This document shows positions 1 through 64,000 of a stretch of 64,000 nucleotides of DNA, one piece after another (position 1 is the stretch's first letter; every line of letters starts with the position of its first letter). The position numbers and the translations under genes were made by a program. The DNA is taken from NCBI GenBank assembly GCA_900757655.1, contig CAAEOT010000026.1, positions 20,476 to 84,475 of the forward strand, given 5' to 3'. Source of the DNA: an uncultured Oscillospiraceae bacterium (GTDB lineage Bacteria; Bacillota; Clostridia; Oscillospirales; Oscillospiraceae). The notes beneath the pieces were generated by a model, which ran no database searches, had not been told where the DNA came from, and worked only from the letters and a program-made list of their open reading frames with translations.

Positions 1-652
1 AGCCCCACAGGTTCATGCTCACGATCGCCTCGGGGTCGAGCACGACGCCCGCGCCCTCGCCGGACGTGTCGCGGATCGTACCGTCCGGGCAGAGCTGGAT
101 TTTATACGTCTCCTGCACTTTGCACAGCAGACCGCCCTCCGTCGCGCACACGCCGCGCGTCACGGTGCCGAAGGGGCTGACGGTGTTTTTCAGCCGGTAG
201 CCGACCATGGCGGCGTCCTGCGCGCCGTGCAGCTCCGGCAGCGCGGCGGCAATGGCGTCGATGGCGCCGCGGCCGTAAAAATCGTCGGCGTTGATGACGG
301 CAAAGGGCGTCCGGATCACATCGCGCGCGCACAGCACGGCGTGCACGGTGCCGAGCGGCTTGCTGCGCTGCGCCAGCTCCGGCCGCGCCGCGGTGAAGCG
401 GTCCGGCGTCTGGAACGCGTAGTCGATGCGCATGCCGGTGCGCTGCTCGATGCGGTCGCCGAAGAGGTCGCGCACGTCCTGCAGCATCTGCGGCTTGATG
501 ATGAGCACGATGCGGTCAAACCCGGCGCGCAGCGCATCGTAGATCGCGTACTCCATCAGGATCTCGCCGTCGGGGCCGAGGCGCTCGATCTGCTTGACGC
601 CGCCATAACGCGAGCCGAGACCGGCCGCCATCACTACCAGAGTCATATCCAT
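1..652 (-). CDS. Nucleotidyltransferase-family protein (sugar-phosphate NTP-transferase fold); N-terminal part only, ORF continues past window start
   Basis: Minus-strand translation from ATG at 650-652 gives MDMTLVVMAAGLGSRYGGVKQIERLGPDGEILMEYAIYDA..., with the G-rich NTP-transferase loop (AAGxGSR) and no stop before position 1. It is absent from the ORF track because it lacks an in-window stop. Confidence 0.55.
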   Translation of the reverse strand, partial: MDMTLVVMAAGLGSRYGGVKQIERLGPDGEILMEYAIYDALRAGFDRIVLIIKPQMLQDVRDLFGDRIEQRTGMRIDYAFQTPDRFTAARPELAQRSKPLGTVHAVLCARDVIRTPFAVINADDFYGRGAIDAIAAALPELHGAQDAAMVGYRLKNTVSPFGTVTRGVCATEGGLLCKVQETYKIQLCPDGTIRDTSGEGAGVVLDPEAIVSMNLWG

Positions 653-761
653 GTAGATAACCTCATTTTGTCATAGAGTATCACACAGCATAGCACAACC
701 CGGCCGGAAATGTCAAATCCGGCACGGCCCCTTAAATTTCTGCCGCCGGCAGCCCGTGCTC

Positions 762-790
762 TTGCAAAAACGGGACGGGTGGGGTACAAT
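762..790 (+). promoter_or_regulatory. sigma-70-like promoter for the amidase gene (TTGCAA-17-TACAAT)
   Basis: TTGCAA at 762-767, a 17-nt spacer, TACAAT at 785-790. Confidence 0.4.
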
Positions 791-862
791 CTGCTTCGAC
801 AAAGGTTGTCATAATTCCCATGAAGGAGGACGGGCGCGCATCCCGGCGCACCCGGATGAACG

Positions 863-2212
863 ATGAAGCGGATCTTATCTTTCTTTCTCACGCTGGTGCT
901 GACGGCGGCACTGCTGTGCCCGGCGGCGCTGGCGGTGAACGAGACTGCCGTCAAGGACAGGGACTGGGTGTACATCACGCTCGACCCCGGCCACGGCGGC
1001 GACGGCGCGGGCGGCAACGACTCCGGCGCGGTCAACGAAAAATATGGGTACCAGGAGGCGGATCTTGTGCTCAAGATCGGCCTGTACTTAAAAGAGGAGC
1101 TCGAGACCTACCGCAATGTCCACGTGGACATGACGCGCTCGGACAGCTACGGCACGCGCTATACTCCCCTGAGAGAGGTGAAGCAGCGCGTGGACTTCGC
1201 GGCCGAACAATGCTCCGACCTGCTCGTGAGCCTGCACCTGAACTCTGCCGGCAGCAATCAGTCCGTGCACGGCGGGCTGATCCTTGCCAGCAACGGCAAC
1301 TATGATCCCGACTGCGCGAAGGTCATCGACGCCGTCGGTACGAATATTCTCGCGCAGCTCAGCCGGCTCGGCATCGACACGAGCCGCGGCCTCATCAAAG
1401 AGGGCTCGCACGACGGTACGCTCTATCCCAACGGCAAGCTCGCCGACTATTACGGCATCGTCCGCTACGGCCAGCTCCGGCACATCCCGGCCATGATCGT
1501 CGAGCACTGCTTCGTCAGCAGCAACAGTGACTGCGAGCAGTTCCTCTCGAGCGATGCCAAGCTCCGGGCCATTGCGCAGGCGGACGCGCGCGGCATCGCG
1601 GCCTATTACGGCCTTGAGAAGAAGGACCCCGGCGAGGTCGATGTCGAGCCGCTGTTCCGCGACTGCCGCAGCCACTGGGCGAAGGACTATGTCAACCGCG
1701 CAGCGGACGCCGGCTGGGTCAACGGCGTGGGAGGCGGCCTGTTCCAGCCGAACGGCACGCTCACGCGCGCCATGTTCGTGACCATGCTCGCGGGTCTTGC
1801 GGGCGTGGACGAGGCGGACTATCCCGGCAGCACGTTCTCAGACGTTTCGGTGGGGCAGTGGTACGCGCCCAGCGTGGCGTGGGCCGCGTCGGAGGGCATC
1901 GTCTCCGGCACGGGCGACGGGCGCTTCGAGCCGAACCGGAACATCACGCGCCAGGAGATGGCGCAGATCATGGCCGGCTACCTCGCCTGGAAGGGCGTGG
2001 ACACGCACCCGACCGCCGATCCCTCGGCCTACAACATTCCCGACCGTGCCGACATCGCCCCCTGGGCGCTCGACAGTGTCTGTTTCTGCTATGAAAAGGG
2101 GCTGCTGTCCGGCGGCGACCACGGCTTTGCTCCGCTGGACAATGCCACGCGCGCGCAGGCGTGCGTCGTGCTGTGCGGGCTCAATGACTTTCTGCGCAAG
2201 ACCGAAGGTTGA
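863..2212 (+). CDS. N-acetylmuramoyl-L-alanine amidase (Amidase_3) with signal peptide and three C-terminal SLH domains
   Basis: Hydrophobic N-terminal signal. Motifs DPGHGG, EADLVLKIG, SLHLNS and IVEHCFVS. Three SLH-like repeats (WAKDYVNRAADAGWVNG.., WYAPSVAWAASEGIVSG.., IAPWALDSVCFCYEKGLLSG). Confidence 0.85.
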   Translation: MKRILSFFLTLVLTAALLCPAALAVNETAVKDRDWVYITLDPGHGGDGAGGNDSGAVNEKYGYQEADLVLKIGLYLKEELETYRNVHVDMTRSDSYGTRYTPLREVKQRVDFAAEQCSDLLVSLHLNSAGSNQSVHGGLILASNGNYDPDCAKVIDAVGTNILAQLSRLGIDTSRGLIKEGSHDGTLYPNGKLADYYGIVRYGQLRHIPAMIVEHCFVSSNSDCEQFLSSDAKLRAIAQADARGIAAYYGLEKKDPGEVDVEPLFRDCRSHWAKDYVNRAADAGWVNGVGGGLFQPNGTLTRAMFVTMLAGLAGVDEADYPGSTFSDVSVGQWYAPSVAWAASEGIVSGTGDGRFEPNRNITRQEMAQIMAGYLAWKGVDTHPTADPSAYNIPDRADIAPWALDSVCFCYEKGLLSGGDHGFAPLDNATRAQACVVLCGLNDFLRKTEG

Positions 2213-2256
2213 CTTCCTGCGCTTTCGGGGTATAATAAGGTCAACATACTGTCGAA

Positions 2257-3126
2257 ATGGAGGAATCCACCACTATGAGTGACAATCACACCCACACGGA
2301 AACACCCGAAAACTGCACGCACGACTGTTCGACCTGCGGCGAGGCCTGTGCCCAGCATGAGCCGGAATCCCTGCAGCAGCCGCTGCGTCCCGGCTCCCGC
2401 GTCGATAAGGTCATCGCGGTCGTGTCCGGCAAGGGCGGCGTTGGCAAGAGCCTCGTGACGAGCCTGCTCGCCTGCGAGATGCAGCGCCGCGGCCATCAGG
2501 CCGCCGTGCTCGATGCCGACATCACCGGCCCGTCTATCCCGCAGGCCTTCGGCGTCCACGGCGGCGCCATGGGCGGCGAGGACTTCCTGTATGCCAACCG
2601 CACCCGCACCGGAATCGAGATCATGTCCATCAACCTCCTGCTCCCGAACGAGACCGACCCCGTCGTCTGGCGCGGCCCGGTCATCGCCGGCGCCGTGACC
2701 CAGTTCTGGACCGACGTCCAGTGGGACAACGTGAACTATATGTTCGTCGACATGCCTCCCGGAACGGGCGACGTGCCGCTGACGGTGTTCCAGTCCCTGC
2801 CCGTGGCGGGCGTGGTCGTCGTCACGTCCCCGCAGGAGCTCGTCGGCATGATCGTCGACAAGGCCGTCAACATGGCCGACATGATGCACGTGCCCGTGCT
2901 CGGCATCGTCGAGAACATGGCCTACTACACCTGCCCGGACTGCGGCAAGCAGCACGCCATCTTCGGTGAGAGCCACATTGAGGCCATCGCCGCCAAGCAC
3001 GGCATCCCCAACACGGCCAAGCTGCCCATCGACCCCGCCATCGCGGCGGCGTGCGACGCGGGCAAGATCGAGGACGTGCAGGGCGACTGGCTCAGCAGCC
3101 TCGCCGACGCCATCGAGGGCAAGTAA
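2257..3126 (+). CDS. mrp: Mrp/NBP35-family Fe-S cluster carrier ATPase (ApbC)
   Basis: P-loop VSGKGGVGKS, ParA/MinD-like fold, CPDCG motif, N-terminal Cys-rich segment CTHDCSTCGEAC. Confidence 0.85.
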   Translation: MEESTTMSDNHTHTETPENCTHDCSTCGEACAQHEPESLQQPLRPGSRVDKVIAVVSGKGGVGKSLVTSLLACEMQRRGHQAAVLDADITGPSIPQAFGVHGGAMGGEDFLYANRTRTGIEIMSINLLLPNETDPVVWRGPVIAGAVTQFWTDVQWDNVNYMFVDMPPGTGDVPLTVFQSLPVAGVVVVTSPQELVGMIVDKAVNMADMMHVPVLGIVENMAYYTCPDCGKQHAIFGESHIEAIAAKHGIPNTAKLPIDPAIAAACDAGKIEDVQGDWLSSLADAIEGK

Positions 3127-3204
3127 TTTTCATTTGGAATCGCAATCATAGGAACCCGCGCGGCTTGTGCCGGGACCATGCCCTTATGTGCCATGGCGAA
3201 GGGA

Positions 3205-3257
3205 ACAGAGCCGCGGGGGAGCTCGAGGGGGTAAGGCCCGCCTCGAATGAAATCTGG
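3205..3257 (+). repeat. Copy A of a recurrent ~45-nt GC-rich stem-loop element (ACAGAGCCGCGGGGGAGCTCGAGGGGGTAAGGCCCGCCTCG-AATGAAATCT)
   Basis: Near-identical to the copies at 49041, 49134 and 51616. Stem CGAGGGGG/CCCGCCTCG with compensatory changes between copies. Confidence 0.6.
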
Positions 3258-3265
3258 ATTTGAAG

Positions 3266-3340
3266 TCTGCCCCCAAAGCCCACATCGGGCTTTGGGGGCA
3301 GACTGAAAAAACCGCTCTGCATTTTGCAGAGCGGTTTTTT
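3266..3340. terminator. 17-bp perfect hairpin followed by a bidirectional rho-independent terminator between convergent mrp and the DUF2804 gene
   Basis: GTCTGCCCCCAAAGCCC-ACATC-GGGCTTTGGGGGCAGAC, then AAAAAACCGCTCTGCATTTTGCAGAGCGGTTTTTT. Confidence 0.7.
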
Positions 3341-3348
3341 GCTGCGTT

Positions 3349-4392
3349 TCACCATTTATTGATGACCTTCTCGGCGAAGCCGGGGAGGTCTTTGACATTC
3401 AGTACCGTGCCGTCGTCGAGCACGGCGCGGCCGTTGAACACGCCGAACACCTGGTGTTGGTCGGACTTGATGAGTCCCACGTTTGAGCAGCTCGCGCGGT
3501 CGAGCACGGGGGTGTAGTCCATCTCAAAGCGGCCGTCGTCGCTCGTGAAGGTCCAGGGCCGCATGTAGTCCGGCGTGGCCCTGCCGCCGTCGCCGGGGAT
3601 GTGGAAGGTGACCTGGCTGAGCTTGTGCGCCCGGCCCTTGTAAAAGAGCATGTTCTCGCTCGCGGCGCTCGTGTTGCCGAAGCCGTAGCCGATGTTGAAG
3701 CCGAATTTCTCCCCGTCCACGAGACCGGAGGCGCTGCCCCAGTACCACGTGTTTTTGTACGTCCACACGCCGCGGCCCCAGTCGAGCACGGCGAAGCTGT
3801 CCGCCGGGTCGAAGGTATATGTGCGGTTGTGGTAGCCGTAGGTCACGGTGCCCTCGGCGCGCATACAGTTGATCTTCTGATTGTAGTAGAAGTGCTTGTC
3901 CTTGTCAAAGGGCGTGGCGATGACCATGGACTCAGACGGGATGTCCGTGAGCGTGACCTTCGCGTACAGCGAGCCCTCGGGGCCAAAGTTTTTCATCTGC
4001 GCGATGAGCACGCGGCGGTCTCCCTCATTCTTGAAGAGAATGCTGTAGTTCCGGCCGGAGCTGCCCACGTCGCCGGTCTCGCTGCTCTCGGGCAGGCCGA
4101 CGCGGCCGTTGGTGAAGGCCTTCATCGGGCTTTTCGTGATCTCCCATCCCTCGTCGAGGTTGAGCAGGGAGATGGAGTCGAGCCCCATGTAGCTGTTGTC
4201 CGCGATGGTCAGCGCCAGGGCGAAGTGGCCGTTGTTGATGCAGTAGTAGTCCCATTCCTTGATGCGCAGCTTGTTGGCTTTGATGTCATTCCGGCGGTAG
4301 ACGGGCAGCAGGGTCTTCGCGTAGCCAGGCTCTGTCAGGTTGCCGCTCGCGTCGAGCAGGGGGCGGCGCTCGGTGATCTCGTGCTGATTCAT
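3349..4392 (-). CDS. DUF2804-family protein
   Basis: ORF 3349..4785 trimmed to the internal ATG at 4390-4392 (MNQHEITERRPLL..) preceded by AAAGGAG. The N-terminal 131 aa of the long ORF are Arg-rich antisense-like junk. The start overlaps the dnaI stop (ATGA). Confidence 0.6.
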   Translation of the reverse strand: MNQHEITERRPLLDASGNLTEPGYAKTLLPVYRRNDIKANKLRIKEWDYYCINNGHFALALTIADNSYMGLDSISLLNLDEGWEITKSPMKAFTNGRVGLPESSETGDVGSSGRNYSILFKNEGDRRVLIAQMKNFGPEGSLYAKVTLTDIPSESMVIATPFDKDKHFYYNQKINCMRAEGTVTYGYHNRTYTFDPADSFAVLDWGRGVWTYKNTWYWGSASGLVDGEKFGFNIGYGFGNTSAASENMLFYKGRAHKLSQVTFHIPGDGGRATPDYMRPWTFTSDDGRFEMDYTPVLDRASCSNVGLIKSDQHQVFGVFNGRAVLDDGTVLNVKDLPGFAEKVINKW

Positions 4393-5369
4393 GCTTCGCG
4401 CTCCTTTTTGATCTGCCGGATGTCCCGTCCCACGAACGGGAGCGTCTGGTATTCGCCCTCGATGCGCGACAGGATCTGCGGCGTGTATTTTTTCTGCAGC
4501 TCCTCGTTGGAGCAGTTCGTGCTGATGATGGTGGCCTTTTTGCGCGTCAGGCGCGTGTTGATGAGCGTGTAGAGCGCGCTCGTGGAATAGGCCGTGATCA
4601 TCTCGGTGCCGAGATCGTCGAGGATCATCAGGTCGCAGCCGAGATACTGCTCCACGCGCTGCGCGGCGGCCTCGCCGTCGGCGCTGCTGCGCTGGAACTT
4701 TGCGCACTCGAACGCGTCGAGCGCGCTCGCGGCCGTCTCGTAGGCGACGGCGTAGCCCGCGCCCGCGACGACACGCGCGATGCACGCCGACAGGTATGTC
4801 TTGCCCAGCCCCGTGCCGCCCTGCAGCAGCAGGTTCATCGTCCCGGGGCGGAACGTCTGCGCAAACGTGCGGCAGACCTGAAACACGCGCTCCATCTTCG
4901 GCCGCGCGCTCTCGTCGTAGAGCGTCAGGTCGAAGTGCTCAAACGACTCGTCGCCGTGCTGCAGCAGGCGACTGAGGTCGCGCGTGAGCTCGGCGTTGTA
5001 GCGCCGCAGCAGGCATTCGCACGGCTGCCCCTGCACGTAGCCCGTGTCATGGCAGTGGGGGCAGTCGTAAAGATCGTCGGTATAATCCACCGGCAGGTGG
5101 TACGCCGTCAGCAGCTCGGCGCGCTGCGCCTGCGTGTCGAGGTTCGCGCGCTCGAGCGCGCGCAGCTCGTCCGTCGGGTCGCTGCCGTGGCGCATCGTCA
5201 GACCGACGAGCGTGATCATCTGCTGCTGCAGCGTCTGGTCGAGCGCGCGCAGCCCGGGCACGCGGCGGTACGCATCGTCCACGCGGCGGCGGTGTTCGCG
5301 CTCATTTTCCGCGCGCCGCTGCGCGATCTGCTCGCGGGCGCGCGCCAGATAGATCCCATTGCGGGCCAT
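4389..5369 (-). CDS. dnaI: Primosomal helicase loader DnaI (DnaC/IstB-type AAA+ ATPase) with N-terminal zinc-binding motif
   Basis: Walker A GGTGLGKTYL and Walker B ILDDLG. N-terminal CPHCHDTGYV..C..C zinc motif. It lies directly downstream of a DnaD-domain gene. Confidence 0.75.
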   Translation of the reverse strand: MARNGIYLARAREQIAQRRAENEREHRRRVDDAYRRVPGLRALDQTLQQQMITLVGLTMRHGSDPTDELRALERANLDTQAQRAELLTAYHLPVDYTDDLYDCPHCHDTGYVQGQPCECLLRRYNAELTRDLSRLLQHGDESFEHFDLTLYDESARPKMERVFQVCRTFAQTFRPGTMNLLLQGGTGLGKTYLSACIARVVAGAGYAVAYETAASALDAFECAKFQRSSADGEAAAQRVEQYLGCDLMILDDLGTEMITAYSTSALYTLINTRLTRKKATIISTNCSNEELQKKYTPQILSRIEGEYQTLPFVGRDIRQIKKEREA

Positions 5370-5381
5370 GCCGGTCCCTCC

Positions 5382-6380
5382 TTAGGTGTTGGTCTGCTCC
5401 ATCTTGCGGAGCAGCTGTTCCACGCGGTCGAGATCGTCGCGCTCGGCCGCCGGGGCGGCGGTATTCGCCGCGCGGCGCTTGTTCGCTGCGCGCGGGTCGC
5501 CGGTCTCGATCTCCTCGGGCGTGTGCAGTCCTTTTTCGTGCCAGCTCATGAGGATGCGGTTGAGGTACGCCCACTTGCGCGCCCCGGTCGCCACGACCGT
5601 GCGGTCGTATGCCTCGGCGATGGCGTCGCAGCCGAAGCCCATGTCCAGCCAGCTGGCGATGTAGCCGCGCTCGGTGCGGCTCGGCGCACGGTCATGGATC
5701 TGCAGCACCTGCAGCACCTGCTGCGCCAGCTCCTGCCGCGCCTGTCTGCGCTGTAAGTATTCCTCCGCCTGCGCCGTCGTGTGGATCTCCTGATCGGCCC
5801 ACTCGTAGGCCTCCTTTTCGATCCGGCGCATCGTCGGCGTGCCGGCGTGGCCGCGCTCGGCGCGGTATTCCTGAAACACGTAGTGGATCAGCTCCATGAG
5901 CACGTCGGCCGGGAGACCCAGATAGTCGCGCAGGCCCAGGAGCATATTCATCTCGGGCGTTGTGAGCTTGCGGCCGTAGAGCTGCTCGGCCTCGCGGCGC
6001 ACGGTCTGCATCGGCTCGTCGCTGAGCATCCGGCTGGCGATGTCCTCGGCCGTGTACTGCGGCAGTTCAGCCGCGGGCACGAGCTTCGGCTCGGCCGTGA
6101 CCGGCTTGTCCGCGGCGGCTGCCGTGCGGCCGGCCGGGGCGGGCGCCGCCCTCCCTGCGGCGGAGACGAGCCCAAGCGCGCACAGCCGCTCCATCGTCTG
6201 GCGCAGTTCGCGCTCCGTCAGGCCGATGCTCTCGGCGGGAAACGGCTTTCCGCCGGCGCGCAGCAGCGCCAGATATGTCAGGGCGCAGCGCCCGTCTTTT
6301 TCCCGCAGCAGCTTGTCCACTTCCTCGACCGGCAGCGACAGGCACACCGGCCGCGACAGCGTAAATTCGGCTCGATCCAT
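5382..6380 (-). CDS. DnaD-domain replication initiation/membrane attachment protein (DnaB/DnaD-like)
   Basis: N-terminal winged-helix-like region and a C-terminal DnaD domain (..KWAYLNRILMSWHEKGLHT..). It is in an operon with dnaI. Confidence 0.65.
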   Translation of the reverse strand: MDRAEFTLSRPVCLSLPVEEVDKLLREKDGRCALTYLALLRAGGKPFPAESIGLTERELRQTMERLCALGLVSAAGRAAPAPAGRTAAAADKPVTAEPKLVPAAELPQYTAEDIASRMLSDEPMQTVRREAEQLYGRKLTTPEMNMLLGLRDYLGLPADVLMELIHYVFQEYRAERGHAGTPTMRRIEKEAYEWADQEIHTTAQAEEYLQRRQARQELAQQVLQVLQIHDRAPSRTERGYIASWLDMGFGCDAIAEAYDRTVVATGARKWAYLNRILMSWHEKGLHTPEEIETGDPRAANKRRAANTAAPAAERDDLDRVEQLLRKMEQTNT

Positions 6381-6437
6381 GCAATTACCCCTCGGGTCTG
6401 TAGAAATTCATGATAGATTCACATTATAGCATGAAAA

Positions 6438-6472
6438 TTGACTTGTAGCAAGAGCGCCTGCTGTGCTATAAT
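6438..6472 (+). promoter_or_regulatory. Extended -10 promoter (TGcTATAAT) for the U32 peptidase gene
   Basis: TGCTATAAT at 6464-6472, TTGACT at 6438-6443 (spacing not ideal). Confidence 0.4.
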
Positions 6473-6505
6473 GCTATATGTATGACTATAACTGGGAGTG
6501 GGTCT

Positions 6506-8599
6506 ATGCTGGAACTGCTGGCGCCTGCGGGCAACCTCGATGCCGTCATTGCGGCGGTGCAAAACGGGGCGGACGCGGTGTATATGGGCTTTGGCGACGG
6601 GTTCAACGCGCGCCGGAGCGCCGATAATTTCACACAGGAGTCGTTTGCCAAGGCCGTGCGCTACTGCCACATCCGCGGCTGCAAGGTCTACGTCACGCTC
6701 AACACCCTCGTGGGCGACCGCGAGATGGACGCCGCCGCCGCGCTCGCGCAGCAGGCGTCGGACGCCGGGGCGGACGCGATCCTTGTGCAGGATCTGGGCC
6801 TCGCGCGCGTGCTGCGCGCCGCCCTGCCGGACATTCCGCTGCACGCCAGCACGCAGATGAGCATCCACAATCTCGCCGGGGTCGAGGCCGCGGCCGAGAT
6901 GGGCATCACCCGCGCCGTGCTCGCGCGCGAGCTCTCGCTCGAGCAGATCCGCTTCATCTCGCAGCACGCGAGCATCGAAACCGAGGTGTTCGTGCACGGG
7001 GCGCTGTGCTTCTGCTATTCCGGCCAGTGCTATATGAGCGCGCTCATCGGCCGCCGCAGCGGCAACCGCGGCGCCTGCGCGCAGCCGTGCCGCATGCAGT
7101 ACAGCATGGGCGGCCGCATGGACGAGTACCCGCTGAGCCTGCGCGACAACTGCCTGGCAGACTACTTGCAGCAGCTCGCCGACGCGGGCGTCGCCTGCGT
7201 GAAGATCGAGGGCCGCATGAAGCGGCCGGAGTACGTCGCCGTGGTCACGGACGTGTACGCCCGCTGCATTCATGAGCACCGCGTGCCCACGCCGGAGGAA
7301 AACGACCGGCTCGCGCTGGCGTTTTCGCGCCAGGGTTTCACGCAGGGCTACCTGCTCGGCAAAAAGGGGCCGGACATGCTTGGCACCCGCGCGGCCGAGC
7401 CCGACCGCGAGACCGAGAAGATGTTTACCGCCGCGCGCAAGGCGTATGCCGACGGCGAGCGCCGCCGCGTGCCCGTGAAGTTTTATGCCAAGGTGCAGAG
7501 CGGCGAGCCGGTCATGGCCGCCGTCATGGACGCCGAGGGGCACCGCGCCGTGCTCACCGGCCCCGTGCCGGAGCCCGCGCAGCGCGCGCCGCTGACCGCG
7601 CAGAGCCTCGCCGACCAGTTTGCCAAAACGGGCGGCACGCCCTACTATTCCACCGGCACTGAGAGCCGCATCGACCCGGACCTCTATCTCCCGGCTGCCG
7701 CCGTCAACGACCTGCGCCGCCGGCTCATTACCGGCCTGAAGGAGGAGCGCGCGGCCCTGCCCGAGCGGCGGAGCCTGCCGCTGCCGCAGCTCCCGGAGGG
7801 GAAACGCTATTTTGCAGACCCCGTGCTCATCGTGCAGGTGCATCAGGCCGAGCAGCTCACGCAGGAGCTTGCCGCGCTGCGCCCGGCGTATGTGTACGTG
7901 CCGGTCGAGATCCTTGACACGGATTTCCCGCGCCTTGCCCCGTTTCTGGAGCAGGGGGCGCAGGTCGCGGCGGTGCTGCCGCGCGTCATCACGGACGATC
8001 AGGCCGAGGACATGCACGCTATGCTGGGGCGCGCCGCCGAAAACGGCGTGCAGGAAGCGCTCGTCGGCAACATGGGGCACATCTTCTTCGCCCGCCGCGC
8101 CGGTATGCGCGTGCGCGGCGACTTCGGGCTCAATGTCTTCAACTCCTTCACGGAGGAAGTGCTGCAGCAGGCCGGTCTCGTGAGCGCAACGGCGTCGTTC
8201 GAGCTGCGCGTGGCGCAGATCCGCGACCTCGCCAAAAGCATCGACACGGAGATGATCGTCTACGGCCGCCTGCCATGCATGATCACCGAGCAGTGCATCA
8301 TCCGCAACAGCGCGGGCCGCTGCAACTGCAAGGTGCCCAACAATCTGGCCGACCGGCGCGGGGCGCTGTTCCCGGTGCTGCCGGCGTTCGGCCACCGCAA
8401 CCAGATCTTCAACGCGCACAAGCTCTACCTCGCCGACAAGCATGAGGACTATGAAACGGCGGGGCTCTGGGGTGTGCGCCTCATGTTCACGACCGAGACG
8501 CCGCATGAGTGCGTCGCGGTCACGCAGAGCTACCTGGGCCTGACGGATTACCGCCCGAACGGGCTGACCCGCGGGCTGTATTATCGGGGCGTGGAATGA
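6506..8599 (+). CDS. Peptidase U32 family protein (collagenase-like PrtC/YhbU with C-terminal DUF3656)
   Basis: ORF 6482.. trimmed to the ATG at 6506 (MLELLAPAGN.., GGGAG RBS). U32 hallmark LELLAPAGN...AVYMG and conserved Cys-rich core. Confidence 0.8.
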   Translation: MLELLAPAGNLDAVIAAVQNGADAVYMGFGDGFNARRSADNFTQESFAKAVRYCHIRGCKVYVTLNTLVGDREMDAAAALAQQASDAGADAILVQDLGLARVLRAALPDIPLHASTQMSIHNLAGVEAAAEMGITRAVLARELSLEQIRFISQHASIETEVFVHGALCFCYSGQCYMSALIGRRSGNRGACAQPCRMQYSMGGRMDEYPLSLRDNCLADYLQQLADAGVACVKIEGRMKRPEYVAVVTDVYARCIHEHRVPTPEENDRLALAFSRQGFTQGYLLGKKGPDMLGTRAAEPDRETEKMFTAARKAYADGERRRVPVKFYAKVQSGEPVMAAVMDAEGHRAVLTGPVPEPAQRAPLTAQSLADQFAKTGGTPYYSTGTESRIDPDLYLPAAAVNDLRRRLITGLKEERAALPERRSLPLPQLPEGKRYFADPVLIVQVHQAEQLTQELAALRPAYVYVPVEILDTDFPRLAPFLEQGAQVAAVLPRVITDDQAEDMHAMLGRAAENGVQEALVGNMGHIFFARRAGMRVRGDFGLNVFNSFTEEVLQQAGLVSATASFELRVAQIRDLAKSIDTEMIVYGRLPCMITEQCIIRNSAGRCNCKVPNNLADRRGALFPVLPAFGHRNQIFNAHKLYLADKHEDYETAGLWGVRLMFTTETPHECVAVTQSYLGLTDYRPNGLTRGLYYRGVE

Positions 8600-8619
8600 C
8601 CCGCCCGGGAGGAACGACC

Positions 8620-9192
8620 ATGAACTGGATCCTTGCCTCCGGCTCCCCGCGCCGGCGGGAGCTGCTGGAGATGCTCGGCGTGCCGGACCTGACGATCCGG
8701 TCGGCCACCGGCCCCGAGCGCGCGACGCCGGGCGCCGGCCCGGAGCAGACCGTGCGCGAGCTGTCGCTGCACAAGGCGCAGGAGGTCGCGCAGACCTGCG
8801 CGCCGGAGGACATCATCATCGCGGCGGATACGATCGTGTATCTCGACGGCGCCATCCTCGGCAAGCCGAAGGATCATGACGATGCCGTGCGCATGCTCAC
8901 GGCCCTGTCCGGGCGCGAGCACATCGTCTACACCGGCGTCGCCGTGTTGCGCGGCGGCGAGCTGCGGCAGGCGGCCGAGCACACGGCCGTGCGCTTTCGC
9001 GCACTCACGCCCGCGGAGATCGAGCGCTACATCGCCACCGGCGAGCCGATGGACAAGGCCGGGGCCTACGGCATTCAGGGCCGCGGCGCGCTGTTCGTCG
9101 CGCATCTGGACGGCGATTATTTCAACGTGATGGGCCTGCCGCTGTGCAGGCTGGGACAACTGCTGAACGAACTGGGAGTCGAGTTGCTTTGA
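8620..9192 (+). CDS. maf: Maf-like nucleoside triphosphate pyrophosphatase (septum formation protein Maf)
   Basis: MNWILASGSPRRRELL... start after a GGGAGGAA RBS. Maf family signature. Confidence 0.85.
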   Translation: MNWILASGSPRRRELLEMLGVPDLTIRSATGPERATPGAGPEQTVRELSLHKAQEVAQTCAPEDIIIAADTIVYLDGAILGKPKDHDDAVRMLTALSGREHIVYTGVAVLRGGELRQAAEHTAVRFRALTPAEIERYIATGEPMDKAGAYGIQGRGALFVAHLDGDYFNVMGLPLCRLGQLLNELGVELL

Positions 9193-10037
9193 ACTGGAAA
9201 ACGTATCTGAAAAAGAAAGGCGCGCGCGTCGGTGCGATCGTGGTCGCGGTCGTGCTCGTGCTCGCGCTCATCGCCGGGGCGCTCGGCGGCAGGGCGGGGT
9301 TCCTTACGAATCTCGACGGCATCGTGCGCGCGCCGCTGCAGAAGGCTGCGACCGTTACGGCGCAGTGGCTCGAGAGCATCTACGGCTACATTTATAAATA
9401 TGACCAGCTCAAGGCCGAAAACGAGCAGCTGCGCACGCAGCTGGCCGAGGCCCAGGCACAGGCGCGCGAGGGGCAGGAGGCGCTGGCGGAAAACGAGCGC
9501 TACCGGGACCTGCTGGGCTTCACCCAGCGGCACACGGACTTTGAGCTCGAGCCCGCGAACGTCGTGTCCTACGGCGCGTCGAACTGGTCGAGCACGCTCA
9601 CGCTCAGCAAGGGCAGCGACAGCGGCATCGCGGTCGGTGACTGCGTCATGAACGAGTCCGGTGCCCTCGTCGGTCAGGTCATCGAGACCGGCAGCACCTG
9701 GGCGACCGTGCGCACCGTCATCGACGTGGATATGAGCGTCGGCGGCTATATCAGCGGCAGCGGCGCGACGGCCATGGTCCTCGGCGACTTCACGCTCATG
9801 CAGCAGGGCTGCGTCCGCTTCGGCTATCTGGCCGAGGGCATGAGCATCTTCACCGGCGACACCGTGCTCACGTCCGGCAAGGGCGGCGCGTTCCCGGCGG
9901 GCCTCGTCGTCGGCACGATCACGGATGTGCGCACCGAGGCCGGCGGCCAGCAGACCTACGGCGTCATTACGCCCGCGTGTGACCTCGGCGAGCTGCTGCA
10001 GGTATTCGTCATCAAAGACTTTGACGTGGTGAGCTGA
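9144..10037 (+). CDS. mreC: Rod shape-determining protein MreC
   Basis: N-terminal TM, coiled-coil (LKAENEQLRTQLAEAQAQ), beta-rich C-terminal MreC domain. The ATG at 9144 overlaps maf by 49 nt, and an in-frame TTG at 9189 is an alternative start. Confidence 0.8.
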   Translation: MQAGTTAERTGSRVALNWKTYLKKKGARVGAIVVAVVLVLALIAGALGGRAGFLTNLDGIVRAPLQKAATVTAQWLESIYGYIYKYDQLKAENEQLRTQLAEAQAQAREGQEALAENERYRDLLGFTQRHTDFELEPANVVSYGASNWSSTLTLSKGSDSGIAVGDCVMNESGALVGQVIETGSTWATVRTVIDVDMSVGGYISGSGATAMVLGDFTLMQQGCVRFGYLAEGMSIFTGDTVLTSGKGGAFPAGLVVGTITDVRTEAGGQQTYGVITPACDLGELLQVFVIKDFDVVS

Positions 10038-10038
10038 C

Positions 10039-10554
10039 ATGTGGGCGGATCTCATCAACAAGGACAAAGTGCACCGCGCGCTCTGGTGCGCGCTGTACAT
10101 GGCCGTGACGCTCCTGCTGCAGAATACGGTCTTTGCGCACATTGCGCTCTTTGGCGTGCACGCCATGTTCGTTCCGGCGGTCGTCGTGGCGGTCGGCGTG
10201 TTCGAGGGCGGCACGTGGGGCGCGGTGTTCGGCCTCATCGCGGGCTATTTTGGCGCCATGGGCTACCCCGGCACGGGCATGCTCTTTGCCGTGCTCTTCG
10301 CGGTCATCGGCTTCGGCGCCGGCATGCTCGCGGACTATCTGATCAATAACAGCCTGCTGCCGTTTCTCGTGACGTGCCTGGCTGCGTTTCTGCTCACGGC
10401 CTTCTGCCAGATGTTCCGGCTGTGGATCTTCCACGGCGCGTCGTTCTGGCGGCTGCTGGCCGTGGCGCTGGGGCAGAGCGTGTTTTCGCTGCCGCTCGCC
10501 GTTCCGTATTACTATATCAGCCGTGCGTTTCACCGCCGGCGTGCCCTGCGCTGA
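10039..10554 (+). CDS. mreD: Rod shape-determining protein MreD
   Basis: Polytopic small membrane protein immediately after mreC. Confidence 0.7.
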   Translation: MWADLINKDKVHRALWCALYMAVTLLLQNTVFAHIALFGVHAMFVPAVVVAVGVFEGGTWGAVFGLIAGYFGAMGYPGTGMLFAVLFAVIGFGAGMLADYLINNSLLPFLVTCLAAFLLTAFCQMFRLWIFHGASFWRLLAVALGQSVFSLPLAVPYYYISRAFHRRRALR

Positions 10555-10592
10555 GTGTCTCGGCGCGCCCGCCCCCCGAAAGGATCTTCGCT

Positions 10593-12659
10593 ATGGAAAA
10601 ACCCATCAAACCCGGCCGCGTCGCCGCGCTCGCGTGTTTGCTCGCGCTGCTCGTGATCGTGTTCGTCGTCGCGCTCTATAAGCTGCAGATCGTCGACGGC
10701 AAGGCGTACTATGAGGAAAACCGCAACAGCGTCGCCAGTTCCCAGACCGTGGAGGCCGCGCGCGGCAGCATCCTCGACCGCTACGGCCGTGTGCTCGTGT
10801 CGAACACGAGCTGCAATAACCTCATCTTCAACCCCGACGACCTCTTTGAGCAGGACGACCCGAACGGCATCCTCCTGCAGATGGCGCGCACCGTCGCTTC
10901 CTGCGGCGACACGTATGTCGACGAGCTGCCGGTCACGTCCGCGCCCCCGTTTGCGTACACGGACATGAACGACACGCAGCGCACGCAGCTCAAGGGCTTT
11001 CTCAAATACGCCGGTCTCGACGAGGAGGCCACGGCCGTGGAGCTCATGAGCTACTGCCGCGAGAAGTTTGAGATCAACAACAACTATTCCGCGGCCGACA
11101 TGCGCATCATCGCCGGCCTGCGCTACTCGATCAAGACGCGCTATATCGACAAGCTCTACCTGCCGGACTATGTGTTCGTCAAGGATGCGAGCATGGAGCT
11201 CATCACGTCCCTGAAGGAAAATAACGTCCCCGGCTTTGAGGTCACGGTGTCCTATACGCGCCAGTACCACACGAATCTCGCGGCGCACCTGCTCGGCTAC
11301 ACGGGCCTGATGACCGCTGAGGAATACACCACCTACAAGACCCAGGGCTACCCCATGAGCGCGACCGTCGGCAAGGACGGGGCCGAGCTCGCCTTTGAAA
11401 AATATCTCCACGGCACGAACGGTACGGCCATCGTGACGAAAAACGCCTCCGGCACCGTCACCGGCACGACCTATACCACCGAGCCGGAGCCGGGCAATCA
11501 GGTCAGCCTCACAATCGACCTCGACCTGCAGTCGGCGGCCGAGCAGTCACTGACCAAGGGCATCGAGAACATGAAGTCGAAGTCCACGAAAAACAGCGAC
11601 GCCGTCGGCGGCGGCGCGCTCGTGGCCGTCGATGTGGAGACCGGCCAGCCGCTGGCCATCGCCAACTACCCGACGTATGATTTGCAGACGCTTTTCCAGA
11701 GCGAGGAGAATTACAAGGCCGTCTCCGAGGCGGACAATCAGCCGCTGTTCAACCGTGCGCTGTTGGGCCAGTATTCTCCCGGCTCGACGTTCAAGCCCTG
11801 CACGGCCATCGCCGGCCTGACCGAGGGCGTCATCACCACCGGCACACGCATCCAGTGCACCGGCACGTTCCGCAAGTATGAGGACACCGGCTATGCCCCC
11901 AAGTGCTGGATCGCTTCCTCCGGCACGACGCACGGCAGCGACAATGTGACCGAGGCCATCCGCGACTCGTGCAACATCTTCTTCTACACCGTCGGCGACA
12001 GCCTGCCGATCGACACGCTCGCGCGCTATGCCGCGGCCTTCGGTCTCGGCGAGCACACCGGCATCGAGCTGCCGGAGAGCACCGGCCAGATGGCCACGGA
12101 GGCCGTGAAGAAAAAGCTCGAGAACACGAACTGGTATGTCGGCGACTCGCTGCAGGCGGCCATCGGCCAGTCGTACAGCCTGTTCACGCCGCTGCAGCTG
12201 GCGGAGTACTGCGCCACGATCGCCAACGGCGGCACGCGCCACAGCGCGTCCATCCTCAAGACCGTACGCAGCTATGACGGCAGCGAGCTCATCTATGAGA
12301 ATCAGGCCGAGGTGCTCAGCACCGTCGAGACCAGTGATTATAACTGGGCCGCCGTGCAAAAGGGTATGTACCTCGTTGCCAATGACCGCGCCGGCAGCGC
12401 GTACGAGACCTTCGGCAGCTACGGCGTGAAGGTCGCCGCCAAGACCGGCACCGCCCAGCTGGGCGATAACCAGGTCAACAACGCTATTTTTATCTGCTAC
12501 GCACCGTATGACAACCCCAAGGTCGCCGTGGCGGTCGTTGTGGAGCACGGCAGCGCCGGCGCTTCCATCGCCTCCATCGCGCGCGATTTTCTCGACGCAT
12601 ATTTTACCGTCAAGACCGTCAACACCGCCCCCGAGAGCGAGCTCTCGCTGCTGCAGTGA
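10593..12659 (+). CDS. mrdA: Penicillin-binding protein 2 (elongasome transpeptidase)
   Basis: ORF 10374.. trimmed to MEKPIKPG.. (GAAAGGA RBS). TM anchor, PBP dimerisation domain, transpeptidase motifs STFK, SDN and KTGTAQ. Confidence 0.85.
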   Translation: MEKPIKPGRVAALACLLALLVIVFVVALYKLQIVDGKAYYEENRNSVASSQTVEAARGSILDRYGRVLVSNTSCNNLIFNPDDLFEQDDPNGILLQMARTVASCGDTYVDELPVTSAPPFAYTDMNDTQRTQLKGFLKYAGLDEEATAVELMSYCREKFEINNNYSAADMRIIAGLRYSIKTRYIDKLYLPDYVFVKDASMELITSLKENNVPGFEVTVSYTRQYHTNLAAHLLGYTGLMTAEEYTTYKTQGYPMSATVGKDGAELAFEKYLHGTNGTAIVTKNASGTVTGTTYTTEPEPGNQVSLTIDLDLQSAAEQSLTKGIENMKSKSTKNSDAVGGGALVAVDVETGQPLAIANYPTYDLQTLFQSEENYKAVSEADNQPLFNRALLGQYSPGSTFKPCTAIAGLTEGVITTGTRIQCTGTFRKYEDTGYAPKCWIASSGTTHGSDNVTEAIRDSCNIFFYTVGDSLPIDTLARYAAAFGLGEHTGIELPESTGQMATEAVKKKLENTNWYVGDSLQAAIGQSYSLFTPLQLAEYCATIANGGTRHSASILKTVRSYDGSELIYENQAEVLSTVETSDYNWAAVQKGMYLVANDRAGSAYETFGSYGVKVAAKTGTAQLGDNQVNNAIFICYAPYDNPKVAVAVVVEHGSAGASIASIARDFLDAYFTVKTVNTAPESELSLLQ

Positions 12660-12692
12660 CGGCCGCTGACCAGAAAGAGAGGAGTTATCCAT

Positions 12693-13094
12693 ATGAACAT
12701 TGCACTGATCGCTGACGACGGCAAAAAAGAACTCATGGTCCAGTTCTGCATTGCATACTGCGGCATACTGGCCAAGCATGATCTGAGCTCGACGTTTACG
12801 ACCGGCCGGCTCATCTCCGAGGCCACCGGTCTGAAGATCCGCACCTACCTGCACTCTTCGCAGGGCTGCCAGCAGCTCGACGCCCGCATCGCGTATAACG
12901 AGATCGACCTCGTGCTGTTTTTCTGCGACGCCGAGAGCGGAAACTTTGACGAGGTCAACCGCATGGCGCGCCTTTGCGACCAGCGGCAGATCCCGTTTGC
13001 CAGCAACGTGGCCACCGCCGAGGTGCTCATCCTGGGCCTGAACCGCGGCGACCTCGACTGGCGCGACATCGTCAACCCCAAGAAGAAATCGTAA
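12693..13094 (+). CDS. Methylglyoxal synthase-like protein (MGS fold) with apparently substituted catalytic residues
   Basis: MNIALIADDGKKELMVQF.. aligns over its length to MgsA, but AHD becomes ADD, GGDQQ becomes GCQQ and PHDPD becomes NFDEV. Confidence 0.7.
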   Translation: MNIALIADDGKKELMVQFCIAYCGILAKHDLSSTFTTGRLISEATGLKIRTYLHSSQGCQQLDARIAYNEIDLVLFFCDAESGNFDEVNRMARLCDQRQIPFASNVATAEVLILGLNRGDLDWRDIVNPKKKS

Positions 13095-13117
13095 ACCCGA
13101 AAGGAATCATCATCACC

Positions 13118-14476
13118 ATGGACAAGATCAGACCCCGCACCCTGTCCGGCTTCATGGAGCTGCCGCCGGACAAGCAGGTGCAGATGGACAAAATGCGCGC
13201 CGTTCTGGCAGAGACCTACGCCCGCTACGGCTTCACCCCGCTCGACACGCCCGCCATTGAGGCGGCCGAGGTGCTGCTGGCCAAGGGCGGCGGCGAGACG
13301 GAAAAGCAGATCTACCGCTTCACGAAGGGCGACAGCGATCTCGCCCTGCGCTTTGACCTCACGGTGCCGCTGGCGAAGTACGTCGCGGCCAATTACGGCC
13401 AGCTCACGTTCCCGTTCCGCCGCTATCAGATCGGCAAGGTCTGGCGCGGCGAGCGCGCACAGCGCGGCCGCTTCCGCGAGTTTTATCAGGCGGATATCGA
13501 CATCATCGGCGACGGTGCGCTCGATATTTTGAACGAGGCCGAGATCCCGGCCATCATCTACGATACGTTCACGCGCCTGGGGCTGCACCGCTTCCGCATC
13601 CGCGTGAACAACCGCAAGGTGCTCAACGGCTTTTTCGCCATCCTCGGTCTGAGCGGGCAGGCGGGCGATGTGCTGCGCACCATTGACAAGCTCGACAAGA
13701 TCGGTGCGGACAAGGTGCGCGAGCTGCTCACCGATACCTGCGGCGTGGCGGTCGAGCAGGCGGACGAGATCCTGCGCTTCATCGCCTGCCCGGGCACGAG
13801 CGCGGACAAGCTCGCCTTTCTCGAGCAGTACCGCGGCCGGAACGAGACGTTTGACCTTGGCCTTGACGAGCTGCGCACCGTCGTGGGCTACCTGCCCGCG
13901 TTCGGCGTCCCGGAGGAGAACTTCGAGCTCGACCTCACGATCGCGCGCGGCCTTGACTACTACACCGGCACGGTGTACGAGACCGTCCTGCTCGACCATC
14001 CCGAGGTCGGCAGCATCTGCTCCGGCGGCCGGTACGACGACCTCGCGGGGTATTATACGAACAAGTCCCTGCCCGGCGTCGGCATCTCCATCGGCCTGAC
14101 GCGCCTGTTTTACATCCTGCAGGAGCAGAATATGATCTCTGACGCCGTGCTCACCGCCCCGGCGGACGTGCTCATCCTGCCGATGACGGACGATCTGTCC
14201 GCAGCCGTGTCGCTGGCGTCCATGCTGCGCGCCGGCGGTCTGCGCGTGCAGCTTTACAGCGAGAAGAAAAAGTTCAAGGCCAAGATCGGCTATGCCGACA
14301 AGCTCGGCATCCCGTTTGTGATCTTCCTCGGCGAGGATGAGATCGCGCAGCACGTCTGCGCGCTCAAGAACATGGCCACCGGCGTGCAGGAGGCCTTAAC
14401 GCCGGACGCCGCGCTTGAGACCATCCGCGCGGAGATCGCGCGCCGCAGCGCCGGCGCGATTTTGCGCGAGCCGTGA
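13118..14476 (+). CDS. hisS: Histidine--tRNA ligase
   Basis: ORF 12974.. trimmed to MDKIRPRTLSGFMELPP.. (GAAAGGAA RBS). Class II aaRS motifs and C-terminal anticodon-binding domain. Confidence 0.9.
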   Translation: MDKIRPRTLSGFMELPPDKQVQMDKMRAVLAETYARYGFTPLDTPAIEAAEVLLAKGGGETEKQIYRFTKGDSDLALRFDLTVPLAKYVAANYGQLTFPFRRYQIGKVWRGERAQRGRFREFYQADIDIIGDGALDILNEAEIPAIIYDTFTRLGLHRFRIRVNNRKVLNGFFAILGLSGQAGDVLRTIDKLDKIGADKVRELLTDTCGVAVEQADEILRFIACPGTSADKLAFLEQYRGRNETFDLGLDELRTVVGYLPAFGVPEENFELDLTIARGLDYYTGTVYETVLLDHPEVGSICSGGRYDDLAGYYTNKSLPGVGISIGLTRLFYILQEQNMISDAVLTAPADVLILPMTDDLSAAVSLASMLRAGGLRVQLYSEKKKFKAKIGYADKLGIPFVIFLGEDEIAQHVCALKNMATGVQEALTPDAALETIRAEIARRSAGAILREP

Positions 14477-14543
14477 CCCGGTCAACCCACCGCCGCCGCA
14501 CCGCCGGAGGCGATATTCGATAGAAAGAAAGGGAATCAGGAGT

Positions 14544-16337
14544 ATGTTTCAGTCCCGCACACACACTTGCAACGAGCTGCGGCTCGAAAACGCCGGCGAG
14601 CAGGTCCGCATCGTCGGCTGGATGGAAAATGTCCGCGAGGTCGGGCAGAATTTTGCCTTCGTCGTCGTCCGCGATTTTTACGGCACGACCCAGGTCGTCA
14701 TCGAGACCGAGGACATGATGAAGGTCGTCAAGGCGCTCAACAAGGAGTCCACCATCGCCGTGGAGGGCACCGTGCGCGAGCGCGCGAGCAAAAACCCCAA
14801 GCTGCCCACCGGCGACATTGAGGTCGTACCCACGAAGATCGAGGTGCTCGGCCGCTGCCGCTACAACGAGCTGCCGTTCGAGATCAACCGCAGCCGCGAC
14901 GCCGACGAGGCGCTGCGCCTGAAATACCGCTATCTCGACCTGCGCAACCCCGCCGTGAAAAAGAATATTATCCTCCGCTGCCAGGTGGTGGCCGCGCTGC
15001 GCGCCGCCATGACCGAGCACGGCTTCCTCGAGATCACGACGCCCATCCTCACGGCCTCCAGCCCCGAGGGCGCGCGCGACTATCTCGTGCCCGCGCGCAA
15101 GCACCCCGGCAAGTTCTATGCTCTGCCGCAGGCGCCGCAGCAGTTCAAGCAGCTGCTCATGACGGCGGGCTTCGACCGTTATTTCCAGATCGCCCCGTGC
15201 TTCCGCGACGAGGACGCCCGCGGCGACCGCAGCCCCGGCGAATTCTATCAGCTCGACATGGAGATGGCCTTCGCCACGCAGGACGATGTCTTTGCCGTGC
15301 TCGAGGATGTGCTCCCGCCGATCTTCGCCAAGTACGGCAAGTACAACATCGCGTCCGAGGCGCCCTTCCGCCGCATCTCCTATCATGACGCCATGGAGAC
15401 CTACGGCTCCGACAAGCCCGACCTGCGCATCGACCTCACTGTGCAGGACATGACGGCACTCGTCGCCGGCAGCGACTTTGCGCCCTTTGCCGCGGGCAAC
15501 ACGGTCAAGGCCGTCGTCGTGCCCGACTGCGCCATGGCGCGCAAGGCCATTGACAAGCTCTGCGCCGATGTGGAGGTGCAGGCTGGCAGCAAGCCTTACT
15601 GGTTCAAGGTCGACGAGCAGGGCAATTTCGCCGGCGGCATCGCCAAGTTCCTCACGGACAAGACCGCTGAAATCACCGCGGCCCTCGGCCTGAAGCCGGG
15701 CTGCTTCGTCGGCGTGACGGCCGGCAAAAAGACCGCCGCACAAAAGACGGCGGGCGTGCTGCGCACGAAGCTCGGCGCGGCCGTGCCGGGCCATATGGAT
15801 AAGGAGCGGTACGAATTTTGCTGGATCGTGGACTTCCCGATGTACGAGATCGGCGAGGAATCCGGCGAGCTGGAGTTCTGCCACAATCCGTTCTCGATGC
15901 CGAACGGCGGCCTCGAGATCCTCGAAAAGGCCGAGCGCGGCGAGGTCGACCCGCTCGACATCTACGCCTACCAGTACGACCTCGTGTGCAACGGCGTCGA
16001 GCTCAGCTCCGGCGCGGTGCGAAACCACGATCCCGAGATTATGGTCAAGGCGTTCGAGCTCGTGCGCCTCGGCGAGGACGATGTCAAGGCCAAGTTCCCG
16101 GCCATGTACAATGCCTTCTGCTACGGCGCGCCCCCGCACGCCGGCATCGCCCCGGGCGTGGACCGCATGGTCATGCTCCTCGCGGGCGAGGACTGCATCC
16201 GCGAGATCATTCCGTTCCCGATGAACAAGAACGCGCAGGACGTCATGATGGGCGCGCCCGGCACCGTCGAGCCGCACCAGCTTGAGGAGTTGCACATCGC
16301 CGTCGTCGGCGACACGGAGCCCGATACCGAAGCGTAA
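14544..16337 (+). CDS. aspS: Aspartate--tRNA ligase
   Basis: ORF 14415.. trimmed to MFQSRTHTCNELR.. (AGGAG RBS). OB-fold N-terminal, class II core, GAPPHAGIAPGVDR motif. Confidence 0.9.
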   Translation: MFQSRTHTCNELRLENAGEQVRIVGWMENVREVGQNFAFVVVRDFYGTTQVVIETEDMMKVVKALNKESTIAVEGTVRERASKNPKLPTGDIEVVPTKIEVLGRCRYNELPFEINRSRDADEALRLKYRYLDLRNPAVKKNIILRCQVVAALRAAMTEHGFLEITTPILTASSPEGARDYLVPARKHPGKFYALPQAPQQFKQLLMTAGFDRYFQIAPCFRDEDARGDRSPGEFYQLDMEMAFATQDDVFAVLEDVLPPIFAKYGKYNIASEAPFRRISYHDAMETYGSDKPDLRIDLTVQDMTALVAGSDFAPFAAGNTVKAVVVPDCAMARKAIDKLCADVEVQAGSKPYWFKVDEQGNFAGGIAKFLTDKTAEITAALGLKPGCFVGVTAGKKTAAQKTAGVLRTKLGAAVPGHMDKERYEFCWIVDFPMYEIGEESGELEFCHNPFSMPNGGLEILEKAERGEVDPLDIYAYQYDLVCNGVELSSGAVRNHDPEIMVKAFELVRLGEDDVKAKFPAMYNAFCYGAPPHAGIAPGVDRMVMLLAGEDCIREIIPFPMNKNAQDVMMGAPGTVEPHQLEELHIAVVGDTEPDTEA

Positions 16338-16401
16338 AATAATGATGCGACGGCGCCCCGGCGTTCGGCCGGGGCCTCGTCCATGAAAGAAGGCGAGCGG
16401 C

Positions 16402-17925
16402 TTGCTGTCCAAAATCCAGTCCCTCGGCTGCCGGGGCGTGACCGGCTACGCGGTCAGCGTGGAGTGCCATGTGTCCAACGGTCTGCCGGGGTTTGACATC
16501 GTCGGCCTGCCGGATGCGGCCGTCAAGGAGGCGCGCGAGCGCGTGCGCAGCGCCATCAAGACCAACGGCATGAAGTTCCCGGTCAGCCGTCTGACGGTGA
16601 ACCTCGCCCCGGCGGACACGCGCAAGGCCGGCACGCTCTATGACCTGCCGGTGCTGCTGGGCATCCTGTGCGCCACGGGGGAGATCCGCCAGCCGCCGGC
16701 CACGGCGGCGTTTTTCGGCGAGGTGAGCCTCGCGGGAGACATCCGCCCCGTCACCGGCGCGCTCACGATGGCGCTCGCGGCCGAGCAGATCGGCCTCAAG
16801 GAGCTCTTCGTCCCGGCGGGCAACGCGGCCGAGGCCGCCTTTGCCGACCGGGTGACCGTCTACCCGGTCGAGAACATTGCCCAGCTCGTGCGCCATCTGC
16901 GCGGGGACAAGCGCATCGCGCCCATGGCCCCGCCGCAGCTCGAGACTGAGCCGCGTTTCCCGGTCGATTTCGCCGAGGTCAAGGCGCAGGAGAACGTCAA
17001 GCGCGCGCTCGAGGTGGCCGCCGCGGGCGGGCACAACATCCTGCTCATCGGCCCGCCGGGCGCGGGCAAGTCCATGCTCGCCAAGCGCCTGCCGACCATT
17101 CTGCCCGCGATGAACCGCGCCGAAATGATCGAGACCACGCAGGTCTATTCCGTCCTCGGCCTCACGACGCCGGACGACCCCGTCGTGCGCATCCGGCCGT
17201 TTCGCGCGCCGCACCACACGGTGTCGAACGTCGCCATGTCCGGCGGCGGCAGTGCGCTGCAGCCGGGCGAGATGAGCCTGGCGAATAACGGTGTGCTCTT
17301 TCTCGACGAGCTGCCGGAGTTTTCGCCCGCCGTGCTCGAGACGATGCGCCAGCCGCTCGAGGACGGCAGCATCACCATCTCGCGCGCGACCGGCTCCGTG
17401 ACGTACCCGAGCCGCTTCATGCTCGTGTGCGCCATGAACCCCTGCAAGTGCGGCTGGTACGGGCACCCCTCCGGGCGCTGCCGCTGCTCGCCGCGCGACG
17501 TGCGCCGCTATCATGCGCGCGTGTCCGGCCCGCTGCTCGACCGCATCGACATCATTGTCGAGGTGCCGGCGCTGGAGTTTGACGAGCTCACCGAGCCCTC
17601 GGCCGGGGAACCGTCGCGCGCCATCCGCGCGCGGGTGAATGCTGCCCGCGCCGTGCAGCGCGCCCGCTACGGGGACGATACCACCACGACGAACGCCCAC
17701 ATGGGGCCGCGCGCCCTGGCGGAGTTTTGCGCGCTCTCGCCGGAGTGCGAGCAGCTCATGCACCAGGCGTTTGACAGCATGGCCCTCACCGCCCGCAGCT
17801 ATGACCGCATCCTGCGCGTCGCGCGCACGATCGCGGATCTCGACGGGGCGGAGACCATCGGCCTTGCGCACCTCGCCGAGGCCATTCAGTACCGCACGTA
17901 TGATTTTTCCGTCGCCGAGCCGTGA
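16402..17925 (+). CDS. comM: YifB/ComM-family Mg-chelatase-like AAA+ ATPase
   Basis: TTG start. N-terminal Lon-protease-like domain, Walker A GPPGAGKS, C-terminal zinc motif CKCG...C.C. Confidence 0.8.
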   Translation: MLSKIQSLGCRGVTGYAVSVECHVSNGLPGFDIVGLPDAAVKEARERVRSAIKTNGMKFPVSRLTVNLAPADTRKAGTLYDLPVLLGILCATGEIRQPPATAAFFGEVSLAGDIRPVTGALTMALAAEQIGLKELFVPAGNAAEAAFADRVTVYPVENIAQLVRHLRGDKRIAPMAPPQLETEPRFPVDFAEVKAQENVKRALEVAAAGGHNILLIGPPGAGKSMLAKRLPTILPAMNRAEMIETTQVYSVLGLTTPDDPVVRIRPFRAPHHTVSNVAMSGGGSALQPGEMSLANNGVLFLDELPEFSPAVLETMRQPLEDGSITISRATGSVTYPSRFMLVCAMNPCKCGWYGHPSGRCRCSPRDVRRYHARVSGPLLDRIDIIVEVPALEFDELTEPSAGEPSRAIRARVNAARAVQRARYGDDTTTTNAHMGPRALAEFCALSPECEQLMHQAFDSMALTARSYDRILRVARTIADLDGAETIGLAHLAEAIQYRTYDFSVAEP

Positions 17926-17961
17926 GCCCGGCGGCCGCATCGGACAGAAGGGAGCTTCGCC

Positions 17962-18303
17962 ATGTACAATAATAACTACAATCCCTATAACCCCAACTGG
18001 TACCAGCCGCCCGGCCCGCAGCCCGGCAAGCATGAGGCCACCGTCGCCATGGTCCTCGGCATCGTCTCGTGCGCGCTGCTCATCTTCGGCTACACGGCGC
18101 TCGGCTCGGTCGTCACGGGCATCATCGGCCTGATCTATGCCTCCCGCGCCAAGAGCCTTGGCTTCAACGGCACGCCGCGCACCGTCGGCTACGTCTGCTC
18201 GCTCATCGGGCTGATCCTCGGCGTGCTCGTGTGTCTGGCCATTGTGTGGCTCGGCGCGTGGTCGATCGGTATGTTCATCGCGCTGCTCGAGCAGGCCATG
18301 TGA
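17962..18303 (+). CDS. DUF4190-like small membrane protein with Tyr/Asn/Pro-rich N-terminus
   Basis: MYNNNYNPYNPNWYQPPGPQPG followed by two TM helices. Confidence 0.55.
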   Translation: MYNNNYNPYNPNWYQPPGPQPGKHEATVAMVLGIVSCALLIFGYTALGSVVTGIIGLIYASRAKSLGFNGTPRTVGYVCSLIGLILGVLVCLAIVWLGAWSIGMFIALLEQAM

Positions 18304-18332
18304 TATCTGTAGAGAAAAGGAACGAAACCGTT

Positions 18333-19505
18333 ATGAATGATCTGCTGCTGTGCAAGCCCGGAGAGATCTTCCTCAAGGGCCTCAACAAGCACTATTTTGA
18401 AGAGAGGCTGGTCGCGAACGTCAAGCGCCGGCTCAAACCCATCGGCCACTTCCGCGTGACGTATCTGCAGTCGGCGCTGTACATCGAGGCCGCCGACGAC
18501 GCGGCCGATCTCGACGCGGCGTATGACGCTGTGCGCAAGGTGTTCGGCATCGCGACGATCACGCGCGCGGCCGCCTGCGAGAAGGACAAGGACGCCATCA
18601 CGGCGCTGGCCAAGACGTACCTGCACGACGCGATGACGGCGGCGCGCAGCTTCAAGGTGGAGACCAAGCGCTCGGACAAGCGCTTTCCCATGACGAGCAT
18701 CGAGCTGTCGCAGTATGTCGGCGGCGAGCTCGCCGAGGCGTTTCCCAACACGGTCGTCGACGTGCACGACCCGGAGCTGACCGTGCGCCTCGAGGTGCGC
18801 GAGCAGGCGGCCTATGTCCATGCGCAGGCCGTCGGGGCGGCGGGCGGTATGCCCGTCGGCTGCAACGGCGCGGCCGTGACGATGCTGTCCGGCGGCATCG
18901 ACAGCCCCGTGTCCTCGTACATGATCGCCAAGCGCGGCGTGCGCCTGATCCCGGTGCACTTTTTCTCCTTCCCGTACACCTCGGAGCTGGCCAAGGAAAA
19001 GGTCATCTCGCTGGCCAAGGAGCTCACGGCCTACACCGGCCGCATGACGCTGCAGATCGTGCCCTTCACGCACATCCAAGAGGAGATCCGCCGGGCCTGC
19101 CCGGAGGAGTACTTCACGCTCATCATGCGCCGGTTCATGATGCGCATCGCTGAGGACATCGCCGCGCACAACGAGTGCAAGGCCATCGTCACCGGCGAAA
19201 ATCTCGGTCAGGTCGCCAGCCAGACCATGGAGGCCATGGCCTGCACGCAGGCAGTGACGAACCTGCCCGTGCTCCAGCCGCTCATCGGCATGGACAAGCG
19301 CGACATCGTGAAGATCGCGCGTGAGATCGGCACATTTGACACCTCTATCCTCCCGTATGAGGATTGCTGCACGGTCTTCACCCCGCGCCACCCCAAGACC
19401 CGCCCGACCGTGGCGGAGGTCACGGAGGCGGAGTCCGCGCTCGACATTGACGCGCTCGTGCGCGAGGCAGTGGACGGAATTGAAAGGATCCGGATCGATT
19501 TATGA
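18333..19505 (+). CDS. thiI: tRNA uracil 4-sulfurtransferase ThiI
   Basis: ORF 18069.. trimmed to MNDLLLCKPGEIFLKGLN... THUMP domain plus PP-loop SGGIDSPV. Confidence 0.85.
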   Translation: MNDLLLCKPGEIFLKGLNKHYFEERLVANVKRRLKPIGHFRVTYLQSALYIEAADDAADLDAAYDAVRKVFGIATITRAAACEKDKDAITALAKTYLHDAMTAARSFKVETKRSDKRFPMTSIELSQYVGGELAEAFPNTVVDVHDPELTVRLEVREQAAYVHAQAVGAAGGMPVGCNGAAVTMLSGGIDSPVSSYMIAKRGVRLIPVHFFSFPYTSELAKEKVISLAKELTAYTGRMTLQIVPFTHIQEEIRRACPEEYFTLIMRRFMMRIAEDIAAHNECKAIVTGENLGQVASQTMEAMACTQAVTNLPVLQPLIGMDKRDIVKIAREIGTFDTSILPYEDCCTVFTPRHPKTRPTVAEVTEAESALDIDALVREAVDGIERIRIDL

Positions 19506-20761
19506 ATGCAGAACTCATTGCCGTCGGAACCGAGCTGCTCCTCGGCGACACCATCAATACCGACGCGGCCGCGGTCGCGCGCCTGCTCTCGGAGCTGGGC
19601 ATCAATGTCTACTGGCAGACCGTCGTCGGCGATAATCGCGCGCGGCTCGAGCAGGCGGTGCAGCTTGCCCGCACGCGCGCCGACCTCATCATCACGACCG
19701 GCGGCCTCGGCCCCACGTGCGACGATCTGACCAAAGAGGTCGTGGCCGGTGCGTTCGGTATCCCGCTCACGCTCAACAGGGCCGAGGAGGACCGCCTGCG
19801 CGGCCTGTACCGTGAGCGCGGCATTTACATGACGGAAAATCATCTGCAGCAGGTCATGCTGCCGCGCGGCTGCACCGTGCTGCAAAACGACTGGGGCACG
19901 GCCCCGGCCTGCGCGTTCGAGGCCGACGGCTGCCTGGTCATCATGCTGCCCGGCCCGCCGCTGGAGTGTGAGCCGTTGCTGCGCTACCGTGTGCGCCCGC
20001 TGCTTGCCGCGCGCGGGGACGGGATCATCGTCTCGCACAGCGTCAAGATCTTCGGCATCGGCGAGGGCACGATGGAATACCAGCTGCGTGATCTCATGAA
20101 CGAGATGCAAAACCCGACGCTGGCGCCCTATGCCAAGGAGGGCGAGTGCCTCGTGCGCGTCACGGCCAAGGCCCCCACGGAGGCCGAGGCTGAGGCCATG
20201 ATCGCCCCGTGCGTGGCGCGCGTGCAGCGCGAGCTCGGCGCCTTTGCCTACGGCGTTGACACGCCGAATATCGAGACGTGTGCGGCCGAGCTCCTGCTCG
20301 TGCAGCACAAGACCATCGCCGTGGCTGACAGCTGCACCGGCGGTCTCCTCGGCGACCTGCTCACGAATGTGCCGGGCGCGTCGGCCGTGTTCTCCGGCGG
20401 CATCATCGCCTATAACGACGAGACCAAGATCCGTCTGCTGGATGTTGACCCCGCGCTCATCGCGCGCTGCGGCGTCGTCAGTCCCGAGGTCGCGGCCGCG
20501 ATGGCCGAGCACGTGCGCGCCGCCTTCGGCACCGACCTCGCGCTGAGCATCACGGGCCTTGCCGGACCGGGCGGCGACGGTGTGCACACCGTCGGCACGC
20601 TCTTCGTGGCCCTCGCCACGCCGGACGGTACGTTCCACCGCACGCTGCACAAGGACAAGTGGGGGCGCGTGCGCATCAAGCACGCGGCGGCCAACCACGC
20701 CTTCGACATGGTGCGGCGCTATCTCACCGGCCTGCCGGTGGAGTTTGAGGAAAACCGCTGA
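19502..20761 (+). CDS. cinA: Competence/damage-inducible protein CinA (MoCF-binding plus nicotinamide-nucleotide amidohydrolase domains)
   Basis: MNAELIAVGTELLLGDTINTDAA.. N-terminal CinA domain and C-terminal PncC-like domain. Start overlaps the thiI stop. Confidence 0.85.
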   Translation: MNAELIAVGTELLLGDTINTDAAAVARLLSELGINVYWQTVVGDNRARLEQAVQLARTRADLIITTGGLGPTCDDLTKEVVAGAFGIPLTLNRAEEDRLRGLYRERGIYMTENHLQQVMLPRGCTVLQNDWGTAPACAFEADGCLVIMLPGPPLECEPLLRYRVRPLLAARGDGIIVSHSVKIFGIGEGTMEYQLRDLMNEMQNPTLAPYAKEGECLVRVTAKAPTEAEAEAMIAPCVARVQRELGAFAYGVDTPNIETCAAELLLVQHKTIAVADSCTGGLLGDLLTNVPGASAVFSGGIIAYNDETKIRLLDVDPALIARCGVVSPEVAAAMAEHVRAAFGTDLALSITGLAGPGGDGVHTVGTLFVALATPDGTFHRTLHKDKWGRVRIKHAAANHAFDMVRRYLTGLPVEFEENR

Positions 20762-20847
20762 CGCCATCATCTGCTTTTTCTGCGGCCGGGGCAGCTGTCC
20801 CGGCCGCGTTGTGACCCATGCATGATTTGAGAAACCGGAGAATGCCT

Positions 20848-22035
20848 ATGAACATCACCGTAGCCGGTGTGGGCTATGTCGGTCTGGCGCAGGCGGTGCT
20901 GCTCGCGCAGCACAACGCCGTCACCGCCGTGACCACGACCCCCGCCAAAGCCGAACAGATCAACCGCGGCGTCTCGCCGATCGCCGACGCCGAGATCACG
21001 GACTTCCTGCGCACAAAACCGCTGACGCTCACGGCGACCGTGGACGCCGAGCGGGCCTACCGCACGGCCGACGTGGTCATCATCGCCACGCCGACGGACT
21101 ATGACCCCGAGCGCAACCTGTTCAACACCTCGACCGTCGAGGCGGTGCTTTCGCTCGTCGGCCGGGTCAACCCCGGCGCGCTCGTGGTCATCAAGTCCAC
21201 GGTGCCGGTCGGCTATACGGAGCGCGTCGTGGGTGCGTTCGGCTGCGCGCGGCTGCTGTTCTCGCCGGAGTTTCTGCGCGAGGGCAGGGCACTGTATGAT
21301 AACCTGCACCCGAGCCGCATCGTGGTCGGCCGCCCGCACGGCGGCACAGCGACGGAGGCGGACGCACGCCTGTTCGCGTCCCTGCTGCAGCAGGGCGCGG
21401 CGGAGCCGGACATCCCCACGCTCTACCCGAACGCGGCGGAGGCCGAGGCCATCAAGCTCTTTGCCAACACGTACCTCGCCGTGCGCGTGAGCTATTTTAA
21501 CGAGCTCGATACCTACTGCGAGCTCCGGGGGCTCGATACGCGCCAGGTCATCGACGGCGTGTGCCTCGATCCCCGCATCGGCGCGCACTATAATAATCCC
21601 TCGTTCGGCTACGGGGGCTACTGCCTGCCGAAGGACACGCGCCAGCTGGTCGCAAACTTCGGCGACATTCCCAACCGCATCATCAGCGCCGCCGTCACGG
21701 CCAATGACGAGCGCAAGGATCACATCGCCCGCCAGATTTTGAAGAAGGCGGCGGGCGGCGTCATCGGCGTGTACCGCCTGACGATGAAGGCTGACTCCGA
21801 CAACTTCCGCGAGTCGAGCATTCGCGGCGTCATCGAGCGGCTGCGCCGCGCGGGCGCGAGCGTCGTCATCTATGAGCCGACACTCAGGGACGCCTCCTTC
21901 GCCGGTCTGCCGGTGATCGCGTCGCTCGCGGAGTTCAAGCGCATGTCGGCCGTTATTGTTGCTAACCGCGCCGAGCCCGCGCTCGACGATGTGTGGCCGC
22001 GGGTCTACACCCGCGACCTCTACCGCAGAGACTGA
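20848..22035 (+). CDS. ugd: UDP-glucose 6-dehydrogenase
   Basis: [13 protein letters not shown] Rossmann N-terminus. UDPG/MGDP dehydrogenase catalytic region [10 protein letters not shown]. Confidence 0.85.
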
Positions 22036-22049
22036 AGGGAGGCAGCACG

Positions 22050-22952
22050 ATGAAAGGCATCATCCTCGCCGGGGGCTCCGGCACGCGGCTGTATCCGCTC
22101 ACGCGGGTCACGTCCAAGCAGCTGCTGCCCGTGTATGACAAGCCCATGATCTACTACCCGCTCTCGACGCTCATGCTCGCGGGCATCCGGGACATTCTCA
22201 TCATCTCCACGCCGGACGATACGCCGCGCTTTGAGCGCCTGCTCGGCGACGGCAGCCAGTTCGGCATCCGGCTGTCCTACGCGGTGCAGCCGCACCCGGA
22301 TGGTCTTGCGCAGGCGTTTCTGATCGGGGCGGACTTCATCGGCAGTGATACCTGCGCCATGGTCCTCGGCGACAATATTTTCTACGGCAGCTGGTTTCGC
22401 CGCAACCTGCTGGAGGCGGTCGAAAACGCCGAGGCGGGCTATGCCACGATTTTCGGCTACCACGTCAAGGATCCGGAGCGCTTCGGCGTCGTGGAGTTCG
22501 ATCAGGACAGGCGTGTACTGTCCGTTGAGGAAAAGCCAAAGCACCCGCGCTCGAACTACTGCGTCACGGGCCTGTATTTTTACGACAATCGCGTGGTGGA
22601 AAAGGCGCGGCAGGTGCGGCCGTCCGCGCGCGGAGAGCTGGAGATCACGGACCTCAACCGGCTCTATCTGGACGAGGACCGGCTGAAGGTGCAGCTGCTC
22701 GGCCGCGGTTTTGCCTGGCTCGACACCGGCACGGTCGAGAGCCTTATGGACGCGGCGGTCTTTGTCCAGACGGTGCAGAACCGGCAGGATGTGATCATTT
22801 CCGCGCCGGAAGAGGTAGCCTATCACATGGGCTGGCTCACAAAGGCGCAGCTGCTGGCCGCAGCCGCGCAGTATGACCATTCGCCCTATGGCACGCATCT
22901 GCGCGCGGTCGCAGAGGACAAACTTGTGTTTGAGAGGGAGCTGCATGACTAG
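22050..22952 (+). CDS. rfbA: Glucose-1-phosphate thymidylyltransferase
   Basis: [18 protein letters not shown].. canonical RmlA N-terminus. Confidence 0.9.
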
Positions 22953-23973
22953 ATTCGTCACCGGCGGCGCCGGCTTCATCGGCGCAAACTACCTGTTTTA
23001 TCTGCGTGCGCACTACCCGGACGACCGGCTCGTGTGCATCGACAAGCTCACCTATGCCGGCAATCTCTCCACGCTCGCGCCGCTGCTCGGGCAGCCGAAC
23101 TTCCGCTTTGCCCGGGTGGACATCTGCGACCGCGAGGCGGTTTACGGTCTGTTTGAGGACGAGCGGCCCGATGTAGTCGTGAACTTCGCGGCCGAGAGCC
23201 ACGTGGACCGCTCGATCGCCGACCCGTCGCTGTTTCTGCAGACGAATATTATCGGCACGTCCGTGCTCATGGACGCCTGCCGCAAATACGGCAATGTGCG
23301 CTTTCATCAGGTCTCGACCGACGAGGTCTACGGCGACCTGCCGCTCGACCGGCCGGACCTGCTGTTCACCGAGCAGACGCCGCTGCACACCAGCTCACCC
23401 TACAGCAGCTCCAAGGCCGCGGCCGACCTGCTGGCGGGGGCATACTGCCGCACGTACGGCCTGCCGGTCACGATCTCGCGCTGCTCGAACAATTACGGGC
23501 CGTATCAGTTCCCGGAAAAGCTCATCCCGCTCATGATCCTCAATGCCCTCGCAGACCGCCCGCTGCCGGTCTACGGCCGGGGGCTGAACGTGCGCGACTG
23601 GCTGTATGTCGGCGACCACTGCCGGGCCATCGACCTCGTGGTCAACCACGGCCGCATCGGCGAGGTGTACAATATCGGCGGCCACAACGAGATGCGCAAC
23701 ATCGACATCGTGCGCCTGATCTGCCGCAAGCTCGGCAAGCCCGAGAGCCTCATTACCTACGTCGCCGACCGACAGGGGCACGACCTGCGCTACGCCATCG
23801 ACCCCGCGAAGATTCACGCCGAGCTCGGCTGGCTGCCGGAGACGCGCTTTGCCGACGGCATCGGCAAAACGATCGACTGGTATCTCGCCAACCGCCCCTG
23901 GTGGGAGGAGATCGTCTCCGGCGAATATCAGACTTACTACGCGCGCATGTACGGCGACCGCCCCATGGCGTGA
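22945..23973 (+). CDS. rfbB: dTDP-glucose 4,6-dehydratase
   Basis: [16 protein letters not shown].. SDR-extended Rossmann fold and the YSSSKAA catalytic motif. 8-nt overlap with rfbA. Confidence 0.9.
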
Positions 23974-23982
23974 GCACAGAAA

Positions 23983-24030
23983 TCAAAAACCGCAGGCCCC
24001 GGAGTATGCTCCGGGGCCTGCGGTTTTATG
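23983..24030. terminator. Bidirectional intrinsic terminator between convergent rfbB and the GNAT gene
   Basis: AAAAACCGCAGGCCCCGGAG-TATG-CTCCGGGGCCTGCGGTTTT. Confidence 0.7.
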
Positions 24031-24044
24031 ATATGTGCCTGCCG

Positions 24045-24605
24045 TTACGGCTCTGCGCCCAGCCACTTTTCCAGACACACGAGCGCCACGCCGTCGATGC
24101 CGTTGAACGTGCACGGCGCGACCCCGGCCTCGCGGTAGCCGAGATAGGCGTAGAGCCGGCGGGCGTTGGCGTTTTTCGCGTTCGTGTCGATGCGCAGCTC
24201 CGGGCAGCCGAGCGCGCGGGCGCGCTGCTCGTAAAAGCGCACGAACTGCGTCCCGCAGCCATGCCCGGCCACCGCCGGGTCGACGACGAGCGTGTGCAGC
24301 ACGAGCACCTGCTCCGGCGGCACGTCATGCGCCCACGGCATCTCGGCATACACCGGCACCTGCTCGCGGTTGATGCGCCCGGCGGCATAGACGGTGCCGC
24401 CGTCGGCGAGCACGAACAGATCCCCGGCATCCAGCCCGGCCTGCGCGGTCGCGCGCGTGGGGTACACGCCGCGCACCCAGCCGATGCTGACTTTCCCGGC
24501 CTCCTCGGCTGTGTGGATCGTGTCATAGATCTCCTCGATGCGCGCAAGGTCGTGCGCAGCTGCGGGTCGGATAGTCGCCATCGGTCTTTCCTCCTGTGTG
24601 ATCAT
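24045..24605 (-). CDS. GNAT-family N-acetyltransferase
   Basis: Acetyl-CoA binding motif (..VVDPAVAGHGCGTQFV..). The ATG at 24605 overlaps the upstream stop (ATGA), and an alternative ATG at 24581 also has an RBS. Confidence 0.7.
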   Translation of the reverse strand: MITQEERPMATIRPAAAHDLARIEEIYDTIHTAEEAGKVSIGWVRGVYPTRATAQAGLDAGDLFVLADGGTVYAAGRINREQVPVYAEMPWAHDVPPEQVLVLHTLVVDPAVAGHGCGTQFVRFYEQRARALGCPELRIDTNAKNANARRLYAYLGYREAGVAPCTFNGIDGVALVCLEKWLGAEP

Positions 24606-25819
24606 CCAAAGATGCCCTCCGGGATCAGCGCGGCGAGCGCCCGCTGCCCGGCCGGCGTGTGGTGCACGCCGTCGGTCGTGTAGGCCGGGATGAGCGCGTC
24701 CGGGTCGTCGGGGTCTGCCAGCGCATCCAGCGGGATATAGCCGTCGGCGGGGCAGTCCGCGCTCTGGAACCAGGCGTTGAGCTCCAGCCGCAGCGCGTCA
24801 TACTCCGGCGACCACTGAATGTCGTCCCCGCGGCCGAAGAGGTTGCGCGTGTAACCCTTCCACGGCGTGAGCTCGCAAAACCAGATGCGCACGCCCTGCG
24901 CGTGCGCCATGTCGGCGAGCGCGCGGTAGCCCGCCGTCATCTGCGCAAACGTGACCGGAGTCAGCAGCCCCTGCTTGCTCCGGCAGTGCGGGTGGATGAG
25001 ATCATTGGCCCCCAGCTTGACGAGCACCATGTCCGCGCCCGCCTGACCGAGCACGTCGCGCCCGAAGCGCTTCACGCCCGCGCCGCCGAGCAGCTTGGCC
25101 GCACGGCCGACGCCGTCGGCCACCAGCCGGTCGCCCTTGATGGCGGCCTGCGTCACGCTCACATTCCCGATGCCGTCTGCGCGCAGGCGCGCAGCCAGCA
25201 GGCGCGGCAGCTCGTTTGCCACGGTCGAGTCGCCGAAGATGACGCACGCGTGCGTCCCGGCCGCGGCCAGCACGTCGACCTCCGTGAGCGCGGGGATGAC
25301 CTCATACGCGCCGGAATCCGCTGTGTGCTGCATCGGCACGGCCATGTGCAGCATGGGCCGGCGCGTGCAGTTGCCGAGCTCGGCGTGGCTGCACCCGCCG
25401 ATGAGCCCGATCGTGCGCATGGCGTTGATGCCGCGGTAAAAGACCGTCACGGTCAGCGTCTGTCCGGCGGTGACCGGCAGCGCGGCCGCGTCGGACGTGC
25501 AGCTTGCCCCGGCGCCGATGCGCACGTGCGTCTGCCCGCCGAAGGTCACGGTGCGCAGCGTGGCCGGGTCGATGCCGCGCGCATCGTCCGCGCCGAGGGC
25601 GACGGTGCAGGCGGCGACGTGCAGCGGCAGCACGCCGAAGATGTTCGAGAGCGTCAGCCGCACGTGCGTGCCGCCGGCCGTGAGCTGCACGGCCGTGCGC
25701 GCGGACACGTCCGATACGGCGACGCCGAGCCGGTCGAGCACACCGGCCTCGGACAGGCTCGCGTCGATGGGGCTGGTGCTCCACGCACTGACCCAGCGGC
25801 GATCGGAAAGAGATTCCAT
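24602..25819 (-). CDS. SGNH/GDSL hydrolase-family protein with N-terminal beta-rich domain
   Basis: GDSL block VIFGDSTV and C-terminal DGVHHT catalytic His block. Confidence 0.7.
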   Translation of the reverse strand: MESLSDRRWVSAWSTSPIDASLSEAGVLDRLGVAVSDVSARTAVQLTAGGTHVRLTLSNIFGVLPLHVAACTVALGADDARGIDPATLRTVTFGGQTHVRIGAGASCTSDAAALPVTAGQTLTVTVFYRGINAMRTIGLIGGCSHAELGNCTRRPMLHMAVPMQHTADSGAYEVIPALTEVDVLAAAGTHACVIFGDSTVANELPRLLAARLRADGIGNVSVTQAAIKGDRLVADGVGRAAKLLGGAGVKRFGRDVLGQAGADMVLVKLGANDLIHPHCRSKQGLLTPVTFAQMTAGYRALADMAHAQGVRIWFCELTPWKGYTRNLFGRGDDIQWSPEYDALRLELNAWFQSADCPADGYIPLDALADPDDPDALIPAYTTDGVHHTPAGQRALAALIPEGIFG

Positions 25820-25895
25820 GGATCGGACACCTCCCGGAAAAATTCAGAGTGTTTACAAGGTAATGCATCCCGCCCGAAAAGTCAAGCGGCGCGAA

Positions 25896-25930
25896 AACGA
25901 AAACCGGCAGAGCGTCCCGCTCTGCCGGTC
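25896..25930 (-). terminator. Intrinsic terminator downstream of lepA and the 83-aa ORF (minus strand)
   Basis: CCGGCAGAGCG-TCCC-GCTCTGCCGG followed on the minus strand by TTTTCGTTTTCG. Confidence 0.55.
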
Positions 25931-25946
25931 CTTGCGTCCGGAATGC

Positions 25947-26198
25947 TCAGCCGTGCAGGCCGTTTTCCTGGCGCTCCATGTTTTCGATGACGACGTCGTG
26001 AATGTCGCCCAGGCCCGCGCAGTATTCGAGCACCTTCCAGGGCGTGTTCGTGTGGAAGTGGATCTTGATGAGGTCCTCATCGCCGACGGCCAGCAGACAG
26101 TCGCCCGCGATGTTCTGCTGGATATAGTCATGAATGGCGTCCTCGTCGAGGCCGTGTCCTTCGATGAGCAGCTGGGTGTCAAAACGGAATTCGAGCAT
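25947..26198 (-). CDS. Hypothetical 83-aa protein immediately downstream of lepA
   Basis: Strong RBS TTAAGGAGGacaaaaacATG. Acidic protein MLEFRFDTQLLIEGHGLDEDAIHDY..IKIHFHTNTPWKVLEY.. The family is not recognised with confidence. Confidence 0.45.
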   Translation of the reverse strand: MLEFRFDTQLLIEGHGLDEDAIHDYIQQNIAGDCLLAVGDEDLIKIHFHTNTPWKVLEYCAGLGDIHDVVIENMERQENGLHG

Positions 26199-26212
26199 GG
26201 TTTTTGTCCTCC

Positions 26213-28011
<1,799 letters not shown>

Positions 28012-28015
<4 letters not shown>

Positions 28016-28323
28016 AGGGCAATCTCCTCCAGTGCGGCCCCGGCGCGGTCGGCGGCGGTGCGCACGTCCTGCACGAGCACGCGCAGCGCCTCAAGCTGTT
28101 CGGGCGTGCACGTCGGGCTCGGCGCCCGGCCGAGCAGAAAGTCCGCGCTCACGCCGTAGTAATCGCATGCCCGGCACACGAACGCCAGCCCCGGCTCGCG
28201 CGCGCCGTTTTCGTAGTGGGACAGCAGCGCCTGGCTGATCTTCAGATCGGCCGCGACCTTGCGCTGGGACAGCCCGCGCGCGTGGCGCAGCTCCGACATG
28301 ACGGCAGCAAAATTGCGTTCCAT
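28012..28323 (-). CDS. XRE-family helix-turn-helix transcriptional regulator, translationally coupled upstream of lepA
   Basis: HTH_3-like [27 protein letters not shown]. The stop overlaps the lepA ATG (ATGA). Confidence 0.7.
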
Positions 28324-28417
28324 GCCGCACCTCCTGTAACATTCATGATAACGGACTGTATTTTACCACGCCCGCGCCCAAACGGCAACAACCTCTTTAT
28401 AAAATCGCGCGCAAGAC

Positions 28418-28446
28418 TTGAAAAACGTCGAACGGGGTGTTACACT
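28418..28446 (+). promoter_or_regulatory. sigma-70-like promoter for pta (TTGAAA-17-TACACT)
   Basis: TTGAAA at 28418-28423, a 17-nt spacer, TACACT at 28441-28446. Confidence 0.45.
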
Positions 28447-28508
28447 ATTTACTTGTGAAACCATGTTCACAGCAAACAGAAAATAGAAATATATTGGAGG
28501 AAAACACC

Positions 28509-29510
28509 ATGTTCGAAAATCTGGTTGAAGTTCTCAAAGCCAATCCGCGCAAGATCGTTTACACCGAGGGCACCGACGCCCGCATCCTCGAGTCCGCTGC
28601 CCGCCTGAAGCAGGGCGGCTTCCTGACGCCGATCCTTGTCGGCAATGTCGATGACGTGAAGGCGGCGGCCAAGGCCGGCAACTTCGACATCGAGGGTCTC
28701 GAGATCATCGACCCCGCCAACTACGACAAGATGGACGAGATGGCTCAGTGCATGTTTGACCTGCGCAAGGGCAAAATGACCATGGAAGAAGTCCGCGCCA
28801 ACCTCCAGAAGGGCAACTACTTTGGCACCATGCTCGTGAAGATGGGCGTGGCCGATGCCCTGCTCGGCGGCGCGACCTACTCCACCGCGGACACCGTCCG
28901 TCCGGCGCTGCAGCTCATCAAGACCAAGAAGGGCGCCCACCTCGTGAGCTCCTGCTTCATCATGGTCCGCGGCGACGAGATGCTCGCCATGGGCGACTGC
29001 GCCATCAACATCGACTATCAGGATACCGTCGACAAGGCCACCGGTGAGGTCACGTTCTCTGCCGCGCAGAAGCTGGCCGAGGTCGCCATCGAGACCGCCA
29101 AGACCGCCGAGACCTTCGGCATCGACCCGAAGGTCGCCATGCTGAGCTTCTCCACCAAGGGCTCCGGCAAGGGCGGCACGGTCGCGCTCAGCCACGACGC
29201 TACGGCTATTGCCAAGGAGCTCGCGCCCGAGCTGAAGCTCGACGGCGAGATGCAGTTCGATGCGGCCGTTTCCCCGGTCGTCGGCCAGCTGAAGTTCCCC
29301 GGCTCCCCGGTCGCGGGCCATGCCAACACCTTCATCTTCCCGTGCATCGAGGCCGGCAACATCGGCTATAAGATCGCGCAGCGTCTCGGCGGCTTTGCGG
29401 CCTACGGCCCGATCCTGCAGGGCCTGAACGCGCCGATCAACGACCTGTCCCGTGGCTGCGACGCCGAGGAAGTCTACCAGATGTCCATCATCACGGCGGC
29501 TCTGGCGTAA
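28509..29510 (+). CDS. pta: Phosphate acetyltransferase
   Basis: ORF 28437.. trimmed to MFENLVEVLKANPRKIVYTEGTDARIL.. (GGAGGA RBS). PTA_PTB fold, 333 aa. Confidence 0.9.
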   Translation: MFENLVEVLKANPRKIVYTEGTDARILESAARLKQGGFLTPILVGNVDDVKAAAKAGNFDIEGLEIIDPANYDKMDEMAQCMFDLRKGKMTMEEVRANLQKGNYFGTMLVKMGVADALLGGATYSTADTVRPALQLIKTKKGAHLVSSCFIMVRGDEMLAMGDCAINIDYQDTVDKATGEVTFSAAQKLAEVAIETAKTAETFGIDPKVAMLSFSTKGSGKGGTVALSHDATAIAKELAPELKLDGEMQFDAAVSPVVGQLKFPGSPVAGHANTFIFPCIEAGNIGYKIAQRLGGFAAYGPILQGLNAPINDLSRGCDAEEVYQMSIITAALA

Positions 29511-29535
29511 TCGGATTTTCGTCCAAATATTGTTT

Positions 29536-29568
29536 CCGGCGCTGTTATCACAACAGCGCCGGTTTTTT
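29536..29568 (+). terminator. Intrinsic terminator after pta
   Basis: CCGGCGCTGTTATCACAACAGCGCCGGTTTTTT. Confidence 0.7.
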
Positions 29569-29585
29569 GAAAGGGGAGAGCGCCG

Positions 29586-30035
29586 GTGGAGCGCGAGGAG
29601 TATATGCGCGCGGCGCTCGGGCTCGCGCGCGAGGCGGCGGCGGACGGCGAGGTGCCGGTCGGCTGCGTGATCGCCGACAGCGCGGGGCAGATCATCGGCC
29701 GCGGCCGCAACCGCCGCGAGCGGACGCACCGGGCCGACGCCCACGCCGAGATGGAGGCCATCGCGCAGGCGTGTCAGGCGCGCGGCACATGGCGGCTCGA
29801 CGGCTGTACGCTTTATGTCACACTCGAGCCGTGTCCCATGTGCGCCGGGGCGATCATCAATGCCCGCGTGCCGGCCGTTGTCTATGGCGCGAAAGAGCCG
29901 AACTTCGGCTCCTGCGGCAGCGTGCTCAACCTCTTTGAGGAGCGCTATGGCCACCACCCCGCCATCTACGGCGGCGTGCTGGCGGAGGACTGCGCGGCCG
30001 CGCTGCGCGCGTTTTTTGGCGGCCTGCGCGGATAA
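29586..30035 (+). CDS. tadA: tRNA adenosine(34) deaminase
   Basis: CMP/dCMP deaminase zinc motifs HAEMEAI and PCPMCAGA. GTG start at 29586 (alternative ATG at 29604). Confidence 0.85.
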   Translation: MEREEYMRAALGLAREAAADGEVPVGCVIADSAGQIIGRGRNRRERTHRADAHAEMEAIAQACQARGTWRLDGCTLYVTLEPCPMCAGAIINARVPAVVYGAKEPNFGSCGSVLNLFEERYGHHPAIYGGVLAEDCAAALRAFFGGLRG

Positions 30036-30075
30036 AAAAACATGCGTCCCGAACGATCGGGACGCATGTTTTTTA
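30036..30075. terminator. Bidirectional terminator between tadA and the GT8 gene
   Basis: AAAAAACATGCGTCCCGAACGATCGGGACGCATGTTTTTT. Confidence 0.7.
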
Positions 30076-30876
30076 TTTCTGAATCTCTTCCATCAGCTCG
30101 TGATAAAACACGTCGAGCACACCGACATAGTGCGGCTTCCACGGCTTGAGCCGGCCGCAGTAGTGGATGATGACCGTGTGCGCGCGCACCCAGTCGAGAT
30201 CGACCGGGGCGTTTCGCAGCTCCGCGTTGTGCAGCGCGAGGATGCGGTCGCTGAGGTTATAGACCATGCTGTCGAGCAGATGCACCCGGTCGCCGTAGAG
30301 CGCGGTGAGAATGTCCTGATCCGGCAGCAGGAATACGTCCTGCTTTTCGTCGGCGAACGCGCGCACGCGCTCCATGTCCAGATCGGCCCGCAGGGCGGGG
30401 AGGTTATACAGCAGCACGCCGGTGTTGATGTACGGCGCCGCCTCGTCCATGCCCAGACGCGCGGCGTTGAGTTTTTCGAGCAGCTTGCGCGTGTGCGTGC
30501 AGGCCATGAAATACGCATCGCCGAACGGCGTCGTGTACAGCGTCGTCAGGTGGTTAATGATGATGGTGTCCGCGTCGAGGTAGAGGATGCGCTCGAGCGT
30601 GTCCGGCAGCAGCAGGGGCGCCGCGATGCGGTAGTAGATCTGGCGCGGGTAGCGCTTCGACTCCGGAAAACCGTCAAACATCGCGGGGTCGACGAACACA
30701 AAGTGCAGCCCGACCTCGGGCAGCGCCGCGCGCACGCGCTCCTCATCGCCGTCCGTGAGGTCGGAGTGCAGGATGAACACCTCGTAGTGGCTCGCGCCGC
30801 CGTGCAGCAGCACGCTGCGCATACAGTTTAGAAACGTAGGGATGTAGCCCCCGTTGATCGCGAAGAGCAGGTTCAT
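30073..30876 (-). CDS. Glycosyltransferase family 8 protein (LPS glucosyltransferase / GspA-like)
   Basis: Trimmed to the ATG at 30876 (AAGGAGG RBS). GT8 motifs YLDADTIII (DxD) and HYCGRLKPW. Confidence 0.75.
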   Translation of the reverse strand: MNLLFAINGGYIPTFLNCMRSVLLHGGASHYEVFILHSDLTDGDEERVRAALPEVGLHFVFVDPAMFDGFPESKRYPRQIYYRIAAPLLLPDTLERILYLDADTIIINHLTTLYTTPFGDAYFMACTHTRKLLEKLNAARLGMDEAAPYINTGVLLYNLPALRADLDMERVRAFADEKQDVFLLPDQDILTALYGDRVHLLDSMVYNLSDRILALHNAELRNAPVDLDWVRAHTVIIHYCGRLKPWKPHYVGVLDVFYHELMEEIQK

Positions 30877-30899
30877 AGCGGTACCTCCTTGAAATGGCA

Positions 30900-30931
30900 C
30901 ACGCGGGCGCTGCGTTGGCAGCGCCCGCGTG
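30900..30931. other. 14-bp perfect GC hairpin between the PRTase and GT8 genes
   Basis: CACGCGGGCGCTGC-GTTG-GCAGCGCCCGCGTG, immediately upstream of the GT8 RBS on the minus strand. Confidence 0.5.
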
Positions 30932-30947
30932 TTCTGTGCGTTCCGGA

Positions 30948-31502
30948 TTACGCTTTCGGCGTGCCGTCGGGGTTGAACAGCGGCAGCTTGCCGAGCACCG
31001 TGATGTCGGGGCGGTCGTTGGCGTCGCCCTCGGCGAGCACGGCCATCTTGCCGACGATGATGCCGCCGGCCTCGTTGACGAGCTCCTCCATCGCGCGCAG
31101 CGACTCGCCGGTCGAGATCACGTCGTCCACGATGACGATGCGCTTGCCGTGGATCAGCTCCGCGTCCGTCTGGTCGAGCACGAGCGTCTGCACGCCCTGC
31201 GTCGTGATGGACTTGACGTGCACCTGGAACACGCTGCTCATGTAGGCCTTGGCCTTCTTGCGGGCGACGAAGTATTTGTCCGCGCCGCTCTGGCGGGCCA
31301 TTTCATACACCAGCGGGATGGCTTTCGCTTCGGGTGCGATCAGATAGTCATATTCCGGCGTCAGCTTGAGCAGTTCGGCCGCGCAGTGCACGGTCAGCTC
31401 CACATCGCCAAACATGACGAACGCGCCGATGTACAGGTCATCGGAGACCTTGCACAGGGGCAGATCGCGCTTTAGCCCGGCGATATCCATCTCATATGTC
31501 AT
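30948..31502 (-). CDS. Phosphoribosyltransferase (type I PRT fold; adenine/xanthine PRT-like)
   Basis: PRPP-binding motif IVIVDDVISTGESL. Confidence 0.65.
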   Translation of the reverse strand: MTYEMDIAGLKRDLPLCKVSDDLYIGAFVMFGDVELTVHCAAELLKLTPEYDYLIAPEAKAIPLVYEMARQSGADKYFVARKKAKAYMSSVFQVHVKSITTQGVQTLVLDQTDAELIHGKRIVIVDDVISTGESLRAMEELVNEAGGIIVGKMAVLAEGDANDRPDITVLGKLPLFNPDGTPKA

Positions 31503-31793
31503 TTGAAATTCCTCCTAAATAAAATAACAGGGTAACAAAAGCATTATACATGATTGCCGGAAAAATGCAAGACTCCCGACGGCAAAAGATGTCTTTGTGT
31601 ATGTGTCATATGGACGAATGTGCTTCGAATATATTTCAGTAAAGTCACCCATTCGAAAACAGAATATCAAAAATTTGGGAGTTGCCATTTTGCTAACGCC
31701 GTCAGATTATCTAAAAAGTGGTCACGTTCGGCTGGCACAATCTATGGCATCGTCTAAAATGAACAGTTTATGAACAAAATTGCCGGAAAACAG

Positions 31794-31822
31794 TTGCGAA
31801 TTTTGTGTTTTTAGTGTAAATT
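31794..31822 (+). promoter_or_regulatory. sigma-70-like promoter for the SNF transporter (TTGCGA-17-TAAATT) with a ~120-nt leader
   Basis: TTGCGA at 31794-31799, a 17-nt spacer, TAAATT at 31817-31822. Confidence 0.4.
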
Positions 31823-31945
31823 AGCAATAAGTTCATCGAGAATTTCCCACTTGCGGTTATGGATGCCCGGACGAAGCGGTTATCGTCCGGCACTATTTGG
31901 TGGGGGAGTTCCGGGGAAAAGCAATTTGAAATTGGAGGAAAAACA

Positions 31946-33397
31946 ATGGACGAAAACAAACGTGGTTCATTTGGCAGCACAATCGGCTTTCTGCTCTCTG
32001 CCATCGGTTCTGCCGTCGGCCTTGGCAACATCTGGGGTTTCCCGTACAAGATGGGCAGATGCGGCGGCTTTACCTTCCTGATCGTTTACCTGGCTCTGGC
32101 GGCATTTGTCGGCTTCGCGATCATGCTCTCTGAGCTGGCGATCGGCCGCAGCACCGGCTTCGGTCCGGTCAACGCCTACAAGAAGGTCTCGAAGAAGTTC
32201 AAGTGGATCGGCTGGCTGGCCATCATTGCCCCGTTCCTGATCATGACCTTCTACTCGGTCCTCGGCGGCTACTGCATCTATTACATGGTCATCAACGTCG
32301 TCGGCATGTTCAGCGGCATGCCGGACAGCAGCTCCTTCGGGGCTCTGCTCACCAACCCGTGGGCCAGCATCGGCTGCATGGTTCTGTTCATGGTCATCTG
32401 CTATCTCATCAACCGCGGCGGTGTCGGCGGCGGCATTGAGAAGTTCAACACGATCGGCATGCCCGCACTGTTCGTCATGCTCGTCATCGTCATCATCCGT
32501 GCCTGGACGCTTCCGAATGCGGACGTCGGCCTCAAGTATATGTTCGTCCCCGGCTACGCTCTGAAGGCGGGCTTCTTTGACAAGGCGCCCGGCTTTATGG
32601 AAGTTCTCGCAACGGCCGGCGGCCAGATGTTCTTCTCCCTGTCTCTTGCCATGGGCGCCATGATCACCTACGGCTCCTACCTCGGCAAGAATGAGAACCT
32701 CCCGAAAAACTCCGTCATCATCGTCATCTCCGATACCATGGTTGCCATCATGGCCGGTCTCGCCGTTATCCCGGCGGCCGTCGCCAACGGCATCGCCAAG
32801 GGCATGGCCGTCTCCGATATCAAGCTCGGCGGCCCGAACCTCCTGTTCGCCACGCTGCAGGACGTGTTCCATGACATGGGCACCATCGGCGGTATCTTCG
32901 GCCTGATCTTCTACGCCCTCGTTCTGATCGCGGCCATCTCCTCCGCCATCTCCCTGATCGAGGCGGTCTCCGTCACCTTCATCGACCACGCCAGCGCCAA
33001 GGGTCACGAGCGTGACCGCAACAAGGTGCTCGCCGTCGTCTGCCTCGCCATCACCCTGCTGGCCTGCCTCGTCGCGGTTGACGGTCTCGGCTCCAACGGC
33101 ATCGCGCCGAAGGATCTGTTCCACATCAACTCCAAGGCTGACTGGTGCGCTGACTGGCTCGACTTCATGGATATGCTCTCTGAAGGCATTGCCATGCCGC
33201 TCGGCGCCCTGCTCATGTCCATCATGGTCGGCTGGGAGATCAAGCCGAAATCCCTGTACGGCGAGATCGACAGCGGCTACAACGGCCACATCCACGGCTA
33301 CTACACCTTCTGCATTAAGTACCTCTGCCCTGTGATCATGTTCTTCATCCTGCTTGTGCAGATCAGCACGTTCTTCGGTCTGGGCTGGTTCAACTGA
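31946..33397 (+). CDS. Sodium-dependent transporter, neurotransmitter:sodium symporter (SNF/NSS) family
   Basis: ORF 31859.. trimmed to MDENKRGSFGS.. (GGAGGA RBS). NSS signature GLGNIWGFPY and about 11-12 TM helices. Confidence 0.85.
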   Translation: MDENKRGSFGSTIGFLLSAIGSAVGLGNIWGFPYKMGRCGGFTFLIVYLALAAFVGFAIMLSELAIGRSTGFGPVNAYKKVSKKFKWIGWLAIIAPFLIMTFYSVLGGYCIYYMVINVVGMFSGMPDSSSFGALLTNPWASIGCMVLFMVICYLINRGGVGGGIEKFNTIGMPALFVMLVIVIIRAWTLPNADVGLKYMFVPGYALKAGFFDKAPGFMEVLATAGGQMFFSLSLAMGAMITYGSYLGKNENLPKNSVIIVISDTMVAIMAGLAVIPAAVANGIAKGMAVSDIKLGGPNLLFATLQDVFHDMGTIGGIFGLIFYALVLIAAISSAISLIEAVSVTFIDHASAKGHERDRNKVLAVVCLAITLLACLVAVDGLGSNGIAPKDLFHINSKADWCADWLDFMDMLSEGIAMPLGALLMSIMVGWEIKPKSLYGEIDSGYNGHIHGYYTFCIKYLCPVIMFFILLVQISTFFGLGWFN

Positions 33398-33439
33398 TCG
33401 CAGCATCAGAAGCTTTTCGTACAACGAAACAAAACAACC

Positions 33440-33470
33440 GCAACCGGCAGCCTTCTGGCTGCCGGTTTTT
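33440..33470 (+). terminator. Intrinsic terminator after the SNF transporter gene
   Basis: AACCGGCAGCCTTCTGGCTGCCGGTTTTT. Confidence 0.7.
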
Positions 33471-33524
33471 GTTGTGCCATGCGCTGCGGCGGCGGTCACC
33501 GTGCAGCCCACGTTCGGACATGGA

Positions 33525-33560
33525 AAAAGCGCCGTGCAGATCGCTCTGCACGGCGCTCTT
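33525..33560 (-). terminator. Intrinsic terminator downstream of the htrA-like gene
   Basis: On the plus strand AAAAAGCGCCGTGCAGATCGCTCTGCACGGCGCT, so hairpin then T-run on the minus strand. Confidence 0.6.
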
Positions 33561-33665
33561 CCGCTTGGGAAAATGAAGATGGGAGAAAGAAAAAAGAGGA
33601 TTGGTAAGTTTGCGGCGGCGGGGCGGTTACCCGCCGCCGATGGACGATAGAGAAGGAGTGCGCGC

Positions 33666-35210
33666 TTACTTCGTGCTGTCGCTGGCGCGGTCGAAGGTGA
33701 CGGTCAGCTTCAGCGTCTCGCCGCTGCGCGAGACGGTCAGCGTAGCGCTCTCACCAGCGGAGTACCCGCGCAGCGCGCTGCGCAGCGCATCGCCGGAGGA
33801 GACAGCCGTGTCGTCGATGGCGGTGATGATGTCGCCCGCCTTCAGGCCGGCCTTCTCGGCGCAGCTGCCGCTGTTAACGGCGTTGACATACGCGCCTTTC
33901 GGCATGTTGTAGTACTGCGCGGCGCTGTCCGGGATGGTCTGCAGCGTGATGCCGAGCTGGGCCCGGTCGGTCACGGTGCCGTTTTTCATGAGGTCGTTTG
34001 CGATGGCCACGGCGTCATTGACCGGGATGGCGAAGCCCAGACCCTCCACGCCGGAGGAACTGTATTTCGCGGTCACGATGCCGATGACCTGACCGGAGGT
34101 GTTGTACACCGGACCGCCGGAGTTGCCGGCGTTGACGGCAGCGTCGATCTGGAACATATTGATGCCGTTGTCGGTGCCGTCGGAGGTGGTGATGGTGCGG
34201 TCGAGCGCACTGATCATGCCGCTCGTCATGGTAAACTCCAGCTCGCCGAGCGGGTTGCCCACGGCGTAGACCGTGTCGCCGACGGTCATGCTGTCGCTGT
34301 CGCCGAAGGTGACGGGCGTCACGCCGGTGGCGTCGACCTTGAGCAGGGCAATGTCATTGTCCTCGTCCACGCCGACGATGGTCGCCTGATAGGTCGTGCC
34401 GTCGTAGGTGAGCACGGACACGGCGTAGCCGTACTGGTGCGCGGTGGAGATGACGTGGTAGTTCGTGAGCACATAGCCGTCATCGGTAATGAAAAAGCCG
34501 CTGCCGCAGCTCGCCTGGGAGCTGGTCTGGCCGAAGTAGTTGGTGTAGGTCACTTCCGTCGTGATGGCGACGACCTGCTTGCACGCCTGATTGTAGATCG
34601 CAGCGGCGGAGCTCGGGTCGGAGCTGACCGGCTGCGTCACGAGCGTGCCGCCGGAGTTGGAGGCGGAGCTGCTGCCGGTCTTGCCGGAGCGGGTGATGAG
34701 CCCCGCAATCGCGCCGCCGCCAAGGCCGCCGAGCAGCGCGCACACGAGGCACAGGCACGCGATGCGCGTGATGAGCCGCTTTTGTTCCGGCGTGCGCGCA
34801 GTCCTGGGCTTTCTCGGGCGGTGCTTGTGCTTGGGCTTCTCGGCCCAGGCGTCGTCGTTCGGCGTGTAGTAGCGCGGCGGGGTGCTGCCCGCATCGTCGC
34901 TGGGGTGGAAGTTTGCGTCCTCGTAGCTGCGCTCGGCTTCGGGGCGGACGATGTGATACGTCACGTCCTCGCTGCCGTCGATCTTTGCGCCGCAGCTCGT
35001 GCAGAAGCTCGCGCCCGGCTCGAGCGCCGCCCCGCACTGCGGGCACACGCGGCCCTGTGCGGAGCCGGTCCCGTTTGCCGCCGTCTCTGCCTGCGCGGAG
35101 GTGTTCTCCGTGCCTTCTGCCTGCGCGGAGGTGGTTTCGGTCCCTGCCTGTGCGGAAGTGGTTTCAGCTTCCGGCTGTTCGCTTTCGGGGAAATTGGAAG
35201 CGTCGTTCAT
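33666..35210 (-). CDS. HtrA/DegP-like trypsin-fold serine protease with PDZ domain, TM anchor and N-terminal zinc-ribbon plus acidic repeat linker
   Basis: Trimmed to the ATG at 35208-35210 (GGGAGG RBS). N-terminal repeats TSAQAGTETTSAQAEGTENTSAQAE, zinc ribbon CPQCGA..CTSCGA, Lys/Arg-rich stretch and TM. Trypsin_2 domain with GNSGGP and a C-terminal PDZ domain. Confidence 0.8.
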   Translation of the reverse strand: MNDASNFPESEQPEAETTSAQAGTETTSAQAEGTENTSAQAETAANGTGSAQGRVCPQCGAALEPGASFCTSCGAKIDGSEDVTYHIVRPEAERSYEDANFHPSDDAGSTPPRYYTPNDDAWAEKPKHKHRPRKPRTARTPEQKRLITRIACLCLVCALLGGLGGGAIAGLITRSGKTGSSSASNSGGTLVTQPVSSDPSSAAAIYNQACKQVVAITTEVTYTNYFGQTSSQASCGSGFFITDDGYVLTNYHVISTAHQYGYAVSVLTYDGTTYQATIVGVDEDNDIALLKVDATGVTPVTFGDSDSMTVGDTVYAVGNPLGELEFTMTSGMISALDRTITTSDGTDNGINMFQIDAAVNAGNSGGPVYNTSGQVIGIVTAKYSSSGVEGLGFAIPVNDAVAIANDLMKNGTVTDRAQLGITLQTIPDSAAQYYNMPKGAYVNAVNSGSCAEKAGLKAGDIITAIDDTAVSSGDALRSALRGYSAGESATLTVSRSGETLKLTVTFDRASDSTK

Positions 35211-35354
35211 GTTTTTTTGCCTCCCGGCTGTGTTGTTTTTGAAGTGTCTATATCGTAGTCGATATTTGTAACACGCGCATGAACAAAGGGCGAAGATTTT
35301 TCGAATATTCCCAAAAGCATTTGTGAACACTGCGTCTGATTTATGAACGCGCGG

Positions 35355-35392
35355 CAAAAAACCGCCCACACATCGTCGGATGTGCGGGCGGT
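35355..35392 (-). terminator. Intrinsic terminator downstream of the GntR-ABC operon
   Basis: On the plus strand AAAAAACCGCCCACACATCGTCGGATGTGCGGGCGG. Confidence 0.55.
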
Positions 35393-35407
35393 AGGGCTTT
35401 GCGGGTG

Positions 35408-37279
35408 TTACCGGCCGAAGCTGCTGTCGGTCGTTTCGTAGGTGTTGATGGCCGGCTGCGTGTCAGGCTCGCCGCCGTACTTGATCGAGTCGCCCTCGAG
35501 CAGCGGCTTGATGTCGTGCGCGCGCAGCCATGCAAGCGTGCGCGTGGAATCGGTCAGCGGGGTGTAGTCGACATTGGCGTAGGTCGTTTCGCCCGTTGCC
35601 GGGTCGTACTGGCTGAGCTGATAACCGATGGTCACGGCGTAGGCCGTGCTCTGCCGCGTGCCGCTGTCGGTCAGCCAGGCGCGGCCCATGGTGCCGTCCG
35701 CGCAGTCGGGCACGATGGCGTTTTCGTACAGGTCGAGCGCCTGCTCGGCCGTGAGCTCCATGTAGAGGTAGTCGCCGCTTTCGGTCTCATAGCCGATGTT
35801 TGTGTAGGTGAGGTGCTCGAGCGTCACGGCCAGCTCCGGCGTGTTGCGCGTGGCGCGCGCTTCGTCGCAGTTGAGCACCTGCTCGATCTGCGCCAGACGC
35901 GTGCTCGTGTCGGGGAGCGTGTATTCGCGCATCAGCACCTTACCGTTTGTGAGCTTGTAGGTCAGCTGCAGACTGGTGATGCTGGTGTCGTCCGTGATCT
36001 TTTCGCGCTCCGCCACGACGGCGCGGTGGATGTCCTCCACGGCCTGAATATTCTCCGCCTCGGTGAGCGCGGAGCTGTAACCGTTGCAGATGATGCGCGC
36101 GCTTTTGACCTGCGCGGTATCCGGGATGCGGCGGGCGTAGCCCGTGAGGTCGCACTTCGCGCCGACCACGACGAGGCAGCACACGGCCGCTGTGACCGCG
36201 CAGCCGCGCCAGACCGTGCGCGGGATGCGCAGGGACTTGCGGATGACCATCTCGCTGATGACAAAGCCGAGCGCCGCGCCGAGGACTGCCAGCAGCAGAA
36301 ACGGCGCCAGTTGCGTCCGGTAGGCCGGCACGTTGAGCAGCATGCCGTACACGCCGACCGGCATTGCCAGACCGGCGAAGAGCGCCACGATGTACTTCAG
36401 CACCGGCTTGAGCGCCGGGATGGCAACGGTGTCGCCCGCGCTCTCCATGCGGCGGCGCCGGTAGAGCTGACCCGCGCACACGAGCAGCAGCAGCGCGAAC
36501 GCCGCCCAGACGAGCGGATAGGTCCAGCCGGAGAAGCTGTTGACGGCGGCCTCTGTCCCCGTGCCGCTGATCGGGCGCAGCAGATAGTCGTTGTTGATGC
36601 TTGTGCGCCGCATGAACAGCACCAGCGGGGAGAGCCAGTCGACCGGCAGATCCACCATGCCCGACATGCCGTACACGAACATGTAGAGCACGGCCTCGAC
36701 AAGCAGCTGGAAGCCCACGGCGATGAAGTTCACGAGCAGGTACAGGCACGGCAGCATGACCACGTGGCCGGTGAACATGGCGCACAGCACGGCGATGCCG
36801 TAGAATACGACCGTCTCGAGCGCGAGTATGCCCAGCCAGATGAGCAGCGGCTCGATGACGAGTTCGAAACGCGTCGCCTCGATGAGCACGGCGAGGCCGA
36901 AGATCACGGCCTCGGCTGACAGCAGCATCACAAGGCCCGCCAGCAGATGCGTGCGGAACATGCACCCGCGCCGGATCGGCAGGGAGGCGGCCAGCCCCGC
37001 GCTGCGCGGCGTGTACAGATAGCCGAACATGGCGGCGGCTGCGAGCAGGCCCGCGCAAAACGCTGTCAGCGGCAGCAGCATCTGCGTCTCGGAGAGAATG
37101 ACGTTCGAGAGGTAGCTGATCTGCCCGGTCGACACATACGGTATCGTCGAGCGCGCGTTGAGCAGCGCACCTGGCAGCATGATAAACAGGATCACGCCGT
37201 AGATGACCCACAGCGGCCACCAGCGCGACAGGCATTTGCGAAATTCCGTCCCGTTACAGAAGGATGTCTTTGACGGCAT
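35408..37279 (-). CDS. ABC-2 type transporter permease with ~330-aa extracytoplasmic C-terminal domain
   Basis: Trimmed to the ATG at 37279 (GGGAGG RBS). Six predicted TM helices in the N-terminal 300 aa and a long soluble C-terminal domain with no recognisable enzyme motif. The start overlaps the ATPase gene. Confidence 0.65.
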   Translation of the reverse strand: MPSKTSFCNGTEFRKCLSRWWPLWVIYGVILFIMLPGALLNARSTIPYVSTGQISYLSNVILSETQMLLPLTAFCAGLLAAAAMFGYLYTPRSAGLAASLPIRRGCMFRTHLLAGLVMLLSAEAVIFGLAVLIEATRFELVIEPLLIWLGILALETVVFYGIAVLCAMFTGHVVMLPCLYLLVNFIAVGFQLLVEAVLYMFVYGMSGMVDLPVDWLSPLVLFMRRTSINNDYLLRPISGTGTEAAVNSFSGWTYPLVWAAFALLLLVCAGQLYRRRRMESAGDTVAIPALKPVLKYIVALFAGLAMPVGVYGMLLNVPAYRTQLAPFLLLAVLGAALGFVISEMVIRKSLRIPRTVWRGCAVTAAVCCLVVVGAKCDLTGYARRIPDTAQVKSARIICNGYSSALTEAENIQAVEDIHRAVVAEREKITDDTSITSLQLTYKLTNGKVLMREYTLPDTSTRLAQIEQVLNCDEARATRNTPELAVTLEHLTYTNIGYETESGDYLYMELTAEQALDLYENAIVPDCADGTMGRAWLTDSGTRQSTAYAVTIGYQLSQYDPATGETTYANVDYTPLTDSTRTLAWLRAHDIKPLLEGDSIKYGGEPDTQPAINTYETTDSSFGR

Positions 37280-38147
37280 AGTCTGCACCTCCCAATTCAT
37301 AAATAAAGATCTCCTCGAGCGTCAGCGGCACCACATCGAGGTACTGCGGCTGCGCGGTGGACAGCCGGTTCGTGACCTCGGCGGCGTCACCGTGCACGAT
37401 GAGCGTGTACAGGTGGCCCTGACTGCTCTGGTGCAGGATGTCGAGCCCCTCGGGCAGCTCTGTGCCGTCCGGCAGGGCCACGAGCACCTTGACGATGTTG
37501 GCCTGCAGCTCCGAGAGCGGGTGCTCGAGCAGGACCTTGCCGCCGTTCATGATGCCCACATGGTCGCACACGTCCTCGAGCTCGCGCAGGTTGTGCGACG
37601 AGATGAGCACGGTCGTGCCGTTTTCGGCCACATCGGCCAGCACGAGATTCCAGACCTGGCGGCGCATGACGGGGTCGAGCCCGTCGACCGGCTCGTCGAG
37701 GATGAGCACGTCCGGCCGCAGGCACATCGCCAGCCAGAACGCGGCCTGCTTCTGCATGCCCTTGGACAGGCGGCGGATCTGCCGCTTCGGATCGAGCTGA
37801 AACACCTCGCCGAGCTTCTGATAGCGTTCGGCGTCGAACTTCGGGTAGATGCCGCGGTAGTAGCGCATCATGTCCGGGATCGTCGCCTGCGGGAAATAGA
37901 ACACGTCGTCCGGGATGTAAGCGATGCGCGCCTTGACGGCCGGGTTTTCGTACACGGGCTGGCCGTCGATGTCGATCACGCCGCTGTCCGGGCGGTAGAT
38001 GCCCGTCAGATGGCGGATGAGCGTGGACTTGCCCGCGCCGTTCGGCCCGACGAGGCCGTACACCGCGCCGCGCGGCACGGTCATGGTCACGCCGTCGAGC
38101 GCGCGGAAGCCGTCAAACGTTTTGACGACGTCTTTGACTTCAATCAT
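37254..38147 (-). CDS. ABC transporter ATP-binding protein
   Basis: Trimmed to MIEVKDVVKTF.. (AAGGAGG RBS). Walker A GPNGAGKST, signature LSKGMQKQ, Walker B ILDEP. Confidence 0.85.
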   Translation of the reverse strand: MIEVKDVVKTFDGFRALDGVTMTVPRGAVYGLVGPNGAGKSTLIRHLTGIYRPDSGVIDIDGQPVYENPAVKARIAYIPDDVFYFPQATIPDMMRYYRGIYPKFDAERYQKLGEVFQLDPKRQIRRLSKGMQKQAAFWLAMCLRPDVLILDEPVDGLDPVMRRQVWNLVLADVAENGTTVLISSHNLRELEDVCDHVGIMNGGKVLLEHPLSELQANIVKVLVALPDGTELPEGLDILHQSSQGHLYTLIVHGDAAEVTNRLSTAQPQYLDVVPLTLEEIFIYELGGADYAVKDILL

Positions 38148-38508
38148 GGTTCGTTCCTCCTTCGGGGATGCGGCGGCGCAGCTCCTCGCAGCGCATGCCG
38201 AGGTATAGCAGCTCCTGCACGGCCGCATCGAACTGCTGCAGCAGCGCGACCTGCCGCGCGGGATCGTCCGGGATCTGGGCGCAGACGTAGCTGCCGCGCC
38301 CGGCAACGGAGCAGATGTAGCCCTCCGTCTCCAGCTCACGGTAGGCGCGCTGGATCGTGTTCGGGTTGATGGTCAGCTGTGTGGACAGCTCGCGCACCGA
38401 GGGCAGCTTTTCGCCCAGCGGCAGTGAGCCGGACACGATCAGCCGGCGCAGCCCGTCGCGCACCTGCTCGTAGATCGGCCGGGAATCGCGGTAATTGATC
38501 GAGATCGT
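38140..38508 (-). CDS. GntR-family (YtrA-like, short) transcriptional regulator; extended 5' coordinates with a non-canonical start
   Basis: HTH GntR core EKLPSVRELSTQLTINPNTIQRAYRELE. The track ORF starts at GTG 38463, but the conserved N-terminus (T)ISINYRDSRPIYEQV continues in frame upstream to a stop at 38536-38538 with no ATG/GTG/TTG. Candidate starts are ACG 38506-38508 or ATC 38503-38505. Confidence 0.6.
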   Translation of the reverse strand, partial: TISINYRDSRPIYEQVRDGLRRLIVSGSLPLGEKLPSVRELSTQLTINPNTIQRAYRELETEGYICSVAGRGSYVCAQIPDDPARQVALLQQFDAAVQELLYLGMRCEELRRRIPEGGTNHD

Positions 38509-38538
38509 AGTGCAACACCAACTTTCTGTAGCGTATCA

Positions 38539-38564
38539 ACTGTATTAACCGTGTTGGTACAGTT
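38539..38564. promoter_or_regulatory. Inverted repeat AACTGTA-N12-TACAGTT adjacent to the GntR start; candidate autoregulatory operator
   Basis: AACTGTA at 38539-38545 and TACAGTT at 38558-38564. A TTGACA-like -35 on the minus strand lies just upstream (about 38580-38585). Confidence 0.4.
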
Positions 38565-38615
38565 AAGTTACCATGTGTCGGCGCATCTGTCAAGGGTTAA
38601 GATGCATTTTGATGC

Positions 38616-38655
38616 AAAAAGTTCCCGGACGCGGGTTCGCGTCCGGGAATGGAGA
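38616..38655 (-). terminator. Intrinsic terminator downstream of mnmG
   Basis: On the plus strand AAAAAGTTCCCGGACGCGGGTTCGCGTCCGGGAA. Confidence 0.65.
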
Positions 38656-38696
38656 ATGTCGAATATCTATGCTGGAGTGCAGAAATCCAGATAATT

Positions 38697-40574
38697 TTAT
38701 TTCTGTCCCTCGCGGCTCTCGAGATAGACCATCAGCGTCGCAATGTCGGCGGGGGAGACGCCGGAGATGCGGCTGGCCTGGCCGAGGCTGGCGGGGCGGA
38801 TGTCATGGAGCTTCTGCCGCGCTTCGAGCCGCAGGCAGGACACCTGCCGGTAGTCGAGATCCGGCGGCAGCAGCCGCTCCTCGAGCCGGGTGAACTCCGC
38901 TACCTGCCGCAGCTGGCGCTGGATGTAGCCCGCGTACTTGAGCCGGATCTCCGCCTGCTCGGTCACGACGCGCGGCAGCTTCGGCCGCGCGGGGTCGAAC
39001 GGCGTGAGATCGGCGTAGGTGATCTGCGGCCGGCGCAGGAGGTCGGCCAGACTCACGCCCGAGCTCGTCGGCGCGGTGCCGCGCGCGGTGAGCATCGCGG
39101 CGAGGGCGTCCGACGGGGCCAGGTGCGTTTTCTCCAGCCGGGCGCACTCGGCGTCCACCAGCCGGTATTTTTCCTGCACGGCGGCAAAGCGTTCGTCCGA
39201 TACCAGTCCGATCCGGTGGCCGATGGCGCTCAGGCGCTCGTCGGCGTTGTCCTGCCGGTGCAGCAGGCGGTACTCCGAACGGGAGGTCATGATGCGGTAC
39301 GGCTCGTTTGTGCCCTTGGTCACGAGGTCGTCCACGAGCGTGCCGATGTACCCGTCCGAGCGGCGGAGGATCATGGGCTCTCGCCCCAGCAGCTTCAGCG
39401 CCGCGTTCACGCCTGCGACGAAGCCCTGCACGGCCGCCTCCTCATAGCCGGACGAGCCGTTGAACTGCCCAGCACCGTAGAGGCCGGGCACTTTTTTGGC
39501 CTCCAGCGTCGGCAGCAGCTCCGTCGGATCCACGCAGTCATACTCGATCGCGTAGGCGCAGCGGGTCATCTCCGCGTGCTCGAGCCCCGGCAGTGTGTGC
39601 AGCATCGCGACCTGCACGTCCTCCGGCAGGGAGGAGGAGAAGCCCTGAATATAGAGCTCTTCCGTGTCCAGACCCATCGGCTCGATGAACAGCTGGTGCC
39701 GCGGCTTATCGGGGAAGGTCATGATCTTCGTCTCGATGGACGGGCAGTAGCGCGGGCCGACGCCCTCGATCACGCCGGAGTAGATCGGGCTGCGGTCGAG
39801 GTTCGCGCGGATGATGGCATGCGTGCGCTCGTTGGTATAGGTCAGGTAGCACACGGCCTTGTTCTCGACCGGGTGCGTGGTGGAAAACGAAAACGGCTCG
39901 ATCTCCGCGTCGCCCGGCTGCAGCTCCATGCGGGAAAAGTCCACCGTGCGCGCGTTCACGCGCGGCGGCGTGCCGGTCTTGAACCGGCGCATACGCAGTC
40001 CCAGCGCTTTGCAGCATTCCGCCAGCGGGCCCGCGGCGGCCAGCCCGTCGGGGCCGGAATCGCGCAGCACATCGCCCACGATCGTGCGCCCGTGCAGATA
40101 CGTGCCCGTCGCGAGCACGGCGGCGCGGCAGCGGTAGACAGCCCCGTTTGCCGTCACGACGGCGCTGACGCGGCCGTCCTCCGTCTCGACGGCCACGACC
40201 TCCGCCTGCTTGACGCGCAGGTTCGGCTGCAGCTCGAGCGTGTGCTTCATCACGGCCTGATACTTCCGCCGGTCGGCCTGCGCGCGCAGCGAGTGCACGG
40301 CCGGCCCTTTGCCGCGGTTGAGCATCCGGTACTGGATGCAGGCCTGATCGGCCGCGCGCGCCATCTCGCCGCCGAGCGCATCGAGCTCGCGCACGAGGTG
40401 GCCCTTGCCCGTACCGCCGATGGCGGGGTTGCAGGGCATATTGCCGATGGCGTCCATATTGATCGTAAAACAGACGGTGTCCAGCCCCAGCCGGGCGGCG
40501 GCCAGCGCGGCCTCAATGCCCGCGTGGCCCGCACCGACGACGGCGACGTCACAGCTTCCGGCGTCATAACGCAT
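38697..40574 (-). CDS. mnmG: tRNA uridine 5-carboxymethylaminomethyl modification enzyme MnmG (GidA)
   Basis: FAD-binding N-terminus [22 protein letters not shown] and the full GidA family length of 625 aa. Confidence 0.95.
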
Positions 40575-40716
40575 GACGAGATCCCTCCGGATTCTTATTA
40601 GAATAACAACAACTTTTTATTTTACCCGTTTTGCGCCACGAATGCAAGAGCGGCGGGGCGCGTGCGGCGGCAAAAACGGTTGTGCAGTATCCGCACAACA
40701 AAATGCAAAAAAGCAC

Positions 40717-40745
40717 TTGCTTTATCGTGCTAATGTGGTAATATA
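40717..40745 (+). promoter_or_regulatory. sigma-70-like promoter for the amino-acid ABC operon (TTGCTT-16/17-TAATAT)
   Basis: TTGCTT at 40717-40722 and TAATAT around 40739-40744. Confidence 0.4.
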
Positions 40746-40799
40746 ACAGCGTGCTAACAAGCAAAAACAAATTTTGAAATACGATGAAGGAGAACAGAC

Positions 40800-41645
40800 A
40801 TGAAAAAGATGACCAAAGTGATCTCGCTGGTGCTCGCACTGGTGATGTGCCTGGCACTGTGTGCCTGCGGCAAGAAGGAAGCAAGCTATAAGATGCTCGA
40901 CGAGAAAGTCTCCACCGAGCAGTACGCCATCGGCTTCAAGAAGGGCAACACCGAGCTGCGCGACGCCGTGCAGGCCGCCCTTTTCCAGCTCTACAAAGAC
41001 GGCAAGGTCGAAGAGATCGCCAAGAAGTATTCCGACTACAACCTCGACGCGATGCTCTGCCTCGACAAGCAGACCGAGACCACGTTTGACGCCGCGCAGG
41101 CGAGCGACGAGTTCAAGGCCCGCACGACCTTCACCGTCGGCTTCGATGCCGAGTATCCTCCGTATGGCTACATGGGCGCGGACGGCGAATACACCGGCTT
41201 TGACCTCGACCTGGCGCAGGCCGTGTGCGATATCTACAACTGGGAGCTCGTCAAGACCCCCATTGACTGGGACACCAAGGACGTCATCCTCAACGCCGGT
41301 CAGATCGACTGCATCTGGAACGGCTTCACGATGACCGGCCGCGAGGACAGCTACACGTTCAGCGTGCCGTACATTGACAACAGCATCGTCGTCGTCACGC
41401 TCGACAACTCCGGCATCAACTCCCTCGCGGACCTCAAGGACAAGACCGTCGTCGCGCAGGCCGGCTCCTCCGCGCTGAGCGCACTGGAAGATCCGGACGG
41501 CGCCAAGGATCTGGCAGATACCTTCAAGGAACTGCAGCAGACGCCTGACTACAACACCGCCATGATGAACCTCAAATCCGGTCTGGTGGACGCGGTCGCC
41601 ATCGACATCGGCGTCGCCCAGTACTACCTGAGCCAGCAGGGCTAA
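40800..41645 (+). CDS. Amino-acid ABC transporter substrate-binding lipoprotein (PBP type 3)
   Basis: Lipobox LALCACGKK. SBP_bac_3 fold. Confidence 0.8.
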   Translation: MKKMTKVISLVLALVMCLALCACGKKEASYKMLDEKVSTEQYAIGFKKGNTELRDAVQAALFQLYKDGKVEEIAKKYSDYNLDAMLCLDKQTETTFDAAQASDEFKARTTFTVGFDAEYPPYGYMGADGEYTGFDLDLAQAVCDIYNWELVKTPIDWDTKDVILNAGQIDCIWNGFTMTGREDSYTFSVPYIDNSIVVVTLDNSGINSLADLKDKTVVAQAGSSALSALEDPDGAKDLADTFKELQQTPDYNTAMMNLKSGLVDAVAIDIGVAQYYLSQQG

Positions 41646-41734
41646 GGTCCGTCAACACATATCAGAATCTGCTCCAAAGGACGGCGAAGTCACTTCGCCG
41701 CCCTTTGCCGCGGTTTCGGGAAAGGTAGGAAACC

Positions 41735-42385
41735 ATGTCATTTTCCATGATCTGCATCCAGCTGCTCAAGGGCCTTGGCTCCACGTGCCTGATCTTCGCG
41801 CTCACACTGCTGCTGTCGCTGCCGCTGGGCCTGCTGGTGTGCTTCGGGCGCATGTCCCGCTTCAAGCCCCTGCAATATGTTGTTCGCTTCTTCATTTCCA
41901 TTCTGCGCGGCACGCCGCTCATGCTGCAGCTAATCGTGGTGTGCTTTGCGCCGTTTTATGTCTTTGGCATGAAACTCACGGCGGGCTGGACGTTCGCCGC
42001 ACTCATCATCGGTTTCGTCATCAACTACGCGGCCTATTTTGCCGAGATCTACCGCGGCGGCATCGAGTCCATCCCCGTCGGCCAGTATGAGGCGGCCGAG
42101 GTGCTCGGCTACACGCGCGGGCAGACCTTCGGGCGCATCATCCTGCCGCAGATGGTCAAGCGCGTGCTGCCGCCGGTCACGAACGAGGTCATAACCCTCG
42201 TCAAGGACACGTCGCTGGCGTTCGTGCTGTCCTATGCTGAGATGTTCACCATCGCCAAGCGCGTGGCCAACTCCATCAGCAGCGTCATGCCGCTGTTCGT
42301 CGCGGGCCTGTTCTACTTTGTGTTCAATGCGATCGTGGCCTGGGCGATGGAGAAGATCGAAAAGCGCATGAGCTATTATCACTGA
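41735..42385 (+). CDS. Amino-acid ABC transporter permease (polar amino acid, His/Glu/Gln/Arg family)
   Basis: EAA-loop-like AAYFAEIYRGGIESIPVGQYEAAEVLG and 5 TM helices. Confidence 0.8.
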   Translation: MSFSMICIQLLKGLGSTCLIFALTLLLSLPLGLLVCFGRMSRFKPLQYVVRFFISILRGTPLMLQLIVVCFAPFYVFGMKLTAGWTFAALIIGFVINYAAYFAEIYRGGIESIPVGQYEAAEVLGYTRGQTFGRIILPQMVKRVLPPVTNEVITLVKDTSLAFVLSYAEMFTIAKRVANSISSVMPLFVAGLFYFVFNAIVAWAMEKIEKRMSYYH

Positions 42386-42400
42386 TCGGAGGGAGACACC

Positions 42401-43168
42401 ATGCCTGTATTGGAACTCAACCACATCCGCAAGCGCTTCGGCGATCTGGAAGTGCTGCAGGATATCTCGCTCTCGGTCGAAAAGGGCGAGGTCGTGGCCA
42501 TCATCGGCCCGAGCGGCAGCGGCAAATCCACGCTGCTGCGCTGCGCCACGCTGCTCGAGCGCATCGACTCCGGCGAGGTCTGCTTTGACGGACACTACGC
42601 CGCGCGCACGGGCGACGACGGCGCCGCCGTCTACGCCGACAAGGCAGAGCTCAAGCAGATCCGCAATTATTTCGGCCTTGTTTTTCAGCAGTTCAATCTC
42701 TTCCCGCACTACTCCGTGCTCAAAAACGTCATGGACGCGCCCATCTGCGTCCAGAAGCGCGAGCGTGCGGAGGTCGAGGCATCCGCGCGCAAAACGCTCG
42801 AGAAGATGGGCCTTGGCGACAAGGCCGATGCCTATCCGTGCCAGCTCTCCGGCGGCCAGCAGCAGCGCGTGGCCATCGCGCGCGCGCTGGAGATGAACCC
42901 CGAGATCCTGTTTTTCGACGAGCCGACCTCCGCGCTCGACCCCGAGCTCACGGGCGAGGTGCTCAAGGTCATCCGCGCGCTCGCCGAGGAGCACATGACT
43001 ATGGTCATCGTCACGCACGAGATGGCGTTTGCCCGCGCCGTGGCTGATAAGGTCATCTTCATGGACGGCGGCGTCATCGTCGAGCAGGGCGCGCCCGAGC
43101 AGGTCTTCGGCGACACGCAGCAGGCGCGCACGAAGCAGTTCCTCGCGCGCTATAACGAGCGGCCGTGA
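42401..43168 (+). CDS. Amino-acid ABC transporter ATP-binding protein (GlnQ-like)
   Basis: Walker [10 protein letters not shown], signature LSGGQQQRV, Walker B LFFDEP. Confidence 0.9.
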
Positions 43169-43201
43169 CAAAAATGTAAGAGAAAATTCAGCTTTTCCCT
43201 C

Positions 43202-43262
43202 TTGCACGGCCGTGCGAGATTCGGTATGATAAAAAGCGCATCGGGTCCCGGTGCGCTTTTTT
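43202..43262 (+). promoter_or_regulatory. sigma-70 promoter (TTGCAC-17-TATGAT) immediately followed by a terminator-like hairpin, upstream of a second SBP gene
   Basis: TTGCAC at 43202-43207, TATGAT at 43225-43230, hairpin AAAAAGCGCA-TCGGGTCCCG-GTGCGCTTTTTT at 43232-43262. Confidence 0.4.
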
Positions 43263-43286
43263 GATTTTGATTTGGGAGGGCTTCCC

Positions 43287-44111
43287 TTGAAGCATACAAA
43301 ACGGATCGCGGCGCTGCTGCTTGCGCTCGCGCTGTGTTTTTCCTGTGCAGCGTGCAGCAAGACGGTCGGCAGCTACCGCGTGGTCAAGACGCTCGGCACG
43401 GAGCAGTTTCGCATCGGCTTTCGCGACGGAGATCAGGCGGCGGTGTATGTCAATGCCGCACTCAAGGTCCTCGCGGCCGACGGGACGATCCACAGCCTCG
43501 CGCTCAAGTGGTTCGGCACGGACGACACGACCTTTGACAGCGACGCCAATGCGCTCGACGCGCTTGGCGACATTCCGCAGCGCACGTTCATCATGGGCCT
43601 GAACGAGGAGCGCTTTCCCATGAGCTATGCCGACGGCGACGGTTACAGTGGCTTTGATGTCGAGCTTGCGCAGGCGGTCTGCGCCCGCCTCGGTTGGACG
43701 CTGCAGTATCAGCCGATCTCGAATCAGAACGCCTATGTCGAGCTCTCGAGCGGCAATGTCGACTGCGCCTGGGGCGGCATGGTGCTCGACCAGACCGACA
43801 GCAAGGACAGCAAGAACAAGAAAAAGCAGAAGATGACGCTCACCGCGCCCTATCTTGAAAATGAGCTGCAGCTCATCGTGCGCGGCGACTCGAAATACCG
43901 CACCACCGGCAGCCTCAAGGGCACGACCGTCCTGCTCGGCACGGACGAGACGTACATGGCCGCCCTCTCGGCCGACGAGAAGCTCCTGAAGCATTTCGGC
44001 GCGGCGCAGCGTGTCACCGGCGGGTCGAAGGCGTGCTTTGAGGCGCTCTCGGCCGGGTCGTGCGCCGCCATCGTGGCCGACAGCACGGCCCTCGCTTATT
44101 ATACGCACTGA
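43287..44111 (+). CDS. Second amino-acid ABC substrate-binding lipoprotein (PBP type 3), orphan
   Basis: TTG start after a GGGAGGG RBS (the track ORF start at GTG 43251 lies inside the terminator hairpin). Lipobox LALCFSCAAC. SBP_bac_3 fold. Confidence 0.7.
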   Translation: MKHTKRIAALLLALALCFSCAACSKTVGSYRVVKTLGTEQFRIGFRDGDQAAVYVNAALKVLAADGTIHSLALKWFGTDDTTFDSDANALDALGDIPQRTFIMGLNEERFPMSYADGDGYSGFDVELAQAVCARLGWTLQYQPISNQNAYVELSSGNVDCAWGGMVLDQTDSKDSKNKKKQKMTLTAPYLENELQLIVRGDSKYRTTGSLKGTTVLLGTDETYMAALSADEKLLKHFGAAQRVTGGSKACFEALSAGSCAAIVADSTALAYYTH

Positions 44112-44118
44112 CCGTCTG

Positions 44119-44152
44119 GCCGCCCGCGCGGGGCTCTGCGCGGGCGGCTTTT
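44119..44152 (+). terminator. Intrinsic terminator after the SBP2 gene
   Basis: GGCCGCCCGCGCGGGGCTCTGCGCGGGCGGCTTTTCG. Confidence 0.6.
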
Positions 44153-44291
44153 CGTGTCATGGCCGCGCTTTTTCGCCCCGGTTTGCAAAAAGGGTTCCCG
44201 CTTTTGCGTCAACTGTGCTATACTGACTGTGTCCGCGCCTGCCGAACTGGCGGAATTTTTCACTTGCGCGGGCAGAAACACAGGTACGCCT

Positions 44292-45704
44292 ATGTCGAAC
44301 AGCAACAATAAATACAAAACCCTCGTGTCCAACACCATGCTCATCAGTCTCGGCACCTTCGGCAGCAAGCTGCTGGTGTTTTTCATGGTGCGCTTTTACA
44401 CGAGCTATCTTACCCCAGCGGACTACGGCACCGCCGATCTCATCACGCAGACGGCCAATCTGCTCTTCCCGCTCATCAGCCTCGGCATCACGGACGGCGT
44501 GTTCCGTTTCGCCGTGGACCACACAGAGCAGCGGCGCAACATCTTCTCCGTCGGCGTGTATACGATTCTGGCGGGCGCCGTGCTGCTCGTGGCCATTTTG
44601 CCGCTGCTGGGGCTCTTCCCGCAGTTTGACGGGTTCCTCTGGCTGATCGCACTGTACACGATGTGCTCGTGCTTCCACTCGCTGTGTGCGCAGTTCGTGC
44701 GCGCCGAGGGACACACGGCGCTCTTCGCCGTGCAGGGCATGATCAACACCGTGCTCGTCATCGGGCTCAACGTGCTCTTCCTCGTCGGTCTGCGCATGGG
44801 CATCACGGGCTATGTGCTCTCCGTCGCGCTGGCGGATCTGGCGTGCACGCTGCTTCTGTTCGTGCGCGAGCGGCTCTGGCGCCAGCTCATGCTCCGCCCG
44901 GGCTGGGCTGCCGCGCGCGAAATGCTGGCCTACAGCATTCCCATGATCCCGACAACGGTGTTCTGGTGGATCACGAGCGTGTCCGACCGCTACATGGTCA
45001 CGGCCTACCTCGGCGTGGACGCCAACGGTATTTACGCCGTGTCCTACAAGATGCCGACGATCCTGTCGCTCGTGTCGGGCATTTTCATGGAGGCGTGGCA
45101 GTTTTCCGCCGTCTCGGAGGCGCAGGGCAGCCGGCGCGAGCACATCCGCTTCTTCTCGAAGGTCTGGTGCTCGTTCCAGTCGGTGATGTTCCTTGCCGGC
45201 GCGTGCATCATCGCCTTCGCCGTGCCGGAGATCCATGTGCTCACGACCGAGCAGTATTACGGCGCGTGGCTGTATGTGCCGGTGCTCGGCATGGCCATGG
45301 TCTTTTCCGCGTTCGTGAGCTACCTCGGCAGCGTCTACATGGTCGAAAAGTGCAGCAAGCGCACGTTCGTCACATCCATGATCGGCGCGCTGCTCAACAT
45401 CGCGCTCAACTTCCTGCTCATCCCGTCGAAGCTCGGCGTGCAGGGCGCGGCCATCGCCACGTGCGCAAGCTATTTTGTCGTGTTTGTCATCCGGGCAGTG
45501 GATGCGCGCAAGTTCATCCCGTTCCGGTTTTATGTTGTGGGCGTCACGGAAAACTGCATCCTGGTGACGGTGCAGACGCTCTTCATCGTCCTGCAGCTTC
45601 CGGGCTGGAAGATCGCGCAGGCAGTGTGCATCTTACTGCTGCTCCTGCTCAACCGTAAGCCGCTTCTGGCCGGCGCGGGAAAGATCGTCCGCTTCCGCCG
45701 CTGA
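44292..45704 (+). CDS. MOP-superfamily polysaccharide biosynthesis protein / oligosaccharide flippase (Wzx/MurJ/SpoVB-like)
   Basis: Trimmed to MSNSNNKYKTLVSNTMLISLGTFGSKLL... 12-14 TM helices. Polysacc_synt family N-terminus. Extended -10 TGcTATACT at about 44216-44228. Confidence 0.75.
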   Translation: MSNSNNKYKTLVSNTMLISLGTFGSKLLVFFMVRFYTSYLTPADYGTADLITQTANLLFPLISLGITDGVFRFAVDHTEQRRNIFSVGVYTILAGAVLLVAILPLLGLFPQFDGFLWLIALYTMCSCFHSLCAQFVRAEGHTALFAVQGMINTVLVIGLNVLFLVGLRMGITGYVLSVALADLACTLLLFVRERLWRQLMLRPGWAAAREMLAYSIPMIPTTVFWWITSVSDRYMVTAYLGVDANGIYAVSYKMPTILSLVSGIFMEAWQFSAVSEAQGSRREHIRFFSKVWCSFQSVMFLAGACIIAFAVPEIHVLTTEQYYGAWLYVPVLGMAMVFSAFVSYLGSVYMVEKCSKRTFVTSMIGALLNIALNFLLIPSKLGVQGAAIATCASYFVVFVIRAVDARKFIPFRFYVVGVTENCILVTVQTLFIVLQLPGWKIAQAVCILLLLLLNRKPLLAGAGKIVRFRR

Positions 45705-45729
45705 CGCAACGATTTGGAGGATTTGTAAT

Positions 45730-46206
45730 TTGAAGATTTGGAACAGCCTGTTTGGGAAGATCGTCATGACCTTTCTCATCTCCATGGTGCCGGTGCTTGA
45801 GCTGCGCGGTGCGATCCCGATCGGCGTGGCGCATGGCCTGGATTACCGCATCGCCATCGCGGTGTCCATCCTCGGCAACCTCGTGCCGGTGCCGTTCATT
45901 GTGCTCTTCATCCGCAAGATCTTTGCCTGGCTGCGCACGAAGAGCGAGCGGCTCAACGGCTTTGTCACGCGCATGGAGCAGCGCGCGCTCAAAAAGTCGG
46001 ACACCGTGCGCCGTGCGCGCTTCTGGGGTCTGTTCATTTTTGTGGCCATTCCGCTGCCGGGCACCGGCGCGTGGACGGGCTCGCTCATCGCGGCCATGCT
46101 GGAGATGCGCGTTAAGGAGGCCTTCCCGCCGATCGCGCTCGGTGTTGTCACGGCCGGTGTCATCGTCGCCGTCGTGACGTATGGCGCGGCGTCGCTGCTG
46201 TTTTAG
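45730..46206 (+). CDS. COG2426-family small multi-pass membrane protein (putative small multidrug export protein)
   Basis: TTG start after a GGAGGA RBS. Motif VLELRGAIPIG and 4 TM helices. Confidence 0.55.
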   Translation: MKIWNSLFGKIVMTFLISMVPVLELRGAIPIGVAHGLDYRIAIAVSILGNLVPVPFIVLFIRKIFAWLRTKSERLNGFVTRMEQRALKKSDTVRRARFWGLFIFVAIPLPGTGAWTGSLIAAMLEMRVKEAFPPIALGVVTAGVIVAVVTYGAASLLF

Positions 46207-46286
46207 CTCCAACGAGGACCACTGCGCCGGGCTTTTGTTGGAAAAGGCTGCGGGCGCGAACGCCGGAAGGCTTTTTGACGCACGCA

Positions 46287-46325
46287 AAAAATCCCGCTGT
46301 CCCATGGGACAGCGGGATTCTTTTA
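46287..46325. terminator. Bidirectional terminator between the COG2426 gene and pckG
   Basis: AAAAAATCCCGCTGTCCCATGGGACAGCGGGATTCTTTT. Confidence 0.75.
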
Positions 46326-46333
46326 TGTACCTG

Positions 46334-48103
46334 TTACTCGGCAAACGCTTTTTCCAGTGCCTCGAGTTCCTCGCGCAGCTCGTGCGGCAACTTGTCGCCG
46401 AACTGCTCGAAGTATTCGCGGATGCCCGCGCAGTTTTCGCGCCAGCTTTCGGCGTCGAGCGTCAGCAGCTCCCTGAGCGTCTCGACCGTCACGCCGCTGC
46501 CGTCGAGGTTGATGTCCTCGGGCTTCGGCTCGTAGCCGATGACCGTCTCGTCCGCGCCCACTTCGTCAAAGCAGCGCTTGAGGATCCACTCGAGCACGCG
46601 CAGGTTGTCGCCGAAGCCCGGCCACAGGAAGCGGCCGTTGTCGTCCGTGCGGAACCAGTTGACGTTGAAGATCTTCGGCGCGTTTGGCAGCTTCTCGCCC
46701 ATGTCGAGCCAGTGCTGCCAGTAGTCGGCCATATTGTAGCCGCAGAACGGGCGCATGGCCATCGGGTCGCGGCGCACAACGCCCACGGCGCCGGTCGCGG
46801 CGGCCGTTGTCTCAGACGCCATCGTCGCGCCGACGAATACACCGTGCGCCCAGTCGCGGGACTGGTAGACCAGCGGGGCGGTCTTTGCGCGGCGGCCGCC
46901 GAAGATGATCGCGCTGATCGGCACGCCGGTGCCCTTGAAGAACTCCTCGCTGATGCACGGGCAGTTTTCCGCCGGTGCGGTGAAGCGGCTGTTCGGGTGC
47001 GCGCCGCGCGTGCCGTCGCTGCCGTCCCACACCTCGCCCTTCCAGTTGCGCAGGTGGCCCTTGGGCGGCTGTTTGGTCATGCCCTCCCACCAGACGGTCA
47101 TGTCGTCCTCATTGAGCACGACGTTCGTGAAGATGGTGTTTTTGCTCGTGGATGCGAGCGCATTCGGGTTGGATTTCTGGCTTGTGCCGGGGGCGACGCC
47201 GAAGAAGCCGTTTTCCGGGTTCACGGCCCAGAGGCGGCCGTCCGGGCCGACGCGCAGCCAGGCGATGTCGTCGCCGACGGTCCAGCACTTCCAGCCGTTT
47301 TTGCGGTAGCCCTCGGGCGGAATGAGCATGGCGAGGTTCGTCTTGCCGCACGCGGACGGGAACGCGCCCGTCACATAACGCACTTCGCCCTTGGGATTCT
47401 GGATACCGAGGATGAGCATGTGCTCAGCCAGCCACCCCTCGCGGCGGCCGAGCACGGAGGCGATGCGCAGCGAGAAGCACTTTTTGCCCTGCAGCACGTT
47501 GCCACCGTAGTTGGAGTTGACGGAGATGATCTTGTTCTCCTCCGGGAAGTGGACGATGTAGCGATTCTCGGGGTCGAGCGTGACCTTGGAGTGCACGCCG
47601 AGGATGACGTCGCTGCTGTCGCCGAGCGCCTCGAGCACCTTCGTGCCGATGCGCGTCATGATGGCCATGTTCAGCACGACGTAGATCGAGTCCGTGACCT
47701 CGATGCCGTACTTGGCAAACGGGGAGCCGATCACGCCCATGGCGTAGGGGATGACATACATCGTGCGGCCGGCCATGGCGCCGCGCAAAATCTCGTGCAG
47801 CTTGGCCTTCATCTCGTCCGGATCCATCCAGTTATTTGTGGGGCCGGCCTCTTCGCGGGTCCTGGAGCAGATAAATGTCCGGCCCTCGACACGCGCCACG
47901 TCGTTGACGTCGCTGCGATTGAGATAGCAGCCGGGCAGTTTTTCTTCATTGAGTTTGATGAGCTCGCCGGTTTCCACGGCGATTTTGCGCAGGGATTTGA
48001 GCTGGGCCTCCGAGCCGTCGATCCAGACGATCTCTTTCGGGGTCGTGAGTTCGGCGGTTTTCCGCACCAGCTCCAGTACGGACGGGTTTTGCGTCAGTTC
48101 CAT
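46334..48103 (-). CDS. pckG: Phosphoenolpyruvate carboxykinase (GTP)
   Basis: PEPCK_GTP family throughout. Kinase-1a motif FPSACGKTN. Confidence 0.95.
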   Translation of the reverse strand: MELTQNPSVLELVRKTAELTTPKEIVWIDGSEAQLKSLRKIAVETGELIKLNEEKLPGCYLNRSDVNDVARVEGRTFICSRTREEAGPTNNWMDPDEMKAKLHEILRGAMAGRTMYVIPYAMGVIGSPFAKYGIEVTDSIYVVLNMAIMTRIGTKVLEALGDSSDVILGVHSKVTLDPENRYIVHFPEENKIISVNSNYGGNVLQGKKCFSLRIASVLGRREGWLAEHMLILGIQNPKGEVRYVTGAFPSACGKTNLAMLIPPEGYRKNGWKCWTVGDDIAWLRVGPDGRLWAVNPENGFFGVAPGTSQKSNPNALASTSKNTIFTNVVLNEDDMTVWWEGMTKQPPKGHLRNWKGEVWDGSDGTRGAHPNSRFTAPAENCPCISEEFFKGTGVPISAIIFGGRRAKTAPLVYQSRDWAHGVFVGATMASETTAAATGAVGVVRRDPMAMRPFCGYNMADYWQHWLDMGEKLPNAPKIFNVNWFRTDDNGRFLWPGFGDNLRVLEWILKRCFDEVGADETVIGYEPKPEDINLDGSGVTVETLRELLTLDAESWRENCAGIREYFEQFGDKLPHELREELEALEKAFAE

Positions 48104-48299
48104 GTTGTCAGCTTCTCCTTTTTGACTAAAATTTCTCGACCTTGATCCGTATCTATACTACATTTCTCTGAAAATACCTTACACCATCCCGCCGCGCCTG
48201 TAAACCCCAAAACGGAAACTTTCCCTGTGAACCTTTTCACACAGGCGCATTTGTGCTACAATGCGCACAGACATTTCCAATCCGAAGGAGGAAAGCCCC

Positions 48300-48761
48300 A
48301 TGTGGAAAACCGTTGCGCCGGCGGCGGCAGTGCTGACAGCCGAGGCGGTCATCCGGCGCAAGATCAACGCCCTGCCGGCCGAGACCTTCCCGCTGCGCAT
48401 CGGGCGGCGCGTGCAGCTGCGCCGGGCGCACAACCGCGGCCTGCTGTGCAGCAAGCTCGCGCAAAAGCCGCGGGCGGCCGCTGCGCTGCAGACTGTGTCT
48501 GCTGCTGCGCTCGCGGCCATGGCGGCCGTGTGTGTCTGCCGCCGGAGCGGCACGGCGCTGCAGATCGGCATGGGCCTGATGCTCGGCGGCGCGCTGGCCA
48601 ACCTCATCGAGCGCTGGGCGCGCGGGTCGGTCACGGACTATGTGTACCTGCCGCGTGCGGTCATCCCGTTTTTCCGGCGCATCATCTGGAACGCGGCCGA
48701 CCTGAGCGTCCTGACCGGCTGCATCACGGCAGTGATCGCACTGCTGTGCGAAAAATTGTAA
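48300..48761 (+). CDS. lspA: Lipoprotein signal peptidase (signal peptidase II)
   Basis: Trimmed to MWKTVAPAAAVL.. (GGAGGAAA RBS). LspA motifs GGALANLIERW..GSVTDYV and FFRRIIWNAADLSV (asparagine/aspartate catalytic pair). Confidence 0.75.
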   Translation: MWKTVAPAAAVLTAEAVIRRKINALPAETFPLRIGRRVQLRRAHNRGLLCSKLAQKPRAAAALQTVSAAALAAMAAVCVCRRSGTALQIGMGLMLGGALANLIERWARGSVTDYVYLPRAVIPFFRRIIWNAADLSVLTGCITAVIALLCEKL

Positions 48762-48935
48762 TTATGTCAACTAAATTATGTAAATTTATTTGGCAAAGTA
48801 ACAAAGGCTCAAAATGGATGAAAATGTAGCATAATACTGCGTATTGTGACGGATAAGGTATTCGTTTTATTGTTGCATATACAAAATTATGTAAACTAGA
48901 ATTATGTAAACAAATTGGGCGCACTAACAAAGCCT
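48762..48935. repeat. AT-rich iteron module duplicated about 115 bp apart: ATTATGT(C/A)AA-N4/5-ATTATGTAAA ... TTGG(C/G) ... TAACAAAG(G/C)C
   Basis: ATTATGTCAA at 48762, ATTATGTAAA at 48775, 48886 and 48901. TAACAAAGGC at 48799 and TAACAAAGCC at 48925. Confidence 0.55.
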
Positions 48936-49040
48936 TCCCCTTGAGGGGAAGGTGCCGAGCTGTGTTCGGCGGATGAGGTGGAAAGGTTACGTTTTCCCCG
49001 GCGCCTTCGGCAGTGCGGTGCATTCCATAAGGTATCTGCG

Positions 49041-49074
49041 CAGCAGGGGAGCACGAGGGGGCAAGGCCCTCTCG
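49041..49074 (+). repeat. Copy B of the recurrent GC-rich stem-loop element
   Basis: GCAGCAGGGGAGCACGAGGGGGCAAGGCCCTCTCG. Confidence 0.6.
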
Positions 49075-49133
49075 TAAGAAATCGAGCTGTTTTTTGGCAG
49101 CGGTACACCCAGCCGCAAAATATTCCGTCCATA

Positions 49134-49178
49134 GAGCAGCAGGGGAGCACGAGGGGGCAAGGTCCGCCTCGTAATGGA
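49134..49178 (+). repeat. Copy C of the recurrent GC-rich stem-loop element (followed by a 13-bp perfect hairpin, a second hairpin and a terminator)
   Basis: GAGCAGCAGGGGAGCACGAGGGGGCAAGGTCCGCCTCG-TAATGGATTC. Confidence 0.6.
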
Positions 49179-49258
49179 TTCGGCTATCTTTTTGCCTTTC
49201 AGACAAAAAGATAGCCCCTTGCTCCAACATCGGAACAAGGGGCTATCCTGCCGTGTTC

Positions 49259-49295
49259 GGTTCCATCACCAGAACCTCCTTTTGTTTTCTTTTCC
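49259..49295 (+). terminator. Plus-strand intrinsic terminator inside the non-coding island
   Basis: GGTTC-CATCACCA-GAACC followed by TCCTTTTGTTTTCTTTTCC. Confidence 0.5.
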
Positions 49296-49519
49296 TGCCG
49301 TGTGCAGAGGTTTCGCGCTGCACGCGGACTCCGACCGCCGGGAAGGAACATGCGTTTGCAAGATTCCGCACCACTGCGTGCCGTCTCCGGAATGACAGAA
49401 CCCTGTCTGCTTCCGGACGATTCAGTACATCGGACTCACCTCCATCGATTGCGCTGAACCTGTATTCTAAAGGCGCTGCCCCTCGTGAGGGGCTGCTGCT
49501 CTTCTCTGGTTCTGGCTAC

Positions 49520-49548
49520 AGTATAGCAGTGCGTCTTCTTTTTGTCAA
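49520..49548 (-). promoter_or_regulatory. Consensus sigma-70 promoter on the minus strand (TTGACA-17-TATACT) firing leftward into the non-coding island
   Basis: Plus-strand TGTCAA at 49543-49548 and AGTATA at 49520-49525, with exactly 17 nt between them. Confidence 0.5.
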
Positions 49549-49717
49549 TGATTTAATTAACAAAAATTGAATGAAATGTTCAGTAAAAACGCCGAATTTT
49601 TCACTGCCTCGTGCCAACGCCCCTGCATGCGGGGCGCTGGCAAATCCTCCGCGCGGCGCGCAAAAGGAAAACCGCCGTGCGTGTCCGTCGGCGCACAGCG
49701 GCAGCAGCTTCGGTTCA

Positions 49718-49777
49718 GCGGTCGCTCGGAGCGGCGCTCTGGCCGCCGAAGATCCAGTCGTCGAGGTCCTGGCCCAT
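49718..49777 (-). CDS. Candidate 20-codon sORF (MGQDLDDWIFGGQSAAPSDR) with strong Shine-Dalgarno
   Basis: GGGAGGTGaaaacacATG, in-frame TGA at 49715-49717. Not in the ORF track because it is below 60 aa. Confidence 0.25.
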
Positions 49778-49870
49778 GTGTTTTCACCTCCCGGATGATT
49801 CGCATACGGCCATTGTATGTGCCGCGGCGCGAAAAAATGCACGAACCGGCGCAGCCGAACTAGAAAGAAC

Positions 49871-49899
49871 TTGAAACCGTCGGCCGTTTGCGCTATAAT
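49871..49899 (+). promoter_or_regulatory. Consensus sigma-70 promoter for the PpiC-type isomerase gene (TTGAAA-17-TATAAT); leader contains the palindrome TTTCCGGAAA
   Basis: TTGAAA at 49871-49876 and TATAAT at 49894-49899. Palindrome TTTTCCGGAAAC at about 49908-49919. Confidence 0.55.
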
Positions 49900-49972
49900 C
49901 TATGCATATTTTCCGGAAACGGAGCCTGTCTCCGCGGGCAACACTATTTTCAAAGGATAAGGTGAATCACGA

Positions 49973-51544
49973 ATGAGTGCATCCCAGGACAAGAAGCGCC
50001 GCACAGATGAGCGTGCGCTGGGCACGGAGCGCCGCCAGGTCGCCTCGCAGAAGGAAGCCAAAGAGCGCAAGCAAAGCAAGATCAAGTGGACGGTCGGCTC
50101 GATCATCGTCGTGCTGCTCGTTGCCGCGATTCTGATCGGCAACTCCAGCCTCTTTTACACCGCGCGCCCCGCGCTGCAGGTCGGCGATGTGAAGTATTCC
50201 TCGGCCGAGGTCAATTACGCCTACCGCACGGCCTACCTCTCGTTCTGCAACCAGTACGGCAACTATCTGACCTATGTCAAGCTGGACACCAGCAAGCCGC
50301 TCGATGAGCAGGAATGCGGCATCAGTGACGAGTTTGACACCTGGGACGATTATTTCCGGGACGCTGCCGAGAAGAATCTGGTGCAGGTCACGGCGCTGTG
50401 CGATGCCGCCGAGAAGGCCGGCGTCTCGCTCGACGAGGACGACCAGCACGAGGTCGATGAGCAGTTTTCCTACATCGAGCTCGCTGCCAAGCAGTATAAG
50501 TACAACTCCGTCAGCAAGTATCTCCAGGCGGCCTACGGCAACGGCGTGACCAAGAAGGTCGTGCGCCACATGCTCGAGATGAGCCAGCTTGCTACGAAGT
50601 ATTCGCAGCAGCAGTACGATAGCTACACCTACACGCCCGAGCAGATCGCAGCGAGCTACGCCGAGAAAAAGGACAGCTACGACACGTTCAGCTATCAGTA
50701 CTACTTCGTCCAGGCCGACACGGAAGATACCACGGACGACGACGGCAACACCTCTGCCAAGACCACGGACGCCACGATGGCGGCCGCCAAGGCCACGGCC
50801 GACAAGATCGCCGCTGCCACGCATGATGCGGACAGCTTCACTGCCGCCGTCACGGCAAACGTGCCCGCCAAGGAGTCCGAGGACGGCACGACCACTGCGC
50901 CGAGCGTCACGGACAATACCGACACCAAGGGCTCGGGCTTCAGCTCCGCCGTGTACGCCGACTGGCTCTACAGCGCCGACCGCCACGCCAATGACGTGAC
51001 CGTCGTGGAGCAGGAGAACAGCGGCTACTACGTCGTGCTCTTCGAGAGCCGCGATGATAATACCTATAATACCGTCAATGTCCGCCATATCCTCATCAAG
51101 GCCGAGGACAGCGACAGCGACGGCACGTATTCCGATGACGACAAGAAGAAGGCCAAGGACGCGATCGACGATGTCTATGAGCGCTGGACGCAGAGCGACC
51201 AGACCGAGGACGACTTCGCACAGCTGGCCAATTCCTTCAGCCAGGACAGCGGCTCGAACACCAAGGGCGGCCTGTATGAGAACGTCTACAAGGGCCAGAT
51301 GGTGCAGGAGTTCAACGATTTCTGCTTTGACCCCGCGCGCAAGCCGGGTGACGTGGGCATCGTCTTCAATGAGAGCGATTCCTACTGCGGCTACCACCTC
51401 GTGTACTACGTCGGTCAGGGCGAGCGCTACTGCGATTACCTTGGCGATCAGGCGCTGCGCACGGCGGACTTCAATGAATGGGAGAGCACGTTCTTCGACG
51501 GCTGGACCAGCACCGAGCTCAAGGGCATGAAGTACGTCGGATAA
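49973..51544 (+). CDS. PpiC-type (parvulin) peptidyl-prolyl cis-trans isomerase, membrane-anchored, PrsA/SurA-like foldase
   Basis: N-terminal TM (IIVVLLVAAILIG). Parvulin domain VNVRHILIK...GYHLVYYVG near the C-terminus. Long acidic linker. Confidence 0.75.
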   Translation: MSASQDKKRRTDERALGTERRQVASQKEAKERKQSKIKWTVGSIIVVLLVAAILIGNSSLFYTARPALQVGDVKYSSAEVNYAYRTAYLSFCNQYGNYLTYVKLDTSKPLDEQECGISDEFDTWDDYFRDAAEKNLVQVTALCDAAEKAGVSLDEDDQHEVDEQFSYIELAAKQYKYNSVSKYLQAAYGNGVTKKVVRHMLEMSQLATKYSQQQYDSYTYTPEQIAASYAEKKDSYDTFSYQYYFVQADTEDTTDDDGNTSAKTTDATMAAAKATADKIAAATHDADSFTAAVTANVPAKESEDGTTTAPSVTDNTDTKGSGFSSAVYADWLYSADRHANDVTVVEQENSGYYVVLFESRDDNTYNTVNVRHILIKAEDSDSDGTYSDDDKKKAKDAIDDVYERWTQSDQTEDDFAQLANSFSQDSGSNTKGGLYENVYKGQMVQEFNDFCFDPARKPGDVGIVFNESDSYCGYHLVYYVGQGERYCDYLGDQALRTADFNEWESTFFDGWTSTELKGMKYVG

Positions 51545-51615
51545 ATCAGACACACGTCAGAGCCGCCCGCCGGGCGGCTCTGTGTCTATCGCAAAGTGCG
51601 GACGCACCATGTTGA

Positions 51616-51667
51616 CAGAGCAGCGGGGGAGCTCGAGGGGGCGAAGCGCCCGCCTCGAATGAGATTC
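51616..51667 (+). repeat. Copy D of the recurrent GC-rich stem-loop element (followed by hairpins at 51672-51705 and 51710-51732 and a terminator-like hairpin at 51735-51761)
   Basis: ACAGAGCAGCGGGGGAGCTCGAGGGGGCGAAGCGCCCGCCTCG-AATGAGATTC. The flanking sequence GAGCCGCCCG occurs at both 51561 and 51726. Confidence 0.6.
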
Positions 51668-51784
51668 TATTCGTCAGGCATATTTGCTGTGCAAAATGCC
51701 TGACGGTGACGGCTTGCTCTCTGAGCAAGCCGGGAGCCGCCCGAACAGGACGGCTCTTTTTCAACTTTCCATGGAGGGGCAGAT

Positions 51785-51946
51785 ATGACCAGAACAAAAA
51801 CACAGCGCTACGACACGACCGTGCTCGATGCGCGCGCCCTTGCCGATGCGCTTGAGGCAGAGGCTAAGGCCGGCTGGGAGGTCGCGGAGGCGGGCTATGA
51901 CGGCACGGATTTCGTCGTGACCTTTGAGCGGGAGGGCGCGCTATGA
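51785..51946 (+). CDS. Small hypothetical protein (53 aa, possibly DUF4177-like), translationally coupled to tcdA
   Basis: GGAGGGG RBS. MTRTKTQRYDTTVLDARALADALEAEAKAGWEVAEAGYDGTDFVVTFEREGAL. Its stop overlaps the tcdA ATG (ATGA). Confidence 0.5.
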   Translation: MTRTKTQRYDTTVLDARALADALEAEAKAGWEVAEAGYDGTDFVVTFEREGAL

Positions 51947-52668
51947 CCGAGCAGACCATCCGCACGCAGATGCTCCTCGGCGAGGGCGCGCTCGCGCGCC
52001 TGCGGGGCAGCCGTGTGGCGGTGCTCGGTCTCGGCGGCGTGGGCAGCTGGTGTGCCGAGGCGCTGGCCCGCGCCGGCGTCGGTGCGCTCACGCTCGTGGA
52101 CGAGGACACCGTCAGCGAGAGCAACCTCAACCGCCAGTGCTGCGCGCTGCACTCTACGATCGGCCAGTCGAAGGCGGCCGTCATGGCCGCGCGTGTGCAC
52201 GACATTGACCCCACCATCGCCGTTGATGCGCGCACCGAGCGCTACGAGGCGGCGACGCGGGAGCGGTTTTTCAACACGGAGTATGATTACATCGCCGATT
52301 GCATTGATCTCGTGTCCTGTAAGGTGGATCTGATCCGTACCGCGCACGCGCGCGGCATTCCCATCGTGTCGGCGCTCGGCACTGGCAACAAGCTGGACGC
52401 GAGCCGGTTCGAGCTCTGCGACATCAGCCAAACGAGCGGCTGCCCGTTCGCGCGCGTCATCCGCCGCGAGCTGCGCAGCGCCGGCATCACGCACCACGCG
52501 GTCGTGTTCAGCCCTGAGCCCGCCATGACGCCCGAGGCGCTCTGCGCCCCGCCGCCGGGCCGGCGGAGCGTGCCCGGCTCGCTGCCGTGGGTGCCTGCGA
52601 GCGCGGGACTGCTCATGGCGCAGAAGATCGTGCTCGACCTGTGCGCGGTGCGGGAGGCACAGATATGA
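51943..52668 (+). CDS. tcdA: tRNA threonylcarbamoyladenosine dehydratase (ThiF/MoeB-family E1-like, TcdA/CsdL)
   Basis: LGLGGVGSWCAEALARAGVGALTLVDEDTVSESNLNRQ nucleotide-binding fold. 241 aa with no rhodanese domain. Confidence 0.75.
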   Translation: MTEQTIRTQMLLGEGALARLRGSRVAVLGLGGVGSWCAEALARAGVGALTLVDEDTVSESNLNRQCCALHSTIGQSKAAVMAARVHDIDPTIAVDARTERYEAATRERFFNTEYDYIADCIDLVSCKVDLIRTAHARGIPIVSALGTGNKLDASRFELCDISQTSGCPFARVIRRELRSAGITHHAVVFSPEPAMTPEALCAPPPGRRSVPGSLPWVPASAGLLMAQKIVLDLCAVREAQI

Positions 52669-53708
52669 AGCCTGTCTGGATCGTGCTGCTGTGCCTGCTG
52701 GGTGCGGCGGTGCTGACGGCGCTGGTGTGGCTGCTCGCGTGGTACATTGAGCAGCGCGTGCTGGCAAAGGCGCTCGGCCGCGTGCCGGAGGGGGCAGACG
52801 CCCAGGCCGTGTGGGAGCAGCACGTCCTGCGCAAGCAGGGCTGGACGGCCGACTCCGAGCAGGGCGGGGCGGCGCTCGCGCGTGCGCGCGCCGGTGTCGC
52901 GGCCATGCAGGAGCAGCCGCACGAGGATGTGTTCACCCCTGCGACCGACGGCACGCGTCTGCACGCGCGGCTCTACCGCGTGCCCCACGCCCACGCCACG
53001 GTCATCCTCTGCCACGGCTACCACAGCCACGCCGAGCATGATTTCAGCGCCCAGTTTCCGGCGCTGTACGCCTCCGGCGGCTGCAACCTGCTGCTCATCG
53101 ACGAGCGCGCGCACGGCCTGAGCGAGGGCAAGTGCCTCACGTTCGGCCAGCTCGAGCGCTATGACATTGCCCAGTGGGTGCACTGGGTGCGCGAGCACTC
53201 GCGCGTGCAGCGGCCCATCGCGCTCTACGGCGTGTCCATGGGCGCGGCGTCGGTGCTGCTGGCGGCGCAGCTCCCGGAGCTGAAGGGGGAGCTTGCCTGC
53301 GTCGTGGCCGACTGCGGCTACTCCAGCTTCGAGCTCGAGATCACGGACGCCGTGCGCCACGGCACGAATGCGCCGCGCTGGCTGCAAAAGCCGCTTGCGC
53401 GCATCTGCGTGCGCATCCTGCACCGCAATGGGCTGGACTTCGCAGCCGTCGATACCACGCCCGGCATGGCGGCGCTCGACCTGCCCATCCTGTTTTTCCA
53501 CGGCGATGCGGACACCTTTGTTCCCCTGCACCACAGCGAGCGCAATCTCGCTGCCTGCGGGCGTGAGCAGCGGCTCGTCGTCATCCCCGGCGCGGAGCAC
53601 GCCATGTCCGCGCAGGTCGACCCCGAGCGCTACCGGCACGAGCTGCTGGTCTTCCTGTGGCGCAATACGAACTACCTCTGGGCCGAGCGCGACAGGCCGC
53701 TCAAATGA
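52665..53708 (+). CDS. Alpha/beta hydrolase-fold protein with N-terminal TM anchor
   Basis: Trimmed to MKPVWIVLLCLLGAAVL... Nucleophile elbow GVSMGAAS, HGYHSH oxyanion region, C-terminal HGDADTFVP acid/His region. Start overlaps the tcdA stop. Confidence 0.7.
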   Translation: MKPVWIVLLCLLGAAVLTALVWLLAWYIEQRVLAKALGRVPEGADAQAVWEQHVLRKQGWTADSEQGGAALARARAGVAAMQEQPHEDVFTPATDGTRLHARLYRVPHAHATVILCHGYHSHAEHDFSAQFPALYASGGCNLLLIDERAHGLSEGKCLTFGQLERYDIAQWVHWVREHSRVQRPIALYGVSMGAASVLLAAQLPELKGELACVVADCGYSSFELEITDAVRHGTNAPRWLQKPLARICVRILHRNGLDFAAVDTTPGMAALDLPILFFHGDADTFVPLHHSERNLAACGREQRLVVIPGAEHAMSAQVDPERYRHELLVFLWRNTNYLWAERDRPLK

Positions 53709-53817
53709 GCGCGCGGGCCGAAGCAGCGCAAAAAGTGTGCGGTTCTGATGCAGTGATCCCCCCCCACCTGGAATGAGATTTTCTGTTATATTTGCAAGAT
53801 CTTCACCACTTAGACGC

Positions 53818-53852
53818 GAAAAAGCCGGATGTCTGTGACATCCGGCTTTTTT
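53818..53852. terminator. Bidirectional terminator between the hydrolase gene and the hexokinase gene
   Basis: AAAAAGCCGGATGTCTGTGACATCCGGCTTTTTT. Confidence 0.75.
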
Positions 53853-53862
53853 GTGCCTGGTT

Positions 53863-55278
53863 TCAGCCCTGCAGCAGGGACGCGGCGGCCGTGCCGATGG
53901 CGGAGGCGTTCGGTACGGGTTTGCACACGCAGTGGCGCTGGTGCTTCTGCACGAGAAACGCCTCGAGCTCTTTACTGACGGCCGGGCGCAGCAGCGTCGA
54001 GTAGCGAAACAGCGCCCCGTCCACCGCCACGACCATCGGGCGGTAGCGGTTTTTCGCGCCGTCGGTCAGAAAGACGATGGCCGCGATGTTTGCAACGATG
54101 GCCTTTGCCGCGCGGCCGAACACGCCCTGAATGACCATGGCGGCGGTCTTGCGGTCGGCTTCCGCGGCAGCGGCCAGCGCTGCGATGGCACCGCAGTCCG
54201 GGTCCGCGCCGAAGGCGTCCGCGTCGGCGGCGCTCAGCGTGTCGAGCGCGCAGAGCTTGTCCGCTGTCTCGGGCGCGAACAGGCCGTCGTTTGCTGCGGC
54301 GATGAGCGCCAGACGGCTGAGCTCGCCGAGGTAGCGGCCGCTCGTCATCTTCTCGAACCGGTACGCACCCGGTGCGGCCGAGGCCGCGTCGAGCGCCTTG
54401 TCAAACGCGCTCTGCGGCACGTCGGTGAACGAGCCGGACTCGAGGTTGACAAGCATCTCGCCGTCAGCGTCGCGGCCAAGCTTTTCAATCGCGCGCACCG
54501 GCAGCAGGCAGCACGTGTTCGTGCCCGTGCCGTTGACGAGCCCGGCAAAGCCGTTGGCATAGTTGTTGGCGATGGTGGTCGAGCCGCTCAGGTACGTGGC
54601 CGGGGTGTCGTTGATGACCACGATGGGCAGCTTCGTGCAGCCGCGGCGTTCGAGCTCCTCGGCCAGATCCGCGCCCACGAGGTGGTCCTCCCACCCGGTC
54701 AGCTGTACCTCTTTGGTCATGCCGAGCACCTTCGCGTCCAGCTCTGGCGTGTTCTCCGCCGGGTAGCTGAAGCAGACGCCGATCTGCGTGACCCGGTCGA
54801 GCAGCGGCTCAAGCGCGTCGGCCGCCAGCCGGATGAAGTCCATCCAGTCGGCGTCCTGCTCCGAGCCGGGCATGGGCAGCGTGCGCTCGTCCTCCAGGAT
54901 GGGCTGGCCGAACTCGTAGTGCACGGTGGCGACGCGGAAGTTCGTGCCGCCGGCGTCAATGACGGCGACGCGCTTGTCCTTCGGCGCGGTGATGTGGCCA
55001 TGCGGCGCGAGGTAGGCCGGCAGCATTGGCAGGCCGCCCGCCTCGCCGCGCAGGCCGCGCTGCATCGCGGCGAGCATGGCGTCGGTGAGCGCTTGCGTGT
55101 CGAGCTGGCCGGGCGCGGCGTCGTACTTGCGCAGGAAGGCGAGCACGCGCGCATCGATGTGGATCGCGGGCACGGGCTCGTCCTGCGCCGGTGCGGCGAA
55201 GGGGAACGGGGCGCGCGGCGCAGCCGGTGCCTCCGGTGTCGGGGCTGGCTTGTTTTTCTTCAAAAATGGAAACTTCAT
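53863..55278 (-). CDS. Hexokinase-family sugar kinase with Pro/Ala-rich N-terminal extension
   Basis: Hexokinase signatures VIDAGGTNFRV, CFSYPAENT, GTGTN and EKMTSGRYLGE. Confidence 0.75.
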   Translation of the reverse strand: MKFPFLKKNKPAPTPEAPAAPRAPFPFAAPAQDEPVPAIHIDARVLAFLRKYDAAPGQLDTQALTDAMLAAMQRGLRGEAGGLPMLPAYLAPHGHITAPKDKRVAVIDAGGTNFRVATVHYEFGQPILEDERTLPMPGSEQDADWMDFIRLAADALEPLLDRVTQIGVCFSYPAENTPELDAKVLGMTKEVQLTGWEDHLVGADLAEELERRGCTKLPIVVINDTPATYLSGSTTIANNYANGFAGLVNGTGTNTCCLLPVRAIEKLGRDADGEMLVNLESGSFTDVPQSAFDKALDAASAAPGAYRFEKMTSGRYLGELSRLALIAAANDGLFAPETADKLCALDTLSAADADAFGADPDCGAIAALAAAAEADRKTAAMVIQGVFGRAAKAIVANIAAIVFLTDGAKNRYRPMVVAVDGALFRYSTLLRPAVSKELEAFLVQKHQRHCVCKPVPNASAIGTAAASLLQG

Positions 55279-55301
55279 ATGTGTTCTCTCTTTCTTACCG
55301 A

Positions 55302-55335
55302 AAACCCCGCGCCGGGCCCGGCGCGGGGTCGGTGT
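55302..55335 (-). terminator. Intrinsic terminator downstream of the NfeD-SPFH operon
   Basis: On the plus strand AAAACCCCGCGCCGGGCCCGGCGCGGGGTCGG. Confidence 0.6.
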
Positions 55336-55350
55336 AAATTCGGCCGGTGA

Positions 55351-56250
55351 TCAGGCGTTCGGAGCTTCACCCTTGACGCTCTCGACCAGACCGGCCGCCA
55401 GCGCGGCAACGCCCTGGATCTCGGACGGGATGATGATCTTCGTCGCACGGCCGTCGGCGGCGGCGGCGAAGGCCTCGAGACTCTTGAGCTTGATGACGGC
55501 GTCGGACGGCATGGACTCGTTGATGAGCCGGATGCCCTCGGCGGTCGCACGCTGCACGGTCAGAATGGCTTCGGCACGGCCCTGCGCCTCGAGGATCTGC
55601 TCCTGCTTTTTCGCATCGGCGCGCAGGATGGCCGATTCCTTCTCACCCTCGGCCGTGAGGATGGCGGAGCGCTTCTCGCCCTCGGCGCGCAGGATGGCCT
55701 CGCGGCGTTCGCGCTCGGCCTTCATCTGCTTTTCCATCGCGCTCTGGATCTCCTTGGGCGGGAGAATGTTCTTGAGCTCCACGCGGTTGACCTTGATGCC
55801 CCAGGGGTCGGTGGCCTCGTCGAGGATCTGGCGCATCTTGGTGTTGACGATGTCGCGGCTGGTCAGGCACTGGTCGAGCTCAAGGTCGCCGATGAGGTTG
55901 CGCAGCGTCGTGGCCGAGAGATTCTCGATCGCGAGGATCGGCTGCTCGATACCGTAGGTGTAGAGCTTCGGGTCGGTGATCTGGTAGTAGACGACGGTGT
56001 CGATCTGCATGGTGACGTTGTCCTTCGTGATGACGGGCTGCGGCGGGAAGTCCGCGACCTGCTCCTTGAGCGACAGACGCTTGGCGACCGACTCGATGAA
56101 CGGGATCTTCAGGTGCAGTCCGACGCCCCACGTGGTCTTGTAGGCGCCGAGGCGGGTGATGACATAGGCCTGTGCCTGCGGGACGATGCGGATGTTGCGC
56201 ACGAGGATGATGAGCGCGATCAGAATGATTCCGTAGAGAACGTATGGCAT
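55351..56250 (-). CDS. SPFH/band 7 (stomatin/prohibitin-like) membrane protein
   Basis: N-terminal TM. PHB domain with charged repeats EAILRAEGEKRSAILTAEGEKESAILRADAKKQ. Confidence 0.85.
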   Translation of the reverse strand: MPYVLYGIILIALIILVRNIRIVPQAQAYVITRLGAYKTTWGVGLHLKIPFIESVAKRLSLKEQVADFPPQPVITKDNVTMQIDTVVYYQITDPKLYTYGIEQPILAIENLSATTLRNLIGDLELDQCLTSRDIVNTKMRQILDEATDPWGIKVNRVELKNILPPKEIQSAMEKQMKAERERREAILRAEGEKRSAILTAEGEKESAILRADAKKQEQILEAQGRAEAILTVQRATAEGIRLINESMPSDAVIKLKSLEAFAAAADGRATKIIIPSEIQGVAALAAGLVESVKGEAPNA

Positions 56251-56262
56251 GGTGATTCCTCC

Positions 56263-56736
56263 TTATTCTTTTGCGCCCGCGGTCACGCAGGCGGGTGTGA
56301 CGATGAGCTTGACGCCCTCGATGCGCAGCACAGTGGCGGCGGTCCCGGCGGGGATGGGGACATCGCCCTCCGAGCGCGCGGTCCAGATTTTGCCGCCGAC
56401 GGTGACGGCGCCGCGGCCGGTCAGGTTGTCGATGTCCTCCGTGACGAGACATTCCTGCCCGATGAGCATATCGGCGTTCGTGGGCTGGGTGCGGCTGTTG
56501 ATATATTTTTTCACCAGCGGGCGCGTCACGGCGAAGGCCGCGATCGACACGGCGAAAAACCACACGAGCTGCAGCCACAGCGGCGCGTGGAACATGGCGG
56601 CGATGAGCGCGGCGAGCGCGCCCACGGCAAACCAGATCGTGACCAGACCGGCGGTCAGGCCCTCGATGATCAGAAAGATCACGATCAGGCCGATCCAGAT
56701 GGCCGGCATAGTGAAGGGGATCCCGGCGATGACCAT
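56263..56736 (-). CDS. NfeD-family membrane protein (short form; partner of the SPFH protein)
   Basis: Trimmed to the ATG at 56736 (GAGGAGG RBS). 3 TM helices plus a C-terminal OB-fold beta domain. Operon with the SPFH gene. Confidence 0.75.
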   Translation of the reverse strand: MVIAGIPFTMPAIWIGLIVIFLIIEGLTAGLVTIWFAVGALAALIAAMFHAPLWLQLVWFFAVSIAAFAVTRPLVKKYINSRTQPTNADMLIGQECLVTEDIDNLTGRGAVTVGGKIWTARSEGDVPIPAGTAATVLRIEGVKLIVTPACVTAGAKE

Positions 56737-56892
56737 AGACAAAACCTCCTCTTGCAATGGACGGTGGGTTGCTTGCGGCAGCGGTTTGCTACAGAAATAT
56801 CATACCTGATTTATCGTATAAAAGCAAGCAAAACACCTGTAATTCCGGCGTATGAAATTTCCGGACAGTTTTCCTCTTTACTTTCCTAAACA

Positions 56893-56921
56893 ATTAGAGT
56901 AGAATGAGATTCGTGAAAGCA
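56893..56921 (+). promoter_or_regulatory. sigma-70-like promoter for the yerC-like gene (TTTACT-17-TAGAAT)
   Basis: TTTACT, a 17-nt spacer, TAGAAT. The -10 is followed by GAGATTC, matching the tail of the recurrent element. Confidence 0.35.
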
Positions 56922-56965
56922 TGTATTTCAGCATCCATATATCTGATGAGAAATAAGGAGCGCAT

Positions 56966-57283
56966 ATGAATAAACAGCATAAAAAACCGCGCTGCGATGA
57001 CATGTACCGTGCCATCCTGACGCTCAAGACGGTCGAGGAGTGCAAGCAGTTTTTCGATGACCTGTGCACGGTCACGGAGCTGCAGGCCATGGAGCAGCGC
57101 TATCAGGTGGCGCAGTATCTGGACGCGGGCCTGATCTACAACGACATTCTCGAAAAGACCGGCGCCTCGAGCGCGACGATCAGCCGCGTCAACCGCAGCC
57201 TGCAGTACGGCGACGGCGGGTATGAGATCGTGTTCGGCCGGCTCAAGGAGCAGGCGGCGGAATCCTCGGAGGAGCAGGCGTGA
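56966..57283 (+). CDS. YerC/YecD-family TrpR-like DNA-binding protein
   Basis: AILTLKTVEECKQFFDDLCTVTELQAMEQRYQVAQYLDAGLIYNDILEKTGASSATISRVNR is the TrpR-like YerC signature. Confidence 0.75.
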   Translation: MNKQHKKPRCDDMYRAILTLKTVEECKQFFDDLCTVTELQAMEQRYQVAQYLDAGLIYNDILEKTGASSATISRVNRSLQYGDGGYEIVFGRLKEQAAESSEEQA

Positions 57284-58029
57284 GCGCTTACGGCGCCCTT
57301 GCCGCGTGGTACGATGCGCTGACCCGCGATGTGGATTATGCCGCGTTCGCGGACTTTTATGAGCAGTGTTTCCAGCAGGGGCGCGGCGAGAGCCATACCC
57401 TGCTGGATTTTTGCTGCGGCACCGGCACGCTCACGCGCCTGATGGCCGCGCGCGGGTATGAGATGATCGCGACCGACGGCTCACCCGATATGCTCATGCA
57501 GGCGCAGGCGCACAATGCCGACCTGCCTGCGGACGCGATCCCGCCGCTGCTGCTGTGCCAGGAGGCATCGGAGCTCGACCTTTACGGCACGGTCGACGCG
57601 GCCTACTGCTCGCTCGACGGGATCGACTATCTGCCGCCGGAGGAGCTGCCGGAGGTGCTGCATCGGCTGCACCTGTTCGTGCGCCCGGGCGGGATGCTCA
57701 TTGTGGACATCCGCGATCCGGTATCGTTCCGCACGCTCGACGGCGGCACGTTCGTCGACGAGACGGACGATGTTCTGTGCCTCTGGCGGGCGGAGTTTGA
57801 CGCGGCGGCCCAGACCATGCACTACGGCATGGATCTGTTCACGCGCGCGGGCGAGCTCTGGTCGCGCGCATCGGAGGAGCATATTGAGTATGCGCACACG
57901 CCGGAGCGGCTCGCGGAGTTGCTCACGCAGGCGGGCTTTCTGGACGTGACCGTCCGGCGCGACGGCCCGCAGGCGGACGCCGGTCGCATTTTCCTCACGG
58001 CGATGCGCAGCCTGGAATACGGGACCTGA
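57280..58029 (+). CDS. Class I SAM-dependent methyltransferase
   Basis: Motif I LDFCCGTGTLT. 4-nt overlap with the yerC-like gene. Confidence 0.75.
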   Translation: MSAYGALAAWYDALTRDVDYAAFADFYEQCFQQGRGESHTLLDFCCGTGTLTRLMAARGYEMIATDGSPDMLMQAQAHNADLPADAIPPLLLCQEASELDLYGTVDAAYCSLDGIDYLPPEELPEVLHRLHLFVRPGGMLIVDIRDPVSFRTLDGGTFVDETDDVLCLWRAEFDAAAQTMHYGMDLFTRAGELWSRASEEHIEYAHTPERLAELLTQAGFLDVTVRRDGPQADAGRIFLTAMRSLEYGT

Positions 58030-58101
58030 ACCGCGGGGAATATCCTGCTGTGAGAAAACGCAGTTACACACTACATTTCAAAGATTTCTGAGGTGAAAAC
58101 G

Positions 58102-58995
58102 ATGGATGAGATCATCCGCGCCGTCTCGAAGGACGGTTTTGTGAAAATTTCGGTCGTCACCGCGCGCGACGCGGTGCAGCGCGCCAATGCCATCCACCAC
58201 TGCAGCCCGACGGCGATCGCCGCCCTCGGCCGCAGCCTGTGCGCGGCGTCGATGCTCGGCGACCTGCTCAAGGAGGAAAACGGCACGCTCACGCTGCGCA
58301 TCAGCGGCGGCGGGGGCCTCGGCACCATTATTGCCGTGTCGGACAGTGATGGCAATGTGCGCGGCATGGTCTCGAACCCCGCGTTCGACCTGCCCACGCG
58401 CCCGGATGGCAAGCTCGATGTCGGCGGCGCCGTCGGCAGGGACGGCATGCTCACCGTCAGCCGCGACATCGGTCTGCGTGAGCCGTATGTCGGCAGCACG
58501 GAACTCGTCAGCGGCGAGATCGCGGAGGATCTGTCCGCCTATCTCGTCGAGAGCGAGCAGATCCCCGCGGCCTGCGGCCTCGGCGTGCTCGTCGATACCG
58601 ACCACAGCGTCAAGGCAGCCGGCGGCTTTCTCGTGCAGCTCATGCCCGGCGCGCCGGAGGAGCTGATCGCAAAGCTCGAGGACAACATTTTTATGATGGA
58701 TCAGCTCACGACTATCCTTGACGAGGACGGGGCGGACGCCATCCTTCCGCAGGTCATGCGCGGTCTCGAGCCCGAGATCGTCCTGCGCCACCCGATGGCC
58801 TATCGCTGCGCGTGCTCGCGTGCGCGCGTGGAGCAGGCGCTGCGCCAGTGCGGCGCGCAGGAGCTGCAGGACATGATCGCCGAGGGCAAAGACACGCAGG
58901 TGCACTGCCAGTTCTGCGACGCGGAGTATGTTTTCACCCCGGCGCAGCTGCAGACGCTGCTCGATACCGAAAACGCTGACGCCGCAGCGGATTGA
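58102..58995 (+). CDS. hslO: Redox-regulated chaperone Hsp33
   Basis: Start MDEIIRAVSKDGFVKI (GAGGTG RBS). C-terminal zinc centre CACSR...CQFCDAEY. Confidence 0.9.
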   Translation: MDEIIRAVSKDGFVKISVVTARDAVQRANAIHHCSPTAIAALGRSLCAASMLGDLLKEENGTLTLRISGGGGLGTIIAVSDSDGNVRGMVSNPAFDLPTRPDGKLDVGGAVGRDGMLTVSRDIGLREPYVGSTELVSGEIAEDLSAYLVESEQIPAACGLGVLVDTDHSVKAAGGFLVQLMPGAPEELIAKLEDNIFMMDQLTTILDEDGADAILPQVMRGLEPEIVLRHPMAYRCACSRARVEQALRQCGAQELQDMIAEGKDTQVHCQFCDAEYVFTPAQLQTLLDTENADAAAD

Positions 58996-59060
58996 CCGAG
59001 TTCGGGGCGGCACCGCCGCCCCGAAAATGTACATTTGCCGAAAAAATTACCGAAAATCCC

Positions 59061-59089
59061 TTGACAATTTTTTTGGCGTCTTGTATAAT
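59061..59089 (+). promoter_or_regulatory. Perfect-consensus sigma-70 promoter (TTGACA-17-TATAAT) driving the tRNA cluster
   Basis: TTGACA at 59061-59066 and TATAAT at 59084-59089. Confidence 0.65.
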
Positions 59090-59105
59090 GAGCAAGCTGC
59101 GAAAC

Positions 59106-59181
59106 GGGAGCATAGCTCAGCCGGGAGAGCACTTGCCTTACAAGCAAGGGGTCACAGGTTCGAGCCCTGTTGTTCCCACCA
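59106..59181 (+). tRNA. tRNA-Val (anticodon TAC)
   Basis: GGGAGCA acceptor, anticodon stem CTTGC / loop CTTACAA / GCAAG, T-arm GGTTCGAGCCC, 3' CCA encoded. Confidence 0.85.
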
Positions 59182-59198
59182 GTTTTTCAATTACATAC

Positions 59199-59274
59199 GC
59201 CTCTGTAGCTCAGTTGGTAGAGCAGGGGACTGAAAATCCCCGTGTCGTTGGTTCGATTCCGACCGGAGGCACCA
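59199..59274 (+). tRNA. tRNA-Phe (anticodon GAA)
   Basis: GCCTCTGTAGCTCAGTTGGTAGAGC, anticodon loop CTGAAAA, T-arm GGTTCGATTCC, CCA encoded. Confidence 0.85.
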
Positions 59275-59278
59275 TTTT

Positions 59279-59354
59279 GCGGGCATAGCTCATTTGGCAG
59301 AGCGCCACCTTGCCAAGGTGGAGGTAGCGAGTTCGAATCTCGTTGCCCGCTCCA
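59279..59354 (+). tRNA. tRNA-Gly (anticodon GCC)
   Basis: GCGGGCATAGCTCATTTGGCAGAGC, anticodon stem CCACC / loop TTGCCAA / GGTGG, T-arm AGTTCGAATCT, CCA encoded. Confidence 0.85.
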
Positions 59355-59360
59355 TTTTTT

Positions 59361-59434
59361 GGCGCCATAGCCAAGTGGTAAGGCATGGGACTGCAAATCC
59401 TTGACCCCCGGTTCAAATCCGGGTGGCGCCTCCA
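59361..59434 (+). tRNA. tRNA-Cys (anticodon GCA)
   Basis: GGCGCCATAGCCAAGTGGTAAGGC, anticodon loop CTGCAAA, T-arm GGTTCAAATCC, CCA encoded. Confidence 0.8.
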
Positions 59435-59470
59435 AAAAAGAGACACGCGAGAGCGTGTCTCTTTTTTTGC
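59435..59470 (+). terminator. Intrinsic terminator after the tRNA cluster
   Basis: AAAAAAGAGACACGCGAGAGCGTGTCTCTTTTTTTG. Confidence 0.8.
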
Positions 59471-59636
59471 AGACACCTGCGGCGGGAGGCTGTGTTCCGG
59501 GCATGGGAACCATGCACGGTGACATAGGCGTGTTCATCAATGTCCCGCCTGTGCGCCGGTGCTCTCCCGGACACCGGCCGGACGCAGAAAAAACTGCGCA
59601 CCCGCCGCTGCGCAGTTTGCCGATATGCAAATCGGC

Positions 59637-60040
59637 TCAGCACTTCTGGTGCCGTTGCAGCAGCATGGGCACGCACTCGGCGCCAGCGGCACCGCAGAGG
59701 ATGAGCACCGCACCGAGTATCTGCAGCGGCAGCATCGTCTCGTGCAGCAGCGCGGCCGCGAACACGACGGCCGCGAGCGGCTCAAGATACCGCACACGGC
59801 GACGGTCTGCACCGGCAGCTGCCCGATCGCCGAGAAGTACCAGCAGCAGCCGAGCCCGGTGTTCACAGCGCCCAGCAGCACGATTCATCCCCGGTCGTCC
59901 GGGCGGATGTTGACGGCGAACCCGCGGTCACGGATGCCGATGAATACGGCCGCGGTCAGAAAGCCGAAGAGCATCTGCAGCGCTGCGTTTTCTTGCCCCG
60001 TGATGTGCACGGCACGTCTGTTCTCCGTGATCATCACGGC
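59637..60040 (-). pseudogene. EamA/DMT-family transporter remnant (C-terminal about 130 aa only, with a frameshift near 59885)
   Basis: ORF 59637..59888 ends ..YLEPLAAVVFAAALLHETMLPLQILGAVLILCGAA, the typical EamA C-terminal TM region. ORF 59885..60205 contributes ..VMITENRRAVHITGQENAALQMLFGFLTAAVFIGI in another frame. No N-terminal half is present. Confidence 0.5.
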
Positions 60041-60054
60041 ATAGAGCGCTGCGC

Positions 60055-60771
60055 TTGCCGCACGCGCGGGCGCTGTGCACGGAGTATACGCGCCTTTCGG
60101 CGGAGGTGGACGCGCTGCACGGCCTGCAGTCGGGCCATATCCGCATCGGCACGTTTTCGAGCGTGGCCACGCACTGGCTGCCATACATCCTGCGCGCATT
60201 CTCACACGACTATCCGGGCATCGACTATGAGCTCCTGCTCGGCGACTACTGCGAGGTCGAGGACTGGCTCACCTCCGGGTGGGTGGACTGTGGCTTTGTG
60301 CGTCTGCCGACGCGGCCGGAGTTCACCACGATCTTCCTGCAGCGGGATGATCTTGCTGCGGTCCTCCCGGCGGATCACCCGCTCGCCGCCGGGGAAACCT
60401 GCTCCGTGCAGGCGCTGGGCGCGGAGCCGTTCATCCTGCTCGACAAGGCCGGAAACCACGAGGTGGCCGAGGCACTGGCGCAGTGCGGCGTCACGCCGGA
60501 CGTGCGCTTCACGACGTGGGATGATTACGCCATCATGGCCATGGTCGAGTGCGGGCTGGGCGTCAGCCTGCTGCCGGAACTGATTTTGCGCCGTGTGCCG
60601 TACCGCATCGCCATCCGCAGACTCGACACACCGCTCTGCCGCGATCTTGCCCTCGCGCTGCCCGGTCAGGCGCATATTTCGGCCGCAACGCGCCAGTTCC
60701 TGCGCTATCTGGACCGGCGCGATGCCCCGGCGGTACCCGCCGGAAGCACGGGATTTGACAATCGGCCGTGA
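60055..60771 (+). pseudogene. LysR-family regulator lacking the N-terminal wHTH DNA-binding domain (substrate-binding domain only)
   Basis: The ORF begins inside the linker helix (..LSAEVDALHGLQSGHIRIGTFSSVATHWLPYIL..). No LysR HTH (..FxxVAExGSFSxAAxxLxxSQPAVSxQIxxLE..) in any frame upstream. Confidence 0.55.
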
Positions 60772-60783
60772 TTTGTGTATAAT
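60755..60783 (+). promoter_or_regulatory. Perfect-consensus sigma-70 promoter (TTGACA-17-TATAAT) for the small-ORF/pdxK unit; leader hairpin at 60813-60836
   Basis: TTGACA at 60755-60760 and TATAAT at 60778-60783, overlapping the 3' end of the LysR fragment. Confidence 0.55.
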
Positions 60784-60851
60784 CACTACAAAATCTCTGG
60801 TTTTTTGTGAAATCTGTCCTCCGGCCATCCGGAGACAGGGAGGAAAGCAAC

Positions 60852-61076
60852 GTGACATACACTGTGGACGACACGATGAAGAAGCTGCTCGGCGCGCCGG
60901 AGGCGGTCGCGGTTCTCGAGCGGTTCTTCCCCAAGATCCTGAAGAATCCGGCCCTGCAGATGACTGCCGCCATGACGCTGCGCCAGGTGGCCGGGTTTGC
61001 CCAGTCGGGCCTGACGGCCGACTCGCTCGCGGAGATCGACGCGCAGCTGCGCGCGCTCCCGTCGTCCGATGGCTGA
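60852..61076 (+). CDS. Hypothetical small protein (74 aa) upstream of pdxK
   Basis: GTG start after a GGGAGG RBS. VTYTVDDTMKKLLGAPEAVAVLERFFPKILKNPALQMTAAMTLRQVAGFAQSG.. The longer ORF start at 60807 would lie inside the leader hairpin. Confidence 0.45.
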   Translation: MTYTVDDTMKKLLGAPEAVAVLERFFPKILKNPALQMTAAMTLRQVAGFAQSGLTADSLAEIDAQLRALPSSDG

Positions 61077-61153
61077 GCCATTTCTACGCGCCCCCGGTGC
61101 CTTGCCGGGGGCCGTCTGCTGTGCACCATTCTAAAACGAACCGAGGTCATCGT

Positions 61154-62026
61154 ATGGACAACACGTTACCGCCGCTCAAGCGCATCGCCGCCATCCACGA
61201 TCTGTCCGGGCTCGGCAAGTGCTCGCTGACCGTGGCGCTGCCGGTCATCTCCGCCACGGGCGTGGAGTGCGCCTGCATTCCTACGGCCGTGCTCAGCACG
61301 CACACGGGCGAGTTCACCGGCTGGACGTTCCGCGACCTGTCGGACGATATGCTACCCATTGCGCACCACTGGCAGCGCATCGGCGCGCGCATCGACGGGG
61401 TCTATTCCGGCTACCTCGCCTCGCCCGAGCAGGCGCAGCTGCTCGCACAGACGCTCGACTGCATCGCCGCGCCGGACACCCTGGTCGTGATCGACCCGGT
61501 CATGGCTGACAACGGCAGCTATTACTCCAAGATCGACGACCGCATGTGCGCAGCCTTCCGCCGCCTGCTCTCGCGCGCGGACGTCATCACGCCGAACGTC
61601 ACGGAGGCGGCGCTGCTGGCCGGCCTGCCGTATGAGCCCGGCACGCACAGCGATGCCTATCTTGCGCAGCTGTTTCAGGCGCTCGGCGCGCTCGGCGCCG
61701 GGGTCGTCACGGTCACCGGCGTGCGCCCGCAGCCGGACGTGATCGGCAACGTCGCCTGCGACTGCCGCACGGGGGAGATGCACGCGAGCATGCGCCCGGC
61801 GCATCCCGGCGTGTTTTACGGCACGGGCGATGTGTTCGCCTCCGCCCTCGCGGCACTGCTCGTGCGCGGCGCGCCGCTGAGTGCCGCGCTCGAAACGGCC
61901 ACCGCGCTCACGGACGAGAGCATCTGCCGTTCGCTCTGGCGCGATACGCCGCGCCGCTTCGGCGTGGACTTTGAAGGGGCACTGCCGGCGTATATCCGCC
62001 GCGTGGAAAAGATATTTGAAGCGTGA
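61154..62026 (+). CDS. pdxK: Pyridoxal/pyridoxine/pyridoxamine kinase (ribokinase-like PdxK/PdxY family)
   Basis: ORF 60593.. trimmed to MDNTLPPLKRIAAIHDLSGLGKCSL.. PfkB-like fold with the GTGDVFASALAA anion-hole motif. Confidence 0.8.
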   Translation: MDNTLPPLKRIAAIHDLSGLGKCSLTVALPVISATGVECACIPTAVLSTHTGEFTGWTFRDLSDDMLPIAHHWQRIGARIDGVYSGYLASPEQAQLLAQTLDCIAAPDTLVVIDPVMADNGSYYSKIDDRMCAAFRRLLSRADVITPNVTEAALLAGLPYEPGTHSDAYLAQLFQALGALGAGVVTVTGVRPQPDVIGNVACDCRTGEMHASMRPAHPGVFYGTGDVFASALAALLVRGAPLSAALETATALTDESICRSLWRDTPRRFGVDFEGALPAYIRRVEKIFEA

Positions 62027-62034
62027 AAAAGTTA

Positions 62035-62083
62035 CAAAAATCGACCTGCCAGGATCCGACTTGGATTCTGGCAGGTCGATTTT
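62035..62083. terminator. Bidirectional terminator with a 12-bp stem after pdxK
   Basis: AAAAATCGACCTGCCAGGA-TCCGACTTGGA-TTCTGGCAGGTCGATTTTT. Confidence 0.75.
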
Positions 62084-62148
62084 TGTTACCATTTTTCGAC
62101 GCAGCTTTGCAGGAATATGTTACCGCACAGCACGCGGGACGAAAAACC

Positions 62149-62300
62149 AATGCGCGGTTGATTTCTTGACGAAACGTCTGGCTTTTTGCGGGACCGACGT
62201 GAAAATGCGCGCATTTTCAAGAAAATGTGGAAAAAAATCAAGGAAAATTGCGGGAAAATCCGTTTTCGCGGTTGACATCGTGTTTGGGATATCGTATGAT
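62149..62300 (+). promoter_or_regulatory. Regulatory region upstream of the MMPL gene: consensus promoter TTGACA-17-TATGAT (62272-62300), an 18-bp perfect palindrome GAAAATGCGCGCATTTTC (62201-62218) and a direct repeat CGCGGTTGA (62152 and 62266)
   Basis: Read directly from the sequence. Confidence 0.5.
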
Positions 62301-62460
62301 ACAGAAGAATCCGTAATTGTTTATGTTAACTTTGCGCAGTTACACCCGAAAACGACAGCAAAACACATTTTGTTACTGTTTTTTAACTTTTGATGTAACC
62401 GGTTCCGGCCGGGCGCGCAGAGAGATCCCGGGCGGGGGAGCCGCCCGATGAGGGGCTAGG

Positions 62461-64000
62461 GTATGAAGAAATCGTTTATGGAGCGTCTGGCGGCGTTCAT
62501 TGTGGACAAGCGGCGGCTGTTCGTGGTGCTGTTTGCCGTGGCGTGCGTGCTGTCGATCTTCTCGGCGAGCAAGACGGACGTCAACAATGAGCTGACCGAT
62601 TATCTGCCGGACTCCACGCAGACGCGCCAGGGTCTGGAGATCATGAACCGCGAGTTCATCACCTACGGGGATGCGAAGGTCATGGTGTCCAATGTGACGC
62701 TTGCGCAGGCGGAGGAGCTTGCCGAGATGCTGCGCGGTGTGGACGGTGTCAAGGACGTGGTGTTTGAAAAAGACACACACCATTATAATAGTGCCTCGGC
62801 GCTCTTTGAGGTCACGTTCGACGGGGAAAAGCTCGACGAGATCAGCATTCAGGGCGTGAAGAACGTCCGTGCGGCGCTCGACGGCTATGATACCTATATC
62901 ACAACGGAGGTCGGCAACCCGACCGGCGAGATCCTTGAGCGCGAGATGCGCATCGTGCTCATCATCCTCATGTGCTCCATCTTCGTGGTGCTCCTGCTCA
63001 CGAGCCACACCTACGCGGAGGTCCCGGTGCTTATCATCACCTTCGGCGTGGCCGTCTGGGTCAACAAAGGCACGAACTACTGGTTCCATGAAGTCTCGTT
63101 CATCACCAACTCCATCGCGGCGGTGCTTCAGCTCGGTCTCGGCATCGACTACGCGATCATCATGTGCCACCACTACACGGAAGAGCGCGAGCATCTCGAG
63201 CCCCGTGAGGCGACCATCCGCGCGCTGACGCTGGCCATTCCGGAAATCTCGGCCTCGAGCCTGACGACGATCTCGGGTTTGCTTGCGCTCTCGTTCATGA
63301 AGATCAAGATCGGCGAGGACATGAGCCTCGTGCTCATCAAGTCGATCCTGTTTCTGATGCTGACGGTGTTCTTCCTCATGCCGGCGCTCATCATGTATAT
63401 GAGCCCGTGGATTGACAGAACGCACCATCGCCAGTTCCTGCCGCGCATCGATGCGCTCGGCCGCTTTGCCATCCGCAGCCGCTACATCGTGCCGCCGATC
63501 TTTCTGGTCATCATCATCGCGGGCTTCCTGCTCAGCAGCAAGTGCCCGTACGTGTTCGGCTACAGCACGCTCGACACCATCAAGCAAAACGACTACAAGA
63601 TCGCCGAAAAGAAGATCAACGCCACCTTCGGCGAGACGAACCAGGTCGTGCTCATCTTCCCGTTCACAGACTTTGAGAGCGAGGCAGATCTGCTTGATGA
63701 CCTCAATGAGCTCAAGGGTGTTGATCACATTCAGGCGCTCGCGGACGAGGAGGCCAAGGACGGCTACATGGTCACCGACTCGCTCACGCCGCGCAAGTTT
63801 GCCGAGCTCACGGACATCGACATCGGCGTGTCGCGCGCGCTGTACACGGCCTACTGCACTGCGAATGACGATTACACGAAGGCCATCGGCCAGCTCGTGG
63901 ATCTGAGCAATATCGACAACTGCTCCGTGCCGCTCATTAACATGTTCAAGTTCCTGTATGAGCAGCGCGATATTTACCGCTCGAAGATCGACGCTGCGAC
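62461..64000 (+). CDS. MMPL/RND-superfamily transporter (5' 513 codons; continues beyond window end)
   Basis: MKKSFMERLAAFIVDKRRLFVVLFAVACVL.. N-terminal TM, periplasmic-like loop, then a TM bundle (..GLGIDYAIIMCHHY..) and a second soluble loop. No stop in the window. Absent from the ORF track for that reason. Confidence 0.7.

Follow-up and report, generated by a model that had tools for sequence, protein, structure and literature searches.

A recurrent stem-loop in gut Oscillospiraceae as the probable core of a MITE family that targets terminator hairpins

Why does one GC-rich stem-loop recur four times on the same strand, behind unrelated genes, in 64 kb of an uncultured Oscillospiraceae genome? 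The stretch of DNA analysed here, 64,000 nucleotides long with a G+C content of 63.7% and called the window throughout, comes from an organism that is very common in human-gut assemblies; its parvulin-type protein is encoded with identical sequence on 939 contigs. An earlier note, made from the sequence alone, had considered modular small RNAs, 3'-UTR elements and a MITE-like palindromic unit. With a probability of roughly 85%, we favour the last of these in a more specific form, namely that the core motif is the best-preserved part of a non-coding MITE of ~200–225 bp which is moved by an IS1182-type transposase. Loci of other genomes are referred to by L numbers.

The repeated core in the window

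The motif is 45–52 nt long and consists of GGGGAGCWCGAGGGGG and, behind it, a complementary arm. GGGGAGCWCGAGGGGG occurs four times on the plus strand (starts at 3216, 49046, 49142 and 51626); shuffled sequences contained 0.2 matches on average, and none of 100 shuffles reached four. When a covariance model derived from 36 copies of the core in other genomes was run on the window with filters off, it returned exactly four hits of 47–63 bits, the next best scoring 11 bits, and a profile of the full-length element found the same four copies only. The four plus-strand copies of the earlier note are thus confirmed; they are termed A to D in Table 1. Sequences resembling the tail GAATGAGATT, which had been seen as recurring near 53771 and 56903, have no core alongside and are chance matches. 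Elsewhere in the window, a cluster of four tRNA genes occupies the plus strand at 59106–59431.

Table 1. Positions of the four copies and of adjoining features in the window
Feature	Position	Strand	Basis
Copy A, core	3206..3257	+	covariance-model hit, 62.8 bits, E 1e-12; fold
Copy A, 18-bp perfect hairpin AGTCTGCCCCCAAAGCCC/GGGCTTTGGGGGCAGACT	3264..3304	+	fold, coordinates
Bidirectional intrinsic terminator of the convergent pair, AAAAAACCGCTCTGC-ATTTT-GCAGAGCGGTTTTTT	3306..3340	.	sequence, fold
Copy B, core	49036..49086	+	covariance-model hit, 47.1 bits; strain alignment
GCTGTTTTTTGGCAGC after copy B	49086..49101	+	sequence
Copy C, core	49132..49183	+	covariance-model hit, 57.2 bits; relatives aligned
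Copy D, left copy of duplicated target terminator, AGAGCCGCCCGCCGGGCGGCTCT	51559..51581	+	sequence; empty-site comparison
Copy D, element proper, ~152 bp	51582..51733	+	covariance model, profile, alignment, fold
Copy D, internal hairpin GCATATTTGC/GCAAAATGC	51672-51705	+	matches AGCATTTTG..CAAAATGCT hairpin of full-length copies
Copy D, shortened terminal hairpin CGGCTTGCTC/GAGCAAGCCG	51710-51732	+	fold, alignment to full-length copies
Copy D, right copy of duplicated terminator, GAGCCGCCCGAACAGGACGGCTC and T run	51734..51761	+	sequence, fold

All four copies are old, partly decayed relics of a MITE. The element-end sequence TGTCRAAAA is absent throughout the window, and outside a core of ~60 nt the four copies align poorly with full-length elements. 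With ends unrecognisable and flanks so diverged, their membership in the family rests mainly on the core and on the hairpin duplication at D. Because they have no recognisable terminal inverted repeats, we file them as relics and not as intact MITEs, and the same lack of recognisable TGTCRAAAA ends means that they are probably immobile. An IS1182-type transposase was present neither in the window nor in the same-species loci fetched. When the window was inspected for target duplications, a diverged pair of terminators was seen at D and none at A, B or C.

Copy D follows the parvulin-type gene and is flanked by the two diverged terminator copies (51559–51581 and 51734–51756), with 152 bp between them. 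The flanking word GAGCCGCCCG reported earlier does occur twice, but at 51560 and 51734 and not at 51561 and 51726. The right-hand hairpin is the working terminator of the parvulin-type gene. In L146, a locus of a related species (parvulin 88% identical), the stop codon is followed by a single terminator, GAGCCGCCCGCTTCGGACGGCTCTTTTT, and then by the next gene, where the window has hairpin, copy D and hairpin. The suggested footprint resembling a target duplication is thereby borne out, and on alignment the L146 site appears to be the empty site of copy D; the same arrangement could have arisen by secondary precise loss through recombination between the duplicated hairpins. In L150 (parvulin 92% identical) the left hairpin and ~22 nt of the D element remain. 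Copy D itself has a degenerate 5' end (GTGTCTATCGCAAAG) and a core at 51616–51669 that scored 62.2 bits with the covariance model, the profile hit extending over 51607–51694. Its ends are only degenerate counterparts of the full-length termini; a resemblance to full-length copies persists in the internal and the shortened terminal hairpins. GCGAAGC forms the core loop of D. Over ~85 nt, window and L147 share 100% identity in the equivalent of D (L147:3897–4014), whereas identity of the adjacent protein is only 83%, and for this reason the L147 contig may be chimeric or D may have been exchanged recently. A short duplicated GGATAAATC.GACAC precedes the L147 copy.

Copies B and C are not independent since they share a 96-bp tandem duplication, in which B arose from the C unit. 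Orthologous loci differ for B as they do for D, copy B being absent in strain L136; this polymorphism reflects tandem duplication and not transposition. The core of B has one stem defect (CCC-TCTCG), and the sequence behind it appears, by eye, to resemble the element 3' end (TTTTTTGACAGCCTG). Copy C is an ancient insertion. Both the window species and L147 (parvulin 83% identical; covariance-model hit of 40.8 bits) retain an intact core at this site, whereas that of L146 and L150 has decayed. Two hairpins 3' of C (49182–49242) also occur in relatives with a decayed core; they may belong either to the element or to a neighbouring conserved stretch. That stretch (49185–49700) is noncoding, lies between lspA-type and parvulin-type genes and is near-identical in relatives whose flanking proteins are only 83–92% identical. 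The terminator at 49182–49242 forms its minus-strand end, it has no Rfam hit, and it may be a structured RNA or a long leader.

Copy A, with the layout ACAGAGCCGCG-GGGGAGC-stem-loop-AAUGAAAUC, is located downstream of a Mrp/ParA-type gene, between convergent genes. Its 18-bp hairpin may be a diverged version of the 3'-terminal inverted-repeat hairpin of the element (canonical form CAGGCTGTCGGAAAAGTCC..GGACTTTTTCGACAGCCTG), with which it agrees at 12 of 19 positions in a comparison made by eye only, and copy A as a whole looks like a short form similar to L008. The adjoining bidirectional terminator is presumed to be the target hairpin; no second copy of it survives upstream of A. An empty site for A was not found, as synteny is broken in the relatives, and those with a Mrp protein 84–90% identical have a different downstream region and no core.

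Strong hairpins follow A, C and D, as had been described for every copy, but B is followed only by GCTGTTTTTTGGCAGC. The notion that a variable hairpin and a terminator accompany the core as one module had to be given up: what stands behind the cores is a mixture of internal or terminal hairpins of the element and duplicated target terminator.

Full-length elements, their target hairpins and their partner

In other genomes the core is embedded in a longer conserved unit. This holds for at least 36 loci of Oscillospiraceae and Ruminococcaceae (genomes and MAGs), among them members of the genera Pseudoflavonifractor, Intestinimonas, Lawsonibacter, Limivicinus, Pelethomonas, Oscillibacter and Bengtsoniella. 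The underlying scan covered one genome per species and yielded a mixture of matches; since it was keyed on the core pattern, the breadth of the family and the invariance of its core among the matches listed are in part a matter of ascertainment. A second, independent sample came from metagenomes, which were scanned with a part of the element outside the core. It comprises at least 120 loci, including 89 distinct copies of 220–221 bp, and 83% of these 89 have the exact core. Elements at the loci of other genomes measure 117–232 bp.

Among the Oscillospiraceae of animal and human guts, the family has a wide distribution and occurs in multiple copies. Besides the four copies in 64 kb described above, there are two within 8 kb in L117, several MAGs had two to three matching contigs, and assembly ERZ1643247 contains at least 17 hits in contigs of similar coverage, which we infer to belong to one genome. 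None of 40 copies lies inside a called ORF; in a larger set, crude gene calls placed 6 of 117 copies in ORFs that are probably spurious. BLAST searches with full-length elements returned no match to plasmids. The only phage match (MT838946.1:1798–1847; 50 nt, 98% to the core region) is to an unannotated 4.7-kb 'Bacteriophage sp.' record from human faeces.

The genome scan also returned Proteobacterial matches sharing GGGGAGCNCGAGGGGG..CCCCTCG (L011–L013, L019, L021, L022, L025, L035, L037, L051, L066, L073, L078 and L086; L002, L065, L109 and L119; L074, L085, L087 and L095; L014, L044, L059 and L110). We set these aside as probably unrelated repeat families in which the G-rich word is a coincidence. 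The Rhodobacterales matches form a unit of a conserved TTCTTCATCTGGCCAAAAATACCTCG and a hairpin, which is not a gene start, those of Pseudomonadales form 45-nt tandem arrays, and further units occur in Acetobacteraceae and Burkholderiaceae.

Read from its 5' end, the element consists of the inverted repeat CAGnnTGTCRAAAAAC, a variable stretch of 25–40 nt, GGGGAGC with the core stem-loop and its bulged purine, a junction that is closed by a long-range helix and contains two hairpins and often a small GC(GNA)GC hairpin, and a perfect terminal hairpin that contributes the second inverted repeat as its outer arm (..TTTTTYGACARSCTG). Terminal inverted repeats are present in L015, L023, L040, L043, L047, L088, L104, L108 and L120 and in the metagenome consensus. 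L108 may serve as an example: a 29-bp palindrome, AGGCGGCTGCCTTCAAAGGCAGCCGCCTG, occurs twice in direct orientation, and the 208 bp in between start with AGACTGTCAAAAAAC and end with GGGCTTTTTTGACAAGCTG, which are imperfect terminal inverted repeats. Both inverted repeats of L108 (5283–5298 and 5478–5494) and of the consensus carry an outward-facing, −35-like TTGACA/TCGACA; these hexamers could form hybrid promoters with flanking DNA, the duplicated terminator lying directly beyond. At L097:6200–6474, in an Oscillospiraceae MAG from sheep omasum, the last codons of a gene and the core form a direct duplication of ~174 bp, and between the duplicated copies lies one core-plus-junction domain without inverted-repeat ends.

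Exact direct repeats of 28–42 bp abut both ends of the element in nine loci (L008, L015, L040, L043, L070, L088, L104, L108 and L120), and in all nine the repeats are whole hairpins. Among the 30 metagenome sites at which strict end patterns located both ends, 18 have exact repeats of 15–34 bp (median 27.5), and strong hairpins abut both ends in 15 of these 18. According to crude, GC3-based gene calls, the sites of the loci listed are intergenic between convergent genes in 47 cases, between tandem genes in 35 and between divergent genes in 3; insertion is strongly biased towards gene 3' ends. In one MITE copy (L081:2480–2740) the loop of the core hairpin contains another inserted sequence, flanked by GCCGCAGGC, so the core hairpin can itself be a target.

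A scan of viral contigs with the element 3' end revealed two complete insertion sequences (ISs) of ~1.5 kb (L133 and L135), each with one ORF (473 or 486 amino acids) and with the ends CAGCCTGTC(G/A)AAAAAGTCC... and ...TTCTTYGACARGCTG. Each lies between duplicates of an entire hairpin, which measures 40 bp in one case and 22 bp in the other. The ORF products match the Pfam models DUF772, DDE_Tnp_1 and DDE_Tnp_1_6 and the NCBIfam model NF033551, 'IS1182 family transposase', with 399.1 and 386.5 bits (cutoff 270); a plasmid locus 94% identical to the IS ORF in a tblastn search is likewise annotated as 'IS1182 family transposase'. The 3' hairpin end of the MITE corresponds to the left end of the IS and the MITE 5' end to the right one. 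No similarity was found between the interiors of MITE and IS, the termini alone being common to both. The L159 contig has one hairpin that is bordered both by a full-length, undisrupted transposase gene of the IS1182 type and by a MITE copy. Among all loci fetched, transposases of IS1182 type were confined to L133, L135 and L159. A second MITE family of 173 bp (L124, L127 and L134, all viral contigs) has the same terminal inverted repeats, an unrelated interior and no core, and one type of transposase thus seems to serve several non-autonomous families.

Based on the shared ends, the duplications of whole hairpins, the IS1182-family transposases and the neighbouring pair in L159, we regard the element as a MITE of a terminator-targeting IS1182-type IS, which vindicates the MITE-like unit of the earlier note. 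In the mechanism that we propose, the non-coding element would be moved in trans by the DDE transposase of the ~1.5 kb IS1182-family IS. For IS and MITE alike, the insertion point is the foot of a DNA palindrome, in most cases an intrinsic terminator, and both come to lie between direct duplicates of the entire hairpin. Given this duplication, we presume that the palindrome is flanked by staggered cuts and that the gaps are then repaired.

GC-rich hairpins at gene 3' ends and a structured interior of ~200 nt would also suit a REP/REPIN palindrome moved by an IS200-like RAYT, or one end of an IS200/IS605 or IS110 element that includes a guide or bridge RNA. REPs are units of 20–40 nt that are moved by RAYTs, often form inverted pairs and are not known to have inverted-repeat ends or target duplications, and IS200/IS605 and IS110 elements are not known to make long target duplications. 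The present copies are single same-strand units and not inverted doublets, the terminal inverted repeats of full-length copies are identical to those of a DDE IS1182-type IS and are accompanied by long target duplications, the only transposase found with these ends is of the DDE IS1182 type, and HEARO and other Rfam models are unmatched. We therefore hold an origin of this kind to be very improbable. The inverted repeats, the duplications and the DDE partner also led us to drop ωRNA/HEARO, bridge RNA, group II intron fragments, CRISPR-like arrays and promoter readings of GTCAAAAAAC. We found no description of the MITE family in the open-access text of the literature searched, and it seems to be undescribed. 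The element as such is of an ordinary kind.

The interior fold and the RNA question

Compensatory changes in the core had been put forward as a sign of selection on structure. Within the window they are weak, amounting to wobble pairs and one inserted pair, but covariation across the family is strong, and selection on structure is supported. In a per-subfamily alignment of 14 type-i copies, 95.5% of the cells are paired and 19 pairs show double changes; none of 500 shuffles reached this result, and slid controls gave 39–45%. Between subfamilies the long-range helix changes from AAAUGCC/GGCAUUU to ACCCGCC/GGCGGGU, and the closing pair of the core stem occurs as U-A, G-C, A-U and C-G across the family. 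Misaligned hairpins in alignment A2, which mixed the subfamilies, left RNAalifold with no more than the core and the long-range helix, and the analysis was therefore redone per subfamily. In alignment A3 (columns 130–142; for example L120, L091, L060 and L117) the GC(GNA)GC hairpin lies between the two junction hairpins; most copies have tandem G.A/A.G mismatches there, and others have Watson-Crick pairs instead.

A fold so well conserved raises the question of whether it is a functional RNA, be it a 3'-UTR element for stability or processing or a family of sRNAs, that travels with the MITE or that the host has kept since the ends decayed. Several observations are in keeping with this idea. 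Compensatory changes span subfamilies, window copies without recognisable ends still have an intact core, and the GNRA-like and GNA loops together with the conserved bulged purine could suit recognition by a protein. MITE transcripts commonly fold stably and some yield sRNAs (PMC10969869). Moreover, each of the four window copies points the same way as the gene upstream of it; the earlier note had remarked on their common orientation. This last pattern represents three independent insertions only and is not significant, and in the larger sample orientation relative to genes is unbiased, with 21 sense and 14 antisense copies in tandem-gene contexts of the loci listed. Under a strand-symmetric fold, no strand asymmetry was detected, since departures of the G.U type (222) and of the A.C type (202) are about equal. 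An apparent excess of G.U was an artefact of the predictor and disappeared when the consensus fold was computed without G.U pairs. Rare variants in the core (1.42 per column) are no less frequent than elsewhere in the element, ends included. At the gathering threshold, an Rfam search of the window and of 16 loci with full-length copies gave tRNAs only, and even at E ≤ 10 nothing credible emerged for the window or for the full-length copies. A conserved internal promoter was not seen in the element.

Without a bias in orientation, an asymmetry of G.U over A.C or extra protection of the core, a role as RNA is unsupported, and the small-RNA and 3'-UTR readings of the earlier note are not upheld. 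Constraint at the level of the host is argued against by the orthologous C copy, which has decayed in two of four related species. Taken together, we consider a functional RNA unlikely. The same holds, with similar reserve, for the wider proposal that the MITE interior is a functional module, either a protein-binding RNA or a single-stranded DNA structure, which is carried to terminators across Oscillospiraceae genomes and kept by host or element once the ends have decayed. If true, it would explain why the core is perfect in window copies without ends. Two points speak against the MITE reading as such: a purely selfish MITE does not obviously need a conserved multi-helix interior, and the core appears intact where the ends are unrecognisable.

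Still less support comes from the data for a cis-regulatory leader, that is, a riboswitch or attenuator that acts on the downstream gene via the terminator that follows. Copy D would be suitably placed, since a terminator follows it and a small ORF and a ThiF-family gene lie downstream. However, the genes on either side are convergent at copy A and at most copies elsewhere, orientation is random, and the neighbouring genes are unrelated across sites. Furthermore, L146 has the same downstream genes without the element, and the terminator behind D belongs, as a duplicate, to the upstream gene. These observations contradict the explanation, which we hold to be extremely improbable.

Returning to the MITE moved by an IS1182-type transposase, we conclude that selection on the fold operates on the element as it propagates. 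Probably the fold either works as a DNA structure or helps to join the two ends for a hairpin-seeking transposase; our best guess is that it serves propagation and not the host as an RNA. Templated correction within quasi-palindromes may be a neutral contributor to its conservation.

Implications and relation to known systems

Seen as above, a conspicuous repeat of a very common human-gut Oscillospiraceae species is transposon debris, and recognising it as such prevents its annotation as an sRNA or riboswitch. After insertions of this type, gene 3' ends have terminators in tandem and long direct repeats. Effects on termination, on mRNA 3' ends and on local deletion or duplication are possible, the 96-bp polymorphism at B/C being an example of the latter. 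An IS1182-type IS and a MITE that duplicate whole terminator hairpins also constitute a clean natural data set on structure-directed target choice by a DDE transposase.

The REP, BIME and REPIN sequences resemble the present family as GC-rich hairpins at gene 3' ends, often near terminators. They differ in that neither transposition by a RAYT nor inverted pairing nor the lack of ends and duplications applies to the family described here.

Within the IS1182 family, direct repeats of 0–60 bp are recorded in ISfinder. The partner IS shares the transposase model with this family, which includes IS1272 and ISEfa7, and resembles IS1272 in having inverted-repeat or terminator hairpins as targets. IS1272 of staphylococci targets terminator hairpins; part of the hairpin is reportedly deleted or replaced, and no duplication is left (PMC4923244, PMC5678879). 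By contrast, the IS and MITE studied here duplicate the hairpin as a whole, and the window holds non-coding derivatives only. A comparable outcome is described for IS1630 of Mycoplasma fermentans, an IS30-family element that duplicates inverted repeats of 19–26 bp according to the passage of PMC2853133 that cites Calcutt 1999; the corresponding range in the present family is 15–42 bp. As transposase family (IS30 versus IS1182), host phylum and ends differ, the likeness is one of mechanism and not of membership.

The bacterial MITEs Correia/NEMIS, RUP, BOX, SPRITE, ERIC, bcr1 and QMITE are small, non-coding, multi-copy and intergenic, and have inverted repeats, target duplications, a stable predicted fold and an IS partner that acts in trans (PMC10969869). 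The present family is like them in size, copy number, ends, duplications, fold and partner. Whereas those MITEs are mostly AT-rich and make duplications of 2–9 bp, however, the Oscillospiraceae elements are GC-rich and duplicate an entire palindrome, and they are set apart by an interior that combines a covarying multi-helix junction with a nearly invariant G-rich hairpin.

Follow-up and report, generated by a model that had tools for sequence, protein, structure and literature searches.

The spacer analysed here, 1.2 kb at positions 48762-49972 of a 64,000-nt window (the whole stretch of DNA that was analysed), lies between a Peptidase_A8 (LspA-family) gene and a PPIC-type rotamase gene. These flank identities were confirmed, as was the lower GC content of the spacer, which is 0.475-0.57 inside and 0.60-0.67 outside. 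A first-pass annotation had described it as a gene-free structured island. The features listed there are real and non-random, with the exception of the claims that the island is gene-free and that it forms one RNA. Reading from lspA towards the PPIC-type gene, we recognize the following elements:

48745-48772, plus strand: dif-like 28-mer no. 1, TGTGCGAAAAA / TTGTAA / TTATGTCAACT
48776-48786, plus strand: extra XerD-arm-like iteron TTATGTAAATT (10/11), 3 nt past site 1
48870-48897, plus strand: dif/XDS-like 28-mer no. 2, TTGTTGCATAT / ACAAAA / TTATGTAAACT
48902-48912, plus strand: extra XerD-arm-like iteron TTATGTAAACA (10/11), 4 nt past site 2
48933-48970, no strand assigned: two hairpins of the ~125-nt iteron unit, CCTTCCCCTTGAGGGGAAGG and CCGAGCTGTGTTCGG
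49031-49083, plus strand: REP-like GC stem-loop, copy 1
49127-49181, plus strand: REP-like GC stem-loop, copy 2 (0-3 copies at the locus in relatives)
49182-49216, no strand assigned: palindrome "hairpin A", GGCTATCTTTTTG...CAAAAAGATAGCC, overlapping the RNA terminator in its T-run and lowest 7 bp
49200-49249, minus strand: intrinsic terminator of the RNA, a 19-bp stem with a 4-nt loop followed by TTTTTGTC (-32.1 kcal/mol)
49200-49513, minus strand: predicted RNA gene of ~312 nt, its 5' end placed 7 nt past the -10 box and its 3' end in the T-run
49242-49281, minus strand: AAGGAGG followed by a putative 7-codon ORF, ATG GAA CCG AAC ACG GCA GGA TAG, as read from the sequence
49520-49548, minus strand: promoter of the RNA, TTGACA, 17 nt, TG-n-TATACT (11/12 plus TG), with an AT-rich tract upstream
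49662-49701, minus strand: terminator of the mini-gene, CCGCTGTGCG...CGCACGGCGG followed by TTTTCCTTTT, conserved in L001-L008
49715-49777, minus strand: 20-codon gene with a conserved frame, product MGQDLDDWIFGGQSAAPSDR, Shine-Dalgarno (SD) sequence GGGAGGTG
49812-49842, minus strand: promoter-like motif of the mini-gene, GCATTTT, 14 nt, CATACAAT
49871-49972, plus strand: promoter of the PPIC-type gene, TTGAAA-17-TATAAT (11/12), and 5' leader

Comparison with related genomes divides the spacer into two parts. Its right two thirds (49200-49972) are kept across a genus-level clade of gut Oscillospiraceae, and 49127-49972 can be aligned throughout, at 79-94% identity, in eight species-level genomes (L001-L008). 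The left third (48745-49216) is hypervariable: over 105 related loci, the distance from lspA to the terminator varies between 118 and 545 nt as repeats are gained and lost, with 1-6 iterons and 0-3 GC stem-loop units in between. Within it, 48762-49130 shows no conservation among relatives, and its length shifts by whole repeat units. The conserved core would comprise three transcription units: two on the minus strand (the ~312-nt RNA and the 20-codon gene) and, on the plus strand, the start of the PPIC-type unit with its promoter and leader. In the variable part, units of two kinds would have been amplified locally into an array.

The TTGACA-17-TATACT promoter flagged earlier on the minus strand (49548-49520) is present, including a TG extension, and in L001-L008 both of its hexamers are invariant and the spacer between them is variable. 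Of the one or two non-coding RNAs of 300-700 nt that had been suggested for the island, one stands: this promoter heads a conserved unit of ~312 nt on the minus strand, which ends at the previously noted hairpin AGCCCCTT...AAGGGGCT. That hairpin exists, and its actual role is that of a strong minus-strand terminator, with 19 pairs and a T-run. For the second, convergent RNA on the plus strand we found no support. Both arm-sharing hairpins are likewise present (49182-49197/49201-49216 and 49210-49225/49232-49247), and hairpin A is still a perfect palindrome, of changed sequence, in the L002 and L005 lineages. The unit thus has its own promoter and its own intrinsic terminator, on the same strand and in the order of a small-RNA gene.

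We identified 117 homologous RNA loci in two subclades, and the unit is intact in all of them. Identity is 79-94% in L001-L008 and at least 83% in 109 metagenome contigs. The pattern used for the metagenome search included two of the motifs that appear invariant, so that their invariance in L042-L160 is partly a matter of construction; ten metagenome loci without a BLAST match were set aside as chance pattern matches. By segment, identity is 86% in the core, 94% in the part with the SD sequence and ORF and 60-65% in the 5' and middle segments, and it reaches 95% in the terminator between subclades. Overall, the RNA is 82% identical between the subclades, versus 80% at fourfold-degenerate sites of ppiC. 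When 33 loci of other genera were searched with a covariance model up to 6 kb from ppiC, no distant homologue of the RNA emerged. A coding function of the RNA body was considered and rejected: variable columns are distributed 21:22:22 across the codon phases, without 3-nt periodicity, and homologues carry indels of 1, 2 and 5-6 nt that break any frame.

A cmscan-type search left the RNA without a family. Searched on both strands with Rfam 15 at the gathering threshold, the whole window yielded only four tRNAs; in E-value mode, the island, the RNA alone and its L005 homologue gave chance-level matches to the terminator hairpin only, and no relation emerged to families that include 6S, SRP, RNase P, tmRNA, OLE, ROOL, GOLLD, raiA and the riboswitches. 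ARAGORN reported zero tmRNAs. Together with the repeat analysis, these searches uphold the earlier view that the island is not a tmRNA, RNase P RNA, SRP RNA or CRISPR array.

The RNA would be transcribed from an extended -10 housekeeping promoter close to consensus and would end at a very stable intrinsic terminator; it is predicted to fold into five or six hairpins and to expose two invariant SD-like motifs. The first, GGAGGUGA, would lie in a hairpin loop and be followed by AUG-UAC-UGA; the second would be AAGGAGG, followed by the 7-codon ORF that ends within the terminator stem. The stop codon of this ORF falls in the 5' arm of the terminator, and among 75 unique homologues codon 5 is the sole variable one (ACG/ACC/ATG). 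The RNA also contains a C/U-rich stretch. Evidence for RNA structure is weak. Folding z-scores of the RNA body are -3.0 in the window and -1.4 in L005, and a single compensatory pair was seen among ~85 predicted ones in the 75 unique sequences, which are all at least 83% identical and too similar for a clear reading. Complementarity to possible trans targets in the window is no better than chance. The unit is most likely a stand-alone small RNA with a regulatory role in trans, confined to this genus-level clade; it would act by base pairing or by engaging ribosomes or a protein.

Other readings of the conserved unit and its surroundings have to be weighed against this one. Almost no variation affects the SD sequence, its start codon and the stop codon embedded in the terminator stem, as would be the case in a cis-acting attenuator whose sensor domain hides or exposes the AAGGAGG site; a ribosome at the stop of the 7-codon ORF would then mask the 5' arm of the terminator, and read-through would carry transcription on over the repeat array and lspA, giving an antisense RNA. 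The consensus fold indeed pairs GCCUUU with AAAGG of the SD sequence, the unit converges on lspA without an ORF downstream, and riboswitch-controlled antisense RNAs are known to exist. However, no segment further upstream forms a better duplex with the terminator's 5' arm than with shuffled versions of that arm (17-59 of 200 shuffles are as good), the terminator, at -32 kcal/mol, is very strong and unlike typical switchable ones, and the closing stem is not retained in the L005 subclade. Moreover, the Rfam search matched no known aptamer, and what follows downstream consists only of the repeats and of lspA in antisense rather than of a gene on the same strand, and we regard an attenuator as quite improbable. 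It is somewhat easier, if still unlikely, to imagine a decaying remnant of a lost gene, consisting of its promoter, leader and first codons, that is transcribed without having a function. Total divergence that equals that of fourfold sites, poor covariation and confinement to one clade would all agree with this, but the level of conservation in the 5' and middle segments falls significantly below that of the promoter hexamers, core and 3' part, and the unit is intact in 117 of 117 loci from two subclades.

The first-pass annotation had named, as one of its two simplest readings, a very long structured 3'-UTR of lspA. As stated there, lspA has no terminator directly 3' on the plus strand, and the plus strand folds with a z-score of -4.5 between 48900 and 49300; the REP-like elements, too, all lie on the strand of the upstream gene. 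Nevertheless, an lspA 3'-UTR, or a plus-strand non-coding RNA ending at a weak terminator at 49259-49295, is very hard to reconcile with the locus, because the DNA just after lspA is the least conserved, varying in length by whole repeat units, and because in the conserved part both promoter and terminator belong to the minus strand. The supposed plus-strand terminator consists of a stem of just 5 bp and a loop of 8 nt (49259-49276) and coincides with the hairpin that holds the SD sequence and start codon of the minus-strand RNA; terminator-like matches overall are not above expectation (5 found versus 3.1 +/- 1.9 in shuffles). The conserved promoter, the T-run and a stability that depends on G-U pairs all favour the minus strand, and the small RNA remains our preferred reading of this unit.

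The island is not gene-free either. A 20-codon ORF at 49777-49715 on the minus strand, which had been missed in the first pass, has a conserved frame and an SD sequence, and its substitutions are distributed 133:96:256 over the three codon positions, an excess at the third that characterizes protein-coding DNA; synonymous changes are in excess as well. Nine residues are invariant across seven variants from several genera, and homologues adjoin ppiC even in genera in which the ppiC product is just 40-45% identical. The product belongs to no Pfam or NCBIfam family. The promoter-like motif of the mini-gene, possibly of the type read by a sporulation sigma factor (E or K), recurs with its 14-nt spacing upstream of the homologues in L013, L014 and L028, and its -10 box lies inside an inverted repeat, GCATAC...GTATGC. 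Facing away from the mini-gene, the promoter and leader of the PPIC-type gene are conserved in L001-L008 and L028.

Turning to the variable part, the two exact 27-mer copies of the GC element at 49040 and 49136 (expected number, 0.00) were confirmed, as was its recurrence at 3204-3255 and 51610-51667. The window thus contains four copies, all on the plus strand, and in relatives the element occupies at least three distinct loci. Between loci, A-U is replaced by U-A, and C-G by U-A, at the base of the stem. A conserved hairpin present in scattered intergenic copies is the hallmark of REP-like elements, and the GC stem-loops are such a dispersed repeat family, not part of one RNA; this dispersed nature had not been recognized in the first pass. 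The second kind of array unit would accordingly be a REP-like GC hairpin of 96-122 nt that is also found 3' of other genes. A 24-nt inverted match between the 5' end of the RNA and the GC repeats had made us consider a CRISPR/tracrRNA pair, which was dropped since the L005 subclade lacks this match and the repeats are single elsewhere. At the locus there are two copies 96 nt apart, and single copies lie behind other genes, which is not the make-up of a CRISPR array; no cas domain was found in the 40 window proteins scanned. A phage or plasmid origin was likewise rejected: the REP element gave one short match, to a 4.7-kb "phage" record, and none to plasmids.

The other kind of unit, AT-rich and ~125 nt long, carries the iterons, which would be sites of the XerD-arm type; it occurs in 1-3 repeats in relatives. 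The four AATTATGTAAA-type iterons reported earlier, at 48760, 48774, 48885 and 48900, exceed a chance expectation of 0.05, and the hairpin CCTTCCCC-TTGA-GGGGAAGG is present at 48933-48952. That the iterons resemble sites of Xer recombinases had escaped notice. Compared with the dif arms of B. subtilis and E. coli (PMC3025954), 48887-48897 (TTATGTAAACT) is identical to the B. subtilis XerD arm (11/11), and this arm is of the 11-bp consensus type. The right arm of 28-mer no. 1 matches the same arm at 10/11 positions and its left arm the E. coli XerC arm at 8/11 (manual count); the left arm lies within the last lspA codons, the stop codon being inside the central 6 bp. In all, four XerD-type arms lie at the locus and one more at 62321; relatives have as many as six at the locus, and the pattern CATAW-N6-TTATGTAAAC was found in 22 of 160 loci. 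In a dif site, positions 7-12 are expected to be complementary to positions 17-22 at more than four places (PMC3025954), and in both 28-mers four of six positions pair (manual count), which makes no. 1 weak as a full dif. Nor is there a single copy per chromosome, as the arms at the locus are multiple. Neither GC skew nor gene orientation switches in the 64-kb window, which is itself too short to place the terminus, and skew, gene orientation and gene content in the window lend no support to a replication terminus.

On this basis the iterons are probably bound by a Xer-family tyrosine recombinase, a reading that we put forward as a lead. The alternative that the Xer identity is wrong, and that the iterons serve a local transcription factor as operators or parts of promoters or else are footprints of mobile elements with iteron ends, is less probable. 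For a transcription factor, each iteron pair would flank a TAGAAT-like -10 box located 18 nt past a TTGCAT-like -35 box; TTGCAT-18-TAGAAT can be read at 48873-48902, and several weak promoter-like matches overlap the iterons. In relatives, however, the putative -10 box is not retained (TGGAAT, TTGTAT, CTGAAT) while the iterons are kept, and the combination of 11/11 identity to a published XerD arm, a 6-bp spacer and an inverted CATAT half-site is unlikely to arise by chance. For mobile elements, tandem TTATGTAAAC arrays occur in 46 viral contigs, in some of them at inverted contig ends; since shuffled motifs give 28 and 24 matches, this viral signal is mostly background, and the idea of a special phage motif was abandoned.

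Taken together, we consider it rather probable that the island is a mosaic of independent elements, and the notion of one single transcript is rejected. Array copy number would change by unequal exchange or slippage between repeats. One may go further and propose that the array is a Xer-type site array (the dif of this clade or an XerD-only cluster) whose ~125-bp units expand and contract by Xer-mediated unequal exchange, next to an RNA confined to the clade that uses two conserved SD-led mini-ORFs to engage ribosomes, and to a protein of 18-20 residues that is expressed in sporulation and conserved across Oscillospiraceae genera. So specific a combination is speculative and improbable as a whole; if it were true, three unannotated functional elements would reside within one spacer. 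Gut Oscillospiraceae are abundant and mostly uncultured, and almost no non-coding RNAs or micro-proteins are annotated in them. The spacer offers three concrete candidates, a ~312-nt RNA gene whose signals have been located in the sequence, a cross-genus protein of 18-20 residues and a copy-number-variable array of XerD type, which, if real, would be a natural case of tandem amplification of recombinase sites and a useful strain marker. These findings fill gaps in annotation and do not overturn current understanding; they also illustrate that a "structured island" can consist of several small, ordinary elements side by side.

Each candidate has counterparts among known systems. SR1 and RNAIII are dual-function, stand-alone small RNAs of Firmicutes with a sigma-A promoter and an intrinsic terminator. 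The predicted RNA resembles them as an intergenic unit of a few hundred nucleotides with an independent promoter and terminator, several hairpins, a possible tiny ORF and a C/U-rich stretch; it differs in lacking a sequence or covariance-model relation to any Rfam family, and it is longer than most base-pairing small RNAs. SpoVM is a very small sporulation protein of 26 aa. Like it, the mini-gene product is shorter than 30 aa and has its own SD sequence and a putative promoter motif similar to those of mother-cell sigma factors, whereas it is acidic rather than an amphipathic membrane helix and shares no sequence similarity with SpoVM. Repetitive extragenic palindromes (REP/BIME) are short, GC-rich, dispersed hairpins, and the GC elements share with them the short, imperfect GC-rich hairpin, the conserved flank, the dispersal downstream of genes and the variable local copy number. 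Their sequence is another one, though: a conserved single-stranded 5' motif of 17 nt (ACAGAGCAGCnGGGGAGC) precedes the hairpin, and on its 3' side there is invariably a second, long hairpin whose sequence varies. All four copies in the window have the same orientation. With dif, the second 28-mer shares the right 11-bp arm of B. subtilis XerD, a 6-bp spacer and an inverted CATAT half-site, but the sites here are multi-copy and tandem, and the left arm is poor (4/6 versus the published >4). A further comparison is with the XDS, XerD-only binding sites that unload SMC in the terminus region of B. subtilis (Karaboja 2021, per PMC9226527) and in which a bona fide XerD arm is combined with a 5-6-bp degenerate spacer and an inverted copy of its inner 5 bp. 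Here, 48876-48897 reads CATAT-ACAAAA-TTATGTAAACT, and its CATAT-N6-TTATG layout fits that description; in contrast to it, the inner half-site has one mismatch (4/5) and is weaker in L002, the commonest type among relatives, and the arms come in pairs 3-4 nt apart, carried on amplified units of ~125 nt.

We find the island between the LspA-family gene and the PPIC-type rotamase gene (48762-49972) to be a hypervariable repeat array, with putative Xer-type sites and REP-like hairpins, combined with a micro-protein gene and a predicted, unclassified RNA gene of about 312 nt on the minus strand, both conserved, and an ordinary promoter; the function and fold of the RNA, and the assignment of the repeats to Xer recombinases, we infer from these data. 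The features discussed are as follows.

3204-3255, plus strand: REP-like stem-loop (GC element), downstream of a plus-strand ParA/Mrp-like gene
48301-48761, plus strand: Peptidase_A8 (LspA-family) gene, left flank of the island, most likely start 48301
Overlapping the lspA stop codon: second 28-mer, TGTGCGAAAAA-TTGTAA-TTATGTCAACT
48870-48897, plus strand: dif/XDS-like 28-mer, TTGTTGCATAT-ACAAAA-TTATGTAAACT
After lspA, plus strand: two copies of the GC element
49701-49662, minus strand: good terminator downstream of the 20-codon gene
49777-49715, minus strand: 20-codon gene, ATG after GGGAGGTG, peptide opening MGQDLDDWIFGGQSAAPSDR
49973-51544, plus strand: PPIC-type rotamase gene, right flank of the island
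51610-51667, plus strand: GC element, after ppiC

What the first-pass annotation had observed was largely correct. GC content is lower inside the island (0.475-0.57) than in its flanks (0.60-0.67), the four AT-rich AATTATGTAAA-type iterons are non-random (0.05 expected), a 27-mer of the GC element occurs in two exact copies (0.00 expected), and the perfect hairpin at 48933-48952 as well as the two arm-sharing hairpins at 49182-49247 were all found. The minus-strand TTGACA-17-TATACT promoter is present, with a TG extension, as one of eight promoter-like sites (0.9 +/- 1.1 in shuffles). Terminator-like sites as a class are not enriched in the island (5 versus 3.1 +/- 1.9 in shuffles), the outstanding one being 49249-49208 on the minus strand, with a 19-bp stem, a T-run and about -32 kcal/mol. 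ARAGORN returned no tmRNA match, as had been anticipated. The interpretation as a single RNA was wrong, however, and the island is not gene-free: the 20-codon ORF is a conserved coding frame of the kind that the annotation itself had held to contradict its claim, though for just 63 of 1,211 bases. The flanking LspA-family protein reads ...ANLIERW... at a site where canonical signal peptidase II has a catalytic Asp (N-x-x-D-R), and may, judging from this motif, be a divergent paralogue.

Relatives were collected via the ppiC-type protein, yielding 41 loci from species-level genomes, the informative ones all from Oscillospiraceae or Clostridiales MAGs. Eight of them (L001-L008; ppiC-type protein identity 83-94%) share the island, which BLAST and alignment divide into two parts: 49127-49972 can be aligned over its whole length (79-94% identity), whereas 48762-49130 does not align among these loci, the differences being whole repeat units. 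Scanning metagenomes for two motifs of the conserved part, GAGGTGAGTCC and CGGAAGCAGA, both of them demanded by the pattern, returned at least 119 contigs, mostly from human gut; among the 119 listed, 109 contain this region (83-99.7% identity), and 10 were rejected as chance pattern matches. Since the pattern demanded both motifs, their invariance in the metagenome loci L042-L160 is by construction; both are also invariant in the protein-anchored L001-L008. Across the 105 loci having both ends, the spacer from the lspA end to the terminator spans 118 to 545 nt with 1-6 iterons and 0-3 GC elements, the window (446 nt, 4 iterons, 2 GC elements) showing one of many such states.

The flagged promoter and the strong terminator enclose about 312 nt, from 49513 to 49202 on the minus strand. 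The 17-nt spacer of this promoter varies among L001-L008, but its two hexamers and the AT-rich tract upstream of them are the same in all eight, the usual mark of a working promoter. The RNA body is non-coding: indels of 1, 2 and 5-6 nt separate its homologues, and variable columns are spread evenly over the three codon phases (21:22:22). The case for selection on it comes from the heterogeneous conservation between segments when the two subclades are compared.

Identity between the two subclades
RNA terminator: 95%
RNA SD-ORF segment: 94%
RNA core: 86%
Fourfold-degenerate sites of ppiC: 80%
RNA 5' segment (about 50 nt): 65%
RNA middle segment: 60%

A predicted structure is only moderately supported: the folding z-score is -6.3 with the terminator and -2.1 for the opposite strand; the body alone scores -3.0 in the window, while its L005 homologue, from the other subclade, scores -1.4. 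A compensatory change occurs in only 1 of about 85 predicted pairs. Whatever the threshold, no Rfam family matched either strand of the unit, in the window or in the L005 homologue. The RNA contains GGAGGUGA followed after 5 nt by AUG-UAC-UGA, a C/U-rich stretch (UUCCUUCCC or UUUCCCUUCAC), and AAGGAGG preceding a 7-codon ORF (MEPNTAG) whose UAG lies within the 5' arm of the terminator. Near its 5' end (49479-49502), AGAGCAGCAG...GAGGGG forms an inverted near-copy of the REP-like element start (49040-49060, 49133-49156); as this is limited to the window's subclade, it probably stems from a REP copy and does not reflect functional pairing.

It is tempting to regard the unit as an attenuator, in which translation of the mini-ORF masks the terminator and antisense transcription enters lspA, but no antiterminator pairing surpasses shuffled controls and the terminator is very strong. 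Because, in addition, no complementary target stands out within the window and a covariance-model search near ppiC in 33 loci of other genera found no copy, we favour a putative stand-alone, clade-specific regulatory RNA.

Every close relative retains the mini-gene peptide, with synonymous changes in its codons; counted pairwise, substitutions at the three codon positions number 133:96:256, nine residues never vary, and the glycine among them is encoded by four different codons. Homologues of 18-20 residues (for example MDIDDLIFGDYNPGPSQK, MEFDIDDLIFGDADPGPSAR and MEKDVDDLIFGDEDPGPSNR; consensus M-x0-2-D-[LIV]-D-D-[WL]-I-F-G-x3-[PAS]-[GA]-P-S-x-[RK]) adjoin ppiC in genera whose ppiC product is just 40-45% identical. 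In the loci of other genera (L009-L014, L017, L020, L022, L024, L028, L030) they lie at most about 1.2 kb from the ppiC-type gene and always on the opposite strand. Pfam and NCBIfam hold no family for the peptide. Several genera share an upstream motif of constant spacing, GCATwtt-N14-CATAcAAT, which may resemble mother-cell sporulation promoters; the motif common to the other-genus homologues, kCATAtt-N14-CATAnAAT, lies inside an inverted repeat GCATAC..GTATGC.

In the variable part, the 11-mer TTATGTAAACT (48887-48897) agrees at every position with the XerD arm of B. subtilis dif (ACTTCCTAGAA-TATATA-TTATGTAAACT; PMC3025954), the other three iterons match it at 10/11 positions, and TTATGTCAACT resembles the Frankia dif arm TTATGTCAAGT (PMC3025954). 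Allowing one mismatch, the window holds five such arms (0.06 expected). In the 28-mer at 48870-48897, 6 bp separate an inverted CATAT half-site from a perfect XerD arm, a layout like that described for XDS, the XerD-only binding sites (PMC9226527), save for one mismatch in the inner half-site; a further arm follows each full site in direct repeat after 3-4 nt, and the lone arm directly 3' of the lspA stop codon is retained even in the L005-L007 subclade. As dif proper, the 28-mers were rejected on palindrome count (4/6) and on their multi-copy arms. The window has ordinary housekeeping genes and no switch in GC skew or gene orientation, 64 kb being too short to place a terminus. A promoter-like reading of the iterons (TTGCAT-18-TAGAAT) is weaker, because relatives keep the iterons and not the -10 box; recognition by a Xer-family recombinase, suggested by the arm sequences, we consider about an even chance.

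The fifth arm, TTATGTTAACT at 62321-62331 (plus strand), lies in a 440-bp spacer upstream of a large ORF starting at 62464 and has an unconvincing left arm (CGTAA, 4-nt spacer); with two loci carrying XerD arms inside 14 kb, such sites may be abundant in this region. Scanning viral contigs for tandem iterons gave 46 matches, compared with 28 and 24 in two controls with shuffled motifs, so this signal is mostly background. One of the matching contigs, L193, carries at 9360-9420 AATTGATTGAA-ACCTAA-TTATGTCAATA and two more TTATGTAAA arms, the layout of window 48745-48786, and looks chromosomal (GC 0.51, housekeeping genes). Four low-GC viral contigs of 13.7-14.9 kb (L161, L168, L172, L183) start with an array of four TTATGTAA(A/C)C iterons repeating every 14-15 bp, and L168 also ends in such an array in inverted orientation; the arrays, in the outermost ~90 nt, may mark a linear element with terminal inverted repeats. 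Elsewhere in the window, an ORF of 630 residues whose codon usage is gene-like (35411-37300, minus strand), without a Pfam match at an E-value of 1e-5 or better, adjoins an ABC ATPase gene, and four tRNA genes cluster at 59106-59434 (plus strand: Val-TAC, Phe-GAA, Gly-GCC, Cys-GCA).

The GC element, ACAGAGCAGCnGGGGAGC-[nCGAGGGGG-loop-CCCnCCTCGn]-AAkGrrAT, has no Rfam match. Four plus-strand copies lie in the window and further ones in relatives, and the stem base changes between loci from A-U to U-A and from C-G to U-A. A long hairpin, unrelated in sequence, comes within about 10 nt after each copy; those after the outer copies (3264-3307 and 51672-51707) each precede a terminator. A 53-codon ORF (51785-51946, plus strand; good SD, no Pfam family) just upstream of the ThiF-family gene is preceded by a REP-like element, hairpin and terminator. 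At lspA the hairpin is the palindrome 49182-49216, perfect in three lineages with differing sequence; it overlaps the T-run of the RNA together with the lowest 7 bp of the terminator, which explains the folds described earlier as mutually exclusive. In all, the element behaves like REP-type dispersed repeats.
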